Source: Actinomycetota bacterium
GTDB lineage: Bacteria; Actinomycetota; Actinomycetes; S36-B12
Assembly: GCA_009699315.1 (NCBI GenBank)
Contig: WLOK01000001.1
Span: 18,216 to 82,215 of the forward strand
Length of the DNA: 64,000 bases
Direction: 5' to 3'
Below are positions 1-64,000 of this stretch, piece by piece. The notes beneath the pieces were generated by a model that was not told where the DNA came from, did no database searches, and saw nothing but the letters and a program-made list of their open reading frames with translations. A program made the translations under genes and the position numbers. Position 1 is the first letter of the stretch, and each line of letters opens with the position of its first letter.

Positions 1-1
1 G

Positions 2-1030
2 ATTCAGGCAGTGGGGGCACGTCGCCTCGTTCTTTCCTCCATTACCCAACGGCGAGGACAAGCAGCAACCATCCTGCGCATCACTTTCTGGTCGGCACTT
101 GTCGTCTGTGGCGCCACACTGGCGATCAGCCCACTTCTGCAGTGGTTGCTCCACATCAACGGGTGGCTTCCCGTCGCACTCACGGCCCTCGCACTGATTC
201 CTGTGACAGTTGCCGGCGCCCAATACGCCATCACCCAAGGGCGCGAAGACTTCGCGAGGCTTGCGACCATGTACGCCCTCGTCGGGCTAGGGAAGGCCGC
301 GGGGGGCATCGCGGGAGCATTGATCTGGGGAACGCTGTTAGGCGCCATGTGGGGGTTGACACTCGGGTCGATAACAACGCTGCTCATCGGTTTGGTCGTC
401 TTACGTCCCGTCGTCACCAGACCTGCGCAAGCGCTTCCCGGTTTTATTCAGGAGAGCTTGCACGCGACACACGCGTTGGGCGCGCTGTTCGTACTCACCA
501 ACGTAGACATAATCCTTGCGAGGGTGCTGCTTAGCCCGGACCAAGCCGGGCTGTATGCCGTGGGATCCATCGTGGCAAAAATCGCCTTCTGGCTACCTCA
601 ATTCGTAGGGGTTGTCGCATTTCCGCGGATGGCAGATCACCGACGTGATCGAGCCACGAAATTCGCGGTGGTCGCCGTTGGGGTGATGGGTACCGTCACG
701 GTTGCCTGCACAGCAATATTTTCCCCGAAGATCATTGGCGTTATTGGCGGAGCGGACTACGTCGCTCTCGGACCCATCCTCTGGCTCTTCGCGGCGGCAG
801 GGTCTATGTATGCGGTTGGCCAAGCAGTTCTCCTGAGCCGGATCGCCCAAGAGGACCGGCGCGCGGTGATTGCAGTGTGGATCGCCGCTGGCCTGCTGGG
901 TGCGATTGCACTCGTATGGGCGAGAAGCGTGACTGGGCTCGTTCTCTGCGCCTGTGCCGCGGGGGCTGCCCTCTGCGTCATCAGCCTCGTGATGCTTGTT
1001 CGCGAGAGCAGTTCAGCCCGCGACTATTGA
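2..1030 (+). CDS. Polysaccharide/oligosaccharide flippase-family membrane protein (MOP/Wzx-like), 3' portion; 5' end lies outside the window
   Basis: The frame is open from nt 2; the ORF track starts it at a GTG at 11. About 340 aa of back-to-back hydrophobic helices. The segment 'LLSPDQAGLYAVGSIVAKIAFWLPQFVGVVAFPRM' resembles the C-terminal half of MOP flippases as I remember them. Confidence 0.55.
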   Translation: MQAVGARRLVLSSITQRRGQAATILRITFWSALVVCGATLAISPLLQWLLHINGWLPVALTALALIPVTVAGAQYAITQGREDFARLATMYALVGLGKAAGGIAGALIWGTLLGAMWGLTLGSITTLLIGLVVLRPVVTRPAQALPGFIQESLHATHALGALFVLTNVDIILARVLLSPDQAGLYAVGSIVAKIAFWLPQFVGVVAFPRMADHRRDRATKFAVVAVGVMGTVTVACTAIFSPKIIGVIGGADYVALGPILWLFAAAGSMYAVGQAVLLSRIAQEDRRAVIAVWIAAGLLGAIALVWARSVTGLVLCACAAGAALCVISLVMLVRESSSARDY

Positions 1031-2463
1031 GCCGGCCAAGCTGATGGACGATAGATCGCGTCGTAGCCGCTCTCGCTGCCCATCGCCAGACGGATGGCAA
1101 CCCCGCCGGGATAGACGCCATTGCGCACCCACCTATTGAGTAGGTCAATCACGGCAACTCGTGATTGGTTGGTGAAGTTGCAGTGCCCTGCCCCATATGG
1201 AGCGCCTGAGCCCTCGGGGTAGGTCGATGGGGCCACCGTGAACAGCTGCACCAGACCGCCAGAAGCCTTATTGGCGGCGACTGCAGCGTCATACCGCTCT
1301 GCGAAGAGCGACTCGTTCTGGACGATCACGAGCGGATCCGACTTCGTATGCATCGTGATGGTGGGGTCCTGAATCTGCCCCGAGGGATTACCGCCAAGTT
1401 CGACAATCTTTTGCTGCGCCGCCGGATCCGGCGAGACTCGCGTGCCGCTTTGAATCAAGGCGATGATCGCATCGGCGGTTCCATCGCCCCCGACCGTGTT
1501 CAGTAGAGATTTCTCACTATCGCTGAAGCGGGCTGCGTAGTCGACACCTTCGTTACCCGAGAAATTCCCGCCAAATCGGGCTTCGGCTTCCTGCCGGCCG
1601 ACGGTTCCGTAGGCGATAGCCGTAAGTAGCGACTCCACGGTGGCCTTCACTGTGCTCTCAATAGATGCGCCGTCATAAGTTCGAGTCTGTGTTGGCGCAT
1701 CAGCCACCTGGCCCACTGCAAGGATTTTGGCAATAAGAGCCGTGTCGCCGCTTTTGGCATCCTCCACCACAGTGGACGCAGCACGAGTCCACTCAGCGAC
1801 CGCCTCTTCATAACTGGCGTAATTGGTCAGCTTGAGCTGGGGGTCAATCAGCATCTTGAACGCATAGGCAAGGTCTAGTGCGATGTTGAAGTTCGCTTCG
1901 GCGCCACCTACAACTCCACACAAGGGTGCGACACCATCGATCCAATCTGTGTGCTTCTCCGCGAGTGTCTGTGTGACGAGGCCGCCCAGCGAGTCTCCCC
2001 AGACATACACACGCTTCGGCGTGCCTACATTTGCCGCGAAGAAGTCATGAAGTTGTTCACCCGCCTTTACGCCGTCCGCCACAGCCCAGCCGTTCGAACT
2101 GTAAGAGGATCCGGCGAGGGCATAGCCTTGCGAAAGTAAGGAGTTTCCGAGGTCCTTTGTCCCATCGTTCCATCCGGGCACGGGATCGGCAGAGGTGTCA
2201 ACGGGGCTGAAGTCGGGCGGAAACGGCTGAGCCGGACGGTAACCATGTGAGTAGATGAGCAAGGTGCCATTCCACTGCTCAGGCATCAGAATTTCGTATG
2301 CTGCACCCTCAATCGTGCCAGTGCAGGCGACCTGGTCACAGTTTGCGAAGGGGATGTCATTGCTCTGATCTCGCACCGGATCAGCGGCAGTAGAACTACA
2401 GGCGGCCAAGACGGCGACGGAGAGAGCGATGAGGGCGGCGGGAAGCACCTTGCGCGGGGTCAT
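1024..2463 (-). CDS. Secreted lipoprotein with alpha/beta-hydrolase fold (esterase/lipase-like)
   Basis: The N-terminus 'MTPRKVLPAALIALSVAVLAAC' is a signal peptide plus lipobox. 'VWGDSLGG' is a GxSxG nucleophile elbow. ATG at 2461-2463. The 3' end overlaps the convergent flippase gene by 7 nt. Confidence 0.6.
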   Translation of the reverse strand: MTPRKVLPAALIALSVAVLAACSSTAADPVRDQSNDIPFANCDQVACTGTIEGAAYEILMPEQWNGTLLIYSHGYRPAQPFPPDFSPVDTSADPVPGWNDGTKDLGNSLLSQGYALAGSSYSSNGWAVADGVKAGEQLHDFFAANVGTPKRVYVWGDSLGGLVTQTLAEKHTDWIDGVAPLCGVVGGAEANFNIALDLAYAFKMLIDPQLKLTNYASYEEAVAEWTRAASTVVEDAKSGDTALIAKILAVGQVADAPTQTRTYDGASIESTVKATVESLLTAIAYGTVGRQEAEARFGGNFSGNEGVDYAARFSDSEKSLLNTVGGDGTADAIIALIQSGTRVSPDPAAQQKIVELGGNPSGQIQDPTITMHTKSDPLVIVQNESLFAERYDAAVAANKASGGLVQLFTVAPSTYPEGSGAPYGAGHCNFTNQSRVAVIDLLNRWVRNGVYPGGVAIRLAMGSESGYDAIYRPSAWPAQ

Positions 2464-2505
2464 GCCGAAAGTGTCGCAGAGGATTGCTGATTTTGCCGCT
2501 CATTT

Positions 2506-5169
2506 CTAGTGCCCGGCCGACTCCCACGTGGTTCCGACGCCGACACTCACGCTCAGCGGTACGAGGAGGTTGGCCGCCCCCTCCATGCACGTGACGACCA
2601 CATCGCGAACCTCGTCCAACTCACCGGCTGCGACTTCCACCACGAGTTCGTCGTGGACCTGGAGCAACATTCGAGAGTTGAGCCCCCGCGCCTCGATCCC
2701 GCGCTCGACATCAAGCATGGCAACTTTGATGACATCAGCCGCAGAACCTTGGATCGGGGCGTTGAGAGCCATCCGTTCGGCCATGTCTCGGCGCTGGCGG
2801 TTATCGCTTGTCAGGTCGGGCAGATAGCGTCGGCGACCGAGGAGGGTCTGTGTGTATCCCGTCTTGCGAGCCTCAGCCACAGCCGCTTCCAAGAAATCTC
2901 GAACCCCACCGAAGCGCCCGAAATAGTCGTCCATGAGTCGTCGCGCTTCGTCCGGGCTGCTCCCGAGTTGCTGGGCGAGGCCGTATGCCGACAGCCCGTA
3001 GGCGAGGCCATAGGACATCGCCTTGATTCGTCGCCGCATCTCAGCATCAACAGAATCGGCCGTGACCCCAAAAACGCGGCTGGCCATGGTGGTGTGCAGA
3101 TCTTCACCTTCATCAAAAGCTGCGATGAGCCCGGCATCCTGAGACATGTGGGCCATGATGCGCAATTCGATTTGACTGTAGTCAGCTGTCAGCAGAGTCT
3201 CGTATCCCTCGCCCACGACGAAACAATCTCGAATGCGACGGCCAGTCTCCGTGCGAATGGGGATGTTCTGCAGATTGGGGTCAGTGGACGATAGCCGACC
3301 GGTTGCAGCCACCATTTGATTGAACGTGGTGTGAATTCGTCCATGGGCATCCGCAAGTGGCAAGAGCCCATCGACCGTCTGGGTCATGCGGTTCCAGTCA
3401 CGCCATCGCAGAATCGCTTCGAGAAGCGGATGACCCGTACGTTCGAGGAGACCAGTTAGGGCTTCAGCGTCAGTCGTAAAGCCCGTCTTGATCTTCTTGG
3501 TTTTGGGTAAACCCAGTTCTACGAACAAGATCTCTTGCAACTGCTTGGGAGAGCCGAGATTGAAATCCTTGCCGGCGATGCCACGCGCGTCTCTCTGAGC
3601 ATCAGCGGCCTTTTCGGCGAACTCCTTGGTGAGCGACTCCAATGCCATGCAATTGACAGCAATGCCGCGGACCTCCATGGCAGCAAGCACTGTCACGAGC
3701 GGAAGTTCCACATCGTGAAGCAACGAGGTCCCACTACTCTCAGCGACACGTGTACGCAGCAAGACAGCGAGTTCCGCTGTCGCTTGGGCCCTTGAGCCGA
3801 CCACAGCGCTGTCCATTCCGCCTATCCCGAGTTCGAGTTGGCCACTCGGTGTGGCGCTCCCCAGGGTGCGGCCCAGCAGCCGTTGAGCAACATCTTCCAG
3901 ATCAGTCCGCTGTCCAGGGGCCACCAAATAGGCAGCAAGTGCCGTATCTAGATCGAGTCCACGAAGGGACACGCCTTTGGCGCGGAGCGCCAGGATGGGA
4001 CCTTTGGCATCGTGCACACACTTGAGAGCTCGATCATCACTCAGCCAATCGGTCAAAGCCGACCAGGACTCCTTGTCTACAACACTGAGATCAATAGCTG
4101 CCAGCGCACCACCAGCCGAGCTCAGCCCCAACGCAGTGAGTGACCCGGTGCCCCTCCCCCACGATCCCTCGAACGCAACAGCAGTGAGACCGGTCGCGTG
4201 TCGGGCGATCCAATCGCGTATGGCTGGAGCCCCAACTAGGACAACGCAGTCGACAGGTGCGGCCGGCACTTCTACTTCGCGGGTGGCGGTGGGCTGAGAA
4301 GCAAGGAGCCTGTCTCTCAACGTCTTGAACTCAAGGGAATCAAAGAGCTCGCGCACGCGAGGCTCATCCAGGGGCTTGATGTCGAACGAGTCGATGTCGA
4401 CACCCAAGGGGACGTCCTTGATCAGTTGAGTCAGATCACGATTAAGAAGGACTTGAGCCACATTGGCGCGCAACGATTCGCCGACTTTCCCACTGACCTC
4501 ATCTGCGCGGTCGATCAGATCACCGAGGCTGCCGAATTCCTGAATCCACTTGGTGGCCGTCTTCTCGCCTACGCCCGGAATTCCTGGAAGGTTGTCACTG
4601 GGATCTCCACGGAGTGCTGCGAAGTCTGGGTACTGCCCTGGCGTCAACCCATACTTCTCTTCAATCGCTGCAGGATTCATGCGAGCCAGATCGGACACGC
4701 CCTTGCGGGGATACAGGACGGTCGTGTGGTCATCAACCAACTGGAACGTGTCTCGATCGCCCGTCAAAATGTAGACATCAAAGTTCTGCTCGCGCGCCTG
4801 CGTCGCAAGTGTCGCGATGATGTCGTCTGCCTCGTAGCCCTCCCTAGATAGGGCCGTGATGCCCATCGCAGCCAGAACCTCACGCAGGAGATCGACTTGG
4901 CCCTTAAACTCCAGCGGAGAGGCACTACGCGTCGCCTTGTATTCCGGAAATTTTTCGGTTCGGAACGTCTGTCTCGAAACATCGAAAGCCACAGCGACGT
5001 GTGTAGGCTTTTCGTCGCGCAACGTATTGATGAGCATCGACGTGAAACCGTAGACCGCATTGGTCGGCTGGCCCGTCGACGTACTGAAGTTGTCCACCGG
5101 TAGCGCAAAGAAGGCTCGGTAGGCCAACGAATGACCATCCAGCAGCAACAAGCGCTTTTCCGAGGACAT
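2506..5169 (-). CDS. polA: DNA polymerase I
   Basis: 887 aa. The 5'-nuclease N-terminus is 'LLLLDGHSLAYRAFFAL'. The polymerase motifs 'DYSQIELR' and 'QVHDELV' are present. Confidence 0.97.
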   Translation of the reverse strand: MSSEKRLLLLDGHSLAYRAFFALPVDNFSTSTGQPTNAVYGFTSMLINTLRDEKPTHVAVAFDVSRQTFRTEKFPEYKATRSASPLEFKGQVDLLREVLAAMGITALSREGYEADDIIATLATQAREQNFDVYILTGDRDTFQLVDDHTTVLYPRKGVSDLARMNPAAIEEKYGLTPGQYPDFAALRGDPSDNLPGIPGVGEKTATKWIQEFGSLGDLIDRADEVSGKVGESLRANVAQVLLNRDLTQLIKDVPLGVDIDSFDIKPLDEPRVRELFDSLEFKTLRDRLLASQPTATREVEVPAAPVDCVVLVGAPAIRDWIARHATGLTAVAFEGSWGRGTGSLTALGLSSAGGALAAIDLSVVDKESWSALTDWLSDDRALKCVHDAKGPILALRAKGVSLRGLDLDTALAAYLVAPGQRTDLEDVAQRLLGRTLGSATPSGQLELGIGGMDSAVVGSRAQATAELAVLLRTRVAESSGTSLLHDVELPLVTVLAAMEVRGIAVNCMALESLTKEFAEKAADAQRDARGIAGKDFNLGSPKQLQEILFVELGLPKTKKIKTGFTTDAEALTGLLERTGHPLLEAILRWRDWNRMTQTVDGLLPLADAHGRIHTTFNQMVAATGRLSSTDPNLQNIPIRTETGRRIRDCFVVGEGYETLLTADYSQIELRIMAHMSQDAGLIAAFDEGEDLHTTMASRVFGVTADSVDAEMRRRIKAMSYGLAYGLSAYGLAQQLGSSPDEARRLMDDYFGRFGGVRDFLEAAVAEARKTGYTQTLLGRRRYLPDLTSDNRQRRDMAERMALNAPIQGSAADVIKVAMLDVERGIEARGLNSRMLLQVHDELVVEVAAGELDEVRDVVVTCMEGAANLLVPLSVSVGVGTTWESAGH

Positions 5170-5218
5170 GAGGCGATCCTACGGTGACGCTAGGAGAACC
5201 TCGGACTAGTCTGACCAT

Positions 5219-5650
5219 GTGAGTGACGACACCCCGAACTATGCAGAGATTCTTGCAACCTTCAAGGGAATGACCAGCGGCACCCTTGACGAGCGCATGG
5301 GCATCGAGATCACACATGGCGAACCCGACCGCGTGACCGGGCGCATGCCGGTCGCGGGCAATGTACAGATTCTCGGTCTCCTGCACGGTGGCGCGAGCGG
5401 TGTCCTCGCCGAGTCTCTCGGGTCTATCGCGTCAGCGCTGTATGCGGCACCTGACCGAATCGCGCTGGGAATCGAGCTGTCGTGCAGTCATCACCGCTCC
5501 GCAAAAGCGGGCTATGTGTACGGCGTCGCAACTCCTCTGGCACGAAGCCGCTCGCTGACGACCTATCAGATCATCATCAGTGACGAGGAAGATAACCGGA
5601 TCTGCACCGCGCGGTTGACGTGCATGCTTAAGCCGTATCTCAAGGACTAA
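5219..5650 (+). CDS. PaaI/hotdog-fold thioesterase
   Basis: 143 aa. 'GLLHGGASGVLAESLGS' is typical of PaaI/DHNA-CoA thioesterase-type hotdog proteins. GTG start, divergent from polA. Confidence 0.75.
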   Translation: MSDDTPNYAEILATFKGMTSGTLDERMGIEITHGEPDRVTGRMPVAGNVQILGLLHGGASGVLAESLGSIASALYAAPDRIALGIELSCSHHRSAKAGYVYGVATPLARSRSLTTYQIIISDEEDNRICTARLTCMLKPYLKD

Positions 5651-6194
5651 CGGCGCCTGGCTGTGCTGATGCCCGACGGGCCGCTGATCGTGCTCTGAGT
5701 CGAGCCATCCGACCGCCGGGAGCGGCATCCAAACGGCGCTTGAGCGACGCTGATGACATCACCCTGCGAGTGACCACGGGGGCAAACCCGACTCGGGCGA
5801 AGAACCTATTGGCCTCCCGCATTGTTGGAGGCACATCTACAGCGACTGACTCCACCCCGGTAGCCAGTGCAAATTCCGCCGCTACTTCGAGCAGGGCATT
5901 GCCCACTCCCTTGTGCTGGGCAGAGTGAGTGACGTGCAGAACGGTCATCACTAAGACTCGGCCAGTCCAAGCGCCGGTGTCTTGTATCGCTAGCGCGATC
6001 ATTCCCACCGGAGTCCTATCGATGGAAGCCACGTACGTGGCATCTGCCTCCAGCCAACTGCGCTCCCACCGGCTCCGCGCACGATCCACCCCGGACTGGG
6101 AGCCGGGGCCCACTAGCGCCAATTCAAGCCAGAGCGGATCCAGCTCCGCGAAATCCGCAGGAACGGCCGGGCGTACAACGACGTTGCGTGCCAT
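5640..6194 (-). CDS. GNAT family N-acetyltransferase
   Basis: 184 aa. 'QHKGVGNALLEVAAEFA' is a GNAT motif A (Q/RxxGxG/A), followed by the 'N..A..FFARVGF' C-terminal pattern. Confidence 0.8.
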   Translation of the reverse strand: MARNVVVRPAVPADFAELDPLWLELALVGPGSQSGVDRARSRWERSWLEADATYVASIDRTPVGMIALAIQDTGAWTGRVLVMTVLHVTHSAQHKGVGNALLEVAAEFALATGVESVAVDVPPTMREANRFFARVGFAPVVTRRVMSSASLKRRLDAAPGGRMARLRARSAARRASAQPGAVSP

Positions 6195-6229
6195 CCGCTG
6201 CTCCTCCTCACCGCCAATGACTCGTGAGG

Positions 6230-6799
6230 CTACCGGAGAATCTCGGCCGCCACATCAGCCATGGACTTTCTGCCGTCCATAGCCAGCCGCTGTAGGTGCC
6301 GAAAGGCCTCGGCCTCGGTCATCCCTTGGGCTTGGAGTGCCGCTTTCGCCCGATCGATGAAGGTCCGGGCAGCGAGGCGGCCCTGCAGATCACTGGCTCT
6401 CATCTCGGCGCCTTTGCGCTCAGCCCATCGAGCCCGGGCAATCTCAATGGCGGGGCTGAGATCAGACTGACTAAACGGCTTCACGACGTAGCCCATGACG
6501 CCCACTTCAGCAGCTCGATCGACGAGGGCGCGTTGACTAAACGCCGTCAACATCACCACGGGGGCCACATCGGCCTCTCGAATGCGTTCCGCGGCGGCGA
6601 GTCCATCCATGACGGGCATCTTCATGTCGAGGAGGACCACGTCGGGGCGTAGTTCCAACGCGAGTCGAACCGCCTCGGCGCCGTCGCCAGCCTGCCCCAC
6701 GACGACATAGCCTTCCTCGGCCAGCATTTCGACGAGATCCATGCGGATCAGAGCCTCATCCTCGCCCACGACGACGGTTACTTCATGTTGAGAACCCAC
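6230..6799 (-). CDS. pdtaR: Response regulator with ANTAR RNA-binding output domain (PdtaR-like)
   Basis: 189 aa. The receiver domain shows 'VVVGEDEALIRMDL...DVVLLDMKMP'. The C-terminal ANTAR helix region is 'FIDRAKAALQAQGMTEAEAFRHLQRLAMDGRKSMADVAAEIL'. Confidence 0.85.
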   Translation of the reverse strand: MGSQHEVTVVVGEDEALIRMDLVEMLAEEGYVVVGQAGDGAEAVRLALELRPDVVLLDMKMPVMDGLAAAERIREADVAPVVMLTAFSQRALVDRAAEVGVMGYVVKPFSQSDLSPAIEIARARWAERKGAEMRASDLQGRLAARTFIDRAKAALQAQGMTEAEAFRHLQRLAMDGRKSMADVAAEILR

Positions 6800-6839
6800 A
6801 GCACGACTCTAGTGGCCGACGGGTTAGGCTGGCGCCCGC

Positions 6840-6913
6840 GCCCTGGTAGCCCAACCGGCAGAGGCAGTGGTCTCAAACACCATCCAGTGTGGGTTCAAAT
6901 CCCACCCAGGGCA
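6840..6913 (+). tRNA. tRNA with anticodon CAA (Leu by anticodon) but class I geometry (5-nt variable loop); 74 nt, CCA not encoded
   Basis: Manual cloverleaf. The acceptor stem is GCCCTGG/CCAGGGC and U8 is present. The D arm is GCC../..GGC with GG in the loop. The anticodon stem is GTGGT/ACCAT and the loop is CTCAAAC. The variable loop is CCAGT. The T arm is GTGGG-TTCAAAT-CCCAC and the discriminator is A. I am confident it is a tRNA gene; the isotype is uncertain (see findings). Confidence 0.7.
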
Positions 6914-6938
6914 CTCCTAAGTACCGAGTCCCAGCGCA

Positions 6939-7358
6939 CTAAACGACGGTCGGCTTTATCTCCACAATCCGAGCCAGAAGTCCGTTCACGAAACTTGGCG
7001 ACTCATCCGTAGACAGATTCGACACCAACTCCACCGCTTCGGCAATCGCGACACCATCGGGCACGTCATCTGCCCAGATGATCTCGAACGTCCCGATGCG
7101 CAGTGCCGCACGATCGACTGCCGGCATGCGCTCGATGGTCCATCCCATTGAATATGTGGCAAGCAACTCGTCGATGTGTTCCTGATGAGCCACAACACCT
7201 TCGACAAGAGCCCGAACAAGTGGGTTGAGTTCAGGATCGTGCGTCGCCGCACGCCGAGACTCTTCTTCGCTTAGAGCGACGAGGGGCGCAACGGCCCGAA
7301 GATCTGCTTGGTACAAAATATCCAAGGCGCGTTTGCGGGCCTTGCTACGAGCAGACAC
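6939..7358 (-). CDS. nusB: Transcription antitermination factor NusB
   Basis: 139 aa. 'SARSKARKRALDILYQADL' is a typical NusB N-terminus. It lies directly downstream of efp with no gap. Confidence 0.93.
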   Translation of the reverse strand: MSARSKARKRALDILYQADLRAVAPLVALSEEESRRAATHDPELNPLVRALVEGVVAHQEHIDELLATYSMGWTIERMPAVDRAALRIGTFEIIWADDVPDGVAIAEAVELVSNLSTDESPSFVNGLLARIVEIKPTVV

Positions 7359-7919
7359 CTAGTTGACGCGGCCGAGGTACGAACCGTCGCGGGTGTCCAC
7401 GCGACATAAAGTGCCTTGCTCGATGAAGAGCGGCACTTGGATCTCGGCACCAGTCTCCAGCGTTGCCGGCTTCGAACCGCCAGTCGATCGGTCTCCTTGC
7501 ACACCGGGCTCGGTGTACGTGATGGTCAACTCCACGCTCGCAGGGAGTTCGACGTAGAGCGGCAGCCCTTCGTGAACGGCGACGACCGCCTTCTGGTTCT
7601 CCAGCAGGTACTTTGCGCCATCGCCCACCGTCGCCGAATTGACACTGGTCTGCTCATAGGACTGCGTGTCCATGAAGACCCAATCATCGCCATCGCGATA
7701 GAGGTACTGCATATCGCGTTTGTCGACACTTGCGGTTTCCACCTTCAGCCCGGCGTTGAAGGTCTTATCGACCACCTTGCCGGAAAGAACATGCTTGAGT
7801 TTGGTGCGCACGAAGGCCGGACCCTTGCCGGGCTTTACGTGCTGGAACTCCACTACGGTCCACAACTGTCCGTCGATGTTCAGCACGATGCCGTTTTTGA
7901 GGTCATTCGTCGTTGCCAC
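7359..7919 (-). CDS. efp: Elongation factor P
   Basis: 186 aa. '[39 protein letters not shown]' is a canonical EF-P N-terminus. Confidence 0.97.
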
Positions 7920-7933
7920 GCCGATCCCTTCGT

Positions 7934-8986
7934 CTAGAGCACGAGGAGTTCACGGGGAAGTCGCGTCAACGACTCGCTCCCGCTCTCGGCCACCCACATG
8001 GTGTCCTCAATCCGGACGCCACCCCGACCGGGTAGGTAAATACCTGGCTCGATGGTGACCGGAACTCCGGCGTGCAGAATACCGGTGCTGCGAGCGCCCA
8101 GCATCGGCGCCTCATGGATCTCGAGGCCCACCCCATGCCCGAGACCGTGTGGGTAGTAGTCGGCGTATCCGGCAGCAACTATGACTCCACGGGAAGCCTC
8201 GTCAATGGACTTCAGGTTCACACCGCTACTGAGGGCTTCCCGGCCGCGAGCCTGAGCCTGCGCAACCACTGCATGAATCTCCGACTGCCAGTCGGCCGCC
8301 GCACCCATGACAAAGGTACGAGTCTGATCAGCGTGATAGCCCGCTACGCGGGCGCCGAAGTCGATTTTGAGCAAGTCACCGGTGGCCAGCGGACGGTCGG
8401 TTGGCTGATGATGCGGAATAGCCGAATGTGGACCCCCCGCAACTATGGACTCAAACGCTAGACCTTCGGCACCACGTTCAAGCATCTCTCGCTCAAGCGC
8501 GCGGGCAATCTCGCGTTCGGTCATTCCCACATGAATTCTTGGGAGAAGTGATTCAAGCGCTTCATCACTGATCTGGCACGCCTCACGAATGAACGACTCT
8601 TCTCCTGCGTCCTTGACGACGCGCACACCTTCCACCCATCCGCTCACGGGAAGAGTCTTGGCGCGTTCGGCAATAATCGCGTGCTGATTCACCGTGACGT
8701 GATCACCCTCGATCGCAACGCGCCCCAGTGCCTGCGCCGCCAGCCCACGTACGGTGTCGCGGTCTACTACAAGCTCGACGTCCACACACTCCTCGTCACA
8801 CTGAGTGACGTAGCGGCCATCAGTGCCGAGATAGAAGGCATCGGCGGTTAACAGTCCGATTCCATTGCTGCCGCTAAATCCGCACAAATACCGAACGTTG
8901 GCGGGATGTGCGATCCAGAAGGAGTCGACCCCTGCTTCTGCCATGCGCCTGCGCACGGCATCCCGACGGCGGGAGAAATCGGTCAT
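7934..8986 (-). CDS. pepQ: M24B Xaa-Pro aminopeptidase/dipeptidase
   Basis: M24 metal-ligand motifs '[13 protein letters not shown]' and 'EPGIY' are present. I placed the start at the ATG at 8984-8986 ('[11 protein letters not shown]'), 2 nt after the aroQ stop. The 54-codon upstream extension in the ORF track would overlap aroQ. Confidence 0.88.
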
Positions 8987-8988
8987 GA

Positions 8989-9411
8989 CTACGCCAATGC
9001 GCGAAGGGCTAGCACGTACGACTGTAGGCCGAACCCGGCGATGGTCCCTTGAGCAACAGCAGAGATGACCGATGTGTGCCGGAACTCCTCCCGTGCAGCA
9101 GGATTGCTGATGTGGACTTCTATGAGGGCGGCCGTTAAAGCTGCGCAAGCGTCTCGTACGGCGTATGAGTAGTGCGTGAATGCCGCAGGATTGAGAACGA
9201 CGGGCACACCGCGATCCGCAGCCTCATGTAGCCAATGGATCAGCTCTGCCTCATCATCAGTTTGGCGAACTTCGACACTCAATCCAAGTTCGGCGCCAGT
9301 CTGTGCGCACAACGATTCGAGGTCAGCAAAGGTTGCATGCCCATAGATTTCGGGCTCTCGTGTGCCCAGTCGGCCAAGATTCGGCCCATTAAGAACGAGT
9401 ACTTCACTCAC
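8989..9411 (-). CDS. aroQ: 3-dehydroquinate dehydratase, type II
   Basis: 140 aa. '[21 protein letters not shown]' and '[15 protein letters not shown]' are type II DHQase signatures. Confidence 0.95.
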
Positions 9412-10496
9412 GCGCTGACCTCCTCGTATGCCGCCCGAAGCGACTCCTCCGATGGACCTTCGAGAATGCGGGGCTTGCCAAGCCCATCTAAAACTACAAA
9501 GCGCAGCATGTCACCACGTGCCTTCTTGTCCACGCGCATCGCGGCAAGAAGCTCGTCCCATCTCCCCGGCTGGTAGGAAATAGGTAGTTCCAGAGAGGTC
9601 AAAATGGAGCGATGCCGAGCCACGTCCTCTGCAGAGAGCAAACCCTCAATGCGCGCCAACTCGGCGACATAGACCATGCCTACGCTGATCGCATCACCAT
9701 GGCGCCAGCTGTAATTCTCAAGGCGCTCGATGGCGTGGCCAAACGTATGTCCGTAGTTGAGGACTTCGCGCCCCAACTCTGGTCCGATGCGCTCTCGCAA
9801 GTCACCTGCGACGACATCAGCCTTCACCTGAATCTTTCGTTCAATGAGTTCCCGCAGTCGCGGATCGCCGGGCTGAGTACACCCCACCGGATCAGACTCC
9901 ACAATTTCGAGGATGCGAGAGTCGACGATGAATCCACCTTTGACGACTTCCGCCATGCCCGCTAACAAATCCGGACGCGGAAGCGTCACCAAACAGTCCA
10001 GATCACAAAGCACACCAGCAGGAGGATGAAAAGCCCCCACGAGATTCTTGCCCGCGGGAGTGTTGATGCCCGTCTTGCCTCCCACTGCAGCATCCACCAT
10101 CGCCAATAATGTCGTGGGGATCAGCACTGTACGGACACCGCGCAACCACGTTGCACCGATGAAACCGGCAAGGTCAGTAGTTGCACCACCGCCGAGACCG
10201 ACGACTACATCGGTGCGCGTGAACCCCTCCTCGCCGAGCGCATTCCAAATCATGTCGACCACTCCGCTGGTCTTAGCGGCCTCCCCATCTGGCACCTCAA
10301 GAGCGAGAACTTCAATATTTGCCGCCGCGATGCTCGACATCACCCGATCTGCGAGGTCTCGCAAGGTGGGCGGATGCAGCAGCGCTACTTTCGATGCGCT
10401 ACCGCCGATGAGGTCCGTCACGCGATCAAGAACGCCATTGCCCACGATGACCGCATACGTCGACTCACCCCGAACGGCGATCACGGAATCTGTCAT
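9408..10496 (-). CDS. aroB: 3-dehydroquinate synthase
   Basis: 362 aa. '[13 protein letters not shown]' is the NAD-binding glycine motif and '[12 protein letters not shown]' holds the metal ligands. It overlaps aroQ by 4 nt. Confidence 0.95.
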
Positions 10497-11011
10497 GCGT
10501 GCGCACTCCGAGGCAGGCCGCTCACCACGTCGGCAACGATGTCTGAAATGGCTCGCCCGTCAGTTTCGATCTCTACCGTCGCGACCTCGCGATAAAGCGG
10601 TTCGCGCTCCTGCATCAGGCGAAGCATCGTGCCGCGAACATTGCCCAAGAGCATGGGCCGGGCGGACGACAGCCCCACCCGTTTGACCGCATCCGAAAGT
10701 CCAACATTCAGCCAGACCACCACGTGGCCGGCCAACAAAGCGCGCGTTGATTCATCGAGGATGGCACCGCCACCTAGGGCAAGAACGCCCTCGTGTTCAG
10801 CCAGTGCATCGGCCACGGCGTCGCGCTCAAGATTTCGAAAATGTGGCTCACCGTCGTTAACGAAGATATCCGACACTGACTTGCCGGCACGGGCTTCCAC
10901 ATCAGCGTCAGTGTCACGGAAATCTACTCTCCATGCTTTCGACAGGGCCCGGCCAACCGAAGTTTTCCCGGCACCAGGAGCACCGACGATCACGGCGCGC
11001 GGCTGCGTCAC
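10493..11011 (-). CDS. aroK: Shikimate kinase
   Basis: The P-loop is '[14 protein letters not shown]'. I placed the start at the GTG at 11009-11011, which overlaps the aroC TGA (GTGA coupling). The longer ORF-track start would overlap aroC by about 150 nt. Confidence 0.9.
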
Positions 11012-12180
11012 CGGATGGCCAAAGACTCGAGGTAGGAGTTGAGATTGCGCCGCGTCTCTTGCACGGAATCGCCACCGAACTTTTCGAGCACTGCATCGGC
11101 AAGGACCATGATTACCATGGCTTCTGCCACCACGCCCGCGGCGGGAACGGCACACACATCGGAGCGCTGGTTGATCGCTTTTGCTTCCTCACCAGTTGCT
11201 ACATCTACCGTGCGCAATGCCTTGGGGATGGTGGAGATCGGCTTCATGGCGGCACGGACTCGCAAGATCTCGCCAGTACTCATGCCGCCTTCGGTTCCAC
11301 CCGAATGTCCGGATGCGCGACTCAGCCGCCCGTCCTCATAGTGGATTTCGTCCTGGGCTTTCGATCCGCGCACAGCAGCGAGTTCGAAACCGTCACCTAC
11401 TTCCACTCCCTTGATCGCCTGGATGCCCATCAAAGCAGCGGCGAGTCGGGCGTCAAGCCGACGATCCCAATGCACGAATGACCCAAGGCCGGGCGGTAGA
11501 CCGTAGGCAAGCACCTCAACAACACCGCCGAGAGTGTCTCCTTCGCGGTGTGCCAGCGAGATCTCTTCTTGCATGGCCGCAGAAGCAATGGGATCGGCAC
11601 AGCGCACCGGATCTTCGTCAATGGCAGTCAGCTCGGAGTATTGGGGGACGTGGTCAGTTGTAGCTGTGCCTATGCGAACCACGTGGCTGAGTACCTCTAT
11701 GTGTCCCACCTGACGCAGGAACTCACGCCCAACAGCTGCCAAGGCCACGCGAGCCGCTGTCTCGCGGGCACTGGCGCGCTCGAGCACCGGACGAATGTCG
11801 TCGAGGCCGTACTTCTGCATTCCGGCAAGATCCGCGTGCCCCGGGCGAGGCCGACTAAGTCGGTCATTGCGGGCTAACCCATCGAGAATGGTCGAATCGA
11901 CCGGATCGGCCGACATTACCTGCTCCCACTTTGGCCATTCCGAGTTCGCGACTTCAATCGCGATGGGACCGCCCATGGTGACCCCATGTCGAACCCCGCC
12001 GAGAATCCGCACGACGTCCTGTTCGAACTTCATCCGCGCGCCACGCCCTACGCCGAGCCGACGCCGGGCCAGGTCCGCGCCGATTTCGGCTGTGGTCACG
12101 TGGACCCCGGCCGGCATCCCCTCGCACACCGACACCAGCGACGGGCCATGCGACTCTCCAGCGGTGATCCACCTCAACAT
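11008..12180 (-). CDS. aroC: Chorismate synthase
   Basis: 390 aa. '[16 protein letters not shown]' is the canonical N-terminus. Confidence 0.96.
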
Positions 12181-12226
12181 GCCTTAATCGTCCCAGAGTC
12201 GACCGGCTACCGCGAATCCGGTGGAC

Positions 12227-13018
12227 TTACGACCCGAGAGCGGCTCGCATCTGAGCTACCGGTGCTTCCATTCCCGTCATGAGTTCCACTTGGCCCACCG
12301 CTTGCCACAAGAGCAGGTCGAGCCCCCCTGCGATAGGGCCATTCCACGATGCGGCGAATGTGGTGGGCCAGGGGCTGTAGGCGACATCCAGCAACACTCC
12401 CCCGTTGGCTGGCACGAAGGGCACGAGACCATCTGCCGCGCCGCCCGGCACGGTGCTAATGACAATCGGCGCAGCGAGAGCGCCAGCCAGTTCAGAGTCC
12501 ATAGAGATCTCGGTCAAGTTCATGCTGAGTGAGTTTGCGACATCGCGAAGTTCTTCTACCGCCCCAGCCCGCCGAACCACCACCTCGACACTGGTCACTC
12601 CAATTCGCGCGAGCGCAGCCAGCGCTGAGCGCGCCGTTGCTCCACCACCAATGATGGTCGCGCTGTCCGCCTCCAGTTCCGGGGACACCTCTCGTAGCGC
12701 CCGGACCATACCTGGGACATCGGTATTGTCACCCATGAGTCCACGTGGGGAAAAGATCACCGTGTTAGCAGCACGCACCACCTGTGCTGTTTCGGATATC
12801 TGAAACAGATGCGGGAGTACTGCACTCTTTAACGGCATGGTCAACGACAAGCCCACCCAATCACTGCCACACGAGGCGAGAAAATCAGGAAGTTGAGCCT
12901 GCGAAACGTCGACGGCGTCATAAATCCAGTCCAGACCCAATGCTGCATAAGCAGCGCGATGCAATACCGGAGACCTACTGTGCGCAATGGGTGATCCGAG
13001 CACAGCGGCGCGCATCAT
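12227..13018 (-). CDS. aroE: Shikimate 5-dehydrogenase
   Basis: 263 aa. 'AAVLGSPIAHSRSPVLHRAAY' is the AroE substrate-binding N-terminus and 'IIGGGATARSA' is the NADP glycine motif. Confidence 0.9.
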   Translation of the reverse strand: MMRAAVLGSPIAHSRSPVLHRAAYAALGLDWIYDAVDVSQAQLPDFLASCGSDWVGLSLTMPLKSAVLPHLFQISETAQVVRAANTVIFSPRGLMGDNTDVPGMVRALREVSPELEADSATIIGGGATARSALAALARIGVTSVEVVVRRAGAVEELRDVANSLSMNLTEISMDSELAGALAAPIVISTVPGGAADGLVPFVPANGGVLLDVAYSPWPTTFAASWNGPIAGGLDLLLWQAVGQVELMTGMEAPVAQMRAALGS

Positions 13019-14121
13019 TGGCTAGCCTGCGCTTCGAGTTGCGCTGCGTATCTGTGCTTGAACTCCTTCTTGAACAACAAGAATTCGTTGTAATCAGAAG
13101 TGAACTTTGTACGCCCCGTGTCTGGATCTACGGTAACGAAATACAACCAATCACCGGCTTCAGGCGAAAGGGCCGCTTCGATGGCTGCTTCACCTGGGGA
13201 GTTGATGGGAGTGGGCGGGAGTCCATCTGTCAGAAACGTGTTGTAGGGAGAATCCACCGCGAGCATCCCCTCCGTGATGAGGAACGTAGATGTTCCTAAT
13301 GCGTAGTTGACCGTGGAATCGAACTGGAGCCGCATGTCGCTTTCGAGTCGGTTGTACGCGACGCGGGCGACCTTCGCCATATCTTGTGGCCGTGCTTCAG
13401 CCTGGACTAGCGAGGCCACAATGAGCACCTCCCATGGCGTGTAACCGAGACGCGCGGCACGACGTGTGAGATCTAGTTGGTCGGCAGCCTGGTTGAATCT
13501 GTCGACCATCATGGACACGAGTTCGGTTGCCGTCATCCCGGGTATCAGGTCATAGCTCGCGGGGAAGAGCAGGCCCTCGGTCCGACCATGCGCCCAACGA
13601 GGTAGCGAAATGTCCTTGGGATAACTGAGCACCGATTCCATATCAGCGGCCGACACGCGCGCCTCACTCACCGCCACAGACACAACCGCGTCTGGTCGCA
13701 ACCCTTCAGCGACCACCATCCGGCCCGAGCGCGAGCTGGCATCCAGCATGAGGTCCAATGCCGCTGACGGACTCATACCCATTCGCAGGGTGTAGGCGCC
13801 AGGTTGGATGCCTGCGGATCGCGGATCGAGTTCGGCGACATTGATAAAACCTTCTGGGGCTGACACCACCCCCGCCTCGGCCAAGGTCTGCGCAACGGTG
13901 CTGAGCGTGTCTCCATCCGACACTACAACGACGACAGTCCCCGAACCGCCACCGGTGAAGGCTGGAACCGGCGCGAGCGATCGCACAAACACTACGGAGA
14001 AAGCCACGGCAACCGCCAGACCCACAGCCACCACCAGCACGGCAACTCGCCGGATCCACGAGCTTCGATTTGGGGACGGCGGGAGGTCGCCTGAGGTCAG
14101 TAGGGGAAGCACCTGACTCAC
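13015..14121 (-). CDS. mltG: Endolytic murein transglycosylase MltG (YceG-like)
   Basis: 368 aa. It has an N-terminal TM anchor, and the YceG pattern 'ASLVQAEA' and 'PYNTF...GLPPTPINSPG' is present. Confidence 0.88.
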   Translation of the reverse strand: MSQVLPLLTSGDLPPSPNRSSWIRRVAVLVVAVGLAVAVAFSVVFVRSLAPVPAFTGGGSGTVVVVVSDGDTLSTVAQTLAEAGVVSAPEGFINVAELDPRSAGIQPGAYTLRMGMSPSAALDLMLDASSRSGRMVVAEGLRPDAVVSVAVSEARVSAADMESVLSYPKDISLPRWAHGRTEGLLFPASYDLIPGMTATELVSMMVDRFNQAADQLDLTRRAARLGYTPWEVLIVASLVQAEARPQDMAKVARVAYNRLESDMRLQFDSTVNYALGTSTFLITEGMLAVDSPYNTFLTDGLPPTPINSPGEAAIEAALSPEAGDWLYFVTVDPDTGRTKFTSDYNEFLLFKKEFKHRYAAQLEAQASQ

Positions 14122-14579
14122 GCGGTGCCTCCCTCCTCGACTGCGCGGCCCGGCGGCCGGCCGCTTACACGTTCGCTCTCTAGAGCATGGTGCAGGATGA
14201 CGACCGCTGAAGCCTGATCCACCACGCTGCGACCCTTACGGGAATTGACTCCGCTCGCCCGCAAAGACCTTGTCGCCTCAACCGTAGACATCCGCTCATC
14301 CACGAGGCGTACGGGGACATTCACCCGAGCGGCAACCTCCCTCGCGAACTCCCTCGCCTTGGCCGCTGCAGGCCCCTCTGCTCCCGACAACGAGAGGGGC
14401 AGCCCCACGACAATCTCGATCGCACCCTCTTCTGTGACGATCGCGGCCAGGTCCTCCACCGCTGAATCTCCGGCAGAAACTGTCGCGAGTGGTGTTGCGA
14501 GCAATCCTTCCGGATCGCATCGGGCGACCCCAATTCGCACACTGCCCACATCTACGCCGAGGCGTACCCCTCTGCGCAT
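14118..14579 (-). CDS. ruvX: Putative pre-16S rRNA nuclease / Holliday junction resolvase-like YqgF
   Basis: 153 aa. 'RLGVDVGSVRIGVARCD' is the YqgF RNase H-like N-terminal motif. It overlaps mltG by 4 nt. Confidence 0.9.
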   Translation of the reverse strand: MRRGVRLGVDVGSVRIGVARCDPEGLLATPLATVSAGDSAVEDLAAIVTEEGAIEIVVGLPLSLSGAEGPAAAKAREFAREVAARVNVPVRLVDERMSTVEATRSLRASGVNSRKGRSVVDQASAVVILHHALESERVSGRPPGRAVEEGGTA

Positions 14580-14588
14580 CGCGTGTCC

Positions 14589-17267
14589 CTAGGCGCCGGC
14601 GGCCTTGCCGGCCACCAGTGCACGAACTGCCTCGAAACCTTCGTCGATGCCTTCCACGCGGGTCCCACCGCCTTGGGCCATGTCGTCCTTGCCGCCACCG
14701 CGACCCTCCACGGAAGGAAGCATGGTCTGTAGCAGTGCCGACGCGGACAAACCAAGCGACTGAGCATGTGGATTGATGCCGACGGTCAGGGCTACGCGTC
14801 CCTCCGCGATTGCGGCGCCCACCATGATCACACCCATATCCGGACGAGCATTGCCGCGTGCCTTGACGAGAAGATCACGCAAGTCATTGGCAGAGGTGCC
14901 TTCTGGGGCAGTGAATGTCCAAAGTCGGAAGGGTCCGAAATCTTGGCCCAGTCCCAACGTGCCCTCAACATTGGCGGCTAGTGTTGCGCTGCGAACCTTG
15001 GACAACTCCCGCTCAGACTCTTTGAGCCTAGTCATCAAAGACTCGACCCGCTCCGGCAAAGCATCTGCGGGGACCTTGACCAACTCGGCAAGTCGACCGA
15101 TGATGACATGCTCACGGGCCAGATGCCGATAGGCATCAACTCCGACGATGGCTTCTATCCGCCGAACACCCGCACCGATCGACCCCTCAGAAAGGAACGA
15201 CACCACACCGATTTGCCCTGAGCGCTGGGCGTGGGTGCCGCCACACAGTTCGTGGGCCCAATCTCCAACGGACACAACGCGAACATCGGAGCCGTACTTT
15301 TCGCCGAAAAGGGCCATCGCCCCCATCTTCCGTGCGCCATCAATATCCATGATTTGTGCAGTCACTGCTAGATCAGCGGAGAGCACGTCGTTAACGCGGG
15401 CCTCGACATCGCGGAGAACCGTTGTGGAAATCGCTCCTGCACTTGGAAAGTCGAAGCGCAATCTGCCCGGGGCATTTTCTGAACCCATTTGCGTAGCCGT
15501 GTCACCTAGCGCCTCACGGAAAGCACGATGAATCAGGTGCGTGGCGGTGTGCGCGCGCGAAATAGCTCGCCTTCGCTCTACGTCGACCAGGGCTTGCACT
15601 TCGACACCAGCAACAACTTCGCCAGATGACACCGATCCACGGTGCACAAACAATCCGGGAACCGGTGACTGCACATCGTAAATCTCAATAATTGCGCCAT
15701 CGCGGGTGACAATTCGCCCGTGATCGCCCAGTTGTCCGCCTGCTTCAGCGTAGAACGGACTCCTATTGAGAATGAGCTCAATATGCTCACCCTCTCGGCC
15801 TGAAGGAACGACAACACCATCGCGCAGAACACCGATGACAACGGCATCACTTGCTACCTCGTCGTAGCCTGTGAAAGTTGTGGTTCCGCCTGAATCCAAT
15901 ACCTCCCGGTATGCGGTCACGGCCGTCAGCCCCGACTTGCGCGCGCGGGCATCTGCCTTGGCCCGCTCGCGCTGCTCAGTCATTAGCCGCCGGAATCCCT
16001 CTTCGTCTACCGAGACGCCGTATTCGCTGGCCATCTCCAATGTGAGATCGATCGGGAACCCGTACGTGTCATGCATCGCGAAGGCACGATCGCCCGCGAT
16101 GACACCTGTGCCATTGCTGCGCACCTCAAGAGCGGCCACATCGAATAACTGCATTCCAGTACGCAAGGTTTGGAGGAAGGTCGCTTCCTCCGCCTCGGAG
16201 ATAGAAAGGATGCGGCTTACTTCATCGTTAAGTTCGGGGTACTGCGGGGCCATCGACGTGATCGATGCCTTCATCAATTCCACGATCGTCGGATCATGCG
16301 CGCCAAGAATGCGCATGGTCCGGATTACGCGGCGCATAAGGCGTCGCAATACATAGCCACGCCCTTCGTTGCCGGGCAGGACACCATCGCCGATCAAGAA
16401 TGCACAGGTGCGACTGTGGTCGGCTACAACACGCAGTCCAACATCACCACGGGGATCAGCACCGTATTTGGCGCCCGAGAGTTCCGTCGCCCGATCGAGG
16501 ATGCCTCGAGTGGTGTCGATCTCGTAAATGTTGTCGACGCCCTGCAGAAGCGCAGCCATCCGCTCAAGGCCCATGCCCGTGTCGATATTGCGCGCAGGTA
16601 GGGGCTTAAGGATGTCGAAGTCCTCTTTCGACCGGACCGCGGAGAGCTCATCTTGCATAAAGACCAGGTTCCAGACCTCGAGGTAGCGATCCTCATCTGC
16701 GATCGGTCCACCCTCGCGGCCGTGCGCAGGCCCGCGGTCGTAGTAGATCTCCGAACACGGTCCACCTGGCCCGGGGACACCCATGGACCAGTAATTGTCC
16801 TTAGGGCCGCGTCGTTGAATGCGCTCGTAGGGCAGCCCGGCCTCGCGGTGCCACATCTCGATGGCCTCGTCATCATCGTCGTAGACGGTCACCCAGAGTT
16901 TGTCTTCAGGAAATGCGTAGCCTCCGGCAGAAGTGGGAGCCGTCAGCAGTTCCCAAGCGAACGGAATCGCCTGCGACTTGAAGTAATCACCGAAGGAAAA
17001 GTTGCCCGCCATTTGAAAGAAGGAGGCGTGCCTCGTAGTTTTGCCAACTTCTTCAATGTCGAGGGTGCGCACACACTTCTGCACACTCGTTGCTCGCGGA
17101 TAGGGCGGGGGCGCTTCGCCGAGAAAATATGGTTTAAACGGCACCATCCCCGCGTTGACGAAGAGCAGGGTTGGATCGTCGAGCAGAAGCGAGGCAGAGG
17201 GGACGACCTGGTGCCCGCGATCGGCGAAGAATTTCAAGAAACGTGTGCGGATCTCCGCGGACTCCAT
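14589..17267 (-). CDS. alaS: Alanine--tRNA ligase
   Basis: I placed the start at the ATG at 17265-17267 ('MESAEIRTRFLKFFADRGHQ'), preceded by AAGGAGGG. Class II AlaRS motifs and the C-terminal editing/DHHA1 region are present. The ORF-track extension of 19 codons was rejected. Confidence 0.96.
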   Translation of the reverse strand: MESAEIRTRFLKFFADRGHQVVPSASLLLDDPTLLFVNAGMVPFKPYFLGEAPPPYPRATSVQKCVRTLDIEEVGKTTRHASFFQMAGNFSFGDYFKSQAIPFAWELLTAPTSAGGYAFPEDKLWVTVYDDDDEAIEMWHREAGLPYERIQRRGPKDNYWSMGVPGPGGPCSEIYYDRGPAHGREGGPIADEDRYLEVWNLVFMQDELSAVRSKEDFDILKPLPARNIDTGMGLERMAALLQGVDNIYEIDTTRGILDRATELSGAKYGADPRGDVGLRVVADHSRTCAFLIGDGVLPGNEGRGYVLRRLMRRVIRTMRILGAHDPTIVELMKASITSMAPQYPELNDEVSRILSISEAEEATFLQTLRTGMQLFDVAALEVRSNGTGVIAGDRAFAMHDTYGFPIDLTLEMASEYGVSVDEEGFRRLMTEQRERAKADARARKSGLTAVTAYREVLDSGGTTTFTGYDEVASDAVVIGVLRDGVVVPSGREGEHIELILNRSPFYAEAGGQLGDHGRIVTRDGAIIEIYDVQSPVPGLFVHRGSVSSGEVVAGVEVQALVDVERRRAISRAHTATHLIHRAFREALGDTATQMGSENAPGRLRFDFPSAGAISTTVLRDVEARVNDVLSADLAVTAQIMDIDGARKMGAMALFGEKYGSDVRVVSVGDWAHELCGGTHAQRSGQIGVVSFLSEGSIGAGVRRIEAIVGVDAYRHLAREHVIIGRLAELVKVPADALPERVESLMTRLKESERELSKVRSATLAANVEGTLGLGQDFGPFRLWTFTAPEGTSANDLRDLLVKARGNARPDMGVIMVGAAIAEGRVALTVGINPHAQSLGLSASALLQTMLPSVEGRGGGKDDMAQGGGTRVEGIDEGFEAVRALVAGKAAGA

Positions 17268-17268
17268 T

Positions 17269-17508
17269 TTAGGAACCCTCCTTGGGCTGCACGATGATCG
17301 TGTGCTGAGCTGCCGGACGAGCATTGGGCAATAGGGCGGTCAAGGCACGGATGGATGAGGCGATCGATGTCGCTCGTTCCCCCGCTGCCTGAAGGTTCTC
17401 TACGAGATCTCGCTCGCGCACCGTTTCGGCGGCACGCTGAGCCCGCCGGTAGGCGTAGATCCCTCCGGCCGCGCCAATTGCCACCCACACCAACTTGCCC
17501 ATGATCAA
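17269..17508 (-). CDS. Small membrane-anchored protein, function unknown
   Basis: 79 aa with one N-terminal TM ('[17 protein letters not shown]') and a charged helical tail. Its start overlaps the rarA stop by 4 nt and its stop lies 1 nt (17268) before the alaS ATG, so it is embedded in the operon. Confidence 0.55.
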
Positions 17509-18860
17509 CTCCCTTCGGGTGCGTGCTCAGACCCTAACGTGTCCCGAGAGGCCGCCTCACCGCGCAGCACTCGTCGAATGCGGTCATCGATGTCTCCCCA
17601 ACGAGCTTCCGCACCGTGCGTGGTAGGCCGGTAGTACTCGCGATGGGCGACCGGGTCTGGGGCATAGGCCTGTTCGACTATTCCCTCCGGTGAGTCATGT
17701 GGGTACTGGTAGCCCACGCCGTGTCCGTGCGCTGCGGCACCTTGATAGTGCCCATCTCGAAGGTGCGGCGGGACAGTCCCGATTTTTCCTGATCGCACGT
17801 CGGAGATCGCTTCGTCGATGGCCACAATGACTGCGTTGGATTTCGGCGACAAAGCTAGGTGGATAGTGGCGTGAGCCAAACTCAGCCGCGCCTCAGGAAG
17901 TCCCAGCAATGAGCACGCCTCAGCTGCAGCGACGGCTGTCTGAAGCGCCGATGGATCCGCCATGCCGATGTCCTCACTCGCAAGGATCATCAGCCGTCGA
18001 GCAATAAAGCGCGAATCCTCGCCCGCCTCGATCATGCGCGCGAGATAGTGCAACGCTGCGTTGACGTCACTACCCCGCACGCTTTTGATGAAGGCGCTAA
18101 TGACGTCGTAGTGCTGGTCCCCATCACGGTCGTAGCGCACCGCAACACGTTGAACAGCCTGCTCGACATCGGCGACCTCGACGGTTCCCTCTACACCAGC
18201 GACGGCTTCAAGAGCAGTGAGAGCGCGACGAGCATCACCCGCGCCGACGCGTACGAGATGGTCCATTGCCGCATCACTCACCGTGATGGCACCAGCAAGG
18301 CCGCGCGAATCGTTCAGAGCGCGTATGAGGACAGTGCGTAGTTCATCCTCCGTGAGTGGCTCCAGCGTGAGCACGAGGCTGCGCGATAGCAACGGCGCGA
18401 CCACCGAAAACGACGGATTCTCTGTAGTTGCCGCAACTAATGTGACCCAACCGTTCTCGACCGCCGGAAGCAGTGCGTCCTGCTGGGTCTTATTGAAGCG
18501 GTGGACTTCGTCGATGAACAGGACCGTCCCAACGCCACGTACGCCAAGTTCGTCGCGGGCCCGTTCGATAACCTCGCGTACATCACGGACACCAGCGGTG
18601 ACAGCGGACAACTCCACAAATCGCCGGCTAGTCGCATGCGATAAGAGACTGGCCAGTGTGGTTTTCCCGGTACCCGGCGGGCCCCACAAGATCACCGACA
18701 CCTGCCCAGCCCCGTCGATCAAACGTCGCAGCGGCCCACCTTCGCCGAGGAGGTGTCCCTGTCCGACCACCTCATCAATGGTCCGGGGACGTACGCGCAC
18801 AGCCAACGGAGCCCCCGGTCGATCCGGGGAGGAACCCTCATCGAACAAGGTGTCGGCCAC
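17505..18860 (-). CDS. rarA: Replication-associated recombination protein A (AAA+ ATPase)
   Basis: Walker A is '[14 protein letters not shown]' and Walker B is '[11 protein letters not shown]'; the MgsA C-terminal domain is present. I placed the start at the GTG at 18858-18860, 1 nt after the aspS stop. The ORF-track start would overlap aspS by 101 nt. Confidence 0.88.
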
Positions 18861-18861
18861 G

Positions 18862-20610
18862 TCAGGCCTTGGGCTCAGCCTTCGCGGCGTCGATGCCCGC
18901 TTCGCGTCGCTGTTGCGGGGTAATCGGCGTAGGGGCTCCAGTGAGTGGGTCCGCACCACCACCCGTCTTGGGGAATGCGATCACGTCGCGAATGGACGAA
19001 GCGCCGGCTAGCAGCATGCACAGGCGATCAAGTCCAAAGGCGATGCCTCCGTGCGGGGGCGGTCCATAGTTGAACGCCTCGAGCAGGAAGCCGAACTTTG
19101 ACTCAGCCTCAGCATCAGTCATGCCGAGCAGATTGAACACTCGCTTCTGCACATCACGTTGATGAATACGTACAGACCCGCCACCGATTTCGTTGCCGTT
19201 GCAGACGATGTCGTAAGCCCAGGCGAGGGCGTGATCGGGTGCGTCTTCGAAGTTGTTGATCCATTCGTCATTGGGGGACGTGAAGGGGTGATGCACCGCG
19301 GTCCAGCCAGAAGATCCATCTTCTTCCTCCGTGGGCTCGAACATTGGAGCGTCCACAATCCACAAGAAAGACCATTGCGACTCATCAATGAGTTCGAGCC
19401 TGCGAGCGATTTCACCGCGAGCTGCACCGAGCAGCGCCTGACCATCACGGATAGACCCTGCTGCAAAGAACACGCAGTCGCCGGGCTTGGCGCCGGCTGC
19501 AGCTGCGAGGCCAACGCGCTCTGCATCGGTGATGTTCTTCGCTACCGGTCCGCCGAGTTCGCCGTCCGCGCCGACGGTGACATAGGCGAGACCTTTAGCA
19601 CCACGCTGCTTTGCCCATTCCTGCCACGCGTCAAATTGGCGACGTGGCTGATCTGCTCCCCCGGCCATGACAACTGCGCCGACGTAATCAGCCTGGAACA
19701 CGCGGAAGGTGGTGTCTTTGAAAAACTCGGTGAGATCCACTAACTCAATATCGAATCGCAGGTCGGGCTTATCGCTGCCATAGCGCCGCATCGACTCGGC
19801 GTAGGTCATTCGTGGGATGGGGTCAATATCGATGCCCAGAATGCCTTTCCATACCTCGCGCACGATGGATTCACCAACTGCAATGACGTCTTCTTGCTCG
19901 ATGAATGACATCTCAATGTCAAGCTGGGTGAACTCAGGCTGACGATCCCCTCGAAAATCCTCGTCGCGGTAGCAGCGCGCGATCTGGAAGTAGCGTTCCA
20001 TTCCGGCGACCATGAGCAGTTGCTTGAAGAGTTGCGGCGACTGAGGCAGCGCATACCAACTACCCGGCTGCAGACGAGCGGGCACCAGAAAGTCACGCGC
20101 GCCTTCCGGTGTGGACGCAGTCAGCGTCGGAGTCTCAATCTCAAGGAAGGAACGGCCAAGAAGAACATCCCGACAAATCTGGTTGACCTTCGAACGCATG
20201 CGAATTGCGTCACCGGTGGTCTTACGACGTAGGTCGAGATAGCGATAGCGGAGGCGCGCTTCTTCTCCCACGTGCACACGGTCGTCAATGGGGAAAGGAA
20301 GTGGCGCAGAAGTACTGAGCACCTCCACGTGCGTGGCCATCACTTCAATATCGCCGGTAGGAAGGTCAGCGTTCGTATTGCCGCCCGGACGTATGGACAC
20401 CTCGCCGACCACCTTGAGACAAAATTCATCTCGAAGGCTGTGCGCGGCATCGGTATCGTGGATTACGACCTGCACAATTCCACTCGCGTCACGAAGATCG
20501 AGAAACGCGACGCCGCCATGATCACGGCGCGATGCGACCCAACCGGCCAGCGTGACGGTTGAACCAGAGTCGCTAGCGCGCAGCGTTCCGGCATCATGCG
20601 TGCGAATCAC
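18862..20610 (-). CDS. aspS: Aspartate--tRNA ligase
   Basis: 582 aa. It has an OB anticodon-binding N-terminus and the class II motifs 'FRDEDLR-type ...[19 protein letters not shown]' and '[10 protein letters not shown]'. The GTG start overlaps the hisS stop. Confidence 0.96.
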
Positions 20611-21926
20611 GAATCCTCCTCGGACACGGTGGAAATGACTTGAGGGCCACGATCATCTTCGGGGATCACCCAAGTGGCCGGGTCAGCGGGCACCTGGTCA
20701 CCGCTGCGGATGTCCTTAATCTCGCTGCCAGAGTCGGTCAGAAACCAGACGAAGGGAATTCCCCTTCGCTCTGCATAACGGATTTGCTTACCAAATTTGT
20801 CGGGGTGCGCAGCGACCTCGCAGGAAATACCGCGGGACCGCAAGGTAGCCGCCACCGAGGCACTGGCCGATCGGCCATCCTCGTCATTGACTGCCACAAG
20901 TACTGCACTCGGTACCGAACGTGAGACGGACACGAGATCGCGCCCCAGCAGGATGGAGACGAGGCGAGTAACACCAAGTGAGATTCCTACCCCCGGGAAC
21001 ACTCGATTGCCCACAGACGCGAGAGTGTCGTATCGACCGCCAGAACAGATCGATCCAACGGACTCGTATCCGGCCAACTCTGTCTCGTAGACAGTGCCCG
21101 TGTAGTAGTCGAGTCCACGCGCAATGCGCAGGTTTGCGACTACGGCTGCCCTGTTCTCGGTCTGCACGCCGGCGATAACAGCGCTCAATTCCGTCAGACC
21201 CTCGTCCAGCAAATCATTCTGTACTCCCAGAGCACGAACTCGATCTACAAACGACAGATCCGTCGTCCGGATATCGGCGAGAGCCAAACACGCATTGGCC
21301 GCAGCCGCACTCAAGCCGACATCAGATTGCAGTAGCGCCGACACCTTCGCGGGACCAATCTTGTCGAGTTTATCGATTGCACGAAGAACCAAAGCTGGGT
21401 CCTCTGCCCCCAATCCGCGATAGAACCCCTCGGCGAGCTTGCGGTTGTTGACAGAGATGACTGCCCGCGGGATGGGCAACGCCGCAAACACCTCCGCCAT
21501 AACAAGGGCCATCTCGACCTCGTGGTGAATGCCGAGAGATCCGTCACCCACGATGTCGATATCGGCCTGCGTGAACTCACGGAAGCGACCTTCTTGGGGC
21601 CGTTCTCCTCGCCATACCTTTTGAATCTGGTAGCGCCGAAACGGAAACGCAAGGTGCCCCGCATGCTCAACAACGTAGCGAGCCAATGGCACAGTTAAAT
21701 CGAAGTGGAGCGCGAGGTCATCATCACCCTCTCCCTGCAGTCTGCGGACGCCGTACACCTCTTTATCGATCTCGCCTTTTCGCAGTAACTCTGCGACCGG
21801 CTCGACCGAGCGAGTCTCTATTGACGCAAACCCATGCAGTTCGAAGACCCTACGCGCCGTGTCTGTGATCGCAAGTTCGACCTGTCGACCCTCAGGCAAC
21901 CATTCGGGAAAACCAGACAACGCCAT
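20607..21926 (-). CDS. hisS: Histidine--tRNA ligase
   Basis: Class II HisRS. I placed the start at the ATG at 21924-21926 ('[13 protein letters not shown]'), preceded by GAGAGGAG and 1 nt after the stop of the upstream MBL gene. The anticodon-binding C-terminus is present. Confidence 0.9.
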
Positions 21927-21927
21927 C

Positions 21928-22656
21928 TCAGACTCCTCTCCGAGGCGGAGCGATGAATCCACCATCGAGCACCTGTCGGAGATAGGGATTACTTGCGCGT
22001 TCGCGCCCGATTGTCGTCCGTCCTCCATGGCCGGGCAGAACAACCGCATCGTCATCCATCGACAGGATGACGTTACGAAGACTGCGATCCATGGCCGCTA
22101 AGTCTCCACCTGGCAAGTCAGTGCGACCGATCGAGCCCTCAAACAGCACATCCCCACTGAGGACGATGGGTGGTTGCTCCTGCTGCCGCGGAATTTCGAA
22201 GACCACACTCCCCTCGGTGTGTCCGGGGGCATGCGCTACGCGGAAGGTGAGGCCAGCGATATCGAGCATTTCTCCATCATCGAGGGTGCGGACGTCTTGC
22301 GGGTCGGTGAGTTCAAGTTCACCTGATGTCATGGACAGGAGTTGATCGCGAGACATGGTGAAGGTGCTGCCGATGGGATCCGCGAGGCGATAGCGATCTT
22401 CAGGGTGGATGTAGGCGGGGATTCCATGATCTTTCGTGAGGGGAGTAACTGACCAGATGTGGTCTATATGGCCGTGGGTGAGCAGAACCGCCACGGGCAG
22501 GAGCCTGTTCTCAGCCAAGATCTCACGCAAACGCGGACCACAGCCCTGACCGGGATCTACGATCACACACTCGCTGCCGGGGGCCGGGGCCAGCACGAAA
22601 AAATTTGTGCCCCAAGGGCCCGCCGGGAACCCGGAGATGAGCACGACAGCCTCCAC
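21928..22656 (-). CDS. MBL-fold metallo-hydrolase (glyoxalase II-like)
   Basis: 'LLTHGHIDHIW' is an HxHxDH motif and 'HAPGHTEGS' is present. The start may instead be the GTG at 22642-22644, which sits 5 nt after a GGAGG. Confidence 0.85.
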   Translation of the reverse strand: MEAVVLISGFPAGPWGTNFFVLAPAPGSECVIVDPGQGCGPRLREILAENRLLPVAVLLTHGHIDHIWSVTPLTKDHGIPAYIHPEDRYRLADPIGSTFTMSRDQLLSMTSGELELTDPQDVRTLDDGEMLDIAGLTFRVAHAPGHTEGSVVFEIPRQQEQPPIVLSGDVLFEGSIGRTDLPGGDLAAMDRSLRNVILSMDDDAVVLPGHGGRTTIGRERASNPYLRQVLDGGFIAPPRRGV

Positions 22657-22735
22657 CAGGTAGTGACGTGAACCGTGATCGGAATCCTACCGGTCCGGGT
22701 GCGTAGACTCCCCCGGTGGCATCTAGGAGGTGGCT

Positions 22736-23581
22736 GTGACCTCGAACAAGAGGGCAAAGGACTTGGCACGAGCCAAGGCAGATCGGCAGGCGGATCGTCG
22801 CGCGAATCGGGCGAAGCGTCAACGGGTCATCAATCGCGTCGTTGCGGTGGTTGCCGTCGTGGTCATCGCGGCCGGTGGTGTCACGTGGTGGGCACTGAGC
22901 AAGTCCGGGGGCTCCTCCGATGGTGGCGATAGCACACCGACTCCTCAACCAACTCCCACTCAGACGTCAGATGGCCCAACTCCCTCCCCCACGACGCAAC
23001 CGGATCCAGCGTGTACCGAAGCCCCAGCAGTGCGTACGGACGACAAGTCATTCACTGAACCGGGCGACGCAGGCATAAAGCCCAAGACCACGTACAGCCT
23101 GGTTCTCGCGACCAACTGCGGTGACGTGACGATCGAGACATTCGCGGACAAGGCGCCACAGACGGTTAACTCCATGCTTTTCTTAGCCCAACAGGGTTAC
23201 TTCGACTTGACCAAGTGCCATCGCCTCACGACTTCAGGAATCTTCGTCCTGCAATGCGGCGATCCCAAGGCCGTCGGCAGTGGCGGTCCGGGCTACCAAA
23301 TCCCCGATGAAAACCTCCCGGTGGCCGGCACCAACGACTACCCCAAAGGCACGGTCGCCATGGCTAACTCAGGACCGAACACCAATGGAAGCCAGTTCTT
23401 CATTGTCTACGCCGATACGACCTTGCCACCCGGCTACACCATTTGGGGCAAGGTCACATCGGGCTTGGACGTGGTCGAAGGCATTGCGCAGGCGGGCACC
23501 GAAAATGGCATGGGAGACGGCGCTCCTTTGCAGACCACGGTCATCGAGACAGCCAAAGTGAAGTCCGCTCCTGCGGCCTGA
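22736..23581 (+). CDS. ppiB: Membrane-anchored cyclophilin-type peptidyl-prolyl isomerase
   Basis: It has a basic N-terminus, a TM ('VVAVVAVVVIAAGGV'), a P/T/S linker and a cyclophilin core ('GTVAMANSGPNTNGSQFFIV'). I chose the GTG at 22736, 5 nt after AGGAGG. The ORF-track GTG at 22730 overlaps that SD. Confidence 0.88.
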   Translation: MTSNKRAKDLARAKADRQADRRANRAKRQRVINRVVAVVAVVVIAAGGVTWWALSKSGGSSDGGDSTPTPQPTPTQTSDGPTPSPTTQPDPACTEAPAVRTDDKSFTEPGDAGIKPKTTYSLVLATNCGDVTIETFADKAPQTVNSMLFLAQQGYFDLTKCHRLTTSGIFVLQCGDPKAVGSGGPGYQIPDENLPVAGTNDYPKGTVAMANSGPNTNGSQFFIVYADTTLPPGYTIWGKVTSGLDVVEGIAQAGTENGMGDGAPLQTTVIETAKVKSAPAA

Positions 23582-23606
23582 AATAGTTACGGATGAGGGA
23601 GTCTTA

Positions 23607-24890
23607 ATGACGGCGACACCTGGGGGTATCACCCCCGCAATGCTCGCGCCCGCGCGGACGTCTGACGCGCGACGCTTCGGCCGTGTCGAGCCCGATGGAA
23701 CCGTCTACCTGATCCGCGGCACAGACGAAGTCCGCGTAGGTCAGTGGGTCGCGGGTACCCCCGAGCAGGGACTCGCCTTTTATGCCCGCCGCTATGACGA
23801 CCTCATGGTCGAAATAGATCTACTCGCGAGGCGACTGCGCGAGGGGCGTGGATCCACCGAAGATGCCCAGACTTTGATTGCCAAGGCCAAGGCCGCGCTG
23901 GCAACACCCGACTTCGTCGGCGACTGCGAGGCCCTCACTCGTCGATGCGACGAACTCTCCGCATCCATTGAGTCTCGTCGTGTTGCAGCTCAGGCCGAGA
24001 AGGCCGCCCGCAAGACGCAGGCTGCGGCCCGTCGTACAGCCATTGTTGTGGAAGCCGAATCACTAGCTGACGCGACGAACTGGAAGGTCGCCGGTGATCG
24101 CCTTCGTGATCTTCTCGAAGAGTGGAAGACCGCGCCACACGGCGACAAGGGTCCCGAACAAGCGCTCTGGAAACGCTTTAGCGCGGCTCGGAGCAATTTC
24201 GAGCGACGACGCAAGCAGCACTTCTCGCAGGTCGACGCCGAACGCAAGGAGGCCTCTTCCGCTAAGGAGTCGATCATTTCGGAAGCTGAAAAGCTCGCTA
24301 CCTCCACCGATTGGGTGAATGGGGCAAAAGCCTTTCGTACTCTCGTCGATCGTTGGAAGCTCGCACCCCGGGCCCAGCGCTCAGCAGATGATCGTCTTTG
24401 GGCACGGTTCAAGGCCGCTCAGGACTCCTTCTTCGATGCCAAGAACGCAGCAGCTACCGAAGCCGAGGAGGCGCTGCGGCCCAATGTGGAGGCTAAGGCG
24501 GCCTTGGCGGCCGAAGCTGAGGGTCTTTTGCCCATCACTGACGCCAAGGCGGCAAAGGCTGCTCTACGTTCCATCCAGAGCCGCTGGGACGCTGTGGGCG
24601 ACGTACCTCGCGCCGAGCGCGAACGCGTAGAGGGTCGCCTTCGCAAGGTTGAAGAGGCGCTGCGCGCCCTCGAGGCCGACCGGTGGAAGAAGGACAACCC
24701 CGAAGCACGCGCTCGAGCTGAAGCGACTGTGGCTGCGTTCCAGATCTCCGTGGACAAGCTCTCAAAAGAACTTGCCAACGCTAAGGCCAAGGCCAATGAT
24801 GCTGCGGTGACCAAGGCTGAGAATGCGCTGGCTTCATCTCAGCCCCTTCTCGAGGCAGCAAAGCGTGCACTTGAAGAATTCGGTGGCTGA
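23607..24890 (+). CDS. DUF349 repeat protein
   Basis: 427 aa, highly charged and helical. Repeated modules look like 'LWKRFSAARSNFERRRKQHF' and 'LWARFKAAQDSFFDAKNAAA', as in DUF349 (recalled). A GAGGGAG SD lies upstream. Confidence 0.7.
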   Translation: MTATPGGITPAMLAPARTSDARRFGRVEPDGTVYLIRGTDEVRVGQWVAGTPEQGLAFYARRYDDLMVEIDLLARRLREGRGSTEDAQTLIAKAKAALATPDFVGDCEALTRRCDELSASIESRRVAAQAEKAARKTQAAARRTAIVVEAESLADATNWKVAGDRLRDLLEEWKTAPHGDKGPEQALWKRFSAARSNFERRRKQHFSQVDAERKEASSAKESIISEAEKLATSTDWVNGAKAFRTLVDRWKLAPRAQRSADDRLWARFKAAQDSFFDAKNAAATEAEEALRPNVEAKAALAAEAEGLLPITDAKAAKAALRSIQSRWDAVGDVPRAERERVEGRLRKVEEALRALEADRWKKDNPEARARAEATVAAFQISVDKLSKELANAKAKANDAAVTKAENALASSQPLLEAAKRALEEFGG

Positions 24891-27113
24891 TCACACTCGG
24901 TAGACGTCGTAGACGCCTTCGATAGTACGAACAGCCTTAAGCACCGAGCCGAGATGCAACGGGTCGGCCATCTCGAAGGTGAATCGTGACAGTGCGATGC
25001 GATCTCGAGTCGTGGACACAGACGCACTGAGGATGTTGACGTGCTGGTCGGACAAGGTGCGGGTGACATCCGAGAGCAACCTCGAACGATCCAGCGCCTC
25101 GACTTGAATATTGACTAGGAAGACGCTCGACGAAGTGGGCGCCCACTGCACGCGCACGAATCGTTCCGGCTGGCTCTCGAGGCTGGGGACGTTGACACAG
25201 TCTGTCCGGTGAACAGAGACACCCGAGGCGCGAGTAACAAAGCCTAGAATCTCATCACCCGGTACCGGTGTGCAGCACTTGGCTAGTTTGACCCAGACAT
25301 CATCCGTGCCCACGACGGTCACGCCCGGATCTCCGGACGCCGACTTGCGCGAAGAGTGAGCGCGCCCAGGTGTGAAAGTTTCGGCAACGTCATCGGACGC
25401 GCCTTCCACTCCCCCGGCCGCATCCACGAGTCGCTGCACAATGGTCGCCGCAGAGATCCGACCATCACCCACTGCCGCATAGAGAGCCGTGATGTCGGAC
25501 TGATGAAGTTCCGCCGCAATACCCTGCATGGACTGATTGGTCATCAAGCGCTGGAGCGGGAGACCCTGCTTACGCATCGCACGGACGATGGAATCCTTGC
25601 CGGTTTCGATCGCCTCTTCGCGGCGTTCGCGCGAGAACCACGCCTTGATCTTGGACTTAGCACGAGGCGACGCCACGAAGGTGAGCCAGTCGCGACTTGG
25701 TCCGGCACCCTCGGACTTAGTGGTGAATACCTCCACCACGTCGCCGCTCTCCAGCGCGGACTCGAGGGACACCAATTTTCCGTTGACCCTGGCCCCCACG
25801 CACTTGTGGCCGACCTCCGTGTGGACGCTGTAGGCGAAGTCGACCGGAGTGGCCCCACTAGGCAAAGCGATGACGTCGCCTTTGGGTGTGAAGACGAAAA
25901 CTTCGGTGGAATTCAGATCGAAACGCAGAGAGTCAAGAAACTCGTCAGGGTCGTCTGTCTCGCGTTGCCACTCTAGGAGCTGGCGGAGCCAGCCGAGATC
26001 GTCTGGACCGGTCTTACCGCTGACCTCCTGCTGCTTATAACGCCAGTGCGCCGCCACACCAAACTCTGCGGCACGGTGCATATCGCGCGTGCGTATCTGC
26101 AATTCAACAGGTTTGCCGTCAGGGCCAATAACCGTCGTATGCAGCGACTGATACATATTGAACTTCGGCATGGCAATGAAGTCTTTGAAACGGCCAGGGA
26201 CCGGACTCCATCGCGAGTGGACGATTCCGAGGACGCCATAGCAATCGCGGATCGAATCGACCAAAATGCGGACACCCACTAGGTCGTAAATCTCCGCGAA
26301 ATCTCGACCTTTTACGATCATCTTTTGGTAGATGGAGTAATAGTGCTTGGGCCTTCCGGTCACAGAAGCGCGGAGCTTCGAAGTACGCAGATCCTCTTCA
26401 ATCTCTGTGACGACCTTGGCCAGAAAGAAATCTCGTGAGGGAGCACGCTGACTGACGAGAGACACAATCTCGTCGAACATCTTCGGATGCAACGTCGCGA
26501 AGGACAGGTCCTCGAGTTCCCACTTCATCGCGTTGATGCCAAGGCGATGAGCAAGGGGTGCATAGATTTCGAGTGTCTCGCGCGCCTTTTTCTCCTGCTT
26601 GTCGATGGGCATGTAACGCAGGGTTCGCATGTTGTGCAGGCGATCAGCGAGCTTCACCACGAGGACACGTACGTCGCGCGCCATAGCAATAACCATCTTG
26701 CGGACGGTTTCGGCGGCCGAAGTCTCTCCGTACTGGACCCGATCAAGTTTGGTGACTCCGTCAACAAGTGCTGCAATCTCTGCGCCGAAATCTTCGCGCA
26801 ATTCGTCGAGGGAGTACTCGGTGTCCTCGACGGCGTCGTGCAGAAGTGCCGCAGCCAAAGTTGGCACAGTCATACCCAATTCGGCCAAGATAAGCGCGAC
26901 GGCAATCGGGTGGGTGATGTAGGGCTCACCGGAGCGGCGCAGTTGATCACGGTGGAGATAGGCAGAGACCTCATAGGCACGCTGGAGCACCTTGACATCA
27001 CTCTTGGGGTGGAACTGACGCAGCGCTTTGAGCACAGGGTCTAACTCCGACGGGCCGGATCGGTTCGACGCGAACCGGGCCAGTCGGGATCTCAAACTGA
27101 GATCCTGTGCCAC
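24891..27113 (-). CDS. relA: Bifunctional (p)ppGpp synthetase/hydrolase (RelA/SpoT homologue)
   Basis: 740 aa. It has an HD hydrolase domain ('[15 protein letters not shown]...HDAVEDT'), a synthetase domain ('YSIYQKM...DLVGVRIL') and TGS and ACT C-terminal domains. GTG start after GAGGAG. Confidence 0.96.
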
Positions 27114-27156
27114 TGGGCTCCTCTAGGTCGTACGTGACACCAGTGTAGGCGCTTGA

Positions 27157-28218
27157 TCAGCCACGCTTGGAACGCTTGGAACGGACCTGCTTCTTTGGCT
27201 GCACGCGCCCGCCTGAATCCGGTAGCGCGACACCTTCTTCGCCCTCCTTGGTTCGGCCCGCAGCCCGACGGCCACGGACACGCTGAGCAAGGGCTTTCAT
27301 CTCGGGTTGGGATTCCTTCAACTGAGCGAGCAAAACCGTCGCGATAGTCAATGACGAATAGGCACCAGCCAGCATGCCCACGAGGAGAGCAACGGCGAGA
27401 TCGAGCAACGTGCCTGCACCCAGCAGACCCGCCCCGACCACGATGATCGCCACAACAGGCAGCAAGGCCACGATGGAGGTGTTGATCGAACGGACGAGGG
27501 TCTGGTTGACCGCTAAGTTGGCCGCCTCGCTATACGTCAAGACGGACTGACCAGTGATGCCGCGGGTATTTTCTTTGACTTTGTCGAAGACCACCACGGT
27601 GTCATAGAGCGAATAACCAAGAATTGTCAGGAAACCGATGACGGTCGCAGGAGTTACTTCGAGCCCGGTGAGTGCATAGATACCAACGGTGATCACGATG
27701 TCGTGGATGAGGGCGACGAGGGCCGCGAGCGCCATTCGCCACTCGAAGTAGATCGCGAGGAAGATGGCAACGAGCAGCAGGAACACCACCAGAGCGACGA
27801 GAGCCTTCTTGGTGATCTCACCACCCCAACTTGGCCCCACTAATTGGGTTTGAATATCACCCGCGGGCACACCGCACTCGGCCGAAAGCGCCTTGACAAC
27901 CTCTGTGCTGGTCTTAGTGTCGATTGGCGGCACTTGTACGCGAATATCGCCCGCGCCAGTTTGGGTGACAATCGCTTCGCCACCCGCTGCGGCTGAAGCA
28001 GTGCTGCGCGCTTGCTCCACCGAACAGGTCGGGCTGGGCAGCCGGAATTCGGCGCCACCACGGAACTCGATGCCAAGGTTGAGACCGCGAATAAGGAGTG
28101 CGGCGATTGCCACGAGCAAGATCGCGGCAGAGATGAGGTACCACATCTTTCGGCGACCCACGAAGTTGATAGATGCCTCACCGGAGTACAGCCGGCGACC
28201 CAGAGATCCAAGTCCCAT
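27157..28218 (-). CDS. secF: Protein translocase subunit SecF
   Basis: 353 aa. 'INFVGRRKMWYLISA' is the typical start and the RND-like six-TM core is present. Its ATG shares one base with the secD TGA. Confidence 0.94.
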   Translation of the reverse strand: MGLGSLGRRLYSGEASINFVGRRKMWYLISAAILLVAIAALLIRGLNLGIEFRGGAEFRLPSPTCSVEQARSTASAAAGGEAIVTQTGAGDIRVQVPPIDTKTSTEVVKALSAECGVPAGDIQTQLVGPSWGGEITKKALVALVVFLLLVAIFLAIYFEWRMALAALVALIHDIVITVGIYALTGLEVTPATVIGFLTILGYSLYDTVVVFDKVKENTRGITGQSVLTYSEAANLAVNQTLVRSINTSIVALLPVVAIIVVGAGLLGAGTLLDLAVALLVGMLAGAYSSLTIATVLLAQLKESQPEMKALAQRVRGRRAAGRTKEGEEGVALPDSGGRVQPKKQVRSKRSKRG

Positions 28219-30071
28219 CAGAGATCGCCCTCCTCGTTCGCATCAACATTCTTTTCGGCGGAGGCTTGCGCTTTAGTCGCCGCCACAGACTTGCGGCCCT
28301 TCGTTGTGCTCATCACCAGAGAGTGCCCACCGAGTCGACGAGGATCGAGTCCAGTCAACATGCTTCCACGCTGCATCCAACTCGTACGGCCGAACAACAC
28401 GACCAGCGGTCGAGTGAAGAGGAAGGCCACGATGACGTCAATGACAGTGGTGAGACCCAAGGCAAATGCGAAGCCCTGCACGCCACCAATAGCCAAGAAG
28501 AACAGCACTACTGCCGCTAGCAAGGACACGAAGTCGGCAGCGAGCAGAGTGCGACGAGCCCGTGACCAACCAGCGTCCGTGGCCTGACGCAGGGATTTGC
28601 CGTCACGGATCTCGTCTCGGATACGCTCGAAATACACGATGAACGAGTCGGCGGTGATGCCAATCGACACGATGGCTCCGGCAATGGCAGCGAGAGTCAG
28701 GGCAAGACCAGTGGTATTGCCCATTCCTACAAACGCGGTGTAGGTCATGCCGCCGGCCAAGATCAAACTGGCTCCGGCTACAAGTCCCAATGCACGGTAA
28801 TAAAGAAGCAGGTAGATCATCACGAGGACCAAGCCGATGATGCCGGCGATAATTCCGCCACGAAGCTGATCAGCCCCGAGAGTCGGCGACACACTGGTCA
28901 CCTCGGAGATCTCCAATTTCACCGGCAGCGCGCCGTAGTTCAGCACGTTCGCGAGATCTTCCGCTGACTGCTTGGTGAAGTCGCCAGTAATCGAGGCATT
29001 GCCGCCGATAATGGCCTGATTAAAACGCGGCGAGGAGACGACGACACCGTCGAGCACGATCGCAAAAGCGTTACAGGGTCCAGGAGTTCCCACCTGACAC
29101 TCCGGCAACGCGACGAGTTTCTGCGAAGCCTCGGTCAGCGCCTTTGCCCCTTCTGAGTCAAAGGTTAGGTTGACCGACCAACCGCCGACACCGTTCTGCG
29201 GCGGTTGCGCGGACGCCGAGGCAACATTCGTGCCACGGATGAATGCTGGCTGCAGGTTGTATTTAAGTCCGCCACCTTGCAAGCACGTGCCGAGCCACAG
29301 CGTGGGGTCATCGGGGCTACCTCCCGCGGCTGTCTCGGGGTTGGTGCAATCCAACGCCAACACCTTTTCCTGATAAGCCGCGTCGTTGTTCGGCGACTGC
29401 ACGATCTCTAGGACTGGCTTGACAGTGGGTGCCGGTGACGGCGTGGGAGTGGGTGAAGCCGTAGGTGAAGGTGTGGGTGAAGCCGTAGGTGAAGGTGTGG
29501 GTGAAGCCGTAGGTGAAGGTGTGGGTGAAGCCGTGGGTGAAGGTGTGGGTGAAGGTGACGCCGTATCTGCAAGATTCAGCGATGCGCTCGCACTCTTAGT
29601 CGCAGTGGCAGTCGGAATCGGCGTCTCTGTGGGGCTTGGTGCCGATGCGGAGGGACTTGGAGTCGGAGTGGGCTGGGGGGCTGCAGGCTGAGGCGGAAGC
29701 TCGTCTTGAACGGCCCGGAAGTCGAGTAACGCGGTGCGACCCACTAGTTCGACCAGACGATCAGATGTCACGCCTGGAACCGAGACCATGATGTTGCTGC
29801 CCACGATGGAAATCTCGGCTTCAGTGACACCAAGGCCATTGACGCGCTTGCGAATGATCTCTTGCGCCTGTTGGAGCTGCACATCCGTGATGGGCTGTCC
29901 AGCCGTGATGGGCTGAGGCGTCAAGATGACCTGCGTGCCGCCGCTGAGGTCTAGACCCAGCTTCGGAGTAAGTGAGTGGCCAGGCCAGAAAGCCCAAGCG
30001 GCAAGCCCGACCAATAGCACCAATAGCACGACCAGCGAACGCCATGGGCGTGGATTAGACGGCGCAGCCAT
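28218..30071 (-). CDS. secD: Protein translocase subunit SecD, with an inserted Pro/Thr/Ser-rich repeat linker
   Basis: 617 aa. It has the SecD N-terminal TM, 'LGLDLSGG' and the C-terminal six-TM core. A low-complexity P/T/S insert of roughly 100 aa lies in the periplasmic domain. Confidence 0.94.
   Translation of the reverse strand: MAAPSNPRPWRSLVVLLVLLVGLAAWAFWPGHSLTPKLGLDLSGGTQVILTPQPITAGQPITDVQLQQAQEIIRKRVNGLGVTEAEISIVGSNIMVSVPGVTSDRLVELVGRTALLDFRAVQDELPPQPAAPQPTPTPSPSASAPSPTETPIPTATATKSASASLNLADTASPSPTPSPTASPTPSPTASPTPSPTASPTPSPTASPTPTPSPAPTVKPVLEIVQSPNNDAAYQEKVLALDCTNPETAAGGSPDDPTLWLGTCLQGGGLKYNLQPAFIRGTNVASASAQPPQNGVGGWSVNLTFDSEGAKALTEASQKLVALPECQVGTPGPCNAFAIVLDGVVVSSPRFNQAIIGGNASITGDFTKQSAEDLANVLNYGALPVKLEISEVTSVSPTLGADQLRGGIIAGIIGLVLVMIYLLLYYRALGLVAGASLILAGGMTYTAFVGMGNTTGLALTLAAIAGAIVSIGITADSFIVYFERIRDEIRDGKSLRQATDAGWSRARRTLLAADFVSLLAAVVLFFLAIGGVQGFAFALGLTTVIDVIVAFLFTRPLVVLFGRTSWMQRGSMLTGLDPRRLGGHSLVMSTTKGRKSVAATKAQASAEKNVDANEEGDL
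29449..29556. repeat. In-frame 24-bp tandem repeat (about 4.5 copies) inside secD
   Basis: The unit gtgggtgaagccgtaggtgaaggt repeats at 29449, 29473, 29497 and 29521 (one a>g change in the fourth copy), followed by a partial copy. On the minus strand it encodes (SPTPSPTA)n. Confidence 0.9.
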
Positions 30072-30098
30072 GAGACTCCTCGAATCTACTTGCGTGGA

Positions 30099-30422
30099 TC
30101 AGGAAGCAGAATCAGTGGACGAGGGATCCTGTGGTTCGGACGACACGGCAGGCTCGGTCACGATCTGTGAAATTGCAGCCTTCAGCATCGTGACGCGCAC
30201 ACCTGGGGCGATCTCCAGATCGAACTTATCGTCACCCACTGAAGCGACCGTGCCAAAGACACCAGCGGTCGTCATGATCTCATCGCCGGGTCGGACGGTG
30301 CTGAGCTTCTCCTGCTGTGCGCGGCGCTTCTTTTGCTGCGGGCGCATAACGAGTAGGTAGAAGACGCCGATGATCAGGATAATCGGCAGAAAGGTCGTAA
30401 GAGTTGAGGTATCCACCAGCAC
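30099..30422 (-). CDS. yajC: Preprotein translocase subunit YajC
   Basis: 107 aa. It has a single TM followed by 'RPQQKKRRAQQEKLSTVRPGDEIMTTAGVFGTV', the YajC signature. Confidence 0.9.
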   Translation of the reverse strand: MLVDTSTLTTFLPIILIIGVFYLLVMRPQQKKRRAQQEKLSTVRPGDEIMTTAGVFGTVASVGDDKFDLEIAPGVRVTMLKAAISQIVTEPAVSSEPQDPSSTDSAS

Positions 30423-30425
30423 ACC

Positions 30426-31454
30426 CTAGAGGGAACCCTGCTGCCAAGGCACATTGGGGCGCGTGAGCCCCAGGTGCTCCCACGCACCGGGAGCGGCAAC
30501 TCGCCCTCGAGGCGTACGGACAATCAAGCCAGCACGCACTAGGAACGGCTCAGCGACCGTTTCTACGGTTTCGGGCTCCTCCCCCACGGCCACGGCCAGA
30601 GTTGACAGTCCCACCGGTCCCCCACCGAACTTGCCAATGAGGGCATCAAGCACCGCGCGGTCGAGCCGATCGAGCCCGAGGGCGTCTACTTCGTAGAGTT
30701 CGAGGGCCGCCCGAGCCACTTCAAGTGTCACGATTCCGTTGACGTGCACCAACGCATAGTCACGGACTCGACGCAAAAGCCGGTTGGCGATGCGGGGCGT
30801 GCCACGGGAGCGGCCGGCGATCTCGATTGCTGCAGAATCATGAATCTCCACCTTGAGCAACGCCGCGCTGCGCACAAGGATGCGCTCGAGGTCTGCCGGC
30901 TCGTAGAAGTCCATGTGAGCGGTGAACCCGAAGCGATCTCGCAGGGGTCCTGGTAGTAGCCCAGCACGAGTTGTTGCGGCTACGAGCGTGAATGGCGCAA
31001 GGTCGAGGGGTATCGCCGTTGCTCCCGGTCCCTTGCCGACCATGACATCGACCCGAAAATCCTCCATCGCCAGATAGAGCATCTCCTCTGCGGCCCGGGA
31101 CGTCCGATGACACTCATCGAGAAAGAGAACTTCGCCTGGCTGGAGGCTGGTGAGCACCGCCGCGAGGTCTCCCGCGTGTTGAATCGCTGGGCCAGAGGTG
31201 ATGCGCAACGGCGCTTCGAGTTCGGCAGCGATGATCGTTGCGAGCGTCGTCTTGCCCAAACCGGGCGGGCCAGAGAGTAGTACGTGATCGGCACTTCTCC
31301 CGCGAATGCGCGAGGCTTCCAGAACCAATCCCAATTGTGCCTTGACGCGATCTTGGCCGATGAAGTCCTCAAGTCGAGTCGGCCGAAGTGCACCTTCGAC
31401 AATGAGGTCTTCGGGTTCTGGATTCGCGTCGAGCAAATGGTCATCGGCAGTCAT
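30426..31454 (-). CDS. ruvB: Holliday junction branch migration helicase RuvB
   Basis: 342 aa. Walker A is '[11 protein letters not shown]', and 'LFLDECHR' and the 'RTPRGR' C-terminus are present. Confidence 0.97.
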
Positions 31455-32056
31455 ACGCGATCCAAGCTTCGTAGTGCCAAGCGCAAGAGGGCGGACACGT
31501 CGACGTTGTCATTTGCTTCCATGAGCGCTGCCTCGTCAGCTATGGCATCGATAGCCGCATCGGCTTCGCGTCCACTCCACCCGAGGGACACCAGCCCTGC
31601 GGAAACAGAATCACGCCAACCGGTGGGCGCAGAATCAACACGAGAATCCCCCACGGTTGCACTCAATTTGCCCGTGAGTTCGATCACGAGACGCTGCGCG
31701 CCCTTGCGGCCGACACCCGGCACCTTGGTGAGTGTCGCCAAGTCGGACCTATCAATCGCCCTGCGCAAATCGGTCGGGCTGAGCGTCGCGATCATCGCTA
31801 GTGCGAGGCGTGGTCCCACACCGGAAACAGTCTGCAGGATTTCGAAGTCGATTCGCTGTTCGGCATTAGCGAAGGCGTACATAGTCCAAGAGTCCTCTCG
31901 AACCACAAGGGCCGTGTGAACTGTCGCGATTTCTTCGGTGCGCAGATGGCTCAAGGATCCAGTAGGGCAGGTGAGCTGCATGCCCAGTCCACCCACATCG
32001 AGCACGACGCGTTCGAGACCGACTTCGACCACCCGACCGCGGACAAAAGCGATCAT
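31451..32056 (-). CDS. ruvA: Holliday junction DNA-binding protein RuvA
   Basis: I placed the start at the ATG at 32054-32056 ('MIAFVRGRV'), which overlaps the ruvC TGA (ATGA). The HhH motif '[15 protein letters not shown]' is present. The upstream 21-codon extension was rejected. Confidence 0.94.
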
Positions 32057-32577
32057 GAGACCCGCGCCCGTTGTGCAGCAACCGCTTCGGCGAGCCGGTC
32101 CTGAGCGGGCCCTCGCCATAAATGGCAGATAGCTAGTGCAAGCGCGTCGGTTGCATCAGCCGGACGTGGCATCGCATCGAGTCGCAGTAGTCGACACACC
32201 ATGCTGGCGACTTGCTCCTTGCCGGCAGTACCTGAACCGCTAACGGCGGCCTTCACCTCGCTAGGCGTATGCAGGCCGACCGGAAGCCCTCGTCGTCCGG
32301 CGGCGAGGATGGCAACGGCGCCAGCCTGGGCAGTCCCCATCACGGTCCGGACGTTGTGCTGGCTAAAGACTCGCTCAACGGCCACCGCATCGGGACAGAA
32401 GGCGTCCAAGACCGCCTCGAACTCAATCTCGAGGCCACGAAGGCGCTGCGCCAGAGGGGCGTCTGGAGGAGTGCGAACGACGCGGACGTCGACTAGGGAG
32501 ACACGGCGACCAACCCCGCCATCGACAACAGCCACGCCACACCGGGTCAATCCCGGGTCAATCCCGAGCACACGCAC
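32053..32577 (-). CDS. ruvC: Crossover junction endodeoxyribonuclease RuvC
   Basis: 174 aa. It starts '[14 protein letters not shown]' and has the C-terminal '[12 protein letters not shown]'. Confidence 0.96.
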
Positions 32578-32626
32578 GACGCCTCCTTTCGAACAGGTGT
32601 TCGCTAGCGTAGCGTCAAAAATCTAC

Positions 32627-34090
32627 CTACTGGCGTACCGCGCGCGCCTTCGGCGTGCCGTCCCCCTGATGCGTGGCGGCCAGCGGATCCCAGGGGCCAA
32701 CCGGCTTGCCGGTCACTTCGGCGAACCCGGCACGAAGATCTTCTACGAGGGCATCAAGATCGGGGACAGCACGGTCATCGGCCGAGAGACCGACAAAGGC
32801 CGAACCGTCGTAGGTGATCATCGTGACGTTCACTGCGGCGCCAATCGTGGCCACCAACGGGTAGACCCCCACCATCCGCGCTCCAGCGAGGTACAGCGGA
32901 ATTGGCGGTCCCGGCACATTGCTGGTTGTCACATCACTTGTCTTCGCTGCTTGGGCCAAAATCGGCACCGGCACAAGCCAACTCACATCAGCTAACGGAT
33001 CCGCGAGACGCAGGGCGGGCTCGGCGCGCCACCGATCGACCTGCTCGTGGGCACTCTCCATGCGCTCCTCCACGGTCAACCCCGCGATAGGGAGCAGGAA
33101 ACGAGCGATAGTGACCGCGTTTGCGGCCTGACCGCTGCGATCGCCTGGGTCACCGCGTAGCGAAATGGGCACGTTGAACCGCAGTTCATCTACCGGCTGA
33201 TCATGTCGGGCGTGATAGCGATCCAATCCGGCGCCCACCGCTGCCATGAAAGCGTCATTGACACTGCGGTCGTGCGCTTTAGCGACTGCTCGCATTCCTT
33301 CGAATGGCAAATCAAAAGCTGCAAAATGGTAGGTCGTGCCACGCCCGATCATCACTGGAGACATAGACCCATCAGGCAGCGCAGTGAAGCGTCCTACCGA
33401 AGCGGCTACTTCGAGAGCCTTGGTCCACGTCGCAACTGGATCTGTTACTGAGCCGATTGCGAGTCCCGCGAACAAAGTGGCCGCACCCTTGACCAATTCG
33501 GCACCACGCTTGAAATTGTCACCAAGATTGGCCAACGTCACTTCCGGTGCGGACACCGCATCGGGTTCGGGCACTTGCGGAATCTCAGGTTCCATCGGGT
33601 TGCCTTCAGGCGTGAACTCAAAGAGTGACATACCGATAAGAATCGTTGCCTGGCCATCCGCGATCGCGTGATGCAACTTCAACAGCAGCGCCGCGCGTTT
33701 GCCGGGCAGTCCCTCAACCAGACAGGCTTCCCACAAAGCGCGATCATGGTCAAAATCCGTGAGACTCATGCGCCGTGCTTCTTGCAACACGTCCGCCCAG
33801 GATCCGCGACCGGCCAAGCGATAGCGGCGCACATGGACATCGATGTCAAAATCTGGATCAGGGCCAAGCCTCGGTGCCGACAGACCCACTGCGCCGTGAA
33901 GTGGCTTCATTCGCAGGGCCGGGACTAGGCGGGTAAGCCGCTCGAGTCGCTGCCGAAGACGATCCCAGTCAGGCACTGAATCGAACAGAGCTAGGGCCAC
34001 AACTGTCGAACGCAGAGTGGGATCACCGCTTGCCGTACGCCAGGTGGCTGCATCCCACCCGGTGAGTTGGTGACCGATGCTCTCGTTCAT
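32627..34090 (-). CDS. Wax ester synthase/diacylglycerol acyltransferase (WS/DGAT) family protein
   Basis: 487 aa. The catalytic motif HHxxxDG is present as 'LHHAIADGQA', and the C-terminal 'NVPGP' motif is present. Confidence 0.88.
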   Translation of the reverse strand: MNESIGHQLTGWDAATWRTASGDPTLRSTVVALALFDSVPDWDRLRQRLERLTRLVPALRMKPLHGAVGLSAPRLGPDPDFDIDVHVRRYRLAGRGSWADVLQEARRMSLTDFDHDRALWEACLVEGLPGKRAALLLKLHHAIADGQATILIGMSLFEFTPEGNPMEPEIPQVPEPDAVSAPEVTLANLGDNFKRGAELVKGAATLFAGLAIGSVTDPVATWTKALEVAASVGRFTALPDGSMSPVMIGRGTTYHFAAFDLPFEGMRAVAKAHDRSVNDAFMAAVGAGLDRYHARHDQPVDELRFNVPISLRGDPGDRSGQAANAVTIARFLLPIAGLTVEERMESAHEQVDRWRAEPALRLADPLADVSWLVPVPILAQAAKTSDVTTSNVPGPPIPLYLAGARMVGVYPLVATIGAAVNVTMITYDGSAFVGLSADDRAVPDLDALVEDLRAGFAEVTGKPVGPWDPLAATHQGDGTPKARAVRQ

Positions 34091-34102
34091 GAGCCAAGCA
34101 TC

Positions 34103-34855
34103 TCAGGCATCGAGCTCAGCAAGGACCTCATCACTGATATCGATATTGCTAAAGACGGCCTGCACATCATCGCAATCCTCGAGCGCATCCACGAGTTTGA
34201 TGACCTTTTTGGCAAGTTCGACATCGGCAGGCACAGTCATGCTCGGCACAAACGTCGCTTCAGCGGAGTCATAATCAATGCCGGTTGCCTGCAGGGCGGT
34301 ACGTACTGCAACCACGTCAGTGGCCTCGGAGATGACCTCGAAAACCTCACCGAGGTCGTTCACTTCTTCCGCACCAGCATCCAGTACCGCGTCAAGAATG
34401 GAATCTTCAGTCGAGCCCGCCTTGGGGACGACAACAACCCCCTTGCGGCTAAAGAGATAGGACACCGAGCCGGGATCAGCCATCGACCCACCATTGCGAG
34501 TGAGCGCCACTCGAACCTCACCGGCTGCGCGATTGCGATTATCGGTGAGACATTCGACAAGGACAGCCACGCCGTTGGGTCCATATCCCTCGTACATGAT
34601 CGTCTGGTAATCGGCTCCGCCCGCTTCCTGACCAGAACCGCGCTTGACCGCGCGCTCGATATTGTCGATCGGCACGGAATTCTTGCGAGCCTTTTGAATG
34701 GCGTCGTACAAGGTGGGATTGCCAGTTGGATCGGCACCACCCATCTTGCAGGCTACTTCAACGTTCTTGATCAGACGCGCAAACAATTTGCCGCGCTTAG
34801 CGTCCTTGGCCGCCTTCTGATGCTTCGTCGTCGCCCATTTGGAATGGCCGCTCAT
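34103..34855 (-). CDS. YebC/PmpR family DNA-binding transcriptional regulator
   Basis: 250 aa. '[28 protein letters not shown]' is the invariant YebC N-terminus. Confidence 0.95.
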
Positions 34856-35457
34856 CCCTGCCTCACCATCTCAACGAATAGGGCGTGTACGCGCCCGTCC
34901 CCGGTCAGTTCCGGGTGAAATGCTGTCCCCAGAGCCTTCCCCTGGCGAACAGCGACGATTCTACCGGTGGCCGGGCCATCTTCGACACGCGCGAGGACCT
35001 CAACATCAGGGCCACATTCCTCGACCCACGGCGCCCTTATGAACACGGCATGCAATGGCCCTCCGGGCACCGCAGGCATATCGAGATCGCACTCGAAAGA
35101 ATCCACTTGACGTCCAAAGGCGTTACGCCGCACAGTGACATCTAAAGCACCGAGAGTCTGCTGATCAGGACGACCGTCGAGAACGCGCGTAGCAAGCATG
35201 ATGAGCCCCGCGCAGGATCCATACACCGGAAGGCCGCCCCGCACGGCGTCAATGAGCGGCTGCAACAGCCCGGTACGCACTGCCAGCATCGACATCGTCG
35301 TGGACTCCCCGCCAGGAATCACGAGCCCGTCGACATGTGAAAGTTCCTCTTCGGTACGGACACGGCAGGTCCGGGCACCGACGGCTTCGAGTGCTCGTTC
35401 ATGCTCGCGTACGTCGCCTTGGAGCGACAGCACCCCGACGAGCGGGGATGCAATCAC
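34852..35457 (-). CDS. pdxT: Pyridoxal 5'-phosphate synthase glutaminase subunit PdxT
   Basis: 201 aa. '[13 protein letters not shown]', the catalytic 'GSCAGLIML' and the 'FHPE' tail are present. The GTG start overlaps the pdxS TGA. Confidence 0.95.
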
Positions 35458-36350
35458 CAGCCCCGCTCCTCCAGCCGGTGATGCACCGGAATATCTGCCA
35501 CGTTGATGCCGACCATGGCCTCACCGAGACCGCGCGATGCCTTCGCCACAACATCGGGATTGTCCCAATGCAGAGTTGCTTGGACAATCGCGTTAGCGCG
35601 CTGAACTGGGTCACCGGATTTGAAAATGCCCGAACCCACGAAGACACCTTCCGCGCCGAGTTGCATCATCAGCGAGGCGTCGGCTGGTGTAGCGATGCCA
35701 CCTGCCGTGAACAGGACGACGGGGAGTTTGCCGGCAGTTGCAACCTCGACAACAAGGTCATAAGGCGCCAAGAGTTCTTTGGCTGCGACGTAGAGTTCAT
35801 CACGGGACATGGACGACAGTCGTCGGATTTCGCCACCGATCTTGCGCATGTGCGTGACCGCATTCGACACGTCACCAGTTCCGGCCTCACCTTTGCTGCG
35901 GATCATGGCCGCGCCCTCGTTGATGCGACGCAAGGCTTCGCCGAGGTTGGTGGCACCGCACACGAAGGGAACCGTGAACGCCCACTTGTCGATGTGATTG
36001 GAGTAGTCCGCAGGGGTAAGAACTTCAGACTCATCGATGTAGTCGACGCCCAGCGACTGCAGAATCTGTGCCTCAGCAAAGTGACCAATGCGCGCCTTGG
36101 CCATCACCGGGATCGAGACCGTCGCTTGGATCTTCTCGATCATCTCTGGGTCGGACATGCGAGAGACCCCGCCTTCGGCGCGGATGTCGGCCGGGACTCG
36201 CTCCAAGGCCATTACGGCAACAGCGCCGGCGTCCTCGGCAATGCGGGCCTGCTCAGCATTGACCACGTCCATGATGACGCCGCCCTTGAGCATCTCGGCC
36301 ATGCCCCGCTTGACTCGTGTTGTCCCGGTGCTGGTCTGTGCGCCTGACAT
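35454..36350 (-). CDS. pdxS: Pyridoxal 5'-phosphate synthase lyase subunit PdxS
   Basis: 298 aa. '[45 protein letters not shown]' is essentially the PdxS consensus. Confidence 0.97.
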
Positions 36351-36409
36351 TGATCACTCCTCGACGTACGATTCCCGGTCGTCCGGCCGGGAAACCCAGT
36401 CTAGGCCTG

Positions 36410-37453
36410 TTAGCCGAGGACCGCTTTCATCTGGTCATTCACCAGCAGTACCCACGGCTGCCCGATGGCAAACGGCATCGGCGATCCATCGGCAAGGGTG
36501 AAGGTCGTGCCGCCGGTCGCCTCGGGGCGGTTCCAGGTGGTCTTCCAGACTAAGCCGTCGCGTAAGACCAAGGCCTGGCCCGTGCCGACCGTGTGAGCGA
36601 GCGGCGTGTGGCCGCCATACATGTCGCCATAGCCAGAGTCAGTCTGCTTCACGTACTGGATCACGACTGTTGAGGCTGCCTGGCCGCCGCCCTCGGCAGC
36701 TTGGGCGAGGTTGCCGTCGAAGGACACGACATAGCCCTGCCCCGTCTTCCATTCAAAGGACACATGGGAGTCCGGCCACCGGACCGACACCGTGTTGGCG
36801 ACCTCGCCACCCGGTGGAGGCTCCACCGCGAACTGGAACCCGATGTCGCGAGCCACGGAAGCATCGGGAGCAAGCTTGAGCAAATCCTTCGGTCGCACCA
36901 TCTCGTTGTCAGGTGACCGCCGAGAGTCATCTCGAAAGTACGCCTGCGATGCCGCTTCAGCTGATTCATTGAACAGACTCGCGGCCGCAATCACTGGCTG
37001 CATCTTCTGTTGAGCACCGGAGAAAGCAAAAATCGGTTTGCCGTACTGCGCCAGCAATTCGATGTCACTGATGCGCGCAGAACGAACCGGGCCAACGACA
37101 TCAGGGACGTTCGAGCTGAAGACTGCAGCAATGCGTGTCAGACCCCACTCCACCTCTTCGACGTAGACGATGTCGGCTTGAGTGAGACCCGCGTGCGGTT
37201 GCGCGCGACCCGTGTTGGGAATCTTGATGACCATCACTGGCTTGGCCACCCAATTGGGTCGTCCAGTGAACGGAGACCGATCGGCCGTCGTGACAGATGG
37301 AGTGGGAGATCCCGGTTGTGACGAGGCGCTCGAAGAATTGGAGGACGCCGCTCCCGACGAACTAGCGTCACCTGCAGTCCCACTCGAACATGCCGCCAGA
37401 GAGACACTGCTGAGACCGATGCAAGCTGTCAGGACAACAAAGCGCTTCTTCAC
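36410..37453 (-). CDS. Lipoprotein, DUF3048-like
   Basis: The signal peptide plus lipobox is 'LTACIGLSSVSLAAC', followed by a Ser-rich linker. 'DIVYVEEVEWGLTRIAAVF' resembles DUF3048 proteins as I recall them. Confidence 0.6.
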   Translation of the reverse strand: MKKRFVVLTACIGLSSVSLAACSSGTAGDASSSGAASSNSSSASSQPGSPTPSVTTADRSPFTGRPNWVAKPVMVIKIPNTGRAQPHAGLTQADIVYVEEVEWGLTRIAAVFSSNVPDVVGPVRSARISDIELLAQYGKPIFAFSGAQQKMQPVIAAASLFNESAEAASQAYFRDDSRRSPDNEMVRPKDLLKLAPDASVARDIGFQFAVEPPPGGEVANTVSVRWPDSHVSFEWKTGQGYVVSFDGNLAQAAEGGGQAASTVVIQYVKQTDSGYGDMYGGHTPLAHTVGTGQALVLRDGLVWKTTWNRPEATGGTTFTLADGSPMPFAIGQPWVLLVNDQMKAVLG

Positions 37454-37477
37454 CTCACCACACTAAGCGGCAAACGG

Positions 37478-38026
37478 TCAGGAAGCCGACACCAGCGGTG
37501 GGGGCGTGTCATCCATCTCCACGGTCTGGGGCCACGACGTATGGCCCGCCAAGTGGAACCACCGGGCCATCCGCAGCGAGCGCACCTGCCGGCACGCCCG
37601 CACCGCGTCATTGAGAAAGCGCCGGGACAGCTCCACCCGGCGACAAGCAGCAGCCAATTCTTCGAGAAATACCGCGCCCTCAGGGTCCCGTTGGATCTCC
37701 AGTACGTCCTCAGGGTCTTGAAAAGCCAGAGACAGGATGCGCGAGAGATCACTTTCGGCAATCTCTCGCTCACGAACACCGGCAGCAGCCGAAGTGCGAG
37801 CCGTGTGGGCTGCGTCAGTCAACACCGCGCCCAGTGCTGGATCCACAAGCCCCGATACCGCGAGATCAATCGTTATTGCTGTGCGAAGTGCGAGTTGCGC
37901 ATCTAGCGCGCGCTCCGCAGACTCGATGCGCAGGTGAAGGCGATCGAGCCGCCCCGCAGTCATGCTGAGATAAACGCCAAAAAGTAGAAGCACCGCAGCA
38001 AACGCGAGCAGCCACCACCAACTCAT
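37478..38026 (-). CDS. Membrane-anchored hypothetical protein
   Basis: 182 aa. It has an N-terminal TM ('WWWLLAFAAVLLLFGVYL') and a helical, Arg/Ala-rich cytoplasmic part. Its ATG overlaps the pimA stop (ATGA). I recognise no motif. Confidence 0.5.
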   Translation of the reverse strand: MSWWWLLAFAAVLLLFGVYLSMTAGRLDRLHLRIESAERALDAQLALRTAITIDLAVSGLVDPALGAVLTDAAHTARTSAAAGVREREIAESDLSRILSLAFQDPEDVLEIQRDPEGAVFLEELAAACRRVELSRRFLNDAVRACRQVRSLRMARWFHLAGHTSWPQTVEMDDTPPPLVSAS

Positions 38027-39207
38027 GAGTTGCTCACTTCAGTGGACTTTGAACGGGCAAGTCGTCCCACAATTTGGCCACGAAGATCCTCTTTCACCTT
38101 CACTCCAGGCAACACAACTGATTCGTAGACCGCGATTACTTCACGACCCACGCGCTCCCAATCGAAGTGTTTGGCGCGTTCGTAACCGACAGTTGCCATA
38201 TTCTTCCGTGTAACAGGGTCTTGCAGAAGCGCACACGTCATATCGGCGAGCGATTGCGGATCACCAGTCGTAAACATCCGCCCGCATCGTCCCTCATCGA
38301 GTACACGACGAAACGCCAGAAGATCACTCGCGACAACAGGCGAGCCACTGGCCATCGCCTCGAGCAGCACAATGCCGAAGGATTCTCCCCCGGTATTGGG
38401 CGCGATAAAGGCGTCAATCGAATGGAGCATGCGTACCTTGTCATCGTCGCTAACGCGCCCGAGGAAGACAAAATGCTCGTGGAACTCCGGCGGGACAGCG
38501 CTGAGTGCCTCTTCGGGATCACCGGGGCCCGCGACGAGGACTTGCAGATCGGGAAACTGGGCAACGATTGCGGGAACGGCTCGCGCAAGGACGTCGAAGC
38601 CCTTCCGCGTTTCGTCGAGGCGCCCGAGAAATCCGAGCGTCCCCCCGGAGCGCGGATATCCCGGCAAGGTCGAGGGGTCAGCAAAATTGGCAACATTCAC
38701 ACCATTGGCGATGAGTACGGCGTCACCTCCGATGTGCGCGACTAAGGTCCGCCGAGCCTCCTCACTCACCGCGATCCGCGCAGAAACCTTCTCCATCGAA
38801 ATCTGTGCAAGATAGAAGGCCGCTGACAACGCTCGGGAACGCGCCATCGACGAATGCCACGTGGCCACGATGGGACCTTGAGCCACCCAGCAGGCGAGAA
38901 CCGAAAGGCTTGGGCTTAACGGCTCGTGCACGTGGAGCACATCGAAATCGCCCTCTTGAATCCACTTGCGGATTCGACGAGTCGCCTTCCAGCCGAAATT
39001 GAGTCGAGCAACCGACCCGTTGTATGCGACTGCAACCGGTCGACCACCATCAACGACGTAGTCAGGCAACACGCCTTCGCCATCGAATGGGGCAAGCACG
39101 CTCACCTCATGTCCCTGCCGGATGAGGCTTTCGGAGAGATCCCGCATATGCACCGCAACCCCACCGGGCACATCCCAGCTATACGGGCAGACCAGCCCGA
39201 CTCTCAT
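38023..39207 (-). CDS. pimA: GT4 glycosyltransferase, phosphatidylinositol mannosyltransferase PimA-like
   Basis: I placed the start at the ATG at 39205-39207 ('MRVGLVCPYSWDVPGGV'), which overlaps the stop of the upstream acyltransferase. The GT4 'E..G.V.LEAMA.G.PVV' motif is present. Its position after pgsA and the acyltransferase matches the PIM locus. Confidence 0.85.
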   Translation of the reverse strand: MRVGLVCPYSWDVPGGVAVHMRDLSESLIRQGHEVSVLAPFDGEGVLPDYVVDGGRPVAVAYNGSVARLNFGWKATRRIRKWIQEGDFDVLHVHEPLSPSLSVLACWVAQGPIVATWHSSMARSRALSAAFYLAQISMEKVSARIAVSEEARRTLVAHIGGDAVLIANGVNVANFADPSTLPGYPRSGGTLGFLGRLDETRKGFDVLARAVPAIVAQFPDLQVLVAGPGDPEEALSAVPPEFHEHFVFLGRVSDDDKVRMLHSIDAFIAPNTGGESFGIVLLEAMASGSPVVASDLLAFRRVLDEGRCGRMFTTGDPQSLADMTCALLQDPVTRKNMATVGYERAKHFDWERVGREVIAVYESVVLPGVKVKEDLRGQIVGRLARSKSTEVSNS

Positions 39208-40109
39208 CGCGAAATCTTTCGTGGCGAGAGATCTGAGAGCCACAGAGGTTGCATCATGTGCCAATCTTCGGGATGAGCCGCGATCCCGGTGGCAATTACG
39301 TCAATGTATGACTGGGATAGCGCCGCAACTTTGTCTGCACGGGTTCCCATTGCTGGCACAGAAATTGGTGCGTGAATCTCCGCCACTAACGTCTCGCCCT
39401 CGTAGTACAGCGAGGCGGGGAGGAGCGGTGAGCCGGACATTACCGCGAGAACAGCAGGTCCTGGCGGAATCTTGGTAACTTCGCCAAAGAGCAACACCTC
39501 CACACCGTTGTGACTCAGATCGCGGTCAGCAAGCAAGGGCACGAACGCATTCTCCCGAAGTGCACGCAATAAATCACGCACAATAGCGGGCTCCCCTAGC
39601 GGCAGGATGTCCATGCCAAGGGCATTGCGATAAGCCAGAAACTTCCGATAAAGACCCTCAGGCCTTAGCCGCTCCGCAACCGTGACGAGACGGCCATGAG
39701 TGAGAGCCAACCAGGCGCCCGCGTGATCCCAGTTGCCGCTGTGCGCCAGGGGCAGGACTGCTCCCTTGCCTGCGGCTTTCGCCGCGATCAGATGTTCTTC
39801 GCCTTTGATCCGGATGGGGTCCACGATTCGTTCACGGCTCCAACTGGGAAGACGAAAAGCGTCGCACCAGTACCGGAAATACGAACGCATACCCGCTCGC
39901 GACAATTCACGAAGCTCGTCGTAGGTCAACTCGGGACGCACCCGACGAAGATTTCGTTCGAGTTGTTGTACGCCGGTCCCATGATTTGCCCACGACCGAT
40001 CCGCTAGTCGCCGAAAGGTCGCATAGGCTGCTCGCTCCGGCATCCGGTTTACGGCTTTCCAACCTAAGCCGAAACCAACATCGGCCGCAGCCTCACGCCA
40101 ATCAGTCAC
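39204..40109 (-). CDS. Lauroyl/myristoyl (HtrB/LpxL-family) acyltransferase, PIM acyltransferase-like
   Basis: 'NLRRVRPE...LPLAHSGNWDHAGAW' is the HtrB-family pattern. I placed the start at the GTG at 40107-40109, overlapping the pgsA end by 8 nt. The longer ORF-track start would overlap pgsA by about 190 nt. Confidence 0.8.
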   Translation of the reverse strand: MTDWREAAADVGFGLGWKAVNRMPERAAYATFRRLADRSWANHGTGVQQLERNLRRVRPELTYDELRELSRAGMRSYFRYWCDAFRLPSWSRERIVDPIRIKGEEHLIAAKAAGKGAVLPLAHSGNWDHAGAWLALTHGRLVTVAERLRPEGLYRKFLAYRNALGMDILPLGEPAIVRDLLRALRENAFVPLLADRDLSHNGVEVLLFGEVTKIPPGPAVLAVMSGSPLLPASLYYEGETLVAEIHAPISVPAMGTRADKVAALSQSYIDVIATGIAAHPEDWHMMQPLWLSDLSPRKISR

Positions 40110-40716
40110 GTCGCTGCCACAATTGCTTGCGAACGAAAACCATCCGTTGGACCACAGTGACAACGGACAACACGGCCAACACGATGAGAGCCGCCTGCAA
40201 GATGAATGGAACTCCAAACCCCGCAACGAAAGCCGCAACAAGGGCAATGATGAGTCTCTCTGCTCGCTCCGCGATACCGGTGTTAGCCGTCGCACCCACA
40301 GCCTCGGCGCGCGCCTTGGCGTACGAGATAACTTGCCCCGCGATCAACGTGATCAAGGCAGCTGCGACGATCCACGGGGACTGGTGGTCGTACATCGTCC
40401 AGAGCAAAAGCCCGCCAAAGACGGCACCGTCAGCTACTCGATCGAGTGTCGCATCAAGGAAATTCCCCCACGGTCCGGACGTGCCGGACATGCGAGCCAT
40501 CGTGCCATCGAGTAGATCGCTAAAAATGAAGGCAGCGATGACAAGCACCCCCACCACGAATTTGCCCTGAGGGAAGAACACCAGGGCTCCAACGCATGCC
40601 CCCACAGTGCCAAAGACGGTCACCGCGTCGGGGGGAACGTGCAGTTTGAGAAGGCCACGGGCAACGGGATCGATAACAACCCCGACGACACGTCGAGCAC
40701 CAGCGTTGTTGAGCAT
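40102..40716 (-). CDS. pgsA: CDP-alcohol phosphatidyltransferase (phosphatidylinositol phosphate synthase-like)
   Basis: The CDP-OH-P transferase motif is 'DLLDGTMARMSGTSGPWGNFLDATLDRVAD'. I chose the ATG at 40714-40716, which has GGGAG 5 nt upstream. The ATG at 40746 is an alternative. Confidence 0.85.
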   Translation of the reverse strand: MLNNAGARRVVGVVIDPVARGLLKLHVPPDAVTVFGTVGACVGALVFFPQGKFVVGVLVIAAFIFSDLLDGTMARMSGTSGPWGNFLDATLDRVADGAVFGGLLLWTMYDHQSPWIVAAALITLIAGQVISYAKARAEAVGATANTGIAERAERLIIALVAAFVAGFGVPFILQAALIVLAVLSVVTVVQRMVFVRKQLWQRRD

Positions 40717-40798
40717 CTCAACTCCCGCCCGAATCGCCGTGGCCATCGAAGCGCCCACCTGAACGCCGTGACGACAGACTATCGGGGAGGATGGTGTC

Positions 40799-41368
40799 GT
40801 GGCCGGAGCTGACGTACGAGTAATTGCGGATCGCACCCTCGTGCTCGAGGTGTCCGCGGCCGACCTGCCCGACGCCCCAGGGGCATGGTTGACGCTCTGG
40901 GATGAGTGGACCGAAGACCGGCGCCCCCGAGTTATCGTCGTTCACGACGTCGACGCGTCCAGCGAGGACCTCGAAGACGTGGCTGCGGTGTGTCAGGAAT
41001 GGGTAGGCGAGGACTCAGCCTTGGTCCTTCGCTACCTGCCTCTCCACGATGACGACGGCTCTCTAGCAGGCTTATTGGACCTGCTGACCGAAGAGGTCCG
41101 GGATTATTCCTCGGGCCACCTGAAGGTAAGCCTGTGCGATCCGGAGCACCGGGCGCTCACCGCCGACGCCCGTGCCGACTTGGTCACGATCGTGGCCACT
41201 CGAGCCGAGTCCGATGACGTCCTTGATGCTGTCCTGCGTCTAATGCCGGTCGATTTGCGCGGTGAGTTCGCGCGACAGTTCGCTTCAGGCGAAATCGTCC
41301 CGGTGATCCCCGTGGATGTGGTGGGCGAAGCCGAACTCCAAGATCTCCTCGACACACTGAGCCTCTGA
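40799..41368 (+). CDS. Highly acidic hypothetical protein
   Basis: 189 aa. The GTG start lies 7 nt after GGGGAGGA. The protein is very Asp/Glu-rich ('DVDASSEDLEDVAAV', 'LHDDDGSLAGLLDLLTEE'). I recognise no motif. Confidence 0.55.
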   Translation: MAGADVRVIADRTLVLEVSAADLPDAPGAWLTLWDEWTEDRRPRVIVVHDVDASSEDLEDVAAVCQEWVGEDSALVLRYLPLHDDDGSLAGLLDLLTEEVRDYSSGHLKVSLCDPEHRALTADARADLVTIVATRAESDDVLDAVLRLMPVDLRGEFARQFASGEIVPVIPVDVVGEAELQDLLDTLSL

Positions 41369-41373
41369 GTCGC

Positions 41374-42681
41374 CTAGGCCGAACGCAGGAACGTGTCCAT
41401 AACCTTCACCCCAAAGCGAAGAGCATCAATCGGTACGCGCTCATCAACGCCGTGGAACATCGCCGCAAAATTCAGGTCGGCCGGGAGCCGAAGCGGAGCG
41501 AAACCATAGCCAGCGATTCCGAGTCGCGAGAAAGCCTTTGCATCCGTTCCAGCTGGCACCATGTAGGGAAGCGTGATGGCACCCGGGTCCTCGGTCCGCA
41601 GGGCCTCCGTCATACGCGCAACCAGTGGCACATCGAAGTCGGCTTCAATTGCCACATCGCCATGTTCTAGGTGCACTTCCACCTTCTCGCCAGCCAAGCG
41701 GGCAATCTCGGAGATGAACTTCGCCTCATGACCAGGTAGATAGCGCCCATCGATAAGGGCTTCAGCTCGTTCGGGAATCACATTGTGCTTATAGCCAGCC
41801 CGAAGCACTGTCGGATTTGCACTACTTCGCATTGAGGCTTCAATGAGCGGCCCCAACGCCGTACTCACAGCCGCCACCTGATCTTCCAATGAACCAGACT
41901 CACCGAGCATCGCAGCAACCTCGCGCACGAGCCGCTGCGTCGTAGACGTCAACTCGAGCTCGAATGTGTGCTCACCAATCCGTGCAACTGCTCGAGCCAA
42001 TTCAGTGATTGCGTTGTCATCGTTGGTCAAAGAACCATGACCGGCTCGACCACGCGCGAGCAACCGCATCCACGCAATGCCGCGCTCTGCGGTCTGGATC
42101 AGGTACACGCGTTTGTCGTTGAGAGACACCGAGAAACCACCGACTTCGCCCACAGCCTGAGTGGCACCTCGGAAAAACTCAGGTCGGTTGTCCACTAGCC
42201 AATGCGCCCCTAGCCGGCCGCCGGCCTCTTCATCAGGGGTGAAGGCGACCGCGATCGTGCGCCGCGGCTTAACACCGCTGCGAGCCCACTCACGTAGCAC
42301 GGCGATGATCGTGGCATCGGTGTCCTTCATGTCCACAGCACCACGACCCCACACCATGCCGTCAACGACCTCAGCCTCGAATGGCGCAACTGTCCAATCA
42401 GCCGGATCTGCAGGCACCACATCGAGGTGTCCATGCAACAAAAGTACGTCCGCTTCGGGATCAGTTCCCTCGATCGTCAGCAGAACACCTTCACGTCGAG
42501 GTGCAGTTTCGAATCGTTCACACGAGTAGCCCATGTCACCCAGACTCGCGGCTACATACTCCGCGGCTTCGGCCTCTCCCACCGTCTCTGGAGTGCCGTT
42601 ATTGGTCGTGTCGATCCGAATCAGATCCCGAAGGATTGACACAGCCTCGGTCTCCATGACGGATGGGGCGAGTTCGCTCAT
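41374..42681 (-). CDS. M20/M25/M40 family metallopeptidase (DapE/ArgE-like)
   Basis: 'LLLHGHLDVVP' and 'WGRGAVDMK' are M20 metal-binding and catalytic motifs. I placed the start at the ATG at 42679-42681 ('MSELAPS'); this start is uncertain. Confidence 0.85.
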   Translation of the reverse strand: MSELAPSVMETEAVSILRDLIRIDTTNNGTPETVGEAEAAEYVAASLGDMGYSCERFETAPRREGVLLTIEGTDPEADVLLLHGHLDVVPADPADWTVAPFEAEVVDGMVWGRGAVDMKDTDATIIAVLREWARSGVKPRRTIAVAFTPDEEAGGRLGAHWLVDNRPEFFRGATQAVGEVGGFSVSLNDKRVYLIQTAERGIAWMRLLARGRAGHGSLTNDDNAITELARAVARIGEHTFELELTSTTQRLVREVAAMLGESGSLEDQVAAVSTALGPLIEASMRSSANPTVLRAGYKHNVIPERAEALIDGRYLPGHEAKFISEIARLAGEKVEVHLEHGDVAIEADFDVPLVARMTEALRTEDPGAITLPYMVPAGTDAKAFSRLGIAGYGFAPLRLPADLNFAAMFHGVDERVPIDALRFGVKVMDTFLRSA

Positions 42682-42762
42682 CCCCCCATCCTGCCCGGTC
42701 GACCCCGCCAGCGGGCGGTGCACCGGGCCGAATCGTGGGTTGTTATCCTTCACGCACACCTT

Positions 42763-42849
42763 GTCCGGGTGGCGGAATAGGCAGACGCGCTAGCTTGAGG
42801 TGCTAGTGCCCGAAAGGGCATGGGGGTTCAAGTCCCCCCTCGGACACCA
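42763..42849 (+). tRNA. tRNA-Leu (anticodon GAG), class II, CCA encoded
   Basis: 87 nt. The acceptor stem is GTCCGGG/CTCGGAC. The anticodon stem is CTAGC/GCTAG with loop TTGAGGT. It has a long variable arm (TGCCCGAAAGGGCAT), the T arm GGGGG-TTCAAGT-CCCCC, A73 and CCA. Confidence 0.93.
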
Positions 42850-42893
42850 CAGCAGGACTGCGGCACCAGGGAAACGCGATCACCTGTCAAGAT

Positions 42894-43610
42894 GTGCGGG
42901 TGTCATCAGACGCTGCTTACGACTCTCTCGTTGCCGAAGGTCGGCAAATCCTCAATGGGTTGAGGATCGGACGGCCGGGGCGAAGCCGGCTTTATTGGAT
43001 GCTCTTCCCACCCGCGCAAGTCCTTCGCCTCCGATATCGGATCTGTGTTCATGGACGCGCCCACGTGAAGCCGGGTCCGGCGATTCTGGTCGGTAACCAC
43101 CTTTCTTTGCTAGATCCGGTGCTGGTGGGCCTTGCCAATCGATTCCGGGTCACGTTCTTCACAAAGGTTGAAGTTTTCGAGCGAATCGGTGCAGTCTTCT
43201 TCCGCTGGACCGGACAGATTCCGATACGTAGGGGCGACGAAACCTCAACAAAATGGGCACTGACGATGGCCGCTGACTCGGTGTCGCAGGGAGCCAAACT
43301 TTCGATTTATCCCGAGGGGACGCGCTCGGAAGACGGCGTAACACTGCATCGTCTACATCGTCGAGTACTTATTCCGGTGTTGCAGTCGAATCCGACTGTT
43401 CCAGTGCATGCAATGACCATCGCCTATACCGATAGACGCCTATGGCGCCGGAACGTAGAGATTCGCTTTTCCGAGTGCCTCGCTATTGATCTTGAAGAAT
43501 CTGCCAACGACATCACTCAGGGAATCACCGAAGCACTGCTCGCACTCGGTGGCATGCCGTACGAGCACACCTTCTCGCGAATTCGCACCAGCCACCACGA
43601 GTCAGCCTGA
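42894..43610 (+). CDS. Lysophospholipid acyltransferase (PlsC/AGPAT family)
   Basis: 238 aa. The HX4D motif is 'GNHLSLLDP' and the 'YPEGTRS' motif is present. The start is the GTG at 42894, or the internal ATG at 'MLFPP'. The stop TGA shares one base with the next gene's ATG (TGATG). Confidence 0.8.
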   Translation: MRVSSDAAYDSLVAEGRQILNGLRIGRPGRSRLYWMLFPPAQVLRLRYRICVHGRAHVKPGPAILVGNHLSLLDPVLVGLANRFRVTFFTKVEVFERIGAVFFRWTGQIPIRRGDETSTKWALTMAADSVSQGAKLSIYPEGTRSEDGVTLHRLHRRVLIPVLQSNPTVPVHAMTIAYTDRRLWRRNVEIRFSECLAIDLEESANDITQGITEALLALGGMPYEHTFSRIRTSHHESA

Positions 43611-44332
43611 TGGTCACTCGAATCGCGCCAACTCCCAGTGGCTTCCTGCATGCAGGTAATCGTTACAACTTCCGTCTCACCGCAAACCTTGCCGAAGAAC
43701 ACGAAATCCCTCTCGCGCTTCGAATAGACGATGTCGATGCCGCGCGGTATCAATCGGTCTACGCGGACGATATCTTCAACGTTCTTCACGACCTAAATAT
43801 CGCCTGGTCCATAGGTCCGCGCGACACTGCCGACTTCGAGGCTCACTGGTCTCAACGCCAGAAAACCAATTACTACCGCGCCGAACTCGCGCTTTTGCGT
43901 AACTCGTCGGTCGAAACATACGCATGTCGTTGTAGCCGGTCCATGATCAGCTCAGTTCCGTCAGGTGGCTGTCCCGGCCAATGCCGTACGGCTCAACACG
44001 AGCTCGTCGCCCACGAGTCCGCCTTGCGAGTGCATGTGCCCATTGGCACGACGATCTCTGTCAACGACGTGGAGGTACATCTGGACTCGGAATTGGGCGA
44101 TTTCGTCATTTGGCGCCGCGATGATCTGCCCGCCTATCAATTGGTCTCGGTGATCGAGGATCGAGATCTAGGCACAACCCACATCGTCCGAGGCGAGGAT
44201 TTGCTGACATCTACAGCCGCTCAGATCTTCATCGCGTCGAGTCTTGGTGCCGAGAATCTCGGGACGGCGCACTATGTGCATCACCCATTACTAACCGACG
44301 CCTCTGGAGCCAAACTTTCCAAATCACGGTAG
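43610..44332 (+). CDS. GluQRS-like truncated class I aminoacyl-tRNA-synthetase paralogue (Glu-tRNA ligase catalytic core only)
   Basis: 240 aa. 'RIAPTPSGFLHAGN' is a HIGH-type motif. The Cys cluster 'CRC-x12-C-x3-C' is present. 'KLSKS' sits at residues 235-239, with the stop after residue 240. There is no anticodon-binding domain. Confidence 0.75.
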   Translation: MVTRIAPTPSGFLHAGNRYNFRLTANLAEEHEIPLALRIDDVDAARYQSVYADDIFNVLHDLNIAWSIGPRDTADFEAHWSQRQKTNYYRAELALLRNSSVETYACRCSRSMISSVPSGGCPGQCRTAQHELVAHESALRVHVPIGTTISVNDVEVHLDSELGDFVIWRRDDLPAYQLVSVIEDRDLGTTHIVRGEDLLTSTAAQIFIASSLGAENLGTAHYVHHPLLTDASGAKLSKSR

Positions 44333-44411
44333 GGCGGGCAGCCTTCGCACAGGTGACATAGGGAACTTCACTCTTCGAGAATTTCGGGTGTGAAAGTGGC
44401 AGAGTGGCTAT

Positions 44412-44714
44412 ATGGACATCAACGGCCAACGCCTCAATAGTCATCATCGCGACACCGTGGAACACATCTTCCGCCATCCAATCAGCCACAACGTCCGCTG
44501 GGTTGACGTCGTGTCTCTCCTTAACGCTGTTGCGGAGACAGAGGAGCGTCACGACGGTCGATTCAAGGTCGCGCTTGGTGAGGAAATCCACGTCTTCGAT
44601 CCGCCCCGCCACAAGGACATCGACACGGAGATGCTGGTGGACGTCCGTCGCATGCTCAAGAGCGCGGGCTTTGGTCCCCAGTCGGGAGCCGCCGAGGAAT
44701 CCCCGGCGGAGTAG
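44412..44714 (+). CDS. Small hypothetical protein, possibly HicA-family-like
   Basis: 100 aa. 'NSHHRDTVEHIFRHP..NVRWVDVVSLLNAV' and 'HVFDPPRHKDIDTEMLVDVRRMLKSAGF' remind me of extended HicA-type toxins (C-terminal P.H.K[DE]...L...L..AG). That is a memory-based resemblance only. I am fairly confident it is a real gene and much less confident of the family. Confidence 0.5.
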   Translation: MDINGQRLNSHHRDTVEHIFRHPISHNVRWVDVVSLLNAVAETEERHDGRFKVALGEEIHVFDPPRHKDIDTEMLVDVRRMLKSAGFGPQSGAAEESPAE

Positions 44715-44726
44715 GCGCGCGTACTC

Positions 44727-45200
44727 GTGGAGATTTCGCTTCTACCCCTCACCCGTGACATCGCTGGCCGCATCACCGAAATGGAACTGGCGGGATTTCC
44801 TATCGCTCCCGATTTTCCGAGTGACGGCGATCTTGTGATTGCAGGCTTTGTGGCGAGTGGCGATATTTCACTCGTCACCGAAGGATGGCCGTGGGGGCCT
44901 TGGCTTATCGAGACGGCAGGACTGGTCGTCGGAAGCGCCGGCTTCAAGGGTGCACCCATCGGCGGACTGACAGAAATCGGGTACGGCGTCTGTGAATCTC
45001 AACGAAGACGTGGCATCGCGACCGCGGCGGTTCGACGACTTATCGACTTGGCCCGCGAGAAGAACATTCTAGGCCTGACGGCAGAAACCGACACCGACAA
45101 CCATGCGAGTCACGCCGTGCTGCGCCACTGCAACTTCATACCCGACAACGCCGCCGAGCCCGTGTGGTGGCGCCTAGACCTTGGGATAGTTCAGTTGTGA
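44727..45200 (+). CDS. GNAT family N-acetyltransferase (RimJ/RimL-like)
   Basis: 157 aa. Motif A is 'QRRRGIATAAVRRL' and the 'NHASHAVLRHCNF' tail is present. The GTG start is 12 nt after the preceding stop. Confidence 0.8.
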   Translation: MEISLLPLTRDIAGRITEMELAGFPIAPDFPSDGDLVIAGFVASGDISLVTEGWPWGPWLIETAGLVVGSAGFKGAPIGGLTEIGYGVCESQRRRGIATAAVRRLIDLAREKNILGLTAETDTDNHASHAVLRHCNFIPDNAAEPVWWRLDLGIVQL

Positions 45201-45451
45201 TTTTGGTTGGACTTACCGCGAACCTTGCGCGAAAGTGATCGAATCGCCCCGCCAAACACCATTCCGAGAAGGAACGCGATCGCGAGCCAAATCCACATAG
45301 GCAGAGTCCACGGACCCCACCCCAGAATCTTAAAGTCACCTGCCTGCATGTTCGAGAAGATGAAGATCGCCGCAACGATCGCAACGACGATAATGAGAAT
45401 GAGCCGTCCGAGCGGCATCTTCTTCTTGGTCGAGCCCACCTGCGTGTCCAT
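45191..45451 (-). CDS. LapA-domain (DUF1049-like) small membrane protein
   Basis: 86 aa with two TMs ('LILIIVVAIVAAIFIF' and 'WIWLAIAFLLGMVFGG') and a basic tail. AGGAGG lies upstream of the ATG. The 3' end overlaps the convergent GNAT gene by 10 nt. Confidence 0.7.
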   Translation of the reverse strand: MDTQVGSTKKKMPLGRLILIIVVAIVAAIFIFSNMQAGDFKILGWGPWTLPMWIWLAIAFLLGMVFGGAIRSLSRKVRGKSNQNHN

Positions 45452-45502
45452 GTCGCCTCCTAAGAGCCCCCACAGTAGGACGAAACACCTTGGATTGGCG
45501 GT

Positions 45503-45528
45503 CGACTCACCGAAATCTCGATGAGTCG
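45503..45528. promoter_or_regulatory. 7-bp inverted repeat (CGACTCA-n12-TGAGTCG) in the lapA-like/enoyl-CoA hydratase divergent region
   Basis: Read directly from the sequence: 45503-45509 is cgactca and 45522-45528 is tgagtcg. The function is unknown. Confidence 0.2.
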
Positions 45529-45573
45529 TCCCCCAATGACACTACGTTTCCTAGGTCTGTCAGCATTTCGGAC

Positions 45574-46371
45574 ATGGCTATCGAAACCCCAAATGAATCC
45601 CCGGTGCTGTACGAGGTTCGTGATCGCGTGGCCCTCATCACTTTGAATCGACCAAGTGCTCTCAATGCACTGACCCCCGAGATGGGCGATCACTACGTCA
45701 CCCGCCTGCGCGAAGCGGACGCTGACCCCAACGTACGAGTAGCAGTGGTCACCGGCGCTGGGCGCGGATTCTGCGCCGGAGCTGACGTCGGATTGTTGGC
45801 CCAGGGGCCAGAGGCGCTCGATGCGTTCTCAGTTGGCGACAACATGTCAGCGTTGCCGACCCTGATCTCAACCTTGAGCATCCCGGTCGTTGCAGCTGTG
45901 AATGGACCAGCAGCAGGAGTTGGGTTCGTCTTGCCCTTGGCTGCAGACGTTCGCTTTGCCGCACCCACCGCGACTTTCGCATCCATGTTCAGTCGCCTTG
46001 GACTCATCGCCGAATACGGTTGCGCATGGCTACTGCCACGAATTGTCGGTCCAGCGCGCGCTTCGGAATTGCTCCTGAGTGGTCGATCTGTGTCTGCTGA
46101 CGAAGCTCTTGCAATTGGTCTTGTCACTAGCGTCTCAGATGATGTCGTCGCCACCGCAATGGATTGGGCAAATAATGTTGCAGCGCACTGCTCACCGAAG
46201 TCCCTACGTGCGATAAAGGCTCAATTGCTCGAAGGCCAGTCTCAAACCTTCTCGGAGGCAGGCGCGCAATCACTCATCGGGATGCGCGAGTCATTCCGAT
46301 GGCCGGATCTGCTCGCCGCACTGGCAGGACGTGCAGAAAAGCGTTCACCAAATTTTCCGCCGCTGGACTAA
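45574..46371 (+). CDS. Enoyl-CoA hydratase/isomerase (crotonase) family protein
   Basis: 'VALITLNRPSALNAL' and 'GAGRGFCAGADV' are crotonase-fold motifs. I placed the start at the ATG at 45574 ('MAIETPNESPVLYE'). The upstream TTG in the ORF track is considered unlikely. Confidence 0.85.
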   Translation: MAIETPNESPVLYEVRDRVALITLNRPSALNALTPEMGDHYVTRLREADADPNVRVAVVTGAGRGFCAGADVGLLAQGPEALDAFSVGDNMSALPTLISTLSIPVVAAVNGPAAGVGFVLPLAADVRFAAPTATFASMFSRLGLIAEYGCAWLLPRIVGPARASELLLSGRSVSADEALAIGLVTSVSDDVVATAMDWANNVAAHCSPKSLRAIKAQLLEGQSQTFSEAGAQSLIGMRESFRWPDLLAALAGRAEKRSPNFPPLD

Positions 46372-46375
46372 CGCA

Positions 46376-46912
46376 CTAAGGCAGTCGGGCACCGGCCGCG
46401 AGTGCCAGTCGCACTAGTCGACCTTGACCCCCGGTCATCTCCGCCTGCATCTGATCGCTCGCAGCTTGCTCCGGGGTCACCCAGATGAGATCAAGTGCGT
46501 CCTGCGAAGGGGCGCAATCCCCCGCCACTGGGACAATGAAAGCTAGACCGACTGCGTGTTGGCGTGGATCGTGGAATCCCGTCACAGTCGGGTCAGGGAA
46601 GTACTCCACGACTGTGAACGGCGTCAGGATAACCGGCACTCGCGGGAGCGCGACGGACCCAAGGTCCTTTTCGATATGCCGAAGCAAAGCGGCGCGAATA
46701 CGTTCGCCGTACAGCACGCGGCCCGTCACGATCGCTCGACTAATTGTGCCGTCAGGCATTCCGCGCAGCAGCAAACCGACCTCACGGATTTCGCCATCTT
46801 CGGTGGTGCGCACGGGTACGGCATTGACATACACCATGGGAACGCGCTCTCGCGCACTTCTCAAGTCGTCGTCCGACAGCCACGAACTCGAGGTCTCCAG
46901 CAAATCTTCCAT
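46376..46912 (-). CDS. Nudix-fold protein with a degenerate Nudix box
   Basis: 'GRVLYGERIRAALLRHIEKDLG' fits GX5EX7R..., but the REUXEE glutamates are replaced (RHIEKD). I placed the start at the ATG at 46910-46912, after AGGGAGG. Confidence 0.5.
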   Translation of the reverse strand: MEDLLETSSSWLSDDDLRSARERVPMVYVNAVPVRTTEDGEIREVGLLLRGMPDGTISRAIVTGRVLYGERIRAALLRHIEKDLGSVALPRVPVILTPFTVVEYFPDPTVTGFHDPRQHAVGLAFIVPVAGDCAPSQDALDLIWVTPEQAASDQMQAEMTGGQGRLVRLALAAGARLP

Positions 46913-46973
46913 GTGTACCGCCTCCCTTAGGCATGTTCCCACAGGAGTTACTCGAGCCGGGTATTGTGCGTTC

Positions 46974-47420
46974 ATGAGTTCCGACGAGACCCTCCCCCGT
47001 ACCCGTCCTGACGGTTCGCCCTACCCGGGCGTGAGGTCCGAGGACGAATGGCGGGCCACTCTTGATCCGCAGAGTTACCACGTACTCCGTGAAGCTGGCA
47101 CCGAGCCGGCCTGGTCGGGCGAGTATGTATCCACCAAGACCACAGGCACCTACTCGTGCCGGGCGTGTGGGGTCGAGTTGTTTCGCTCCGGAGAGAAATT
47201 CGAGTCCCACTGCGGCTGGCCATCGTTTTGGTCCCCGCTCGCCGGCGACGCGGTCATCGAAATCGAGGATGTCAGTCACGGCATGCGACGAGTCGAGGTG
47301 AGGTGCGCCTCCTGCGGTAGCCACCTGGGCCACGTCTTCTCCGGTGAGGGCTATGGGACACCGACCGACCTGCGCTACTGCATTAACTCCGTGTGCTTGA
47401 CCCTCGACTCTCAGGTGTGA
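46974..47420 (+). CDS. msrB: Peptide-methionine (R)-S-oxide reductase
   Basis: 148 aa from the ATG at 46974. The SelR domain has two CxxC pairs ('CRACGVELF' and 'CASCGSHLGHVF') and 'HCGWPSF'. The long upstream part of the ORF-track ORF is antisense to the Nudix-like gene and was rejected. Confidence 0.93.
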   Translation: MSSDETLPRTRPDGSPYPGVRSEDEWRATLDPQSYHVLREAGTEPAWSGEYVSTKTTGTYSCRACGVELFRSGEKFESHCGWPSFWSPLAGDAVIEIEDVSHGMRRVEVRCASCGSHLGHVFSGEGYGTPTDLRYCINSVCLTLDSQV

Positions 47421-47478
47421 CTGACCCTCTGCGGCGAGCCTTCACTCCAGTCACACCTGTCACACGTAGGCTGACGCA

Positions 47479-48042
47479 GTGACCTTGGCCATGGATACTC
47501 CTGCAGATTTCCAGCGCACTCTGGCTGGACTGCGAGCGTTGTCCTTGCGCTCGGAGATCTCCTACACGGAGATTCCTGCTCCAGGACGTTTAGCGCCATT
47601 CTCAGTCGCCCTATCCGGCGAGATCATCAATGGATCTGACGAGGAATTAGGCAGCGGACGTTTCATCGTTTTACACGATCCCAATGGCGTGGACGAATGG
47701 GATGGCGAGTTTCGCGTCGTGAGTTTCGTGCGGGCGGTTGTTGAGCAAGATCTGGCCAGTGACCCGATGATGACCGACGTCGGCTGGAGTTGGCTAGACG
47801 AGTCCCTTCGTGGTGTGAACTATCGGTGCCTAGGCGGCACGGTGACTCAGACCAGCTCCGTGTCTTACGCAGACCTTGCCAGTCGAGTTCCCGAGGGCAT
47901 CGTCGAAATACGCGCTTCTTGGACCCCGACTGACGCGGACCTCGTACCGCATGCAGAAGCGTGGGCGCAATTGCTTGCTCAGGCGTGCGGACTCCCCCCA
48001 CTGCCACCCGGCGTCGCGCATATTCGCCCGGGTGGCCGCTGA
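47479..48042 (+). CDS. DUF3000-like conserved actinobacterial protein
   Basis: 187 aa. 'EIPAPGRLAPFSVALSGE' and its position directly upstream of rnd match what I recall of the DUF3000 family. The start is the GTG at 47479 or the ATG at 47491. Confidence 0.6.
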   Translation: MTLAMDTPADFQRTLAGLRALSLRSEISYTEIPAPGRLAPFSVALSGEIINGSDEELGSGRFIVLHDPNGVDEWDGEFRVVSFVRAVVEQDLASDPMMTDVGWSWLDESLRGVNYRCLGGTVTQTSSVSYADLASRVPEGIVEIRASWTPTDADLVPHAEAWAQLLAQACGLPPLPPGVAHIRPGGR

Positions 48043-49296
48043 GTGACTGAGCCGGTACTTCTCACGGAACCTCGTGAGGGACTTCCTGATGTCGTCAGCG
48101 ATTCAGTCGGTCTCTCCGAAGCTATTTCGGCTCTCGCCAATGGCACGGGCCCCATCGCGATAGATGCCGAACGCGCCTCCGGGTTTCGGTACGGACAGCG
48201 CGCCTATCTACTTCAGCTTCGGCGTCATGGCTCAGGCACCTGGCTGATCGATCCCATTGATTTCTCTACTCTCGCTCCCCTGCGCGATGCGATCTCGAGC
48301 GAAGAATGGATTCTCCACTCTTCGCTGCAAGATTTGCCATGCATGCGTGAGCTCGACCTGACTCCCACACGCCTGTTTGACACAGAGCTTGCTGCGCGAA
48401 TCCTCGGACGGCCTAAGGTCGGTCTTGCCGCGCTAGTCGAATCAGAACTGGGTCTAATTCTCGAGAAGGGCCACTCAGCGGCCGATTGGTCAACGCGACC
48501 ACTACCTGAGTCATGGATTCGTTACGCAGCACTCGATGTCGAGGTGCTCATTGAACTTCGTGACCTTCTGCACGCTGAACTCATAGAGACCGGTCGGTGG
48601 GAATGGGCCGAGGCCGAGTTTGCGTACATCACCTCACTGCCGAGCGCCGAACCACGTAAAGACCCTTGGCGTCGCACTTCAGGTATGCACCGTCTCCGCA
48701 AGCCGCGCCAGCTAGCGATCATCCGCGAATTGTGGACGGTGCGCGAAGATGTGGCTCGGGAGCGCGACGTGAGTCCGGGCAGGATCGTCAACGACGACAC
48801 TCTTGTGGCAATTGCGACCGATCCACCTGCCACTAGCGCGGACATGCATGATCTTCCCGGTTTTCGTAGGCGCGGCGCATCGCGATACGTGACCACACTG
48901 TGGTCGGCCCTGCAAACGGCATTGGCACTGCCCGATGAGGATCTACCCGTACACAACCCACCTCACGAGGGACCGCCTCCACCCCGCATCTGGCGCGAAC
49001 GCGACCCACAGGCTGCAGCGAGACTTGCGGCCTGTCGTGAGGAGATCATCCAGATCGCAGAGACGCTCGGAATGCCTGCGGAAGTTCTCATCCCCCCAGA
49101 GTCGGTTCGGCAGCTCGCGTGGCGTCCACCCGATGAGATCACGGTGGATTCCATCTCTCAGCTCCTCGCATTCCACGGCGCTCGTCCGTGGCAGATCACG
49201 CTTGTGGCTGGCCCGCTTGAAGCAGCCCTAGTCGCTGAGCCAGAGGAGCAAGAATCTCAGGAAGTCGCAGAGTCAGATTCAGTGGATATTTCCTGA
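48043..49296 (+). CDS. rnd: Ribonuclease D-like 3'-5' exonuclease with HRDC domain
   Basis: 417 aa. The DEDD exonuclease motifs are '[22 protein letters not shown]' and 'YAALDVEVL', and an HRDC-like region follows. The GTG start directly follows the previous stop. Confidence 0.88.
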
Positions 49297-51209
49297 ATTT
49301 TTTCACCCACGCCTAGTCGTACCGCGGTCTCGACCACCGTTCGGCTGATCTCTTGGCCGGTAAGCCCCACACTGGCCAGGATTTCGGCACGTTTGGCGTG
49401 CTGGAGAAATTCCTTGGGCAGACCGAAGTTAAGGACCGGTATGGAGTAACCCGCACTAGCAAGTGCACCACCCAATGCAGCGCCAACACCCTCATCGCGA
49501 AGTCCGTCTTCGATAGTGACGACGAGTTCGGCATTGCCGACGGCATGCAAGAGGTCGTCTTCAATCGGCAATACCCAACGCGGATCCACAACTCGCACCC
49601 GCAGCCCTTGGTCACCCAGACGTGCTGCCACGTCGAGTCCCACACTGGCCATTGCCCCTATGGCAACGATCGCGATATCTGGGTGCTCCTCGGCACGGAG
49701 CACGTCGACGCTCCCGAGCTGTTCCACGGCCGGAATCGCATCTGGAAGTGCGCCCTTCGAAAACCGAATCACGCTGGGGCCGTCTGCAACGTCCACACTG
49801 CGGCGGAGTCCCTCGCGCAATGTGATCTCATCACGCGGCGCACATAGCCGAAGACCCGGGACAATGCGCAACATCGCGAGATCCCACATACCGTTGTGGC
49901 TCGCACCATCGTCACCAGTGACTCCAGCACGATCGAGCACGAACGTGACACCCGCTCGATGGAGTGCGCAATCCATGAGGACTTGGTCGAACGCTCGATT
50001 GAGGAAAGTGGAGTACACCGCAACCACGGGGTGCATACCCGCAAAGGCCATGCCAGCTGCGGAGGTGACCGCGTGCTGCTCAGCGATGCCCACATCGTAG
50101 GTGCGTTCAGGGAACTCTTTTGCGAAAGCATCAAGACCCGTAGGGGCGAGCATCGCCGCCGTGATCGCCACGACATCGTGCCGCTCGCGCCCGATGCGCA
50201 CCAACTCATCCGAGAAGGCCCTAGTCCACGTAGGACCTGAGGCAGCGATCGGCTGCCCGGTATCTGGATCGATGACGCCTACGCCATGGAATCGATCGGC
50301 CTCGTCATTCTCCGCCGGGGCATAGCCGCGGCCCTTCTCCGTCAACGCGTGCACAATGACTGGTCCGCGATACAGCTTCGCTCGATTAAGCGCGCGTTCA
50401 AGGGCAACAATGTCGTGACCATCTACCGGGCCGATGTATTTCAACCCTAAGTCTTCGAACATTCCCTGCGGCGCAACGATGTCCTTCACGCCCTTTTTCA
50501 CGCCGTGCAGCGTTTCGTAGACTGTGGTGCCAATCACGGGGGTACGCCGCAAGACCCGCTTGCCCCAGGACAGGAACTTTTCGTAGCCACGAGTCGTGCG
50601 CAAAGTCGCGAGATGCGTGGCGAGACCGCCAATCGTGGGCGCGTAGGAGCGCTCGTTGTCATTGACAACGATGATGATTTGTCGGTCTGAGCCCGCGATA
50701 TTGTTCAGCGCCTCCCAGGCCATGCCTCCGGTGAGCGCGCCGTCGCCGATGACGGCCACGACGTGACGCTTCCCCAGAACACCTTGTCGCTCCCATGCCT
50801 TCGCGATGCCATCGGCGTACGACAGCGCCGTCGAGGCATGTGAGTTTTCAATCACGTCGTGCACGCTTTCGGAACGTGATGGATACCCAGAGAGTCCGCC
50901 GGACTGGCGTAACGTCTCGAAGTCCCCAGAGCGGCCCGTCACAATTTTGTGTACGTATGCCTGGTGGCCGGTGTCCCAGAGAATGGCATCAAGTGGCGAT
51001 CGGAAAACTCGATGGAGCGCCATCGTAAGTTCGACGACACCGAGATTGGGTCCAAGGTGGCCGCCCGTTTTCGAGACGCGTTCCACGAGGAACGACCGAA
51101 TCTCGGTGGCCACTGCCACACACTGCTCAGGGGTCAACGCATCGAGATCCTCTGGACTCGTCATCTGACGAAGGTCTACCCGCCCGGCTGCATCGAACAC
51201 GCTTCCCAT
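49257..51209 (-). CDS. dxs: 1-deoxy-D-xylulose-5-phosphate synthase
   Basis: 650 aa. '[14 protein letters not shown]' and the TPP-binding '[15 protein letters not shown]' are present. The 3' end overlaps rnd by 40 nt (convergent). Confidence 0.96.
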
Positions 51210-51220
51210 CCTAGGCCGAC

Positions 51221-51574
51221 CTAGTCAATTTCGCCCGCGCCCCCGAGAGCTTCTTCCACGAGAGCAAGTTCACGTCGGGTTGCCTGCAGGCGCGCACCCT
51301 CACGTTGGATGGCCGTGAGAGCCATATCAATCGTGGCAGCCGCTAAATCGGGCAGCTCGCGTCGCAGCGCCGAATAGGCAACTCGAGCACCCTCGAGAGA
51401 AGCGTCGAGGTGATGGGCGACGATGCGAGCCAAGACGATGGGATTTTGTCGGAGCGCCGGTTCGTCACGAAGAACTGACGGCCCCTGATCTAGCAACCAC
51501 AACACCGCCCTCTCTGCGAATGCGTCGTGGGTCGGGTGCGGGACCTCACGCGGCCAACCTGGTGGCAGGGCCAC
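51221..51574 (-). CDS. Hypothetical protein
   Basis: 117 aa. The GTG start is 3 nt after the acnA stop. The protein is helical and Ala/Leu/Arg-rich. I recognise no motif. Confidence 0.45.
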
Positions 51575-51577
51575 TGG

Positions 51578-54229
51578 CTAGACCAAGGAGCGGAGTACGT
51601 ACTGCAGGATGCCGCCGTGACGGTAGTAGTCCGCTTCACCGGGAGTATCAATACGCACGCGCGCGGTGCGCTCGGCGCTCGACCCGTCTGCACGGGTCAC
51701 TAGGACTGAGACGTTCTCTGGTATTCCACCATCATTGAGCGCTGTCACTCCGGAGATAGCGATCTCCTCAGATCCATCGAGGCCCCACGTTCCGGCGTCT
51801 TCACCCGGAAGGAACTGGAGGGGCAGCACACCCATGCCGATCAGGTTCGAACGATGAATGCGCTCGTATGACACTGCGATAACCGCACGCACGCCCAGGA
51901 GCATCGTGCCCTTAGCCGCCCAGTCGCGCGATGAACCTGAGCCGTATTCAGCCCCAGCCACAATCACCAACGGAGTGCCCTGCGCTTGGTAGTTCACCGA
52001 GGCATCGAAAATCGTTGACTGTGGGGCGCCCGCGAGCGTGAAGTCACGGGTGAAACCACCTTCGACACCATCGAGGATGCGGTTCTTGAGGCGAACGTTC
52101 GCAAAAGTTCCGCGAATCATGACCTCGTGATTGCCGCGGCGAGAGCCGTAGGAGTTGAAGTCGGCTCTGGAGATGCCCTTCTCCATGAGGTACTTGCCTG
52201 CAGGTGTGTCTGCCTTGATGTTGCCGGCAGGCGAAATGTGATCAGTCGTCACTGAATCACCGAGGATTGCGAGTAGGCGAGCACCCGCGATATCGACAAC
52301 CGGACTCGGCCGCATGGACATGCCGTCGAAGTACGGTGGCTTACGAACGTAAGTTGATGAGGCGTCCCACGCGAACGTGTCGCCTACCGGAGTGGGGAGA
52401 TTCTGCCAGCGCGCGTCGCCCTTGAATACGTCCTTGTAACTATCCGCGAACATCTCCTTATTGATGTTGCCCGCGACGATCGCCTCGACCTCTTCGGGAG
52501 TCGGCCAGATGTCCTTGAGGAAGACGTCCTTGCCCGCCGTATCGGTGCCGATGGGCTCAGACGCGAAGTCGATGTCCATGGTGCCGGCCAGCGCATAGGC
52601 AACGACAAGCGGCGGAGACGCAAGATAGTTCAAGCGAACGTCGGGGCTAATGCGTCCCTCGAAGTTGCGGTTGCCAGAGAGCACGGCCGCCACAGAAAGG
52701 TCGGCGGAGTTGATGGCCGCACTAACTTCTTCGATGAGCGGTCCGGAGTTGCCGATGCAGACTGTGCAGCCATAACCCACGAGGTTGAATCCGAGCGCAT
52801 CCAGATAAGGCGTAAGACCTGCTTTGTCGTAGTAGTCGGTGACGACCTTCGATCCCGGCCCAAGCGTGGTCTTGACCCACGGCTTGCGCGAGAGCCCGCG
52901 CTCGACAGCCTTCTTTGCGAGCAGTCCGGCAGCCATCATCACTGACGGATTGGAGGTGTTGGTGCACGAAGTGATCGCGGCTAGAACAACAGCACCATTG
53001 TCGATCGTGAATTTGTCTCCGCCGGGCAACTCGACCGGCGTCGGTGTGCTCGTGCGACCGGTCAACGCATCGACCAGTGCGCTCTTGCTGTCCACCAGGG
53101 CGATTCGATCCTGCGGACGACTCGGGCCTGAGATGGAGGGTTGCACAGTGCTCAGATCGAGTTCGAGAACCGAGGTGTAGGACGCTTCGCGAGCGGGATC
53201 GTGCCACAGGCCCTGGGCTTTGGCGTACGCCTCCACCAGCGCGATCTGCTCATCGGGGCGTCCTGTGAGGCGCAAATAGTCAACGGTCTCACCATCGATC
53301 GGGAAGATCGCGACAGTTGAGCCGTATTCGGGACTCATATTTCCGATGGTTGCGCGATTGGCAAGCGACACCGCGCCCACGCTTTGGCCAAAGAACTCCA
53401 CGAAGGAGCCGACGACTCCGTGCTTGCGCAGCATCTGGGTGATCGTCAGCACGAGATCCGTCGCAGTGGCAACGGGATTGAGCACGCCCGATAGGCGGAA
53501 TCCCACGACGGGCGGAATGAGCATTGACACCGGCTGGCCGAGCATGGCTGCTTCAGCTTCGATGCCGCCAACGCCCCAACCCAGAACACCTAGACCGTTG
53601 ACCATGGTGGTGTGTGAGTCGGTGCCCACCACTGTGTCGGGATATGCCTCGCCGCCGCGAGCCATCACGACGCGAGCAAGACGCTCGATGTTGACCTGAT
53701 GCACGATGCCGGTGCCCGGCGGCACAACCTTGAACTCATCGAACGCACTCTGGCCCCAGCGCAAGAACTGGTAACGCTCCATATTGCGCTCATACTCAAG
53801 CGCCACGTTCAGATCGGCCGAATCAGTCGTACCGAAGTAGTCCGCAATCACCGAGTGATCGATGACAAGTTCGGAGGGGTTCAGGGGTTCGATCTTCGAG
53901 GGATCGCCGCCCAAGGCAATCATCGCCTCGCGCATCGTCGCGAGGTCAACAACGACGGGCACACCAGTGAAGTCCTGCATCACCACGCGAGAGGGGGTGA
54001 ACTGGATCTCTCGAGGATTGGTCTCCTGTGGATCCCAAGACGCCAGCGTGCGGATTTGGTCGGCGGTGACGTTGGCGCCATCCTCGGTGCGGAGGAGATT
54101 TTCCAACAAAATGCGGTGCGTGAAGGGCAGTCGATCGATGTTTGGCAAGGCCGACAACGAATAGATCGTGTAGGAATTCCCACCGACCTCCAGCGTTGTG
54201 CGGGCGCCGAAACTGTCGATGCTTGCCAC
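51578..54229 (-). CDS. acnA: Aconitate hydratase A
   Basis: I placed the start at the GTG at 54227-54229 ('[13 protein letters not shown]'), 6 nt after GAGGAGG. Aconitase Fe-S cluster and swivel-domain motifs run throughout. The 90-codon ORF-track extension would run into the asnB start. Confidence 0.94.
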
Positions 54230-54287
54230 TCGTGCCTCCTCATATGCGACTACCTCCAGACTACCGGCCCGCTCACTCGCGTCGGGA

Positions 54288-54312
54288 ACGGGGACGGCGG
54301 CCCACTCCCCGT
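54288..54312. promoter_or_regulatory. Perfect 7-bp inverted repeat (ACGGGGA-n11-TCCCCGT) in the acnA/asnB divergent intergenic region
   Basis: Read directly from the sequence: 54288-54294 is acgggga and 54306-54312 is tccccgt. The function is unknown; it could be an operator or a 5'-UTR hairpin. Confidence 0.25.
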
Positions 54313-54350
54313 AGACTCCCTCACGTGCGAAACCTTGAAGGGATCTCGTC

Positions 54351-56225
54351 ATGTGCGGAATAGCCGGAGTTCTTGGCCCCGCCGAGATCACTGAGCCCCT
54401 GCTCGGCCGCATGCTCCACTGCATCGAGCACCGTGGCCCTGACGACGAAGGTCGCCTTGTCACACCAACTTTCGCTTTCGGTATGAGGCGATTGGCCATT
54501 CAGGACATTGCCGGTGGTCATCAGCCGATGTGGTCGGTAGATCGCTCCGCCGTAATCGTTTTCAACGGCGAGATTTACAACTTCAAGGAATTGAGAGAGG
54601 AGCTAGCTAGTTCTGGCTACCGATTCAGCACCCATTGCGACACTGAGGTCATCGTCGCTTTGTATGAGCGGATCGGCCGCACAGATCCTGTCGCGATGCT
54701 CAACCGACTCCGGGGCATGTTTGCCATTGCCATTCACGACATCGAACGCGATGTGCTTTTTCTTGCGCGAGATCAGTTTGGTATCAAACCGCTATACCTA
54801 CACACCGTTGACGGACGCATCGCGTCATTCGGATCTGAGATTAAGTCACTTTTAGAGGACCCTTCACTCGCCCGACGCGTCAACGACGAGGCGGTGATCA
54901 ACTATTTGGCCTTCCAGTACAACCCGCTCACGAAGACCATGTTCGAGGGCATCCGGCGCGTTCCGCCAGCGACCTATCTCCTGGTCTCGCCTCGCACAGG
55001 AGAGTTCACCGAATTCCCGTACTGGTCATACCACTTCAGTGCGCCCACGCCCGCAACCGAGACGGCCACACAGTCGAGGATCAAGGATGTGATGCGTGAC
55101 TCGGTCGAGCATCACATGATCAGTGACGTCCCCGTGGGTGCATTCCTCTCTGGTGGCGTTGATTCCGCCATAACCGTGACGCTCATGCAGGAGCGTCGGC
55201 GCGCCCTCGGGTTAGACAATGTGAAGACATTCACCATCGGCTTCGACGAGGTGAGTGAGCTCGCCGAGGCCAGAGAAGTCTCTGATCGCATTGGTTCCGA
55301 TCACCACGAGATCCGCGTCAATATGTCCGAATACCTTGAGGTGCTCGAAGACATCTCCTGGCACTTCGACGAGCCTGTGGCTGATCCGTCGGCAGTCGCG
55401 TTGTACTTCCTCGCCCGCGCGGCCCGCGAGCAGGTCACAGTGGTCCTGTCTGGCGAAGGCGCAGATGAGCTTTTTGGCGGGTACCGCATCTATCGCGAAC
55501 CGCTCTCACTCCGGCCCATCTCTCGCCAACCCAACTGGGTTCAGCGCTCCTTGCTCGCGCCAGCTTCGAAGATCGGTGCTTCGTATCCCGGACGCAACTA
55601 CTTGCGGCGGGGACTGACTCCCTTTGATGAAAGATTCATTGGCAACGCCTACATCTTCCGCCCCGATGAGATGCGGGCCCTGTGGAAGTCCGAGCTACCG
55701 ACGCCTGTGCACGTCCTGCCCGGCGTCGAACTGGGTGCGTCTATTCACGAATTTGACGACCTTTCCGAGTCGCGAAGGATGCAGTTGGTCGACATCAGCT
55801 ACTGGATGCCCGGCGACATCTTGGCGAAAGCTGATCGCATGACCATGGCCCATTCGCTCGAACTGCGCGTCCCGTACCTTGACATGCAAGTCGCTTCAGT
55901 CTCCGCAGGCATCCCCGATGCGTGGAAGTATCGCGACGGCACCACAAAATGGATTCTCCGCGAGGCTTTTCGTGACATCCTGCCCAGTTCAACAGCAGCG
56001 CGAGCAAAACTAGGCTTCCCCACTCCATTGCGGCATTGGCTCAAGCAAGACCCGGAGTGGTTCCGTTCGCGAATTTTGGACGACTCGTATATTCGCGCCC
56101 AGATGAACACAGCACCTATTGAGAGACTTTTCGCCGATCACGCCAATGGTGAACGCGACACGTCGCGAAAGATCTACATCTTGCTCATGCTCGCCTTGTG
56201 GCGCCGCGCCTTCAACGCGGTCTAA
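54351..56225 (+). CDS. asnB: Asparagine synthase (glutamine-hydrolysing)
   Basis: 624 aa. It starts 'MCGIAG' (the Ntn amidotransferase Cys2) and has the PP-loop 'SGGVDSA'. Confidence 0.92.
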
Positions 56226-58249
56226 GTCTCTTCCGGCGGATTAGCCGCTCCTTCGCGTCGAGTCACACCCGGACCAGACACATCGCTGTCGTCCATCATT
56301 CTTCGCTCGCTTGATCGCAGCTGCCAGGGCACACTGACCATCATCACCCCGGGCATAAAGAGCAGTCGTGCCTTTAGGCGGAGCGCAGACTGGTTATGCA
56401 GTAACTGCTCCCACCAGTGGCCGACGACGTATTCAGGAATGTAGACGGTGACGAGGTCGCGAGGATTGTCCGAGCGCAGTCGCTCCACGTATTCCAAAAA
56501 TGGTCGCGTGATTTCACGATAGGGCGAATCGAGAACCTTCAGGGGTATGGGGATGTTGCGATGCTCCCAGTCCGCCTGCAGCTCTTTCGTCTCTTCGGGA
56601 TCGACCTGGACCGTGATTCCTTCCAAGACGGTGGGTCGTGTTGCACGTGCATAGGCGATGGCGCGCAATGTGGGCTTATGCAACTTCGCCACTAACACCA
56701 GAGCATGGACCCGACTTGGCAACGTGATGCCTTCATCATCTCCCGTACGCAACTCGCCTTTTACGCGCTCATAATGCCGGTGAATCGCCTTCATAAACAA
56801 GAAGAGGATCGGCATGGCGATGACCACGATCCAGGCACCACGCGTGAATTTCGTCGCTAGCACGATGGTGAGGACCGTGCCTGTCATCACCAGACCGACG
56901 CTGTTGATGATTCGAGATCTGTACATGCGCCCGCGAGCTCGTGGATCGGTTTCAGTACGCAACAGTCGGGTCCAGTGCCGCACCATGCCCAACTGACTCA
57001 ACGTGAAGGACACGAAGACCCCGACGATATACAGCTGAATAAGGGAAGAAGTCTGTGCGCGATAGACGATGACGAGAATCATTGCCGTTGCAGCCAACAC
57101 AATGATGCCGTTGCTGAATGCGAGTCGGTCCCCTCGCGTATGAAGTTGACGGGGCAGATAGCCATCGCGTCCCAAGATTGATCCGAGTACCGGGAAGCCG
57201 TTAAATGCCGTATTGGCGGCCAAGGCGAGAATCAATGCTGTCGCAATGGAGATGAAAGCAACACCGAACCCGAAGGAGCCAAAGACTGCTTCAGCGATCT
57301 GCACGATCACCGTCTTCTGTTCTTGACCAGCGGGAAGCCCAATTAGATCCTTGGAGTACTCCGCCACCTTGACACCGGAGATCAACGCTAACGCCGTAAT
57401 TGCAGCAAACATCGACACCGAGATGATCGCCAACATCAACAAAGTTGTCGCAGCATTCTTCGACTTGGGCTTGCGAAATGAGGGTACCCCGTTGGCAATC
57501 GCCTCGATGCCGGTCAGCGCTGTAGTTCCCGACGAAAACGCTCGAGCGATAAGGAAGATCAACGCTGCTCCCGCGAAGGACGCTTCAGGCGCTATCGACC
57601 AATCAGCAGACTCCGCTTTGGGGATGTCTCCACCCACGATTCGCCACGTGGCCCAGATAGCCATGAATGCGATACCGAAGATAAATGCATATGTGGGAAT
57701 TGCGAACAATCCCCCGGACTCACGCACTCCACGAAGATTGAGCAACGTGATAACAACAATGAAGCCCAAGGCCCAGTACACCAAATGATCGTTCAGGAAG
57801 GGAAAGGCGGATGCGAGGTTTGCCACGGCTGCAGAGATCGACACCGCCACCGTGAGTACGTAGTCAACAAGCAGAGCACTCGCGACGAAAACCCCGGGGT
57901 TGGGGCCGAGGTTGACGGAAACGACCTCGTAGTCGCCACCGCCGCTGGGATAGGCATGGACATTTTGTCGGTAGCTCGCCACGACGACGAAGAAGACGAG
58001 CGCCACCAGCAGCGCCACCCACGGGGCGAACGAATACAAGGCCAACCCGCCCATGGACAACACCAGCAAGATCTCCTGCGAGGCGTACGCATTTGACGAC
58101 AAGGCGTCTGAGGCGAAAACCGGGAGCGCAATGCGCTTGGGCAACAACGTGTCGTCTAGGACGTCGCTGCGCAACGCCCGCCCGAACACCACTCGCTTGG
58201 CGAAGTCCCCAATAGCCACGATTGGCGATACTACGCCGCCACTCACCAC
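56222..58249 (-). CDS. APC-superfamily permease with a long C-terminal cytoplasmic domain (Rv2690c-like)
   Basis: About 12 TMs beginning 'LPVFASDALSSNAYASQEIL', followed by a soluble tail of roughly 230 aa. The start is uncertain: GTG at 58249, 58246 or 58219. It must lie before the divergent trkA at 58278. Confidence 0.75.
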   Translation of the reverse strand: MVSGGVVSPIVAIGDFAKRVVFGRALRSDVLDDTLLPKRIALPVFASDALSSNAYASQEILLVLSMGGLALYSFAPWVALLVALVFFVVVASYRQNVHAYPSGGGDYEVVSVNLGPNPGVFVASALLVDYVLTVAVSISAAVANLASAFPFLNDHLVYWALGFIVVITLLNLRGVRESGGLFAIPTYAFIFGIAFMAIWATWRIVGGDIPKAESADWSIAPEASFAGAALIFLIARAFSSGTTALTGIEAIANGVPSFRKPKSKNAATTLLMLAIISVSMFAAITALALISGVKVAEYSKDLIGLPAGQEQKTVIVQIAEAVFGSFGFGVAFISIATALILALAANTAFNGFPVLGSILGRDGYLPRQLHTRGDRLAFSNGIIVLAATAMILVIVYRAQTSSLIQLYIVGVFVSFTLSQLGMVRHWTRLLRTETDPRARGRMYRSRIINSVGLVMTGTVLTIVLATKFTRGAWIVVIAMPILFLFMKAIHRHYERVKGELRTGDDEGITLPSRVHALVLVAKLHKPTLRAIAYARATRPTVLEGITVQVDPEETKELQADWEHRNIPIPLKVLDSPYREITRPFLEYVERLRSDNPRDLVTVYIPEYVVGHWWEQLLHNQSALRLKARLLFMPGVMMVSVPWQLRSSERRMMDDSDVSGPGVTRREGAANPPEET

Positions 58250-58277
58250 AGCGGGCCGCGGCGTGTAACCTGACCAT

Positions 58278-58937
58278 GTGCATGTGGTGATCCTCGGGTG
58301 TGGCCGTGTCGGATCGCTCTTGGCTGGGCGACTTGACGCAATGGACCATTCGGTGTCGGTCATCGATCAGGATTCGAAGGCATTCACGCGCCTCCCCCCT
58401 GGTTTCCGTGGCGCTACCGTGACCGGAGTGGGCTTCGATCGCGAAACCCTTGAGCTCGCCGGAATCACACATGCTGAGGCATTCGCTGCCGTGAGCAGCG
58501 GCGATAACTCCAACATCCTCGCCGCCCGAGTGGCCCGGGAGACGTACGGCGTTGACCGCGTGGTCGCCCGCATCTACGACACCCGGCGTGCCGAGGTCTA
58601 CCAGCGACTCGGCATTCCCACCGTCGCGACGGTCGCGTGGACTTCCGGCCAAATTCTTCGCCGGATCATGCCCTTAGGTTCGGAGACGGAATACACCGAT
58701 CCCAGTGGCACCGTGAGTTTGGCTGAGGTACATCTGGGCAGTGCCTGGATTGGCCATCGGGTGACGGCTCTCGAGCGCCAATCCGGAGCCCGCGTCGCAT
58801 TTGTTACCCGACTGGGCGCTGGTCTCCTGCCCGATGCCGATTCGGTTATCCAGCAAGGAGACCTCGTACACATGGTCTTCACTCCCGCAGATCGTGAGCG
58901 CATGGAAGCGGTCCTTGAGAATGGTCCGGAGTCCTGA
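58278..58937 (+). CDS. trkA: TrkA-family K+ transport regulatory protein (RCK: TrkA-N + TrkA-C)
   Basis: 219 aa. The Rossmann motif is 'VVILGCGRVGSLLAGRL'. GTG start. Confidence 0.9.
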   Translation: MHVVILGCGRVGSLLAGRLDAMDHSVSVIDQDSKAFTRLPPGFRGATVTGVGFDRETLELAGITHAEAFAAVSSGDNSNILAARVARETYGVDRVVARIYDTRRAEVYQRLGIPTVATVAWTSGQILRRIMPLGSETEYTDPSGTVSLAEVHLGSAWIGHRVTALERQSGARVAFVTRLGAGLLPDADSVIQQGDLVHMVFTPADRERMEAVLENGPES

Positions 58938-59584
58938 TGCGTATCGCCATTGCAGGTGCGGGCAAAGTTGGGCGATCGATTGCCCGCGAACTTCTAGCAA
59001 ACGGCCATGAGGTTCTCCTCATCGACAAGGACGCGAACCCCGGAGTGGTAGAGGGTGCCGAGACGTTGCACGCCGATGCATGCGAATTAGCTTCGCTCGA
59101 GAGTGCCAACCTTCCGCAATGCCAAGTAATGGTCGCAGCCACCGGTGATGACAAGGTCAATTTGGTGGTGTCTTTGCTCGCCAAGACTGAATATGGAGTA
59201 CCTCGAGTAGTCGCTCGCGTTAACCACCCAAAAAATGAGTGGATGTTCGACGAATCCTGGGGCGTCGACGTCGCTGTCTCAACGCCACGCATGCTTTCTG
59301 CCCTGGTAGAAGAAGCCGTCAGCGTCGGCGACCTTGTGCGCCTCTTCAGCTTCCGGCAAGGTCAAGCGAACCTTGTGGAAATTACGCTCTCCGCGCGCTC
59401 CCCAGTTGTCGGCAAGTGCGTACGTGACGTGGCCTGGCCAACGGATGTAGCGCTGGTCACCATTGTTCGCGGGCCTCGTGTCATTGCGCCAAGTCCCGAT
59501 GATGCTCTTGAGATCGGTGACGAATTGCTCTTTGTCGCAGCCCCGGATCAAGAACCCGCGCTGCGAACAATCGTGGCGGACTAG
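58937..59584 (+). CDS. trkA: TrkA-family K+ transport regulatory protein (second copy)
   Basis: 215 aa. The Rossmann motif is 'IAIAGAGKVGRSIAREL'. Its ATG shares a base with the previous TGA. Confidence 0.9.
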   Translation: MRIAIAGAGKVGRSIARELLANGHEVLLIDKDANPGVVEGAETLHADACELASLESANLPQCQVMVAATGDDKVNLVVSLLAKTEYGVPRVVARVNHPKNEWMFDESWGVDVAVSTPRMLSALVEEAVSVGDLVRLFSFRQGQANLVEITLSARSPVVGKCVRDVAWPTDVALVTIVRGPRVIAPSPDDALEIGDELLFVAAPDQEPALRTIVAD

Positions 59585-60303
59585 ACGCCCTCGCGACGTT
59601 CCCGCGATGCGGCGATGGGACCCTTGAGCACCAAATAGGTCAAGTACGCAGCAGCCAGATACAACGGCCAGCCCAACGCGATGCGCGCGATGCCGAGGAA
59701 GACGAACCAGAGAGTGTCCTGTCCCCAAGCCTTGACGGCGAGGTAGAGAAGCCCTTGAACGACCACACGGCCAAGGAACACCCCTACCCACATCCAGCTC
59801 GCAGCTGAGTACGAACGACGCAGCACCACATCGGCGCGCCAGGTGAACTTCTCACCGGTCAAAAATCCGACGACCACTCCGATCAGCGGCCAACCGATCA
59901 AGATAGAAATCAAAAATGCGATTCCATAGGTGACGTTGAGCAACATTCCCGGAAGGTAGAAATCTTCGGCGTTCCCCGTACGCTGCGCGACGAAGGCTGA
60001 GACACCGACACCTACGAGACCAGCCAGAACCTGCTGCAGTCCCTGACGCCGGATTAGTCGGAGAATGGCGAGCACACCAGCACAAATCCCAGCAGCCCAT
60101 AGGGCAACATTGAGTTGGCTCCCGCTTACGACATAGGCAGTGACAAACACAGCAGACGGCAATCCGGAGTCAATTACTCCGCTCCAACCACCGATGGCGC
60201 GGGCCAATAGCACGCGCTCTGCCTTGACGTCAGCGATCGTCTCGTGTTCTATCGCGTGCTCTTCGGTCGGGCTTTCACCGGACGACGGTGACTCGTCGCT
60301 CAC
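59581..60303 (-). CDS. DUF3159-like integral membrane protein
   Basis: It has an acidic N-terminus followed by six predicted TMs. I placed the start at the GTG at 60301-60303, which overlaps the upstream OB-fold gene's TGA (GTGA). Its position after the trkA pair matches the recalled Rv2693c synteny. Confidence 0.65.
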   Translation of the reverse strand: MSDESPSSGESPTEEHAIEHETIADVKAERVLLARAIGGWSGVIDSGLPSAVFVTAYVVSGSQLNVALWAAGICAGVLAILRLIRRQGLQQVLAGLVGVGVSAFVAQRTGNAEDFYLPGMLLNVTYGIAFLISILIGWPLIGVVVGFLTGEKFTWRADVVLRRSYSAASWMWVGVFLGRVVVQGLLYLAVKAWGQDTLWFVFLGIARIALGWPLYLAAAYLTYLVLKGPIAASRERREGV

Positions 60304-60668
60304 TCGTGCCCCTGCGGCTTCAAGGTATACGTGGGGTTGTACAGGGTGGGAACTTCGCCGTTCGGGCAGGTCAACCGCCCAGCGGCCACTAGACGACGTC
60401 CAGCCACGATTCCGGGTATATCGCGGCGGCCAAGCCACACCAGACGCACACGCCCAGATCCGTCGTACAACTCAGCCTCGAATGCGAGCGCAACCCCGAG
60501 CGGCCGAACGGTAATTGACGAAATGGTGCCGAGAACAGTCACCAGATCGCCGGCCTTGCAGTCGCATAAATGCTGCGCGGAGACCTCGTCGACTTCGCGA
60601 CCGAGGTCCTCTGCATCGATCGCGGCACTGTTCATTGCAAGTCGCGATATCGCACTCTTGAGGCTCAC
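60300..60668 (-). CDS. OB-fold domain protein (Rv2694c-like)
   Basis: 122 aa. A beta-rich core ('VTVLGTISSITVRP...RVRLVWLGRRDIPGI') sits in the conserved position between the DUF3710 and DUF3159 genes. Confidence 0.6.
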   Translation of the reverse strand: MSLKSAISRLAMNSAAIDAEDLGREVDEVSAQHLCDCKAGDLVTVLGTISSITVRPLGVALAFEAELYDGSGRVRLVWLGRRDIPGIVAGRRLVAAGRLTCPNGEVPTLYNPTYTLKPQGHE

Positions 60669-60698
60669 TCCGTCAGCCTACCTGCAGCACGTCTGGGA

Positions 60699-61376
60699 TC
60701 AGCGGACCTCGGTGATCTCTGGGCCACGGACGAATGGATCAATCCCCGCGATGAGTGAGCCTGACTCTTGGCCGGGCACATGCAAGGCAATCTGCTCCCG
60801 TGGGGCCATCGCTTCGTTGCCGCGCACAACCACGACACTACGTAGGACTTCTTCGATCGCGGCGGCACCGTCCCCGGGCAGGGCGGCCTCCCCAAGGAGA
60901 ATGGCGCGCAGAAACCAGCGGGGACCATCTACGCCAATAAACCGTGCCAGTTGCATCGTGGACCCGGGACCTTGCGGAACTCTGGCCCGCAATTCCGGGC
61001 CAAAAATGCCTATTGCCTCTTCGACCAGTCCCCCACTGGCTGTGATGCCGACCTTGATTTCAGCACGCACCTCGGACCAGATGCCATGGCTACGAGGCGC
61101 CGCGAACACGTGCATCTGAGCTGCTGCGCCACCGAGTACGGCTGTGACGAAGAGAACCTGGCCAGACTCTTGATCGACCTGCACTTGGACTTCGAGTCCC
61201 TCGCGAGGTGGGAACTGCAGAGCGCCAAAATCAATGCGCTCCGAGTCATCGCTCACCTCGGAGAGATCCCATGGGCCGTTTACGCGGCTGACCACTTCGG
61301 CAGCTGACTGATCGCCCGCCACCGCAACAGGATCGGGCTCTGAGACGGCCGGTGAAGCCTTACGACGAAATGCCAC
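60699..61376 (-). CDS. DUF3710-like protein
   Basis: 225 aa. 'GPWDLSEV...IDFGALQFP' and its position immediately downstream of dut match my recollection of DUF3710 (Rv2696c-like). Confidence 0.6.
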   Translation of the reverse strand: MAFRRKASPAVSEPDPVAVAGDQSAAEVVSRVNGPWDLSEVSDDSERIDFGALQFPPREGLEVQVQVDQESGQVLFVTAVLGGAAAQMHVFAAPRSHGIWSEVRAEIKVGITASGGLVEEAIGIFGPELRARVPQGPGSTMQLARFIGVDGPRWFLRAILLGEAALPGDGAAAIEEVLRSVVVVRGNEAMAPREQIALHVPGQESGSLIAGIDPFVRGPEITEVR

Positions 61377-61399
61377 GAAGTCTCCTCACAGGTTCCAAT

Positions 61400-61840
61400 C
61401 TAGCGGCCGGTGGACCCGAAGCCGCCTTCACCGCGGTCAGAGCCCGGCAGATGATCGACCGATACCCAACGGACCCGCGCAACTTCTTGGAAAATCAACT
61501 GAGCGATGCGGTCGCCTCGTGTGATCTCGACGGCCTCCACCGGATCGAGATTCACCAGGGCCACAGAGATCTCGCCGCGATAACCGGCATCGATGGTGCC
61601 GGGTGCATTGACCACCGTAATTCCACGTCTGATCGCCAGCCCGCTGCGCGGATGCACGAACGCTGCATAGCCATCAGGGAGGGCAATCGCAATTCCTGTA
61701 GGGACGAGCGCGCGCTCGCCCGGAGCGATGCGTACTGCCACGCGTGCGACGAGATCAAGGCCGGCATCACCTGCATGTGCATAAGCCGGCAGTTCGAGTT
61801 CGGGATCGAGTCGCTGAATTAAGACCGGTACATCGGTCAC
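61400..61840 (-). CDS. dut: dUTP diphosphatase
   Basis: 146 aa. The dUTPase motifs 'AGDAGLDL', 'PRSGLA', 'GTIDAGYRGE' and 'RGEGGFGSTG' are present. Confidence 0.97.
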   Translation of the reverse strand: MTDVPVLIQRLDPELELPAYAHAGDAGLDLVARVAVRIAPGERALVPTGIAIALPDGYAAFVHPRSGLAIRRGITVVNAPGTIDAGYRGEISVALVNLDPVEAVEITRGDRIAQLIFQEVARVRWVSVDHLPGSDRGEGGFGSTGR

Positions 61841-62427
61841 GGGTTAACCGCCCATCTCTCGAAGGCTTCAGCACGGTCCTGCTGTGCTCCGAATACGTGT
61901 TCCGGAGAACCATGAGTAGTGAAGTGCTCGAGAGGGACCTGCACGAATAGCCCAGCACCGCGTCCAACAGGCATCTCCAAACTGTCACCTGCGAAGGACA
62001 CGTCGGCAGTTGCGTACACCTTGCGCCCGTGCTGAGCGATGATGCGCGCATCAATTACTACGACTGAGCCCACCGGAATAGGACGACGGAAGTCGACCTC
62101 AAGCCGACCCGTCACAGCGGGAGTCATCAAGAGATAAGCCAAGGATCCCATCGCCTCGTCCATTGCCGTGGACAGCAAGCCACCATGGATGAGTCCCGGT
62201 GCACCCTGGTGAACATCCAGGACGGTGAACTGCGCTCGGACAGCGAGTCCGTCCAAGGCGCGTATCCGAATTCGTAGTCCTCCCGGAGCTTGGTCCCCAC
62301 ATGCCATGCAGAATTTGAAGTGCATGGGCAACCAGGTGCCTTCCGCGGGTGCATTCGGTGCACGGCTGGGCACTACGGCGTCGGGAGGCGGCACCATCCC
62401 TAGGGAATCTCGGATCTCGCTGGCCAC
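61837..62427 (-). CDS. PaaI-family hotdog thioesterase
   Basis: 196 aa. It has the 'CMACG' N-terminal motif and 'GLIHGGLLSTAMDEAMG'. It overlaps the dut start by 4 nt. Confidence 0.75.
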   Translation of the reverse strand: MASEIRDSLGMVPPPDAVVPSRAPNAPAEGTWLPMHFKFCMACGDQAPGGLRIRIRALDGLAVRAQFTVLDVHQGAPGLIHGGLLSTAMDEAMGSLAYLLMTPAVTGRLEVDFRRPIPVGSVVVIDARIIAQHGRKVYATADVSFAGDSLEMPVGRGAGLFVQVPLEHFTTHGSPEHVFGAQQDRAEAFERWAVNP

Positions 62428-62476
62428 CGTGCGACCCTACTCCGCTGGCGCGGACGGGACATGTCACCCTGACAGT

Positions 62477-63001
62477 GTGAGCGCGCCCAGTGAAGGAGTC
62501 GACGGCACGGAGGTGGCCTTCCTGGAGCGACTCAACCCCCCATGGTGGGTGTGGTTCGTCGGAGCATTGCTCGGGGCACCCCTCGCTGTTGCCTACGGCG
62601 CAGCCTTTGGGCTGGCGTCGGGCTGGCTCGTGTTCGGCGCCTACCTCGTGATTCTGTGCACCACCCTCATCACCACATCCCCGGTCATCTGCGTCGACGA
62701 TCTCGTCCTGAGGGCCGGACGCGCCCGACTTCCATTGCAATTTGTCGGGACTGTCTCCGCGCTCGATACAGATCACATGACCAACGCCAGAGGCATCAAC
62801 GGTAATCGAGCCGCATTTTTGCTGACCCGCAACTGGTGCAGTCATACGGGCGTATTGATTGAGGTAACGGACGAGACAGATCCGCATCCGTACTGGCTGG
62901 TCACCAGCCGTAATCCCGAAGCGCTGGTAGCCGCCCTTCACCGAAGTGTCGCAATACCGCGTAGGGTTGAGTACAGACCAGATCACGAGGAGCAGCCATG
63001 A
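62477..63001 (+). CDS. DUF3093-like membrane protein (Rv2698-like)
   Basis: It has two TMs ('WWVWFVGALLGAPLAVAYGAAF' and 'GWLVFGAYLVILCTTLI') followed by 'LRAGRARLPLQFV'. The start is uncertain; I chose the GTG at 62477 as the first start clear of the divergent thioesterase gene. Confidence 0.6.
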   Translation: MSAPSEGVDGTEVAFLERLNPPWWVWFVGALLGAPLAVAYGAAFGLASGWLVFGAYLVILCTTLITTSPVICVDDLVLRAGRARLPLQFVGTVSALDTDHMTNARGINGNRAAFLLTRNWCSHTGVLIEVTDETDPHPYWLVTSRNPEALVAALHRSVAIPRRVEYRPDHEEQP

Positions 63002-63276
63002 GCGGCCACGAAGTTGAACCAGAGCACGAGGAACACGGTTCCTCACCCATGGTGCACATCATCGGGCCGCTCGCGGCGATCGCCGCAACGTGGGCCATTC
63101 GCCGCGCTATGAGCGCTGGGTACCGCAGCCTGTCCGGGTCAAAACCGCCGGAGGCGCAAGATCCCTCTGTGTCGTGGACGCGCGCCTTGCTGTGGACAGC
63201 CGTCACTGCCAGCACGGCAGCGTGCGTTGAGGTAGCGATCTACCGCTATCTCAACTCGCGTTCGCCCAAGAAATAA
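62998..63276 (+). CDS. DUF4235-like small membrane protein
   Basis: 92 aa with two hydrophobic helices ('IIGPLAAIAATWAI' and 'LLWTAVTASTAACVEVAIY'). Its start overlaps the previous gene (ATGA). Confidence 0.55.
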   Translation: MSGHEVEPEHEEHGSSPMVHIIGPLAAIAATWAIRRAMSAGYRSLSGSKPPEAQDPSVSWTRALLWTAVTASTAACVEVAIYRYLNSRSPKK

Positions 63277-63278
63277 AC

Positions 63279-63575
63279 TTAGGCGCACTCGCGACACACA
63301 GGGCCAACTTTGCCCTCGTGGTCGAGTTGGCTGCGGTGCTGCACCAGGAAACACTTCGCACAGGTGAATTCGTCGGCCTGACGTGGCAGGACTCGCACCG
63401 TCAGACTCTCGTCAGAGAGATCAGCGCCAGGGAGTTCCAACGACTCGGCAAGATCCGCCTCGTCGACATCCACTACTGAAGCCGCCTTGTCCGCGCGCCG
63501 TGCCTTCAGCTCCTCGAGGCTGTCCTCTGCGAGGTCTTCCTCAGTCTTGCGAGGAGCGTCGTAATCGGTAGCCAC
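63279..63575 (-). CDS. DUF4193-like protein with C-terminal zinc ribbon (Rv2699c-like)
   Basis: I placed the start at the GTG at 63573-63575 ('VATDYDAPRK'), 7 nt after GGAGG. The protein has an acidic centre and 'FTCAKC-x17-CREC' at the C-terminus. The 65-codon ORF-track extension was rejected. Confidence 0.7.
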   Translation of the reverse strand: MATDYDAPRKTEEDLAEDSLEELKARRADKAASVVDVDEADLAESLELPGADLSDESLTVRVLPRQADEFTCAKCFLVQHRSQLDHEGKVGPVCRECA

Positions 63576-63600
63576 CGCCCAACCTCCAACTTCTATCCGG

Positions 63601-63615
63601 TGGGGCACTGCCCCA
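63601..63615. promoter_or_regulatory. Perfect 15-bp palindrome TGGGGCA-c-TGCCCCA upstream of the DUF4193-like gene
   Basis: Read directly from the sequence. It lies about 25 nt upstream of the GTG at 63575, just beyond its SD, inside the 193-bp divergent region shared with the gamma-CA-like gene. Confidence 0.25.
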
Positions 63616-63768
63616 CACAAACCTTCAATCGCGCAGAAAGCCCGCGCTACGTACCGGACGGATTGTGCCTCATGAACGTACACATCCTGCACGCGACCCG
63701 CGGACACACGTAGTCCCTGACCAGTCATATCTCTGGCTATGTGGTGAGATTCACGTAAAGGAGGCCCC

Positions 63769-64000
63769 ATGCCGATCTATGCCCTAGGCGATCTGTCGCC
63801 GACAATCGCGAGTTCTGCCTTTGTCCATCCTGACGCCGTGATCATCGGAAACGTGACTCTGGGCGAAAAAGCAAGTGTGTGGCCAGGAGCCGTATTGCGG
63901 GGCGACCATGGCTCAATCCGTATCGGGGATTCAACCTCGATCCAAGATGGTTCGATCATTCACTGTTCGGCCGACTTCGACACTGTGATCGGATCTCGAT
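63769..64000 (+). CDS. Gamma-class carbonic anhydrase / left-handed beta-helix (hexapeptide) family protein, 5' part; 3' end lies outside the window
   Basis: This ORF is not in the ORF track because it has no stop inside the window. The ATG at 63769 follows AAAGGAGG. My translation is 'MPIYALGDLSPTIASSAFVHPDAVIIGNVTLGEKASVWPGAVLRGDHGSIRIGDSTSIQDGSIIHC', which is the YrdA/PaaY-type pattern. Confidence 0.8.
   Translation, partial: MPIYALGDLSPTIASSAFVHPDAVIIGNVTLGEKASVWPGAVLRGDHGSIRIGDSTSIQDGSIIHCSADFDTVIGSR

Follow-up and report, generated by a model that had tools for sequence, protein, structure and literature searches.

At positions 6840–6913, on the forward strand of a 64,000-nucleotide stretch of DNA from an uncultured actinobacterium other than Streptomyces (hereafter the window), lies a gene that pairs the leucine anticodon CAA with a class I tRNA body. 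How is such a tRNA to be read? A first-pass annotation, which took all bacterial tRNA-Leu to be class II, had offered three options: an unusual leucine isoacceptor, a tRNA charged by another synthetase with reassignment of UUG, or a non-translational tRNA-like gene. The premise was wrong, as a class I (type I) tRNA-Leu(CAA) was described in Streptomyces coelicolor in 2019 by Fan, Huang, Ji and Wang (Nucleic Acids Res 2019, PMC6614811). The first option proves to be right, both by homology to this Streptomyces type I family and by the leucine-like scaffold of the tRNA. We are highly confident that the window gene is the organism's copy of the actinobacterial type I, UUG-reading tRNA-Leu(CAA). 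It is an already known kind of leucine isoacceptor, odd-looking and yet ordinary for Actinobacteria.

Structure of the tRNA gene

The gene is read as GCCCTGG-TA-GCCC-AACCGGCAG-AGGC-A-GTGGT-CTCAAAC-ACCAT-CCAGT-GTGGG-TTCAAAT-CCCAC-CCAGGGC-A and measures 74 nucleotides to the discriminator A73. A 7-bp acceptor stem (GCCCUGG/CCAGGGC) is followed by U8 and A9, and by a D arm (6849–6865) with a 3-bp stem and a C13.A22 mismatch that is invariant in the alignment of homologs. The anticodon arm, GUGGU-CUCAAAC-ACCAU, leads into a five-nucleotide variable loop, CCAGU (positions 44–48; 6884–6888), in which U48 forms the Levitt pair with A15, as covariation also indicates. A T arm (GUGGG-UUCAAAU-CCCAC) and the discriminator A complete the molecule.

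ARAGORN identifies a tRNA-Leu(caa) at 6840–6914. The Rfam tRNA model RF00005 matches over its full length (model positions 1–71) with 57.2 bits against a gathering score of 29 (E=1.1e-9). Both place the same anticodon loop, CUCAAAC, with CAA at positions 34–36 (6874–6876, forward strand), reading UUG. The hand alignment in the first-pass annotation was not off by one, and the covariance model assigns no other anticodon. The cloverleaf proposed there is borne out stem by stem, as are the five-nucleotide variable loop, the 74-nucleotide length and the discriminator A. The 3′ flank reads CTC, so that CCA is not encoded, again as first reported. A single-sequence minimum free energy fold gives an alternative pairing in the anticodon arm (z = −2.85) and lacks the cloverleaf in this region; it is the covariance model, together with covariation, that supports the cloverleaf. 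The tRNA signal at 6840–6913 is far beyond chance.

The type I tRNA-Leu(CAA) of Streptomyces

S. coelicolor has five tRNA-Leu isoacceptors, of which UAA, GAG, CAG and UAG are type II; the CAA isoacceptor alone is type I, and its variable loop reads A44-C45-A46-G47-C48 (PMC6614811). Its single LeuRS leucylates both types in vitro, with kcat/Km values of 6.25 s−1 μM−1 for the type I CAA tRNA and 14.2 s−1 μM−1 for the type II UAA tRNA (PMC6614811). What matters to charging is C74, the pairing of U8 with A14 and a variable loop that is five nucleotides long; the Streptomyces enzyme does not use A73 as an identity element, and recognition of the type I tRNA is conferred by the C-terminal part of the LeuRS leucine-specific domain (PMC6614811). 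The Streptomyces type I tRNA is not a substrate of E. coli LeuRS (PMC6614811), and acceptance thus depends on the enzyme; SpurLeuRS and EcLeuRS do not charge type I, unlike ScoLeuRS. Knock-out of the CAA gene was attempted and failed, from which the authors inferred that the gene is needed for reading UUG, a codon found 6706 times in the S. coelicolor genome (PMC6614811). In earlier work cited in the same paper, a type I body with a UAA anticodon replaced bldA in vivo (PMC6614811).

The window tRNA resembles the S. coelicolor type I tRNA in its CAA anticodon, class I cloverleaf, five-nucleotide loop with C45-A46-G47, U8-A14, G18G19, A73 and single-copy chromosomal gene. All features reported in connection with charging that can be read from the gene, U8-A14, G18G19/U55C56 and the five-nucleotide variable loop, are present. 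Unlike the Streptomyces copies, which have G15-C48, the window copy has A15-U48 and a D loop that is one nucleotide longer. The S. coelicolor gene was compared through its published variable loop, and percent identities were taken from other Streptomyces copies: those with the exact published ACAGC loop lie, like the window gene, beside pdtaR, and are 76–78% identical to the window tRNA.

Homologs across Actinomycetota

Genomes representing one per species (GTDB) were scanned with the pattern CTCAAA-N7-CAG-N4-GGTTCRANNCC, which returned at least 120 loci. At least 118 of these hold a tRNA-Leu(caa) of 73–75 nucleotides (to A73) according to ARAGORN, which labels every actinobacterial copy tRNA-Leu, and 91 of the sequences are distinct. 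One further match, in Alicyclobacillus (locus L118), is a chance occurrence of the pattern and not a tRNA, and another (L067) holds the 3′ half of a tRNA only. Among the matches listed, the sources are almost all Actinomycetota and include Streptomyces, Kitasatospora, Mycobacterium, Bifidobacterium, Nocardioides, Cellulomonas, Micromonospora, Pseudonocardia, Thermobifida, Nanopelagicales, Nitriliruptorales and Ilumatobacteraceae. The window tRNA aligns with Streptomyces, Kitasatospora, Mycobacterium and Bifidobacterium copies at 72–95% identity, and a copy in a Nocardioides MAG is 95% identical to it.

The genomic position is likewise shared. Among the matches listed, a PdtaR homolog adjoins the tRNA in 103 of 118 loci, Streptomyces included, and 90 of the 103 show the divergent arrangement of the window. 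Genes for polA and a thioesterase follow beyond pdtaR in several of the matches listed; nusB and efp lie downstream in eight, and pepQ and/or aroQ come next in most of those eight. Whether the same gene is routinely found in relatives and already annotated as a standard isoacceptor had been posed at the outset: the first part holds for at least 118 loci, 103 of them beside pdtaR, and annotation as tRNA-Leu holds for the GenBank phage homologs described below. In the 2019 paper the type I tRNA is a rare feature of some Streptomyces; by the present scans it is spread across Actinomycetota. Literature searches for type I tRNA-Leu in the wider Actinobacteria, or for class I tRNA-Leu in phages, returned only the 2019 paper and unrelated work. 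That bacterial tRNA-Leu are always class II is an unsafe rule, and a screen that flags short leucine tRNAs will be triggered by most Actinomycetota genomes and by many phages.

Evidence of selection on tRNA function

The 91 distinct class I tRNA-Leu(CAA) sequences from the genome scan were assembled in an alignment, A1. Standard pairs are formed in 99.0% of its stem cells, and 18 of 20 pairs show compensatory change on both sides, so that the conservation and compensatory stem changes sought by the first-pass annotation are present. None of 500 shuffles reached the observed values, and partners slid out of register pair at 38–53%. At the Levitt pair 15–48, 79 sequences have A-U and the other 12 have G-C, with no mismatch. 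U8, C13, A14, G18, G19, A22 and A73 are invariant, and of these U8, A14, G18, G19 and A73 are not imposed by the search pattern. The pattern does fix the anticodon loop, C45-A46-G47 and part of the T arm, where conservation is not evidence; the two innermost T-stem pairs never vary for this reason. The combination of A15/U48 and A73 had been singled out earlier as matching identity elements of E. coli LeuRS. A15/U48 stands as structure, since the pair covaries; A73 is no identity element where the Streptomyces enzyme is concerned. Everything that a tRNA needs on the ribosome is kept: an anticodon loop of seven nucleotides that includes U33 and A37, the T loop, G18G19, A73 and the Levitt pair.

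Leucine identity and decoding of UUG

A second tRNA in the window, at 42763–42849, is confirmed by ARAGORN and Rfam as the class II tRNA-Leu(GAG) with a 15-nucleotide variable arm and encoded CCA that had been reported. With class II tRNA-Leu the window CAA tRNA has in common a 3-bp D stem, the N13.A22 mismatch, the AAYNGGCAG loop and the D-loop length, the D arms being GCCC-AACCGGCAG-AGGC in the CAA tRNA and GCGG-AAUAGGCAG-ACGC in the GAG tRNA. Also in common are A73, U8-A14, an R15-Y48 Levitt pair and G18G19, and class II tRNA-Leu often have the same T arm, GUGGGUUCGAAUCCCAC. Elsewhere, class II tRNA-Leu(CAA) genes beside pdtaR have both the anticodon and the genomic slot of the class I gene. 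The differences lie in the variable region, five nucleotides in the window tRNA in place of the 13–16 of class II, and in the acceptor and D stems, which are systematically distinct (GCCCC.. and GCCC/AGGC in class I; GCCG.. and GCGG/ACGC in class II).

Comparison with a crude isotype panel gives class II tRNA-Leu(CAA) as the nearest tRNA outside the family, with up to 59 of 74 positions identical. When the crude panel includes a set of 24 phage tRNAs, leucine tRNAs have 54–59 identical positions, the best non-leucine tRNA (Val) has 53 and tRNA-Met has 39–42. Position 3–70 is C-G and not G-U, which excludes AlaRS and an alanine identity. SerRS requires a long variable arm, to which the short arm here is unsuited, and most other synthetases read anticodon bases that are absent from CAA. 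A leuS gene was sought in the 64-kb window and is absent from it; the 973-residue open reading frame encodes aconitase and the 911-residue one AlaRS.

Viral contigs were scanned with a pattern that leaves the anticodon free (GGCAGAG-N8-YTNNNRN-N7-AGY-N3-GGTTCRANTCC; at least 120 loci). Among the matches listed, all 121 of 121 carry leucine anticodons (TAA 87, CAA 17, TAG 11, CAG 3, GAG 2 and AAG 1), spanning both leucine codon boxes. A scaffold that always comes with leucine anticodons is what an anticodon-independent LeuRS identity predicts.

Codon usage in the window was examined in seven conserved genes. UUG aligns with leucine in 65% of cells, compared with 65% for CUG and 69% for CUC, and the control codons AUC, GUG, AUG and UUC do so in 12–19%. 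Opposite UUG, relatives mostly carry CTG or CTC, the codons of class II tRNAs. UUG makes up about 17% of leucine codons in the tested genes, so a reader for it is needed.

These results bear directly on the reading in which a synthetase other than LeuRS charges the tRNA, or charging is ambiguous, and UUG is reassigned or mistranslated. A model for it exists in the anticodon/body-mismatched tRNA-Pro variants that are reportedly found in Streptomyces, and the class I body, set against the class II substrates of canonical bacterial LeuRS, lends it some appeal, as does the failure of E. coli LeuRS to charge the Streptomyces homolog (PMC6614811). Yet that homolog is leucylated by its own LeuRS, and its body with a UAA anticodon rescues bldA (PMC6614811). 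In the window UUG follows CUG and CUC, with mostly CTG/CTC opposite; the six anticodon types of the viral scaffold are all leucine types among the matches listed; and the 3–70 pair excludes AlaRS, while the short arm and CAA anticodon disfavor SerRS and most other synthetases. Unlike mistranslating tRNAs whose anticodon and body are mismatched, the window tRNA has a leucine-like body, and UUG positions behave as leucine. Reassignment is accordingly very unlikely. The window gene is best regarded as the normal UUG decoder of an actinobacterium, and its annotation should read tRNA-Leu(CAA).

Genomic neighborhood and expression

The gene lies on the forward strand between pdtaR and nusB, as the first-pass annotation had it and as gene calls confirm. 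The divergent neighbor (6230–6799, reverse strand) encodes a PdtaR-type response regulator with REC and ANTAR domains (Pfam PF00072 and PF03861, scored on the identical pdtaR gene in locus L121), and nusB occupies 6939–7358 on the reverse strand; beyond nusB follow efp, pepQ, aroQ, aroB and aroK in that order. The efp gene of the window has matches in metagenome assemblies only. Two of these independent assemblies contain the identical 74-mer, with differing flanks. A repeat of the tRNA 3′ half, the marker of an integrated element, was sought within the window and none was found.

A TANNNT-type hexamer, TAGGCT, at 6825–6830 on the forward strand starts 15 nucleotides upstream of the mature 5′ end, and had been proposed as −10-like. 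The proposal gains support from relatives, in which TANNNT hexamers start at −21 to −14 in 61 of 116 related loci, as against about 0–3 per position elsewhere. By its position at −15 relative to these hexamers, TAGGCT is a probable promoter element. A consensus scan of 6500–7300 for sigma-70 promoters and intrinsic terminators found nothing. CCA is encoded in just 21 of 118 relatives among the matches listed, which points to post-transcriptional addition of CCA as the rule.

On the reading preferred here, the tRNA would be transcribed from its own promoter just upstream, with TAGGCT at −15 as the −10-like element, and matured by RNase P and 3′ trimming; CCA would be supplied by a CCA-adding enzyme, given that the gene encodes none. 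The organism's LeuRS would then charge it with leucine; the anticodon is not read by LeuRS. If the Streptomyces mechanism applies, the short-arm body would be accepted through U8-A14, the five-nucleotide loop, C74 and the C-terminal part of the leucine-specific domain, and the charged tRNA would decode UUG as leucine in ordinary translation. Leucylation in the window organism is here extrapolated from one mainly in vitro study of Streptomyces.

It is tempting to connect the tRNA with its neighbor. The tRNA's place beside pdtaR is conserved to a striking degree throughout the phylum, and proteins of the PdtaR type bind RNA (Pfam ANTAR), so the gene could be imagined to serve mainly outside translation, as an aminoacyl donor for cell wall or natural product synthesis or as a regulatory RNA tied to PdtaR. 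A search of the literature for a link between PdtaR and tRNA-Leu(CAA) found none. All features for ribosomal use are conserved; the S. coelicolor gene is the only CAA isoacceptor of its genome, resisted deletion and has 6706 UUG codons to read (PMC6614811); and in other lineages the slot holds a normal class II tRNA-Leu(CAA), with which a plain decoding role fits. A mainly non-translational function, the third of the original options, is left without support and is highly improbable, and any side role of this kind would be additional to decoding.

Short-arm leucine tRNAs in phages and other systems

The class I leucine scaffold is widespread in phages. Class I tRNA-Leu genes are found in Corynebacterium phage StAB, Streptomyces phage Wakanda, Lactobacillus phages ATCC 8014-B2 and LP65 and Pseudomonas phage ZC03, and further carriers are a Bacillus phage, IMG/VR contigs and a tRNA array in a Leptospiraceae MAG. 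The phage tRNAs are 76–84% identical to the window tRNA and are annotated as tRNA-Leu in GenBank. Phage and window scaffolds have in common the ..CCAAC(N)GGCAGAG.. segment, a five-nucleotide loop ending in AGY and a GGTTCRAnTCC T arm. In contrast to the window gene, the phage forms carry any leucine anticodon and are grouped with other tRNA genes in clusters on mobile genomes. Firmicutes and Proteobacteria are among their hosts, where charging by the host LeuRS is putative.

Animal mitochondrial type I tRNA-Leu(UUR) is, like the window tRNA, a leucine tRNA with A73 and a short variable loop. Human mitochondrial LeuRS accepts the type I tRNA of Streptomyces for charging; Streptomyces LeuRS does not charge the human mitochondrial tRNA (PMC6614811). 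The mitochondrial tRNA differs from the window tRNA in its weak elbow and AT-rich body, and direct descent is without evidence.

A human gene derived from tRNA-Met also combines a CAA anticodon with a body that lacks the long arm. It arose recently by a single base change and is expressed at a very low level; the window gene is ancient and conserved, has a leucine-like D arm and is dissimilar to tRNA-Met. That the window gene is itself decaying or recently mutated, for instance from an elongator tRNA-Met(CAU) by U36A, can be practically dismissed, for although CAA is one base from CAU and the body is class I like that of tRNA-Met, tRNA-Leu(CAA) is present at 60 of 80 listed pdtaR-anchored loci picked without regard to the tRNA, the gene is identical in independent assemblies while the flanks vary, covariation is strong and the Rfam score high, and tRNA-Met is among the least similar members of the phage panel (39–42 identical positions versus 54–59 for Leu); the conservation at the pdtaR locus and the low similarity to tRNA-Met rule out the U36A origin in particular.

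What is added to the 2019 paper is the phylum-wide spread of the type I tRNA, its fixed position beside pdtaR, the mosaic of class I and class II genes that occupy this one slot and a leucine-specific class I scaffold that is common in viruses. The results are descriptive, from the matches listed, and may be relevant to tRNA identity, to the co-evolution of LeuRS and tRNA and to the function of phage tRNAs.

Class I and class II genes beside pdtaR

Anchoring a metagenome scan on PdtaR (at least 80 loci) removes the bias of the tRNA pattern. Of the 60 tRNA-Leu(CAA) genes that adjoin pdtaR among the 80 loci listed, 38 are class I (73–75 nucleotides) and 22 class II (81–86 nucleotides). The pdtaR-adjacent slot is thus held by class I tRNA-Leu(CAA) in some lineages and by class II in others. 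The class II copies show the usual GCGG/ACGC D stem and a 13–16-nucleotide arm. Class I copies with variable loops other than NCAGN also occur at these anchored loci (AUGUU, UUGUU, GUGUU, AAAGU and AUAGU).

Class I and class II loci interleave on the PdtaR tree. One class II locus and a class I Nocardioides locus have PdtaR proteins that are 92% identical, and the PdtaR of a second class II locus matches its counterpart in a class I Nocardioidaceae locus at 86% identity; to judge by PdtaR similarity, the class II-bearing metagenome loci probably belong to other Micrococcales and Nocardioidaceae. In the 92% pair, which is Nocardioides-like, both flanks are homologous, with 82–86% nucleotide identity. 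The segment between them measures 183 nucleotides with the class I gene and 830 nucleotides with the class II gene and an open reading frame, and the two tRNAs differ in every stem. Deletion of the arm in situ from a local class II gene was considered for this sole pair (L131 and L110) and rejected, the stems differing throughout and the class II locus having some 650 extra bases. The exchange looks like replacement rather than mere loss of the arm.

It is possible, although we hold this only tentatively, that the short-arm tRNA-Leu is an old and distinct lineage, resident in Actinomycetota chromosomes and in many phages, that has been swapped with class II genes more than once at the pdtaR locus, closely related lineages included. 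Phage-borne tRNA genes may in that case have given rise to a core isoacceptor of the chromosome or taken its place, and many hosts would need a LeuRS that tolerates both architectures. At one locus, a class II tRNA-Leu(UAA) and a class I tRNA-Leu(CAA) stand in tandem.

Genomic context of the tRNA-Leu(CAA) gene

The ANTAR response-regulator gene pdtaR directly adjoins the tRNA-Leu(CAA) gene, both in the window (6230-6913) and in most of the genome and metagenome loci compared with it (L001-L120 and L127-L206, respectively). Among the matches listed, pdtaR lies beside tRNA-Leu(CAA) in 103 of 118 genome loci, and tRNA-Leu(CAA) lies beside pdtaR in 60 of the 80 metagenome loci that were anchored on PdtaR. 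The two genes are mostly divergent and spaced by 40-300 nt. Their adjacency is seen from Ilumatobacteraceae through to Bifidobacterium; farther out on either side, the gene content differs between loci. A literature search for a connection between pdtaR and tRNA-Leu(CAA) found no paper.

The pdtaR-adjacent slot is occupied by tRNAs of both architectures. Among the metagenome matches listed (L127-L206), class I tRNA-Leu(CAA) occupies it in 38 loci (for example L134, L153, and L173) and class II tRNA-Leu(CAA) in 22 (for example L131, L141, and L170), and loci of the two kinds are interleaved in the PdtaR tree. The PdtaR proteins of L131 (class II) and the Nocardioides locus L110 (class I) are 92% identical and the flanks are homologous, whereas the tRNAs differ and L131 has an additional ~650 nt that includes an ORF. 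In one metagenome locus (L192:2000-2217), pdtaR adjoins a tandem of two tRNA genes, a tRNA-Leu(TAA) of class II and a tRNA-Leu(CAA) of class I; such a tandem is a possible source for replacement of one tRNA-Leu architecture by the other through an anticodon switch.

On its other side, the window tRNA faces the convergent gene nusB, whose stop codon lies across a spacer of only 25 nt (6914-6938). No hairpin resembling a terminator was detected. Between the window and two metagenome assemblies from otherwise near-identical strains (L121 and L122), both this spacer and the upstream one differ, but the 74-nt tRNA is identical.

Atypical loci and viral homologs

On a Pseudonocardia MAG contig (L067; minus strand, positions 264-350 or so in the reverse complement), the class I tRNA-Leu(CAA) is represented by its 3' half alone, which begins with the anticodon loop, ends at A73, and is fused to unrelated DNA. 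The fragment has the look of an attachment site left behind by an element that uses the class I tRNA-Leu(CAA) gene for integration. No comparable repeat of the tRNA 3' half was found in the window.

Two loci have unexpected taxonomic labels. L059 is labeled as a Brevundimonas MAG, yet is probably a mis-binned contig, given its Cellulomonas-type tRNA and polA-thioesterase-GNAT-pdtaR context. L009, labeled as an Anaerolineae MAG, carries a full member of the class I tRNA-Leu(CAA) family (GCCGAAG..., loop CCAGU), with no detectable pdtaR at the locus; either the contig was mis-binned or this copy lies outside Actinomycetota.

A Leptospiraceae MAG contig (L048:4816-5331) contains a tight array of tRNA-Cys and five short tRNA-Leu genes (74-75 nt; anticodons CAG, CAA, CAG, GAG, and TAA), all five with the class I scaffold. 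Mobile tRNA arrays of a similar kind have been reported in mycobacteria, and a short-loop tRNA-Leu-TAG encoded in a cluster is mentioned in PMC6582537.

Viruses commonly carry the class I tRNA-Leu scaffold (IMG/VR contigs L209-L328; GenBank phages L123-L126 and L207), comprising CCAAC(N)GGCAGAG, a 5-nt loop ending in AGY, and the T arm GGTTCRAnTCC. The anticodon-blind scaffold pattern returned Leu anticodons, predominantly TAA, in 121/121 of the viral matches listed. Hosts of the GenBank phages with these putative tRNA-Leu genes include Lactobacillus, Pseudomonas, and Bacillus.
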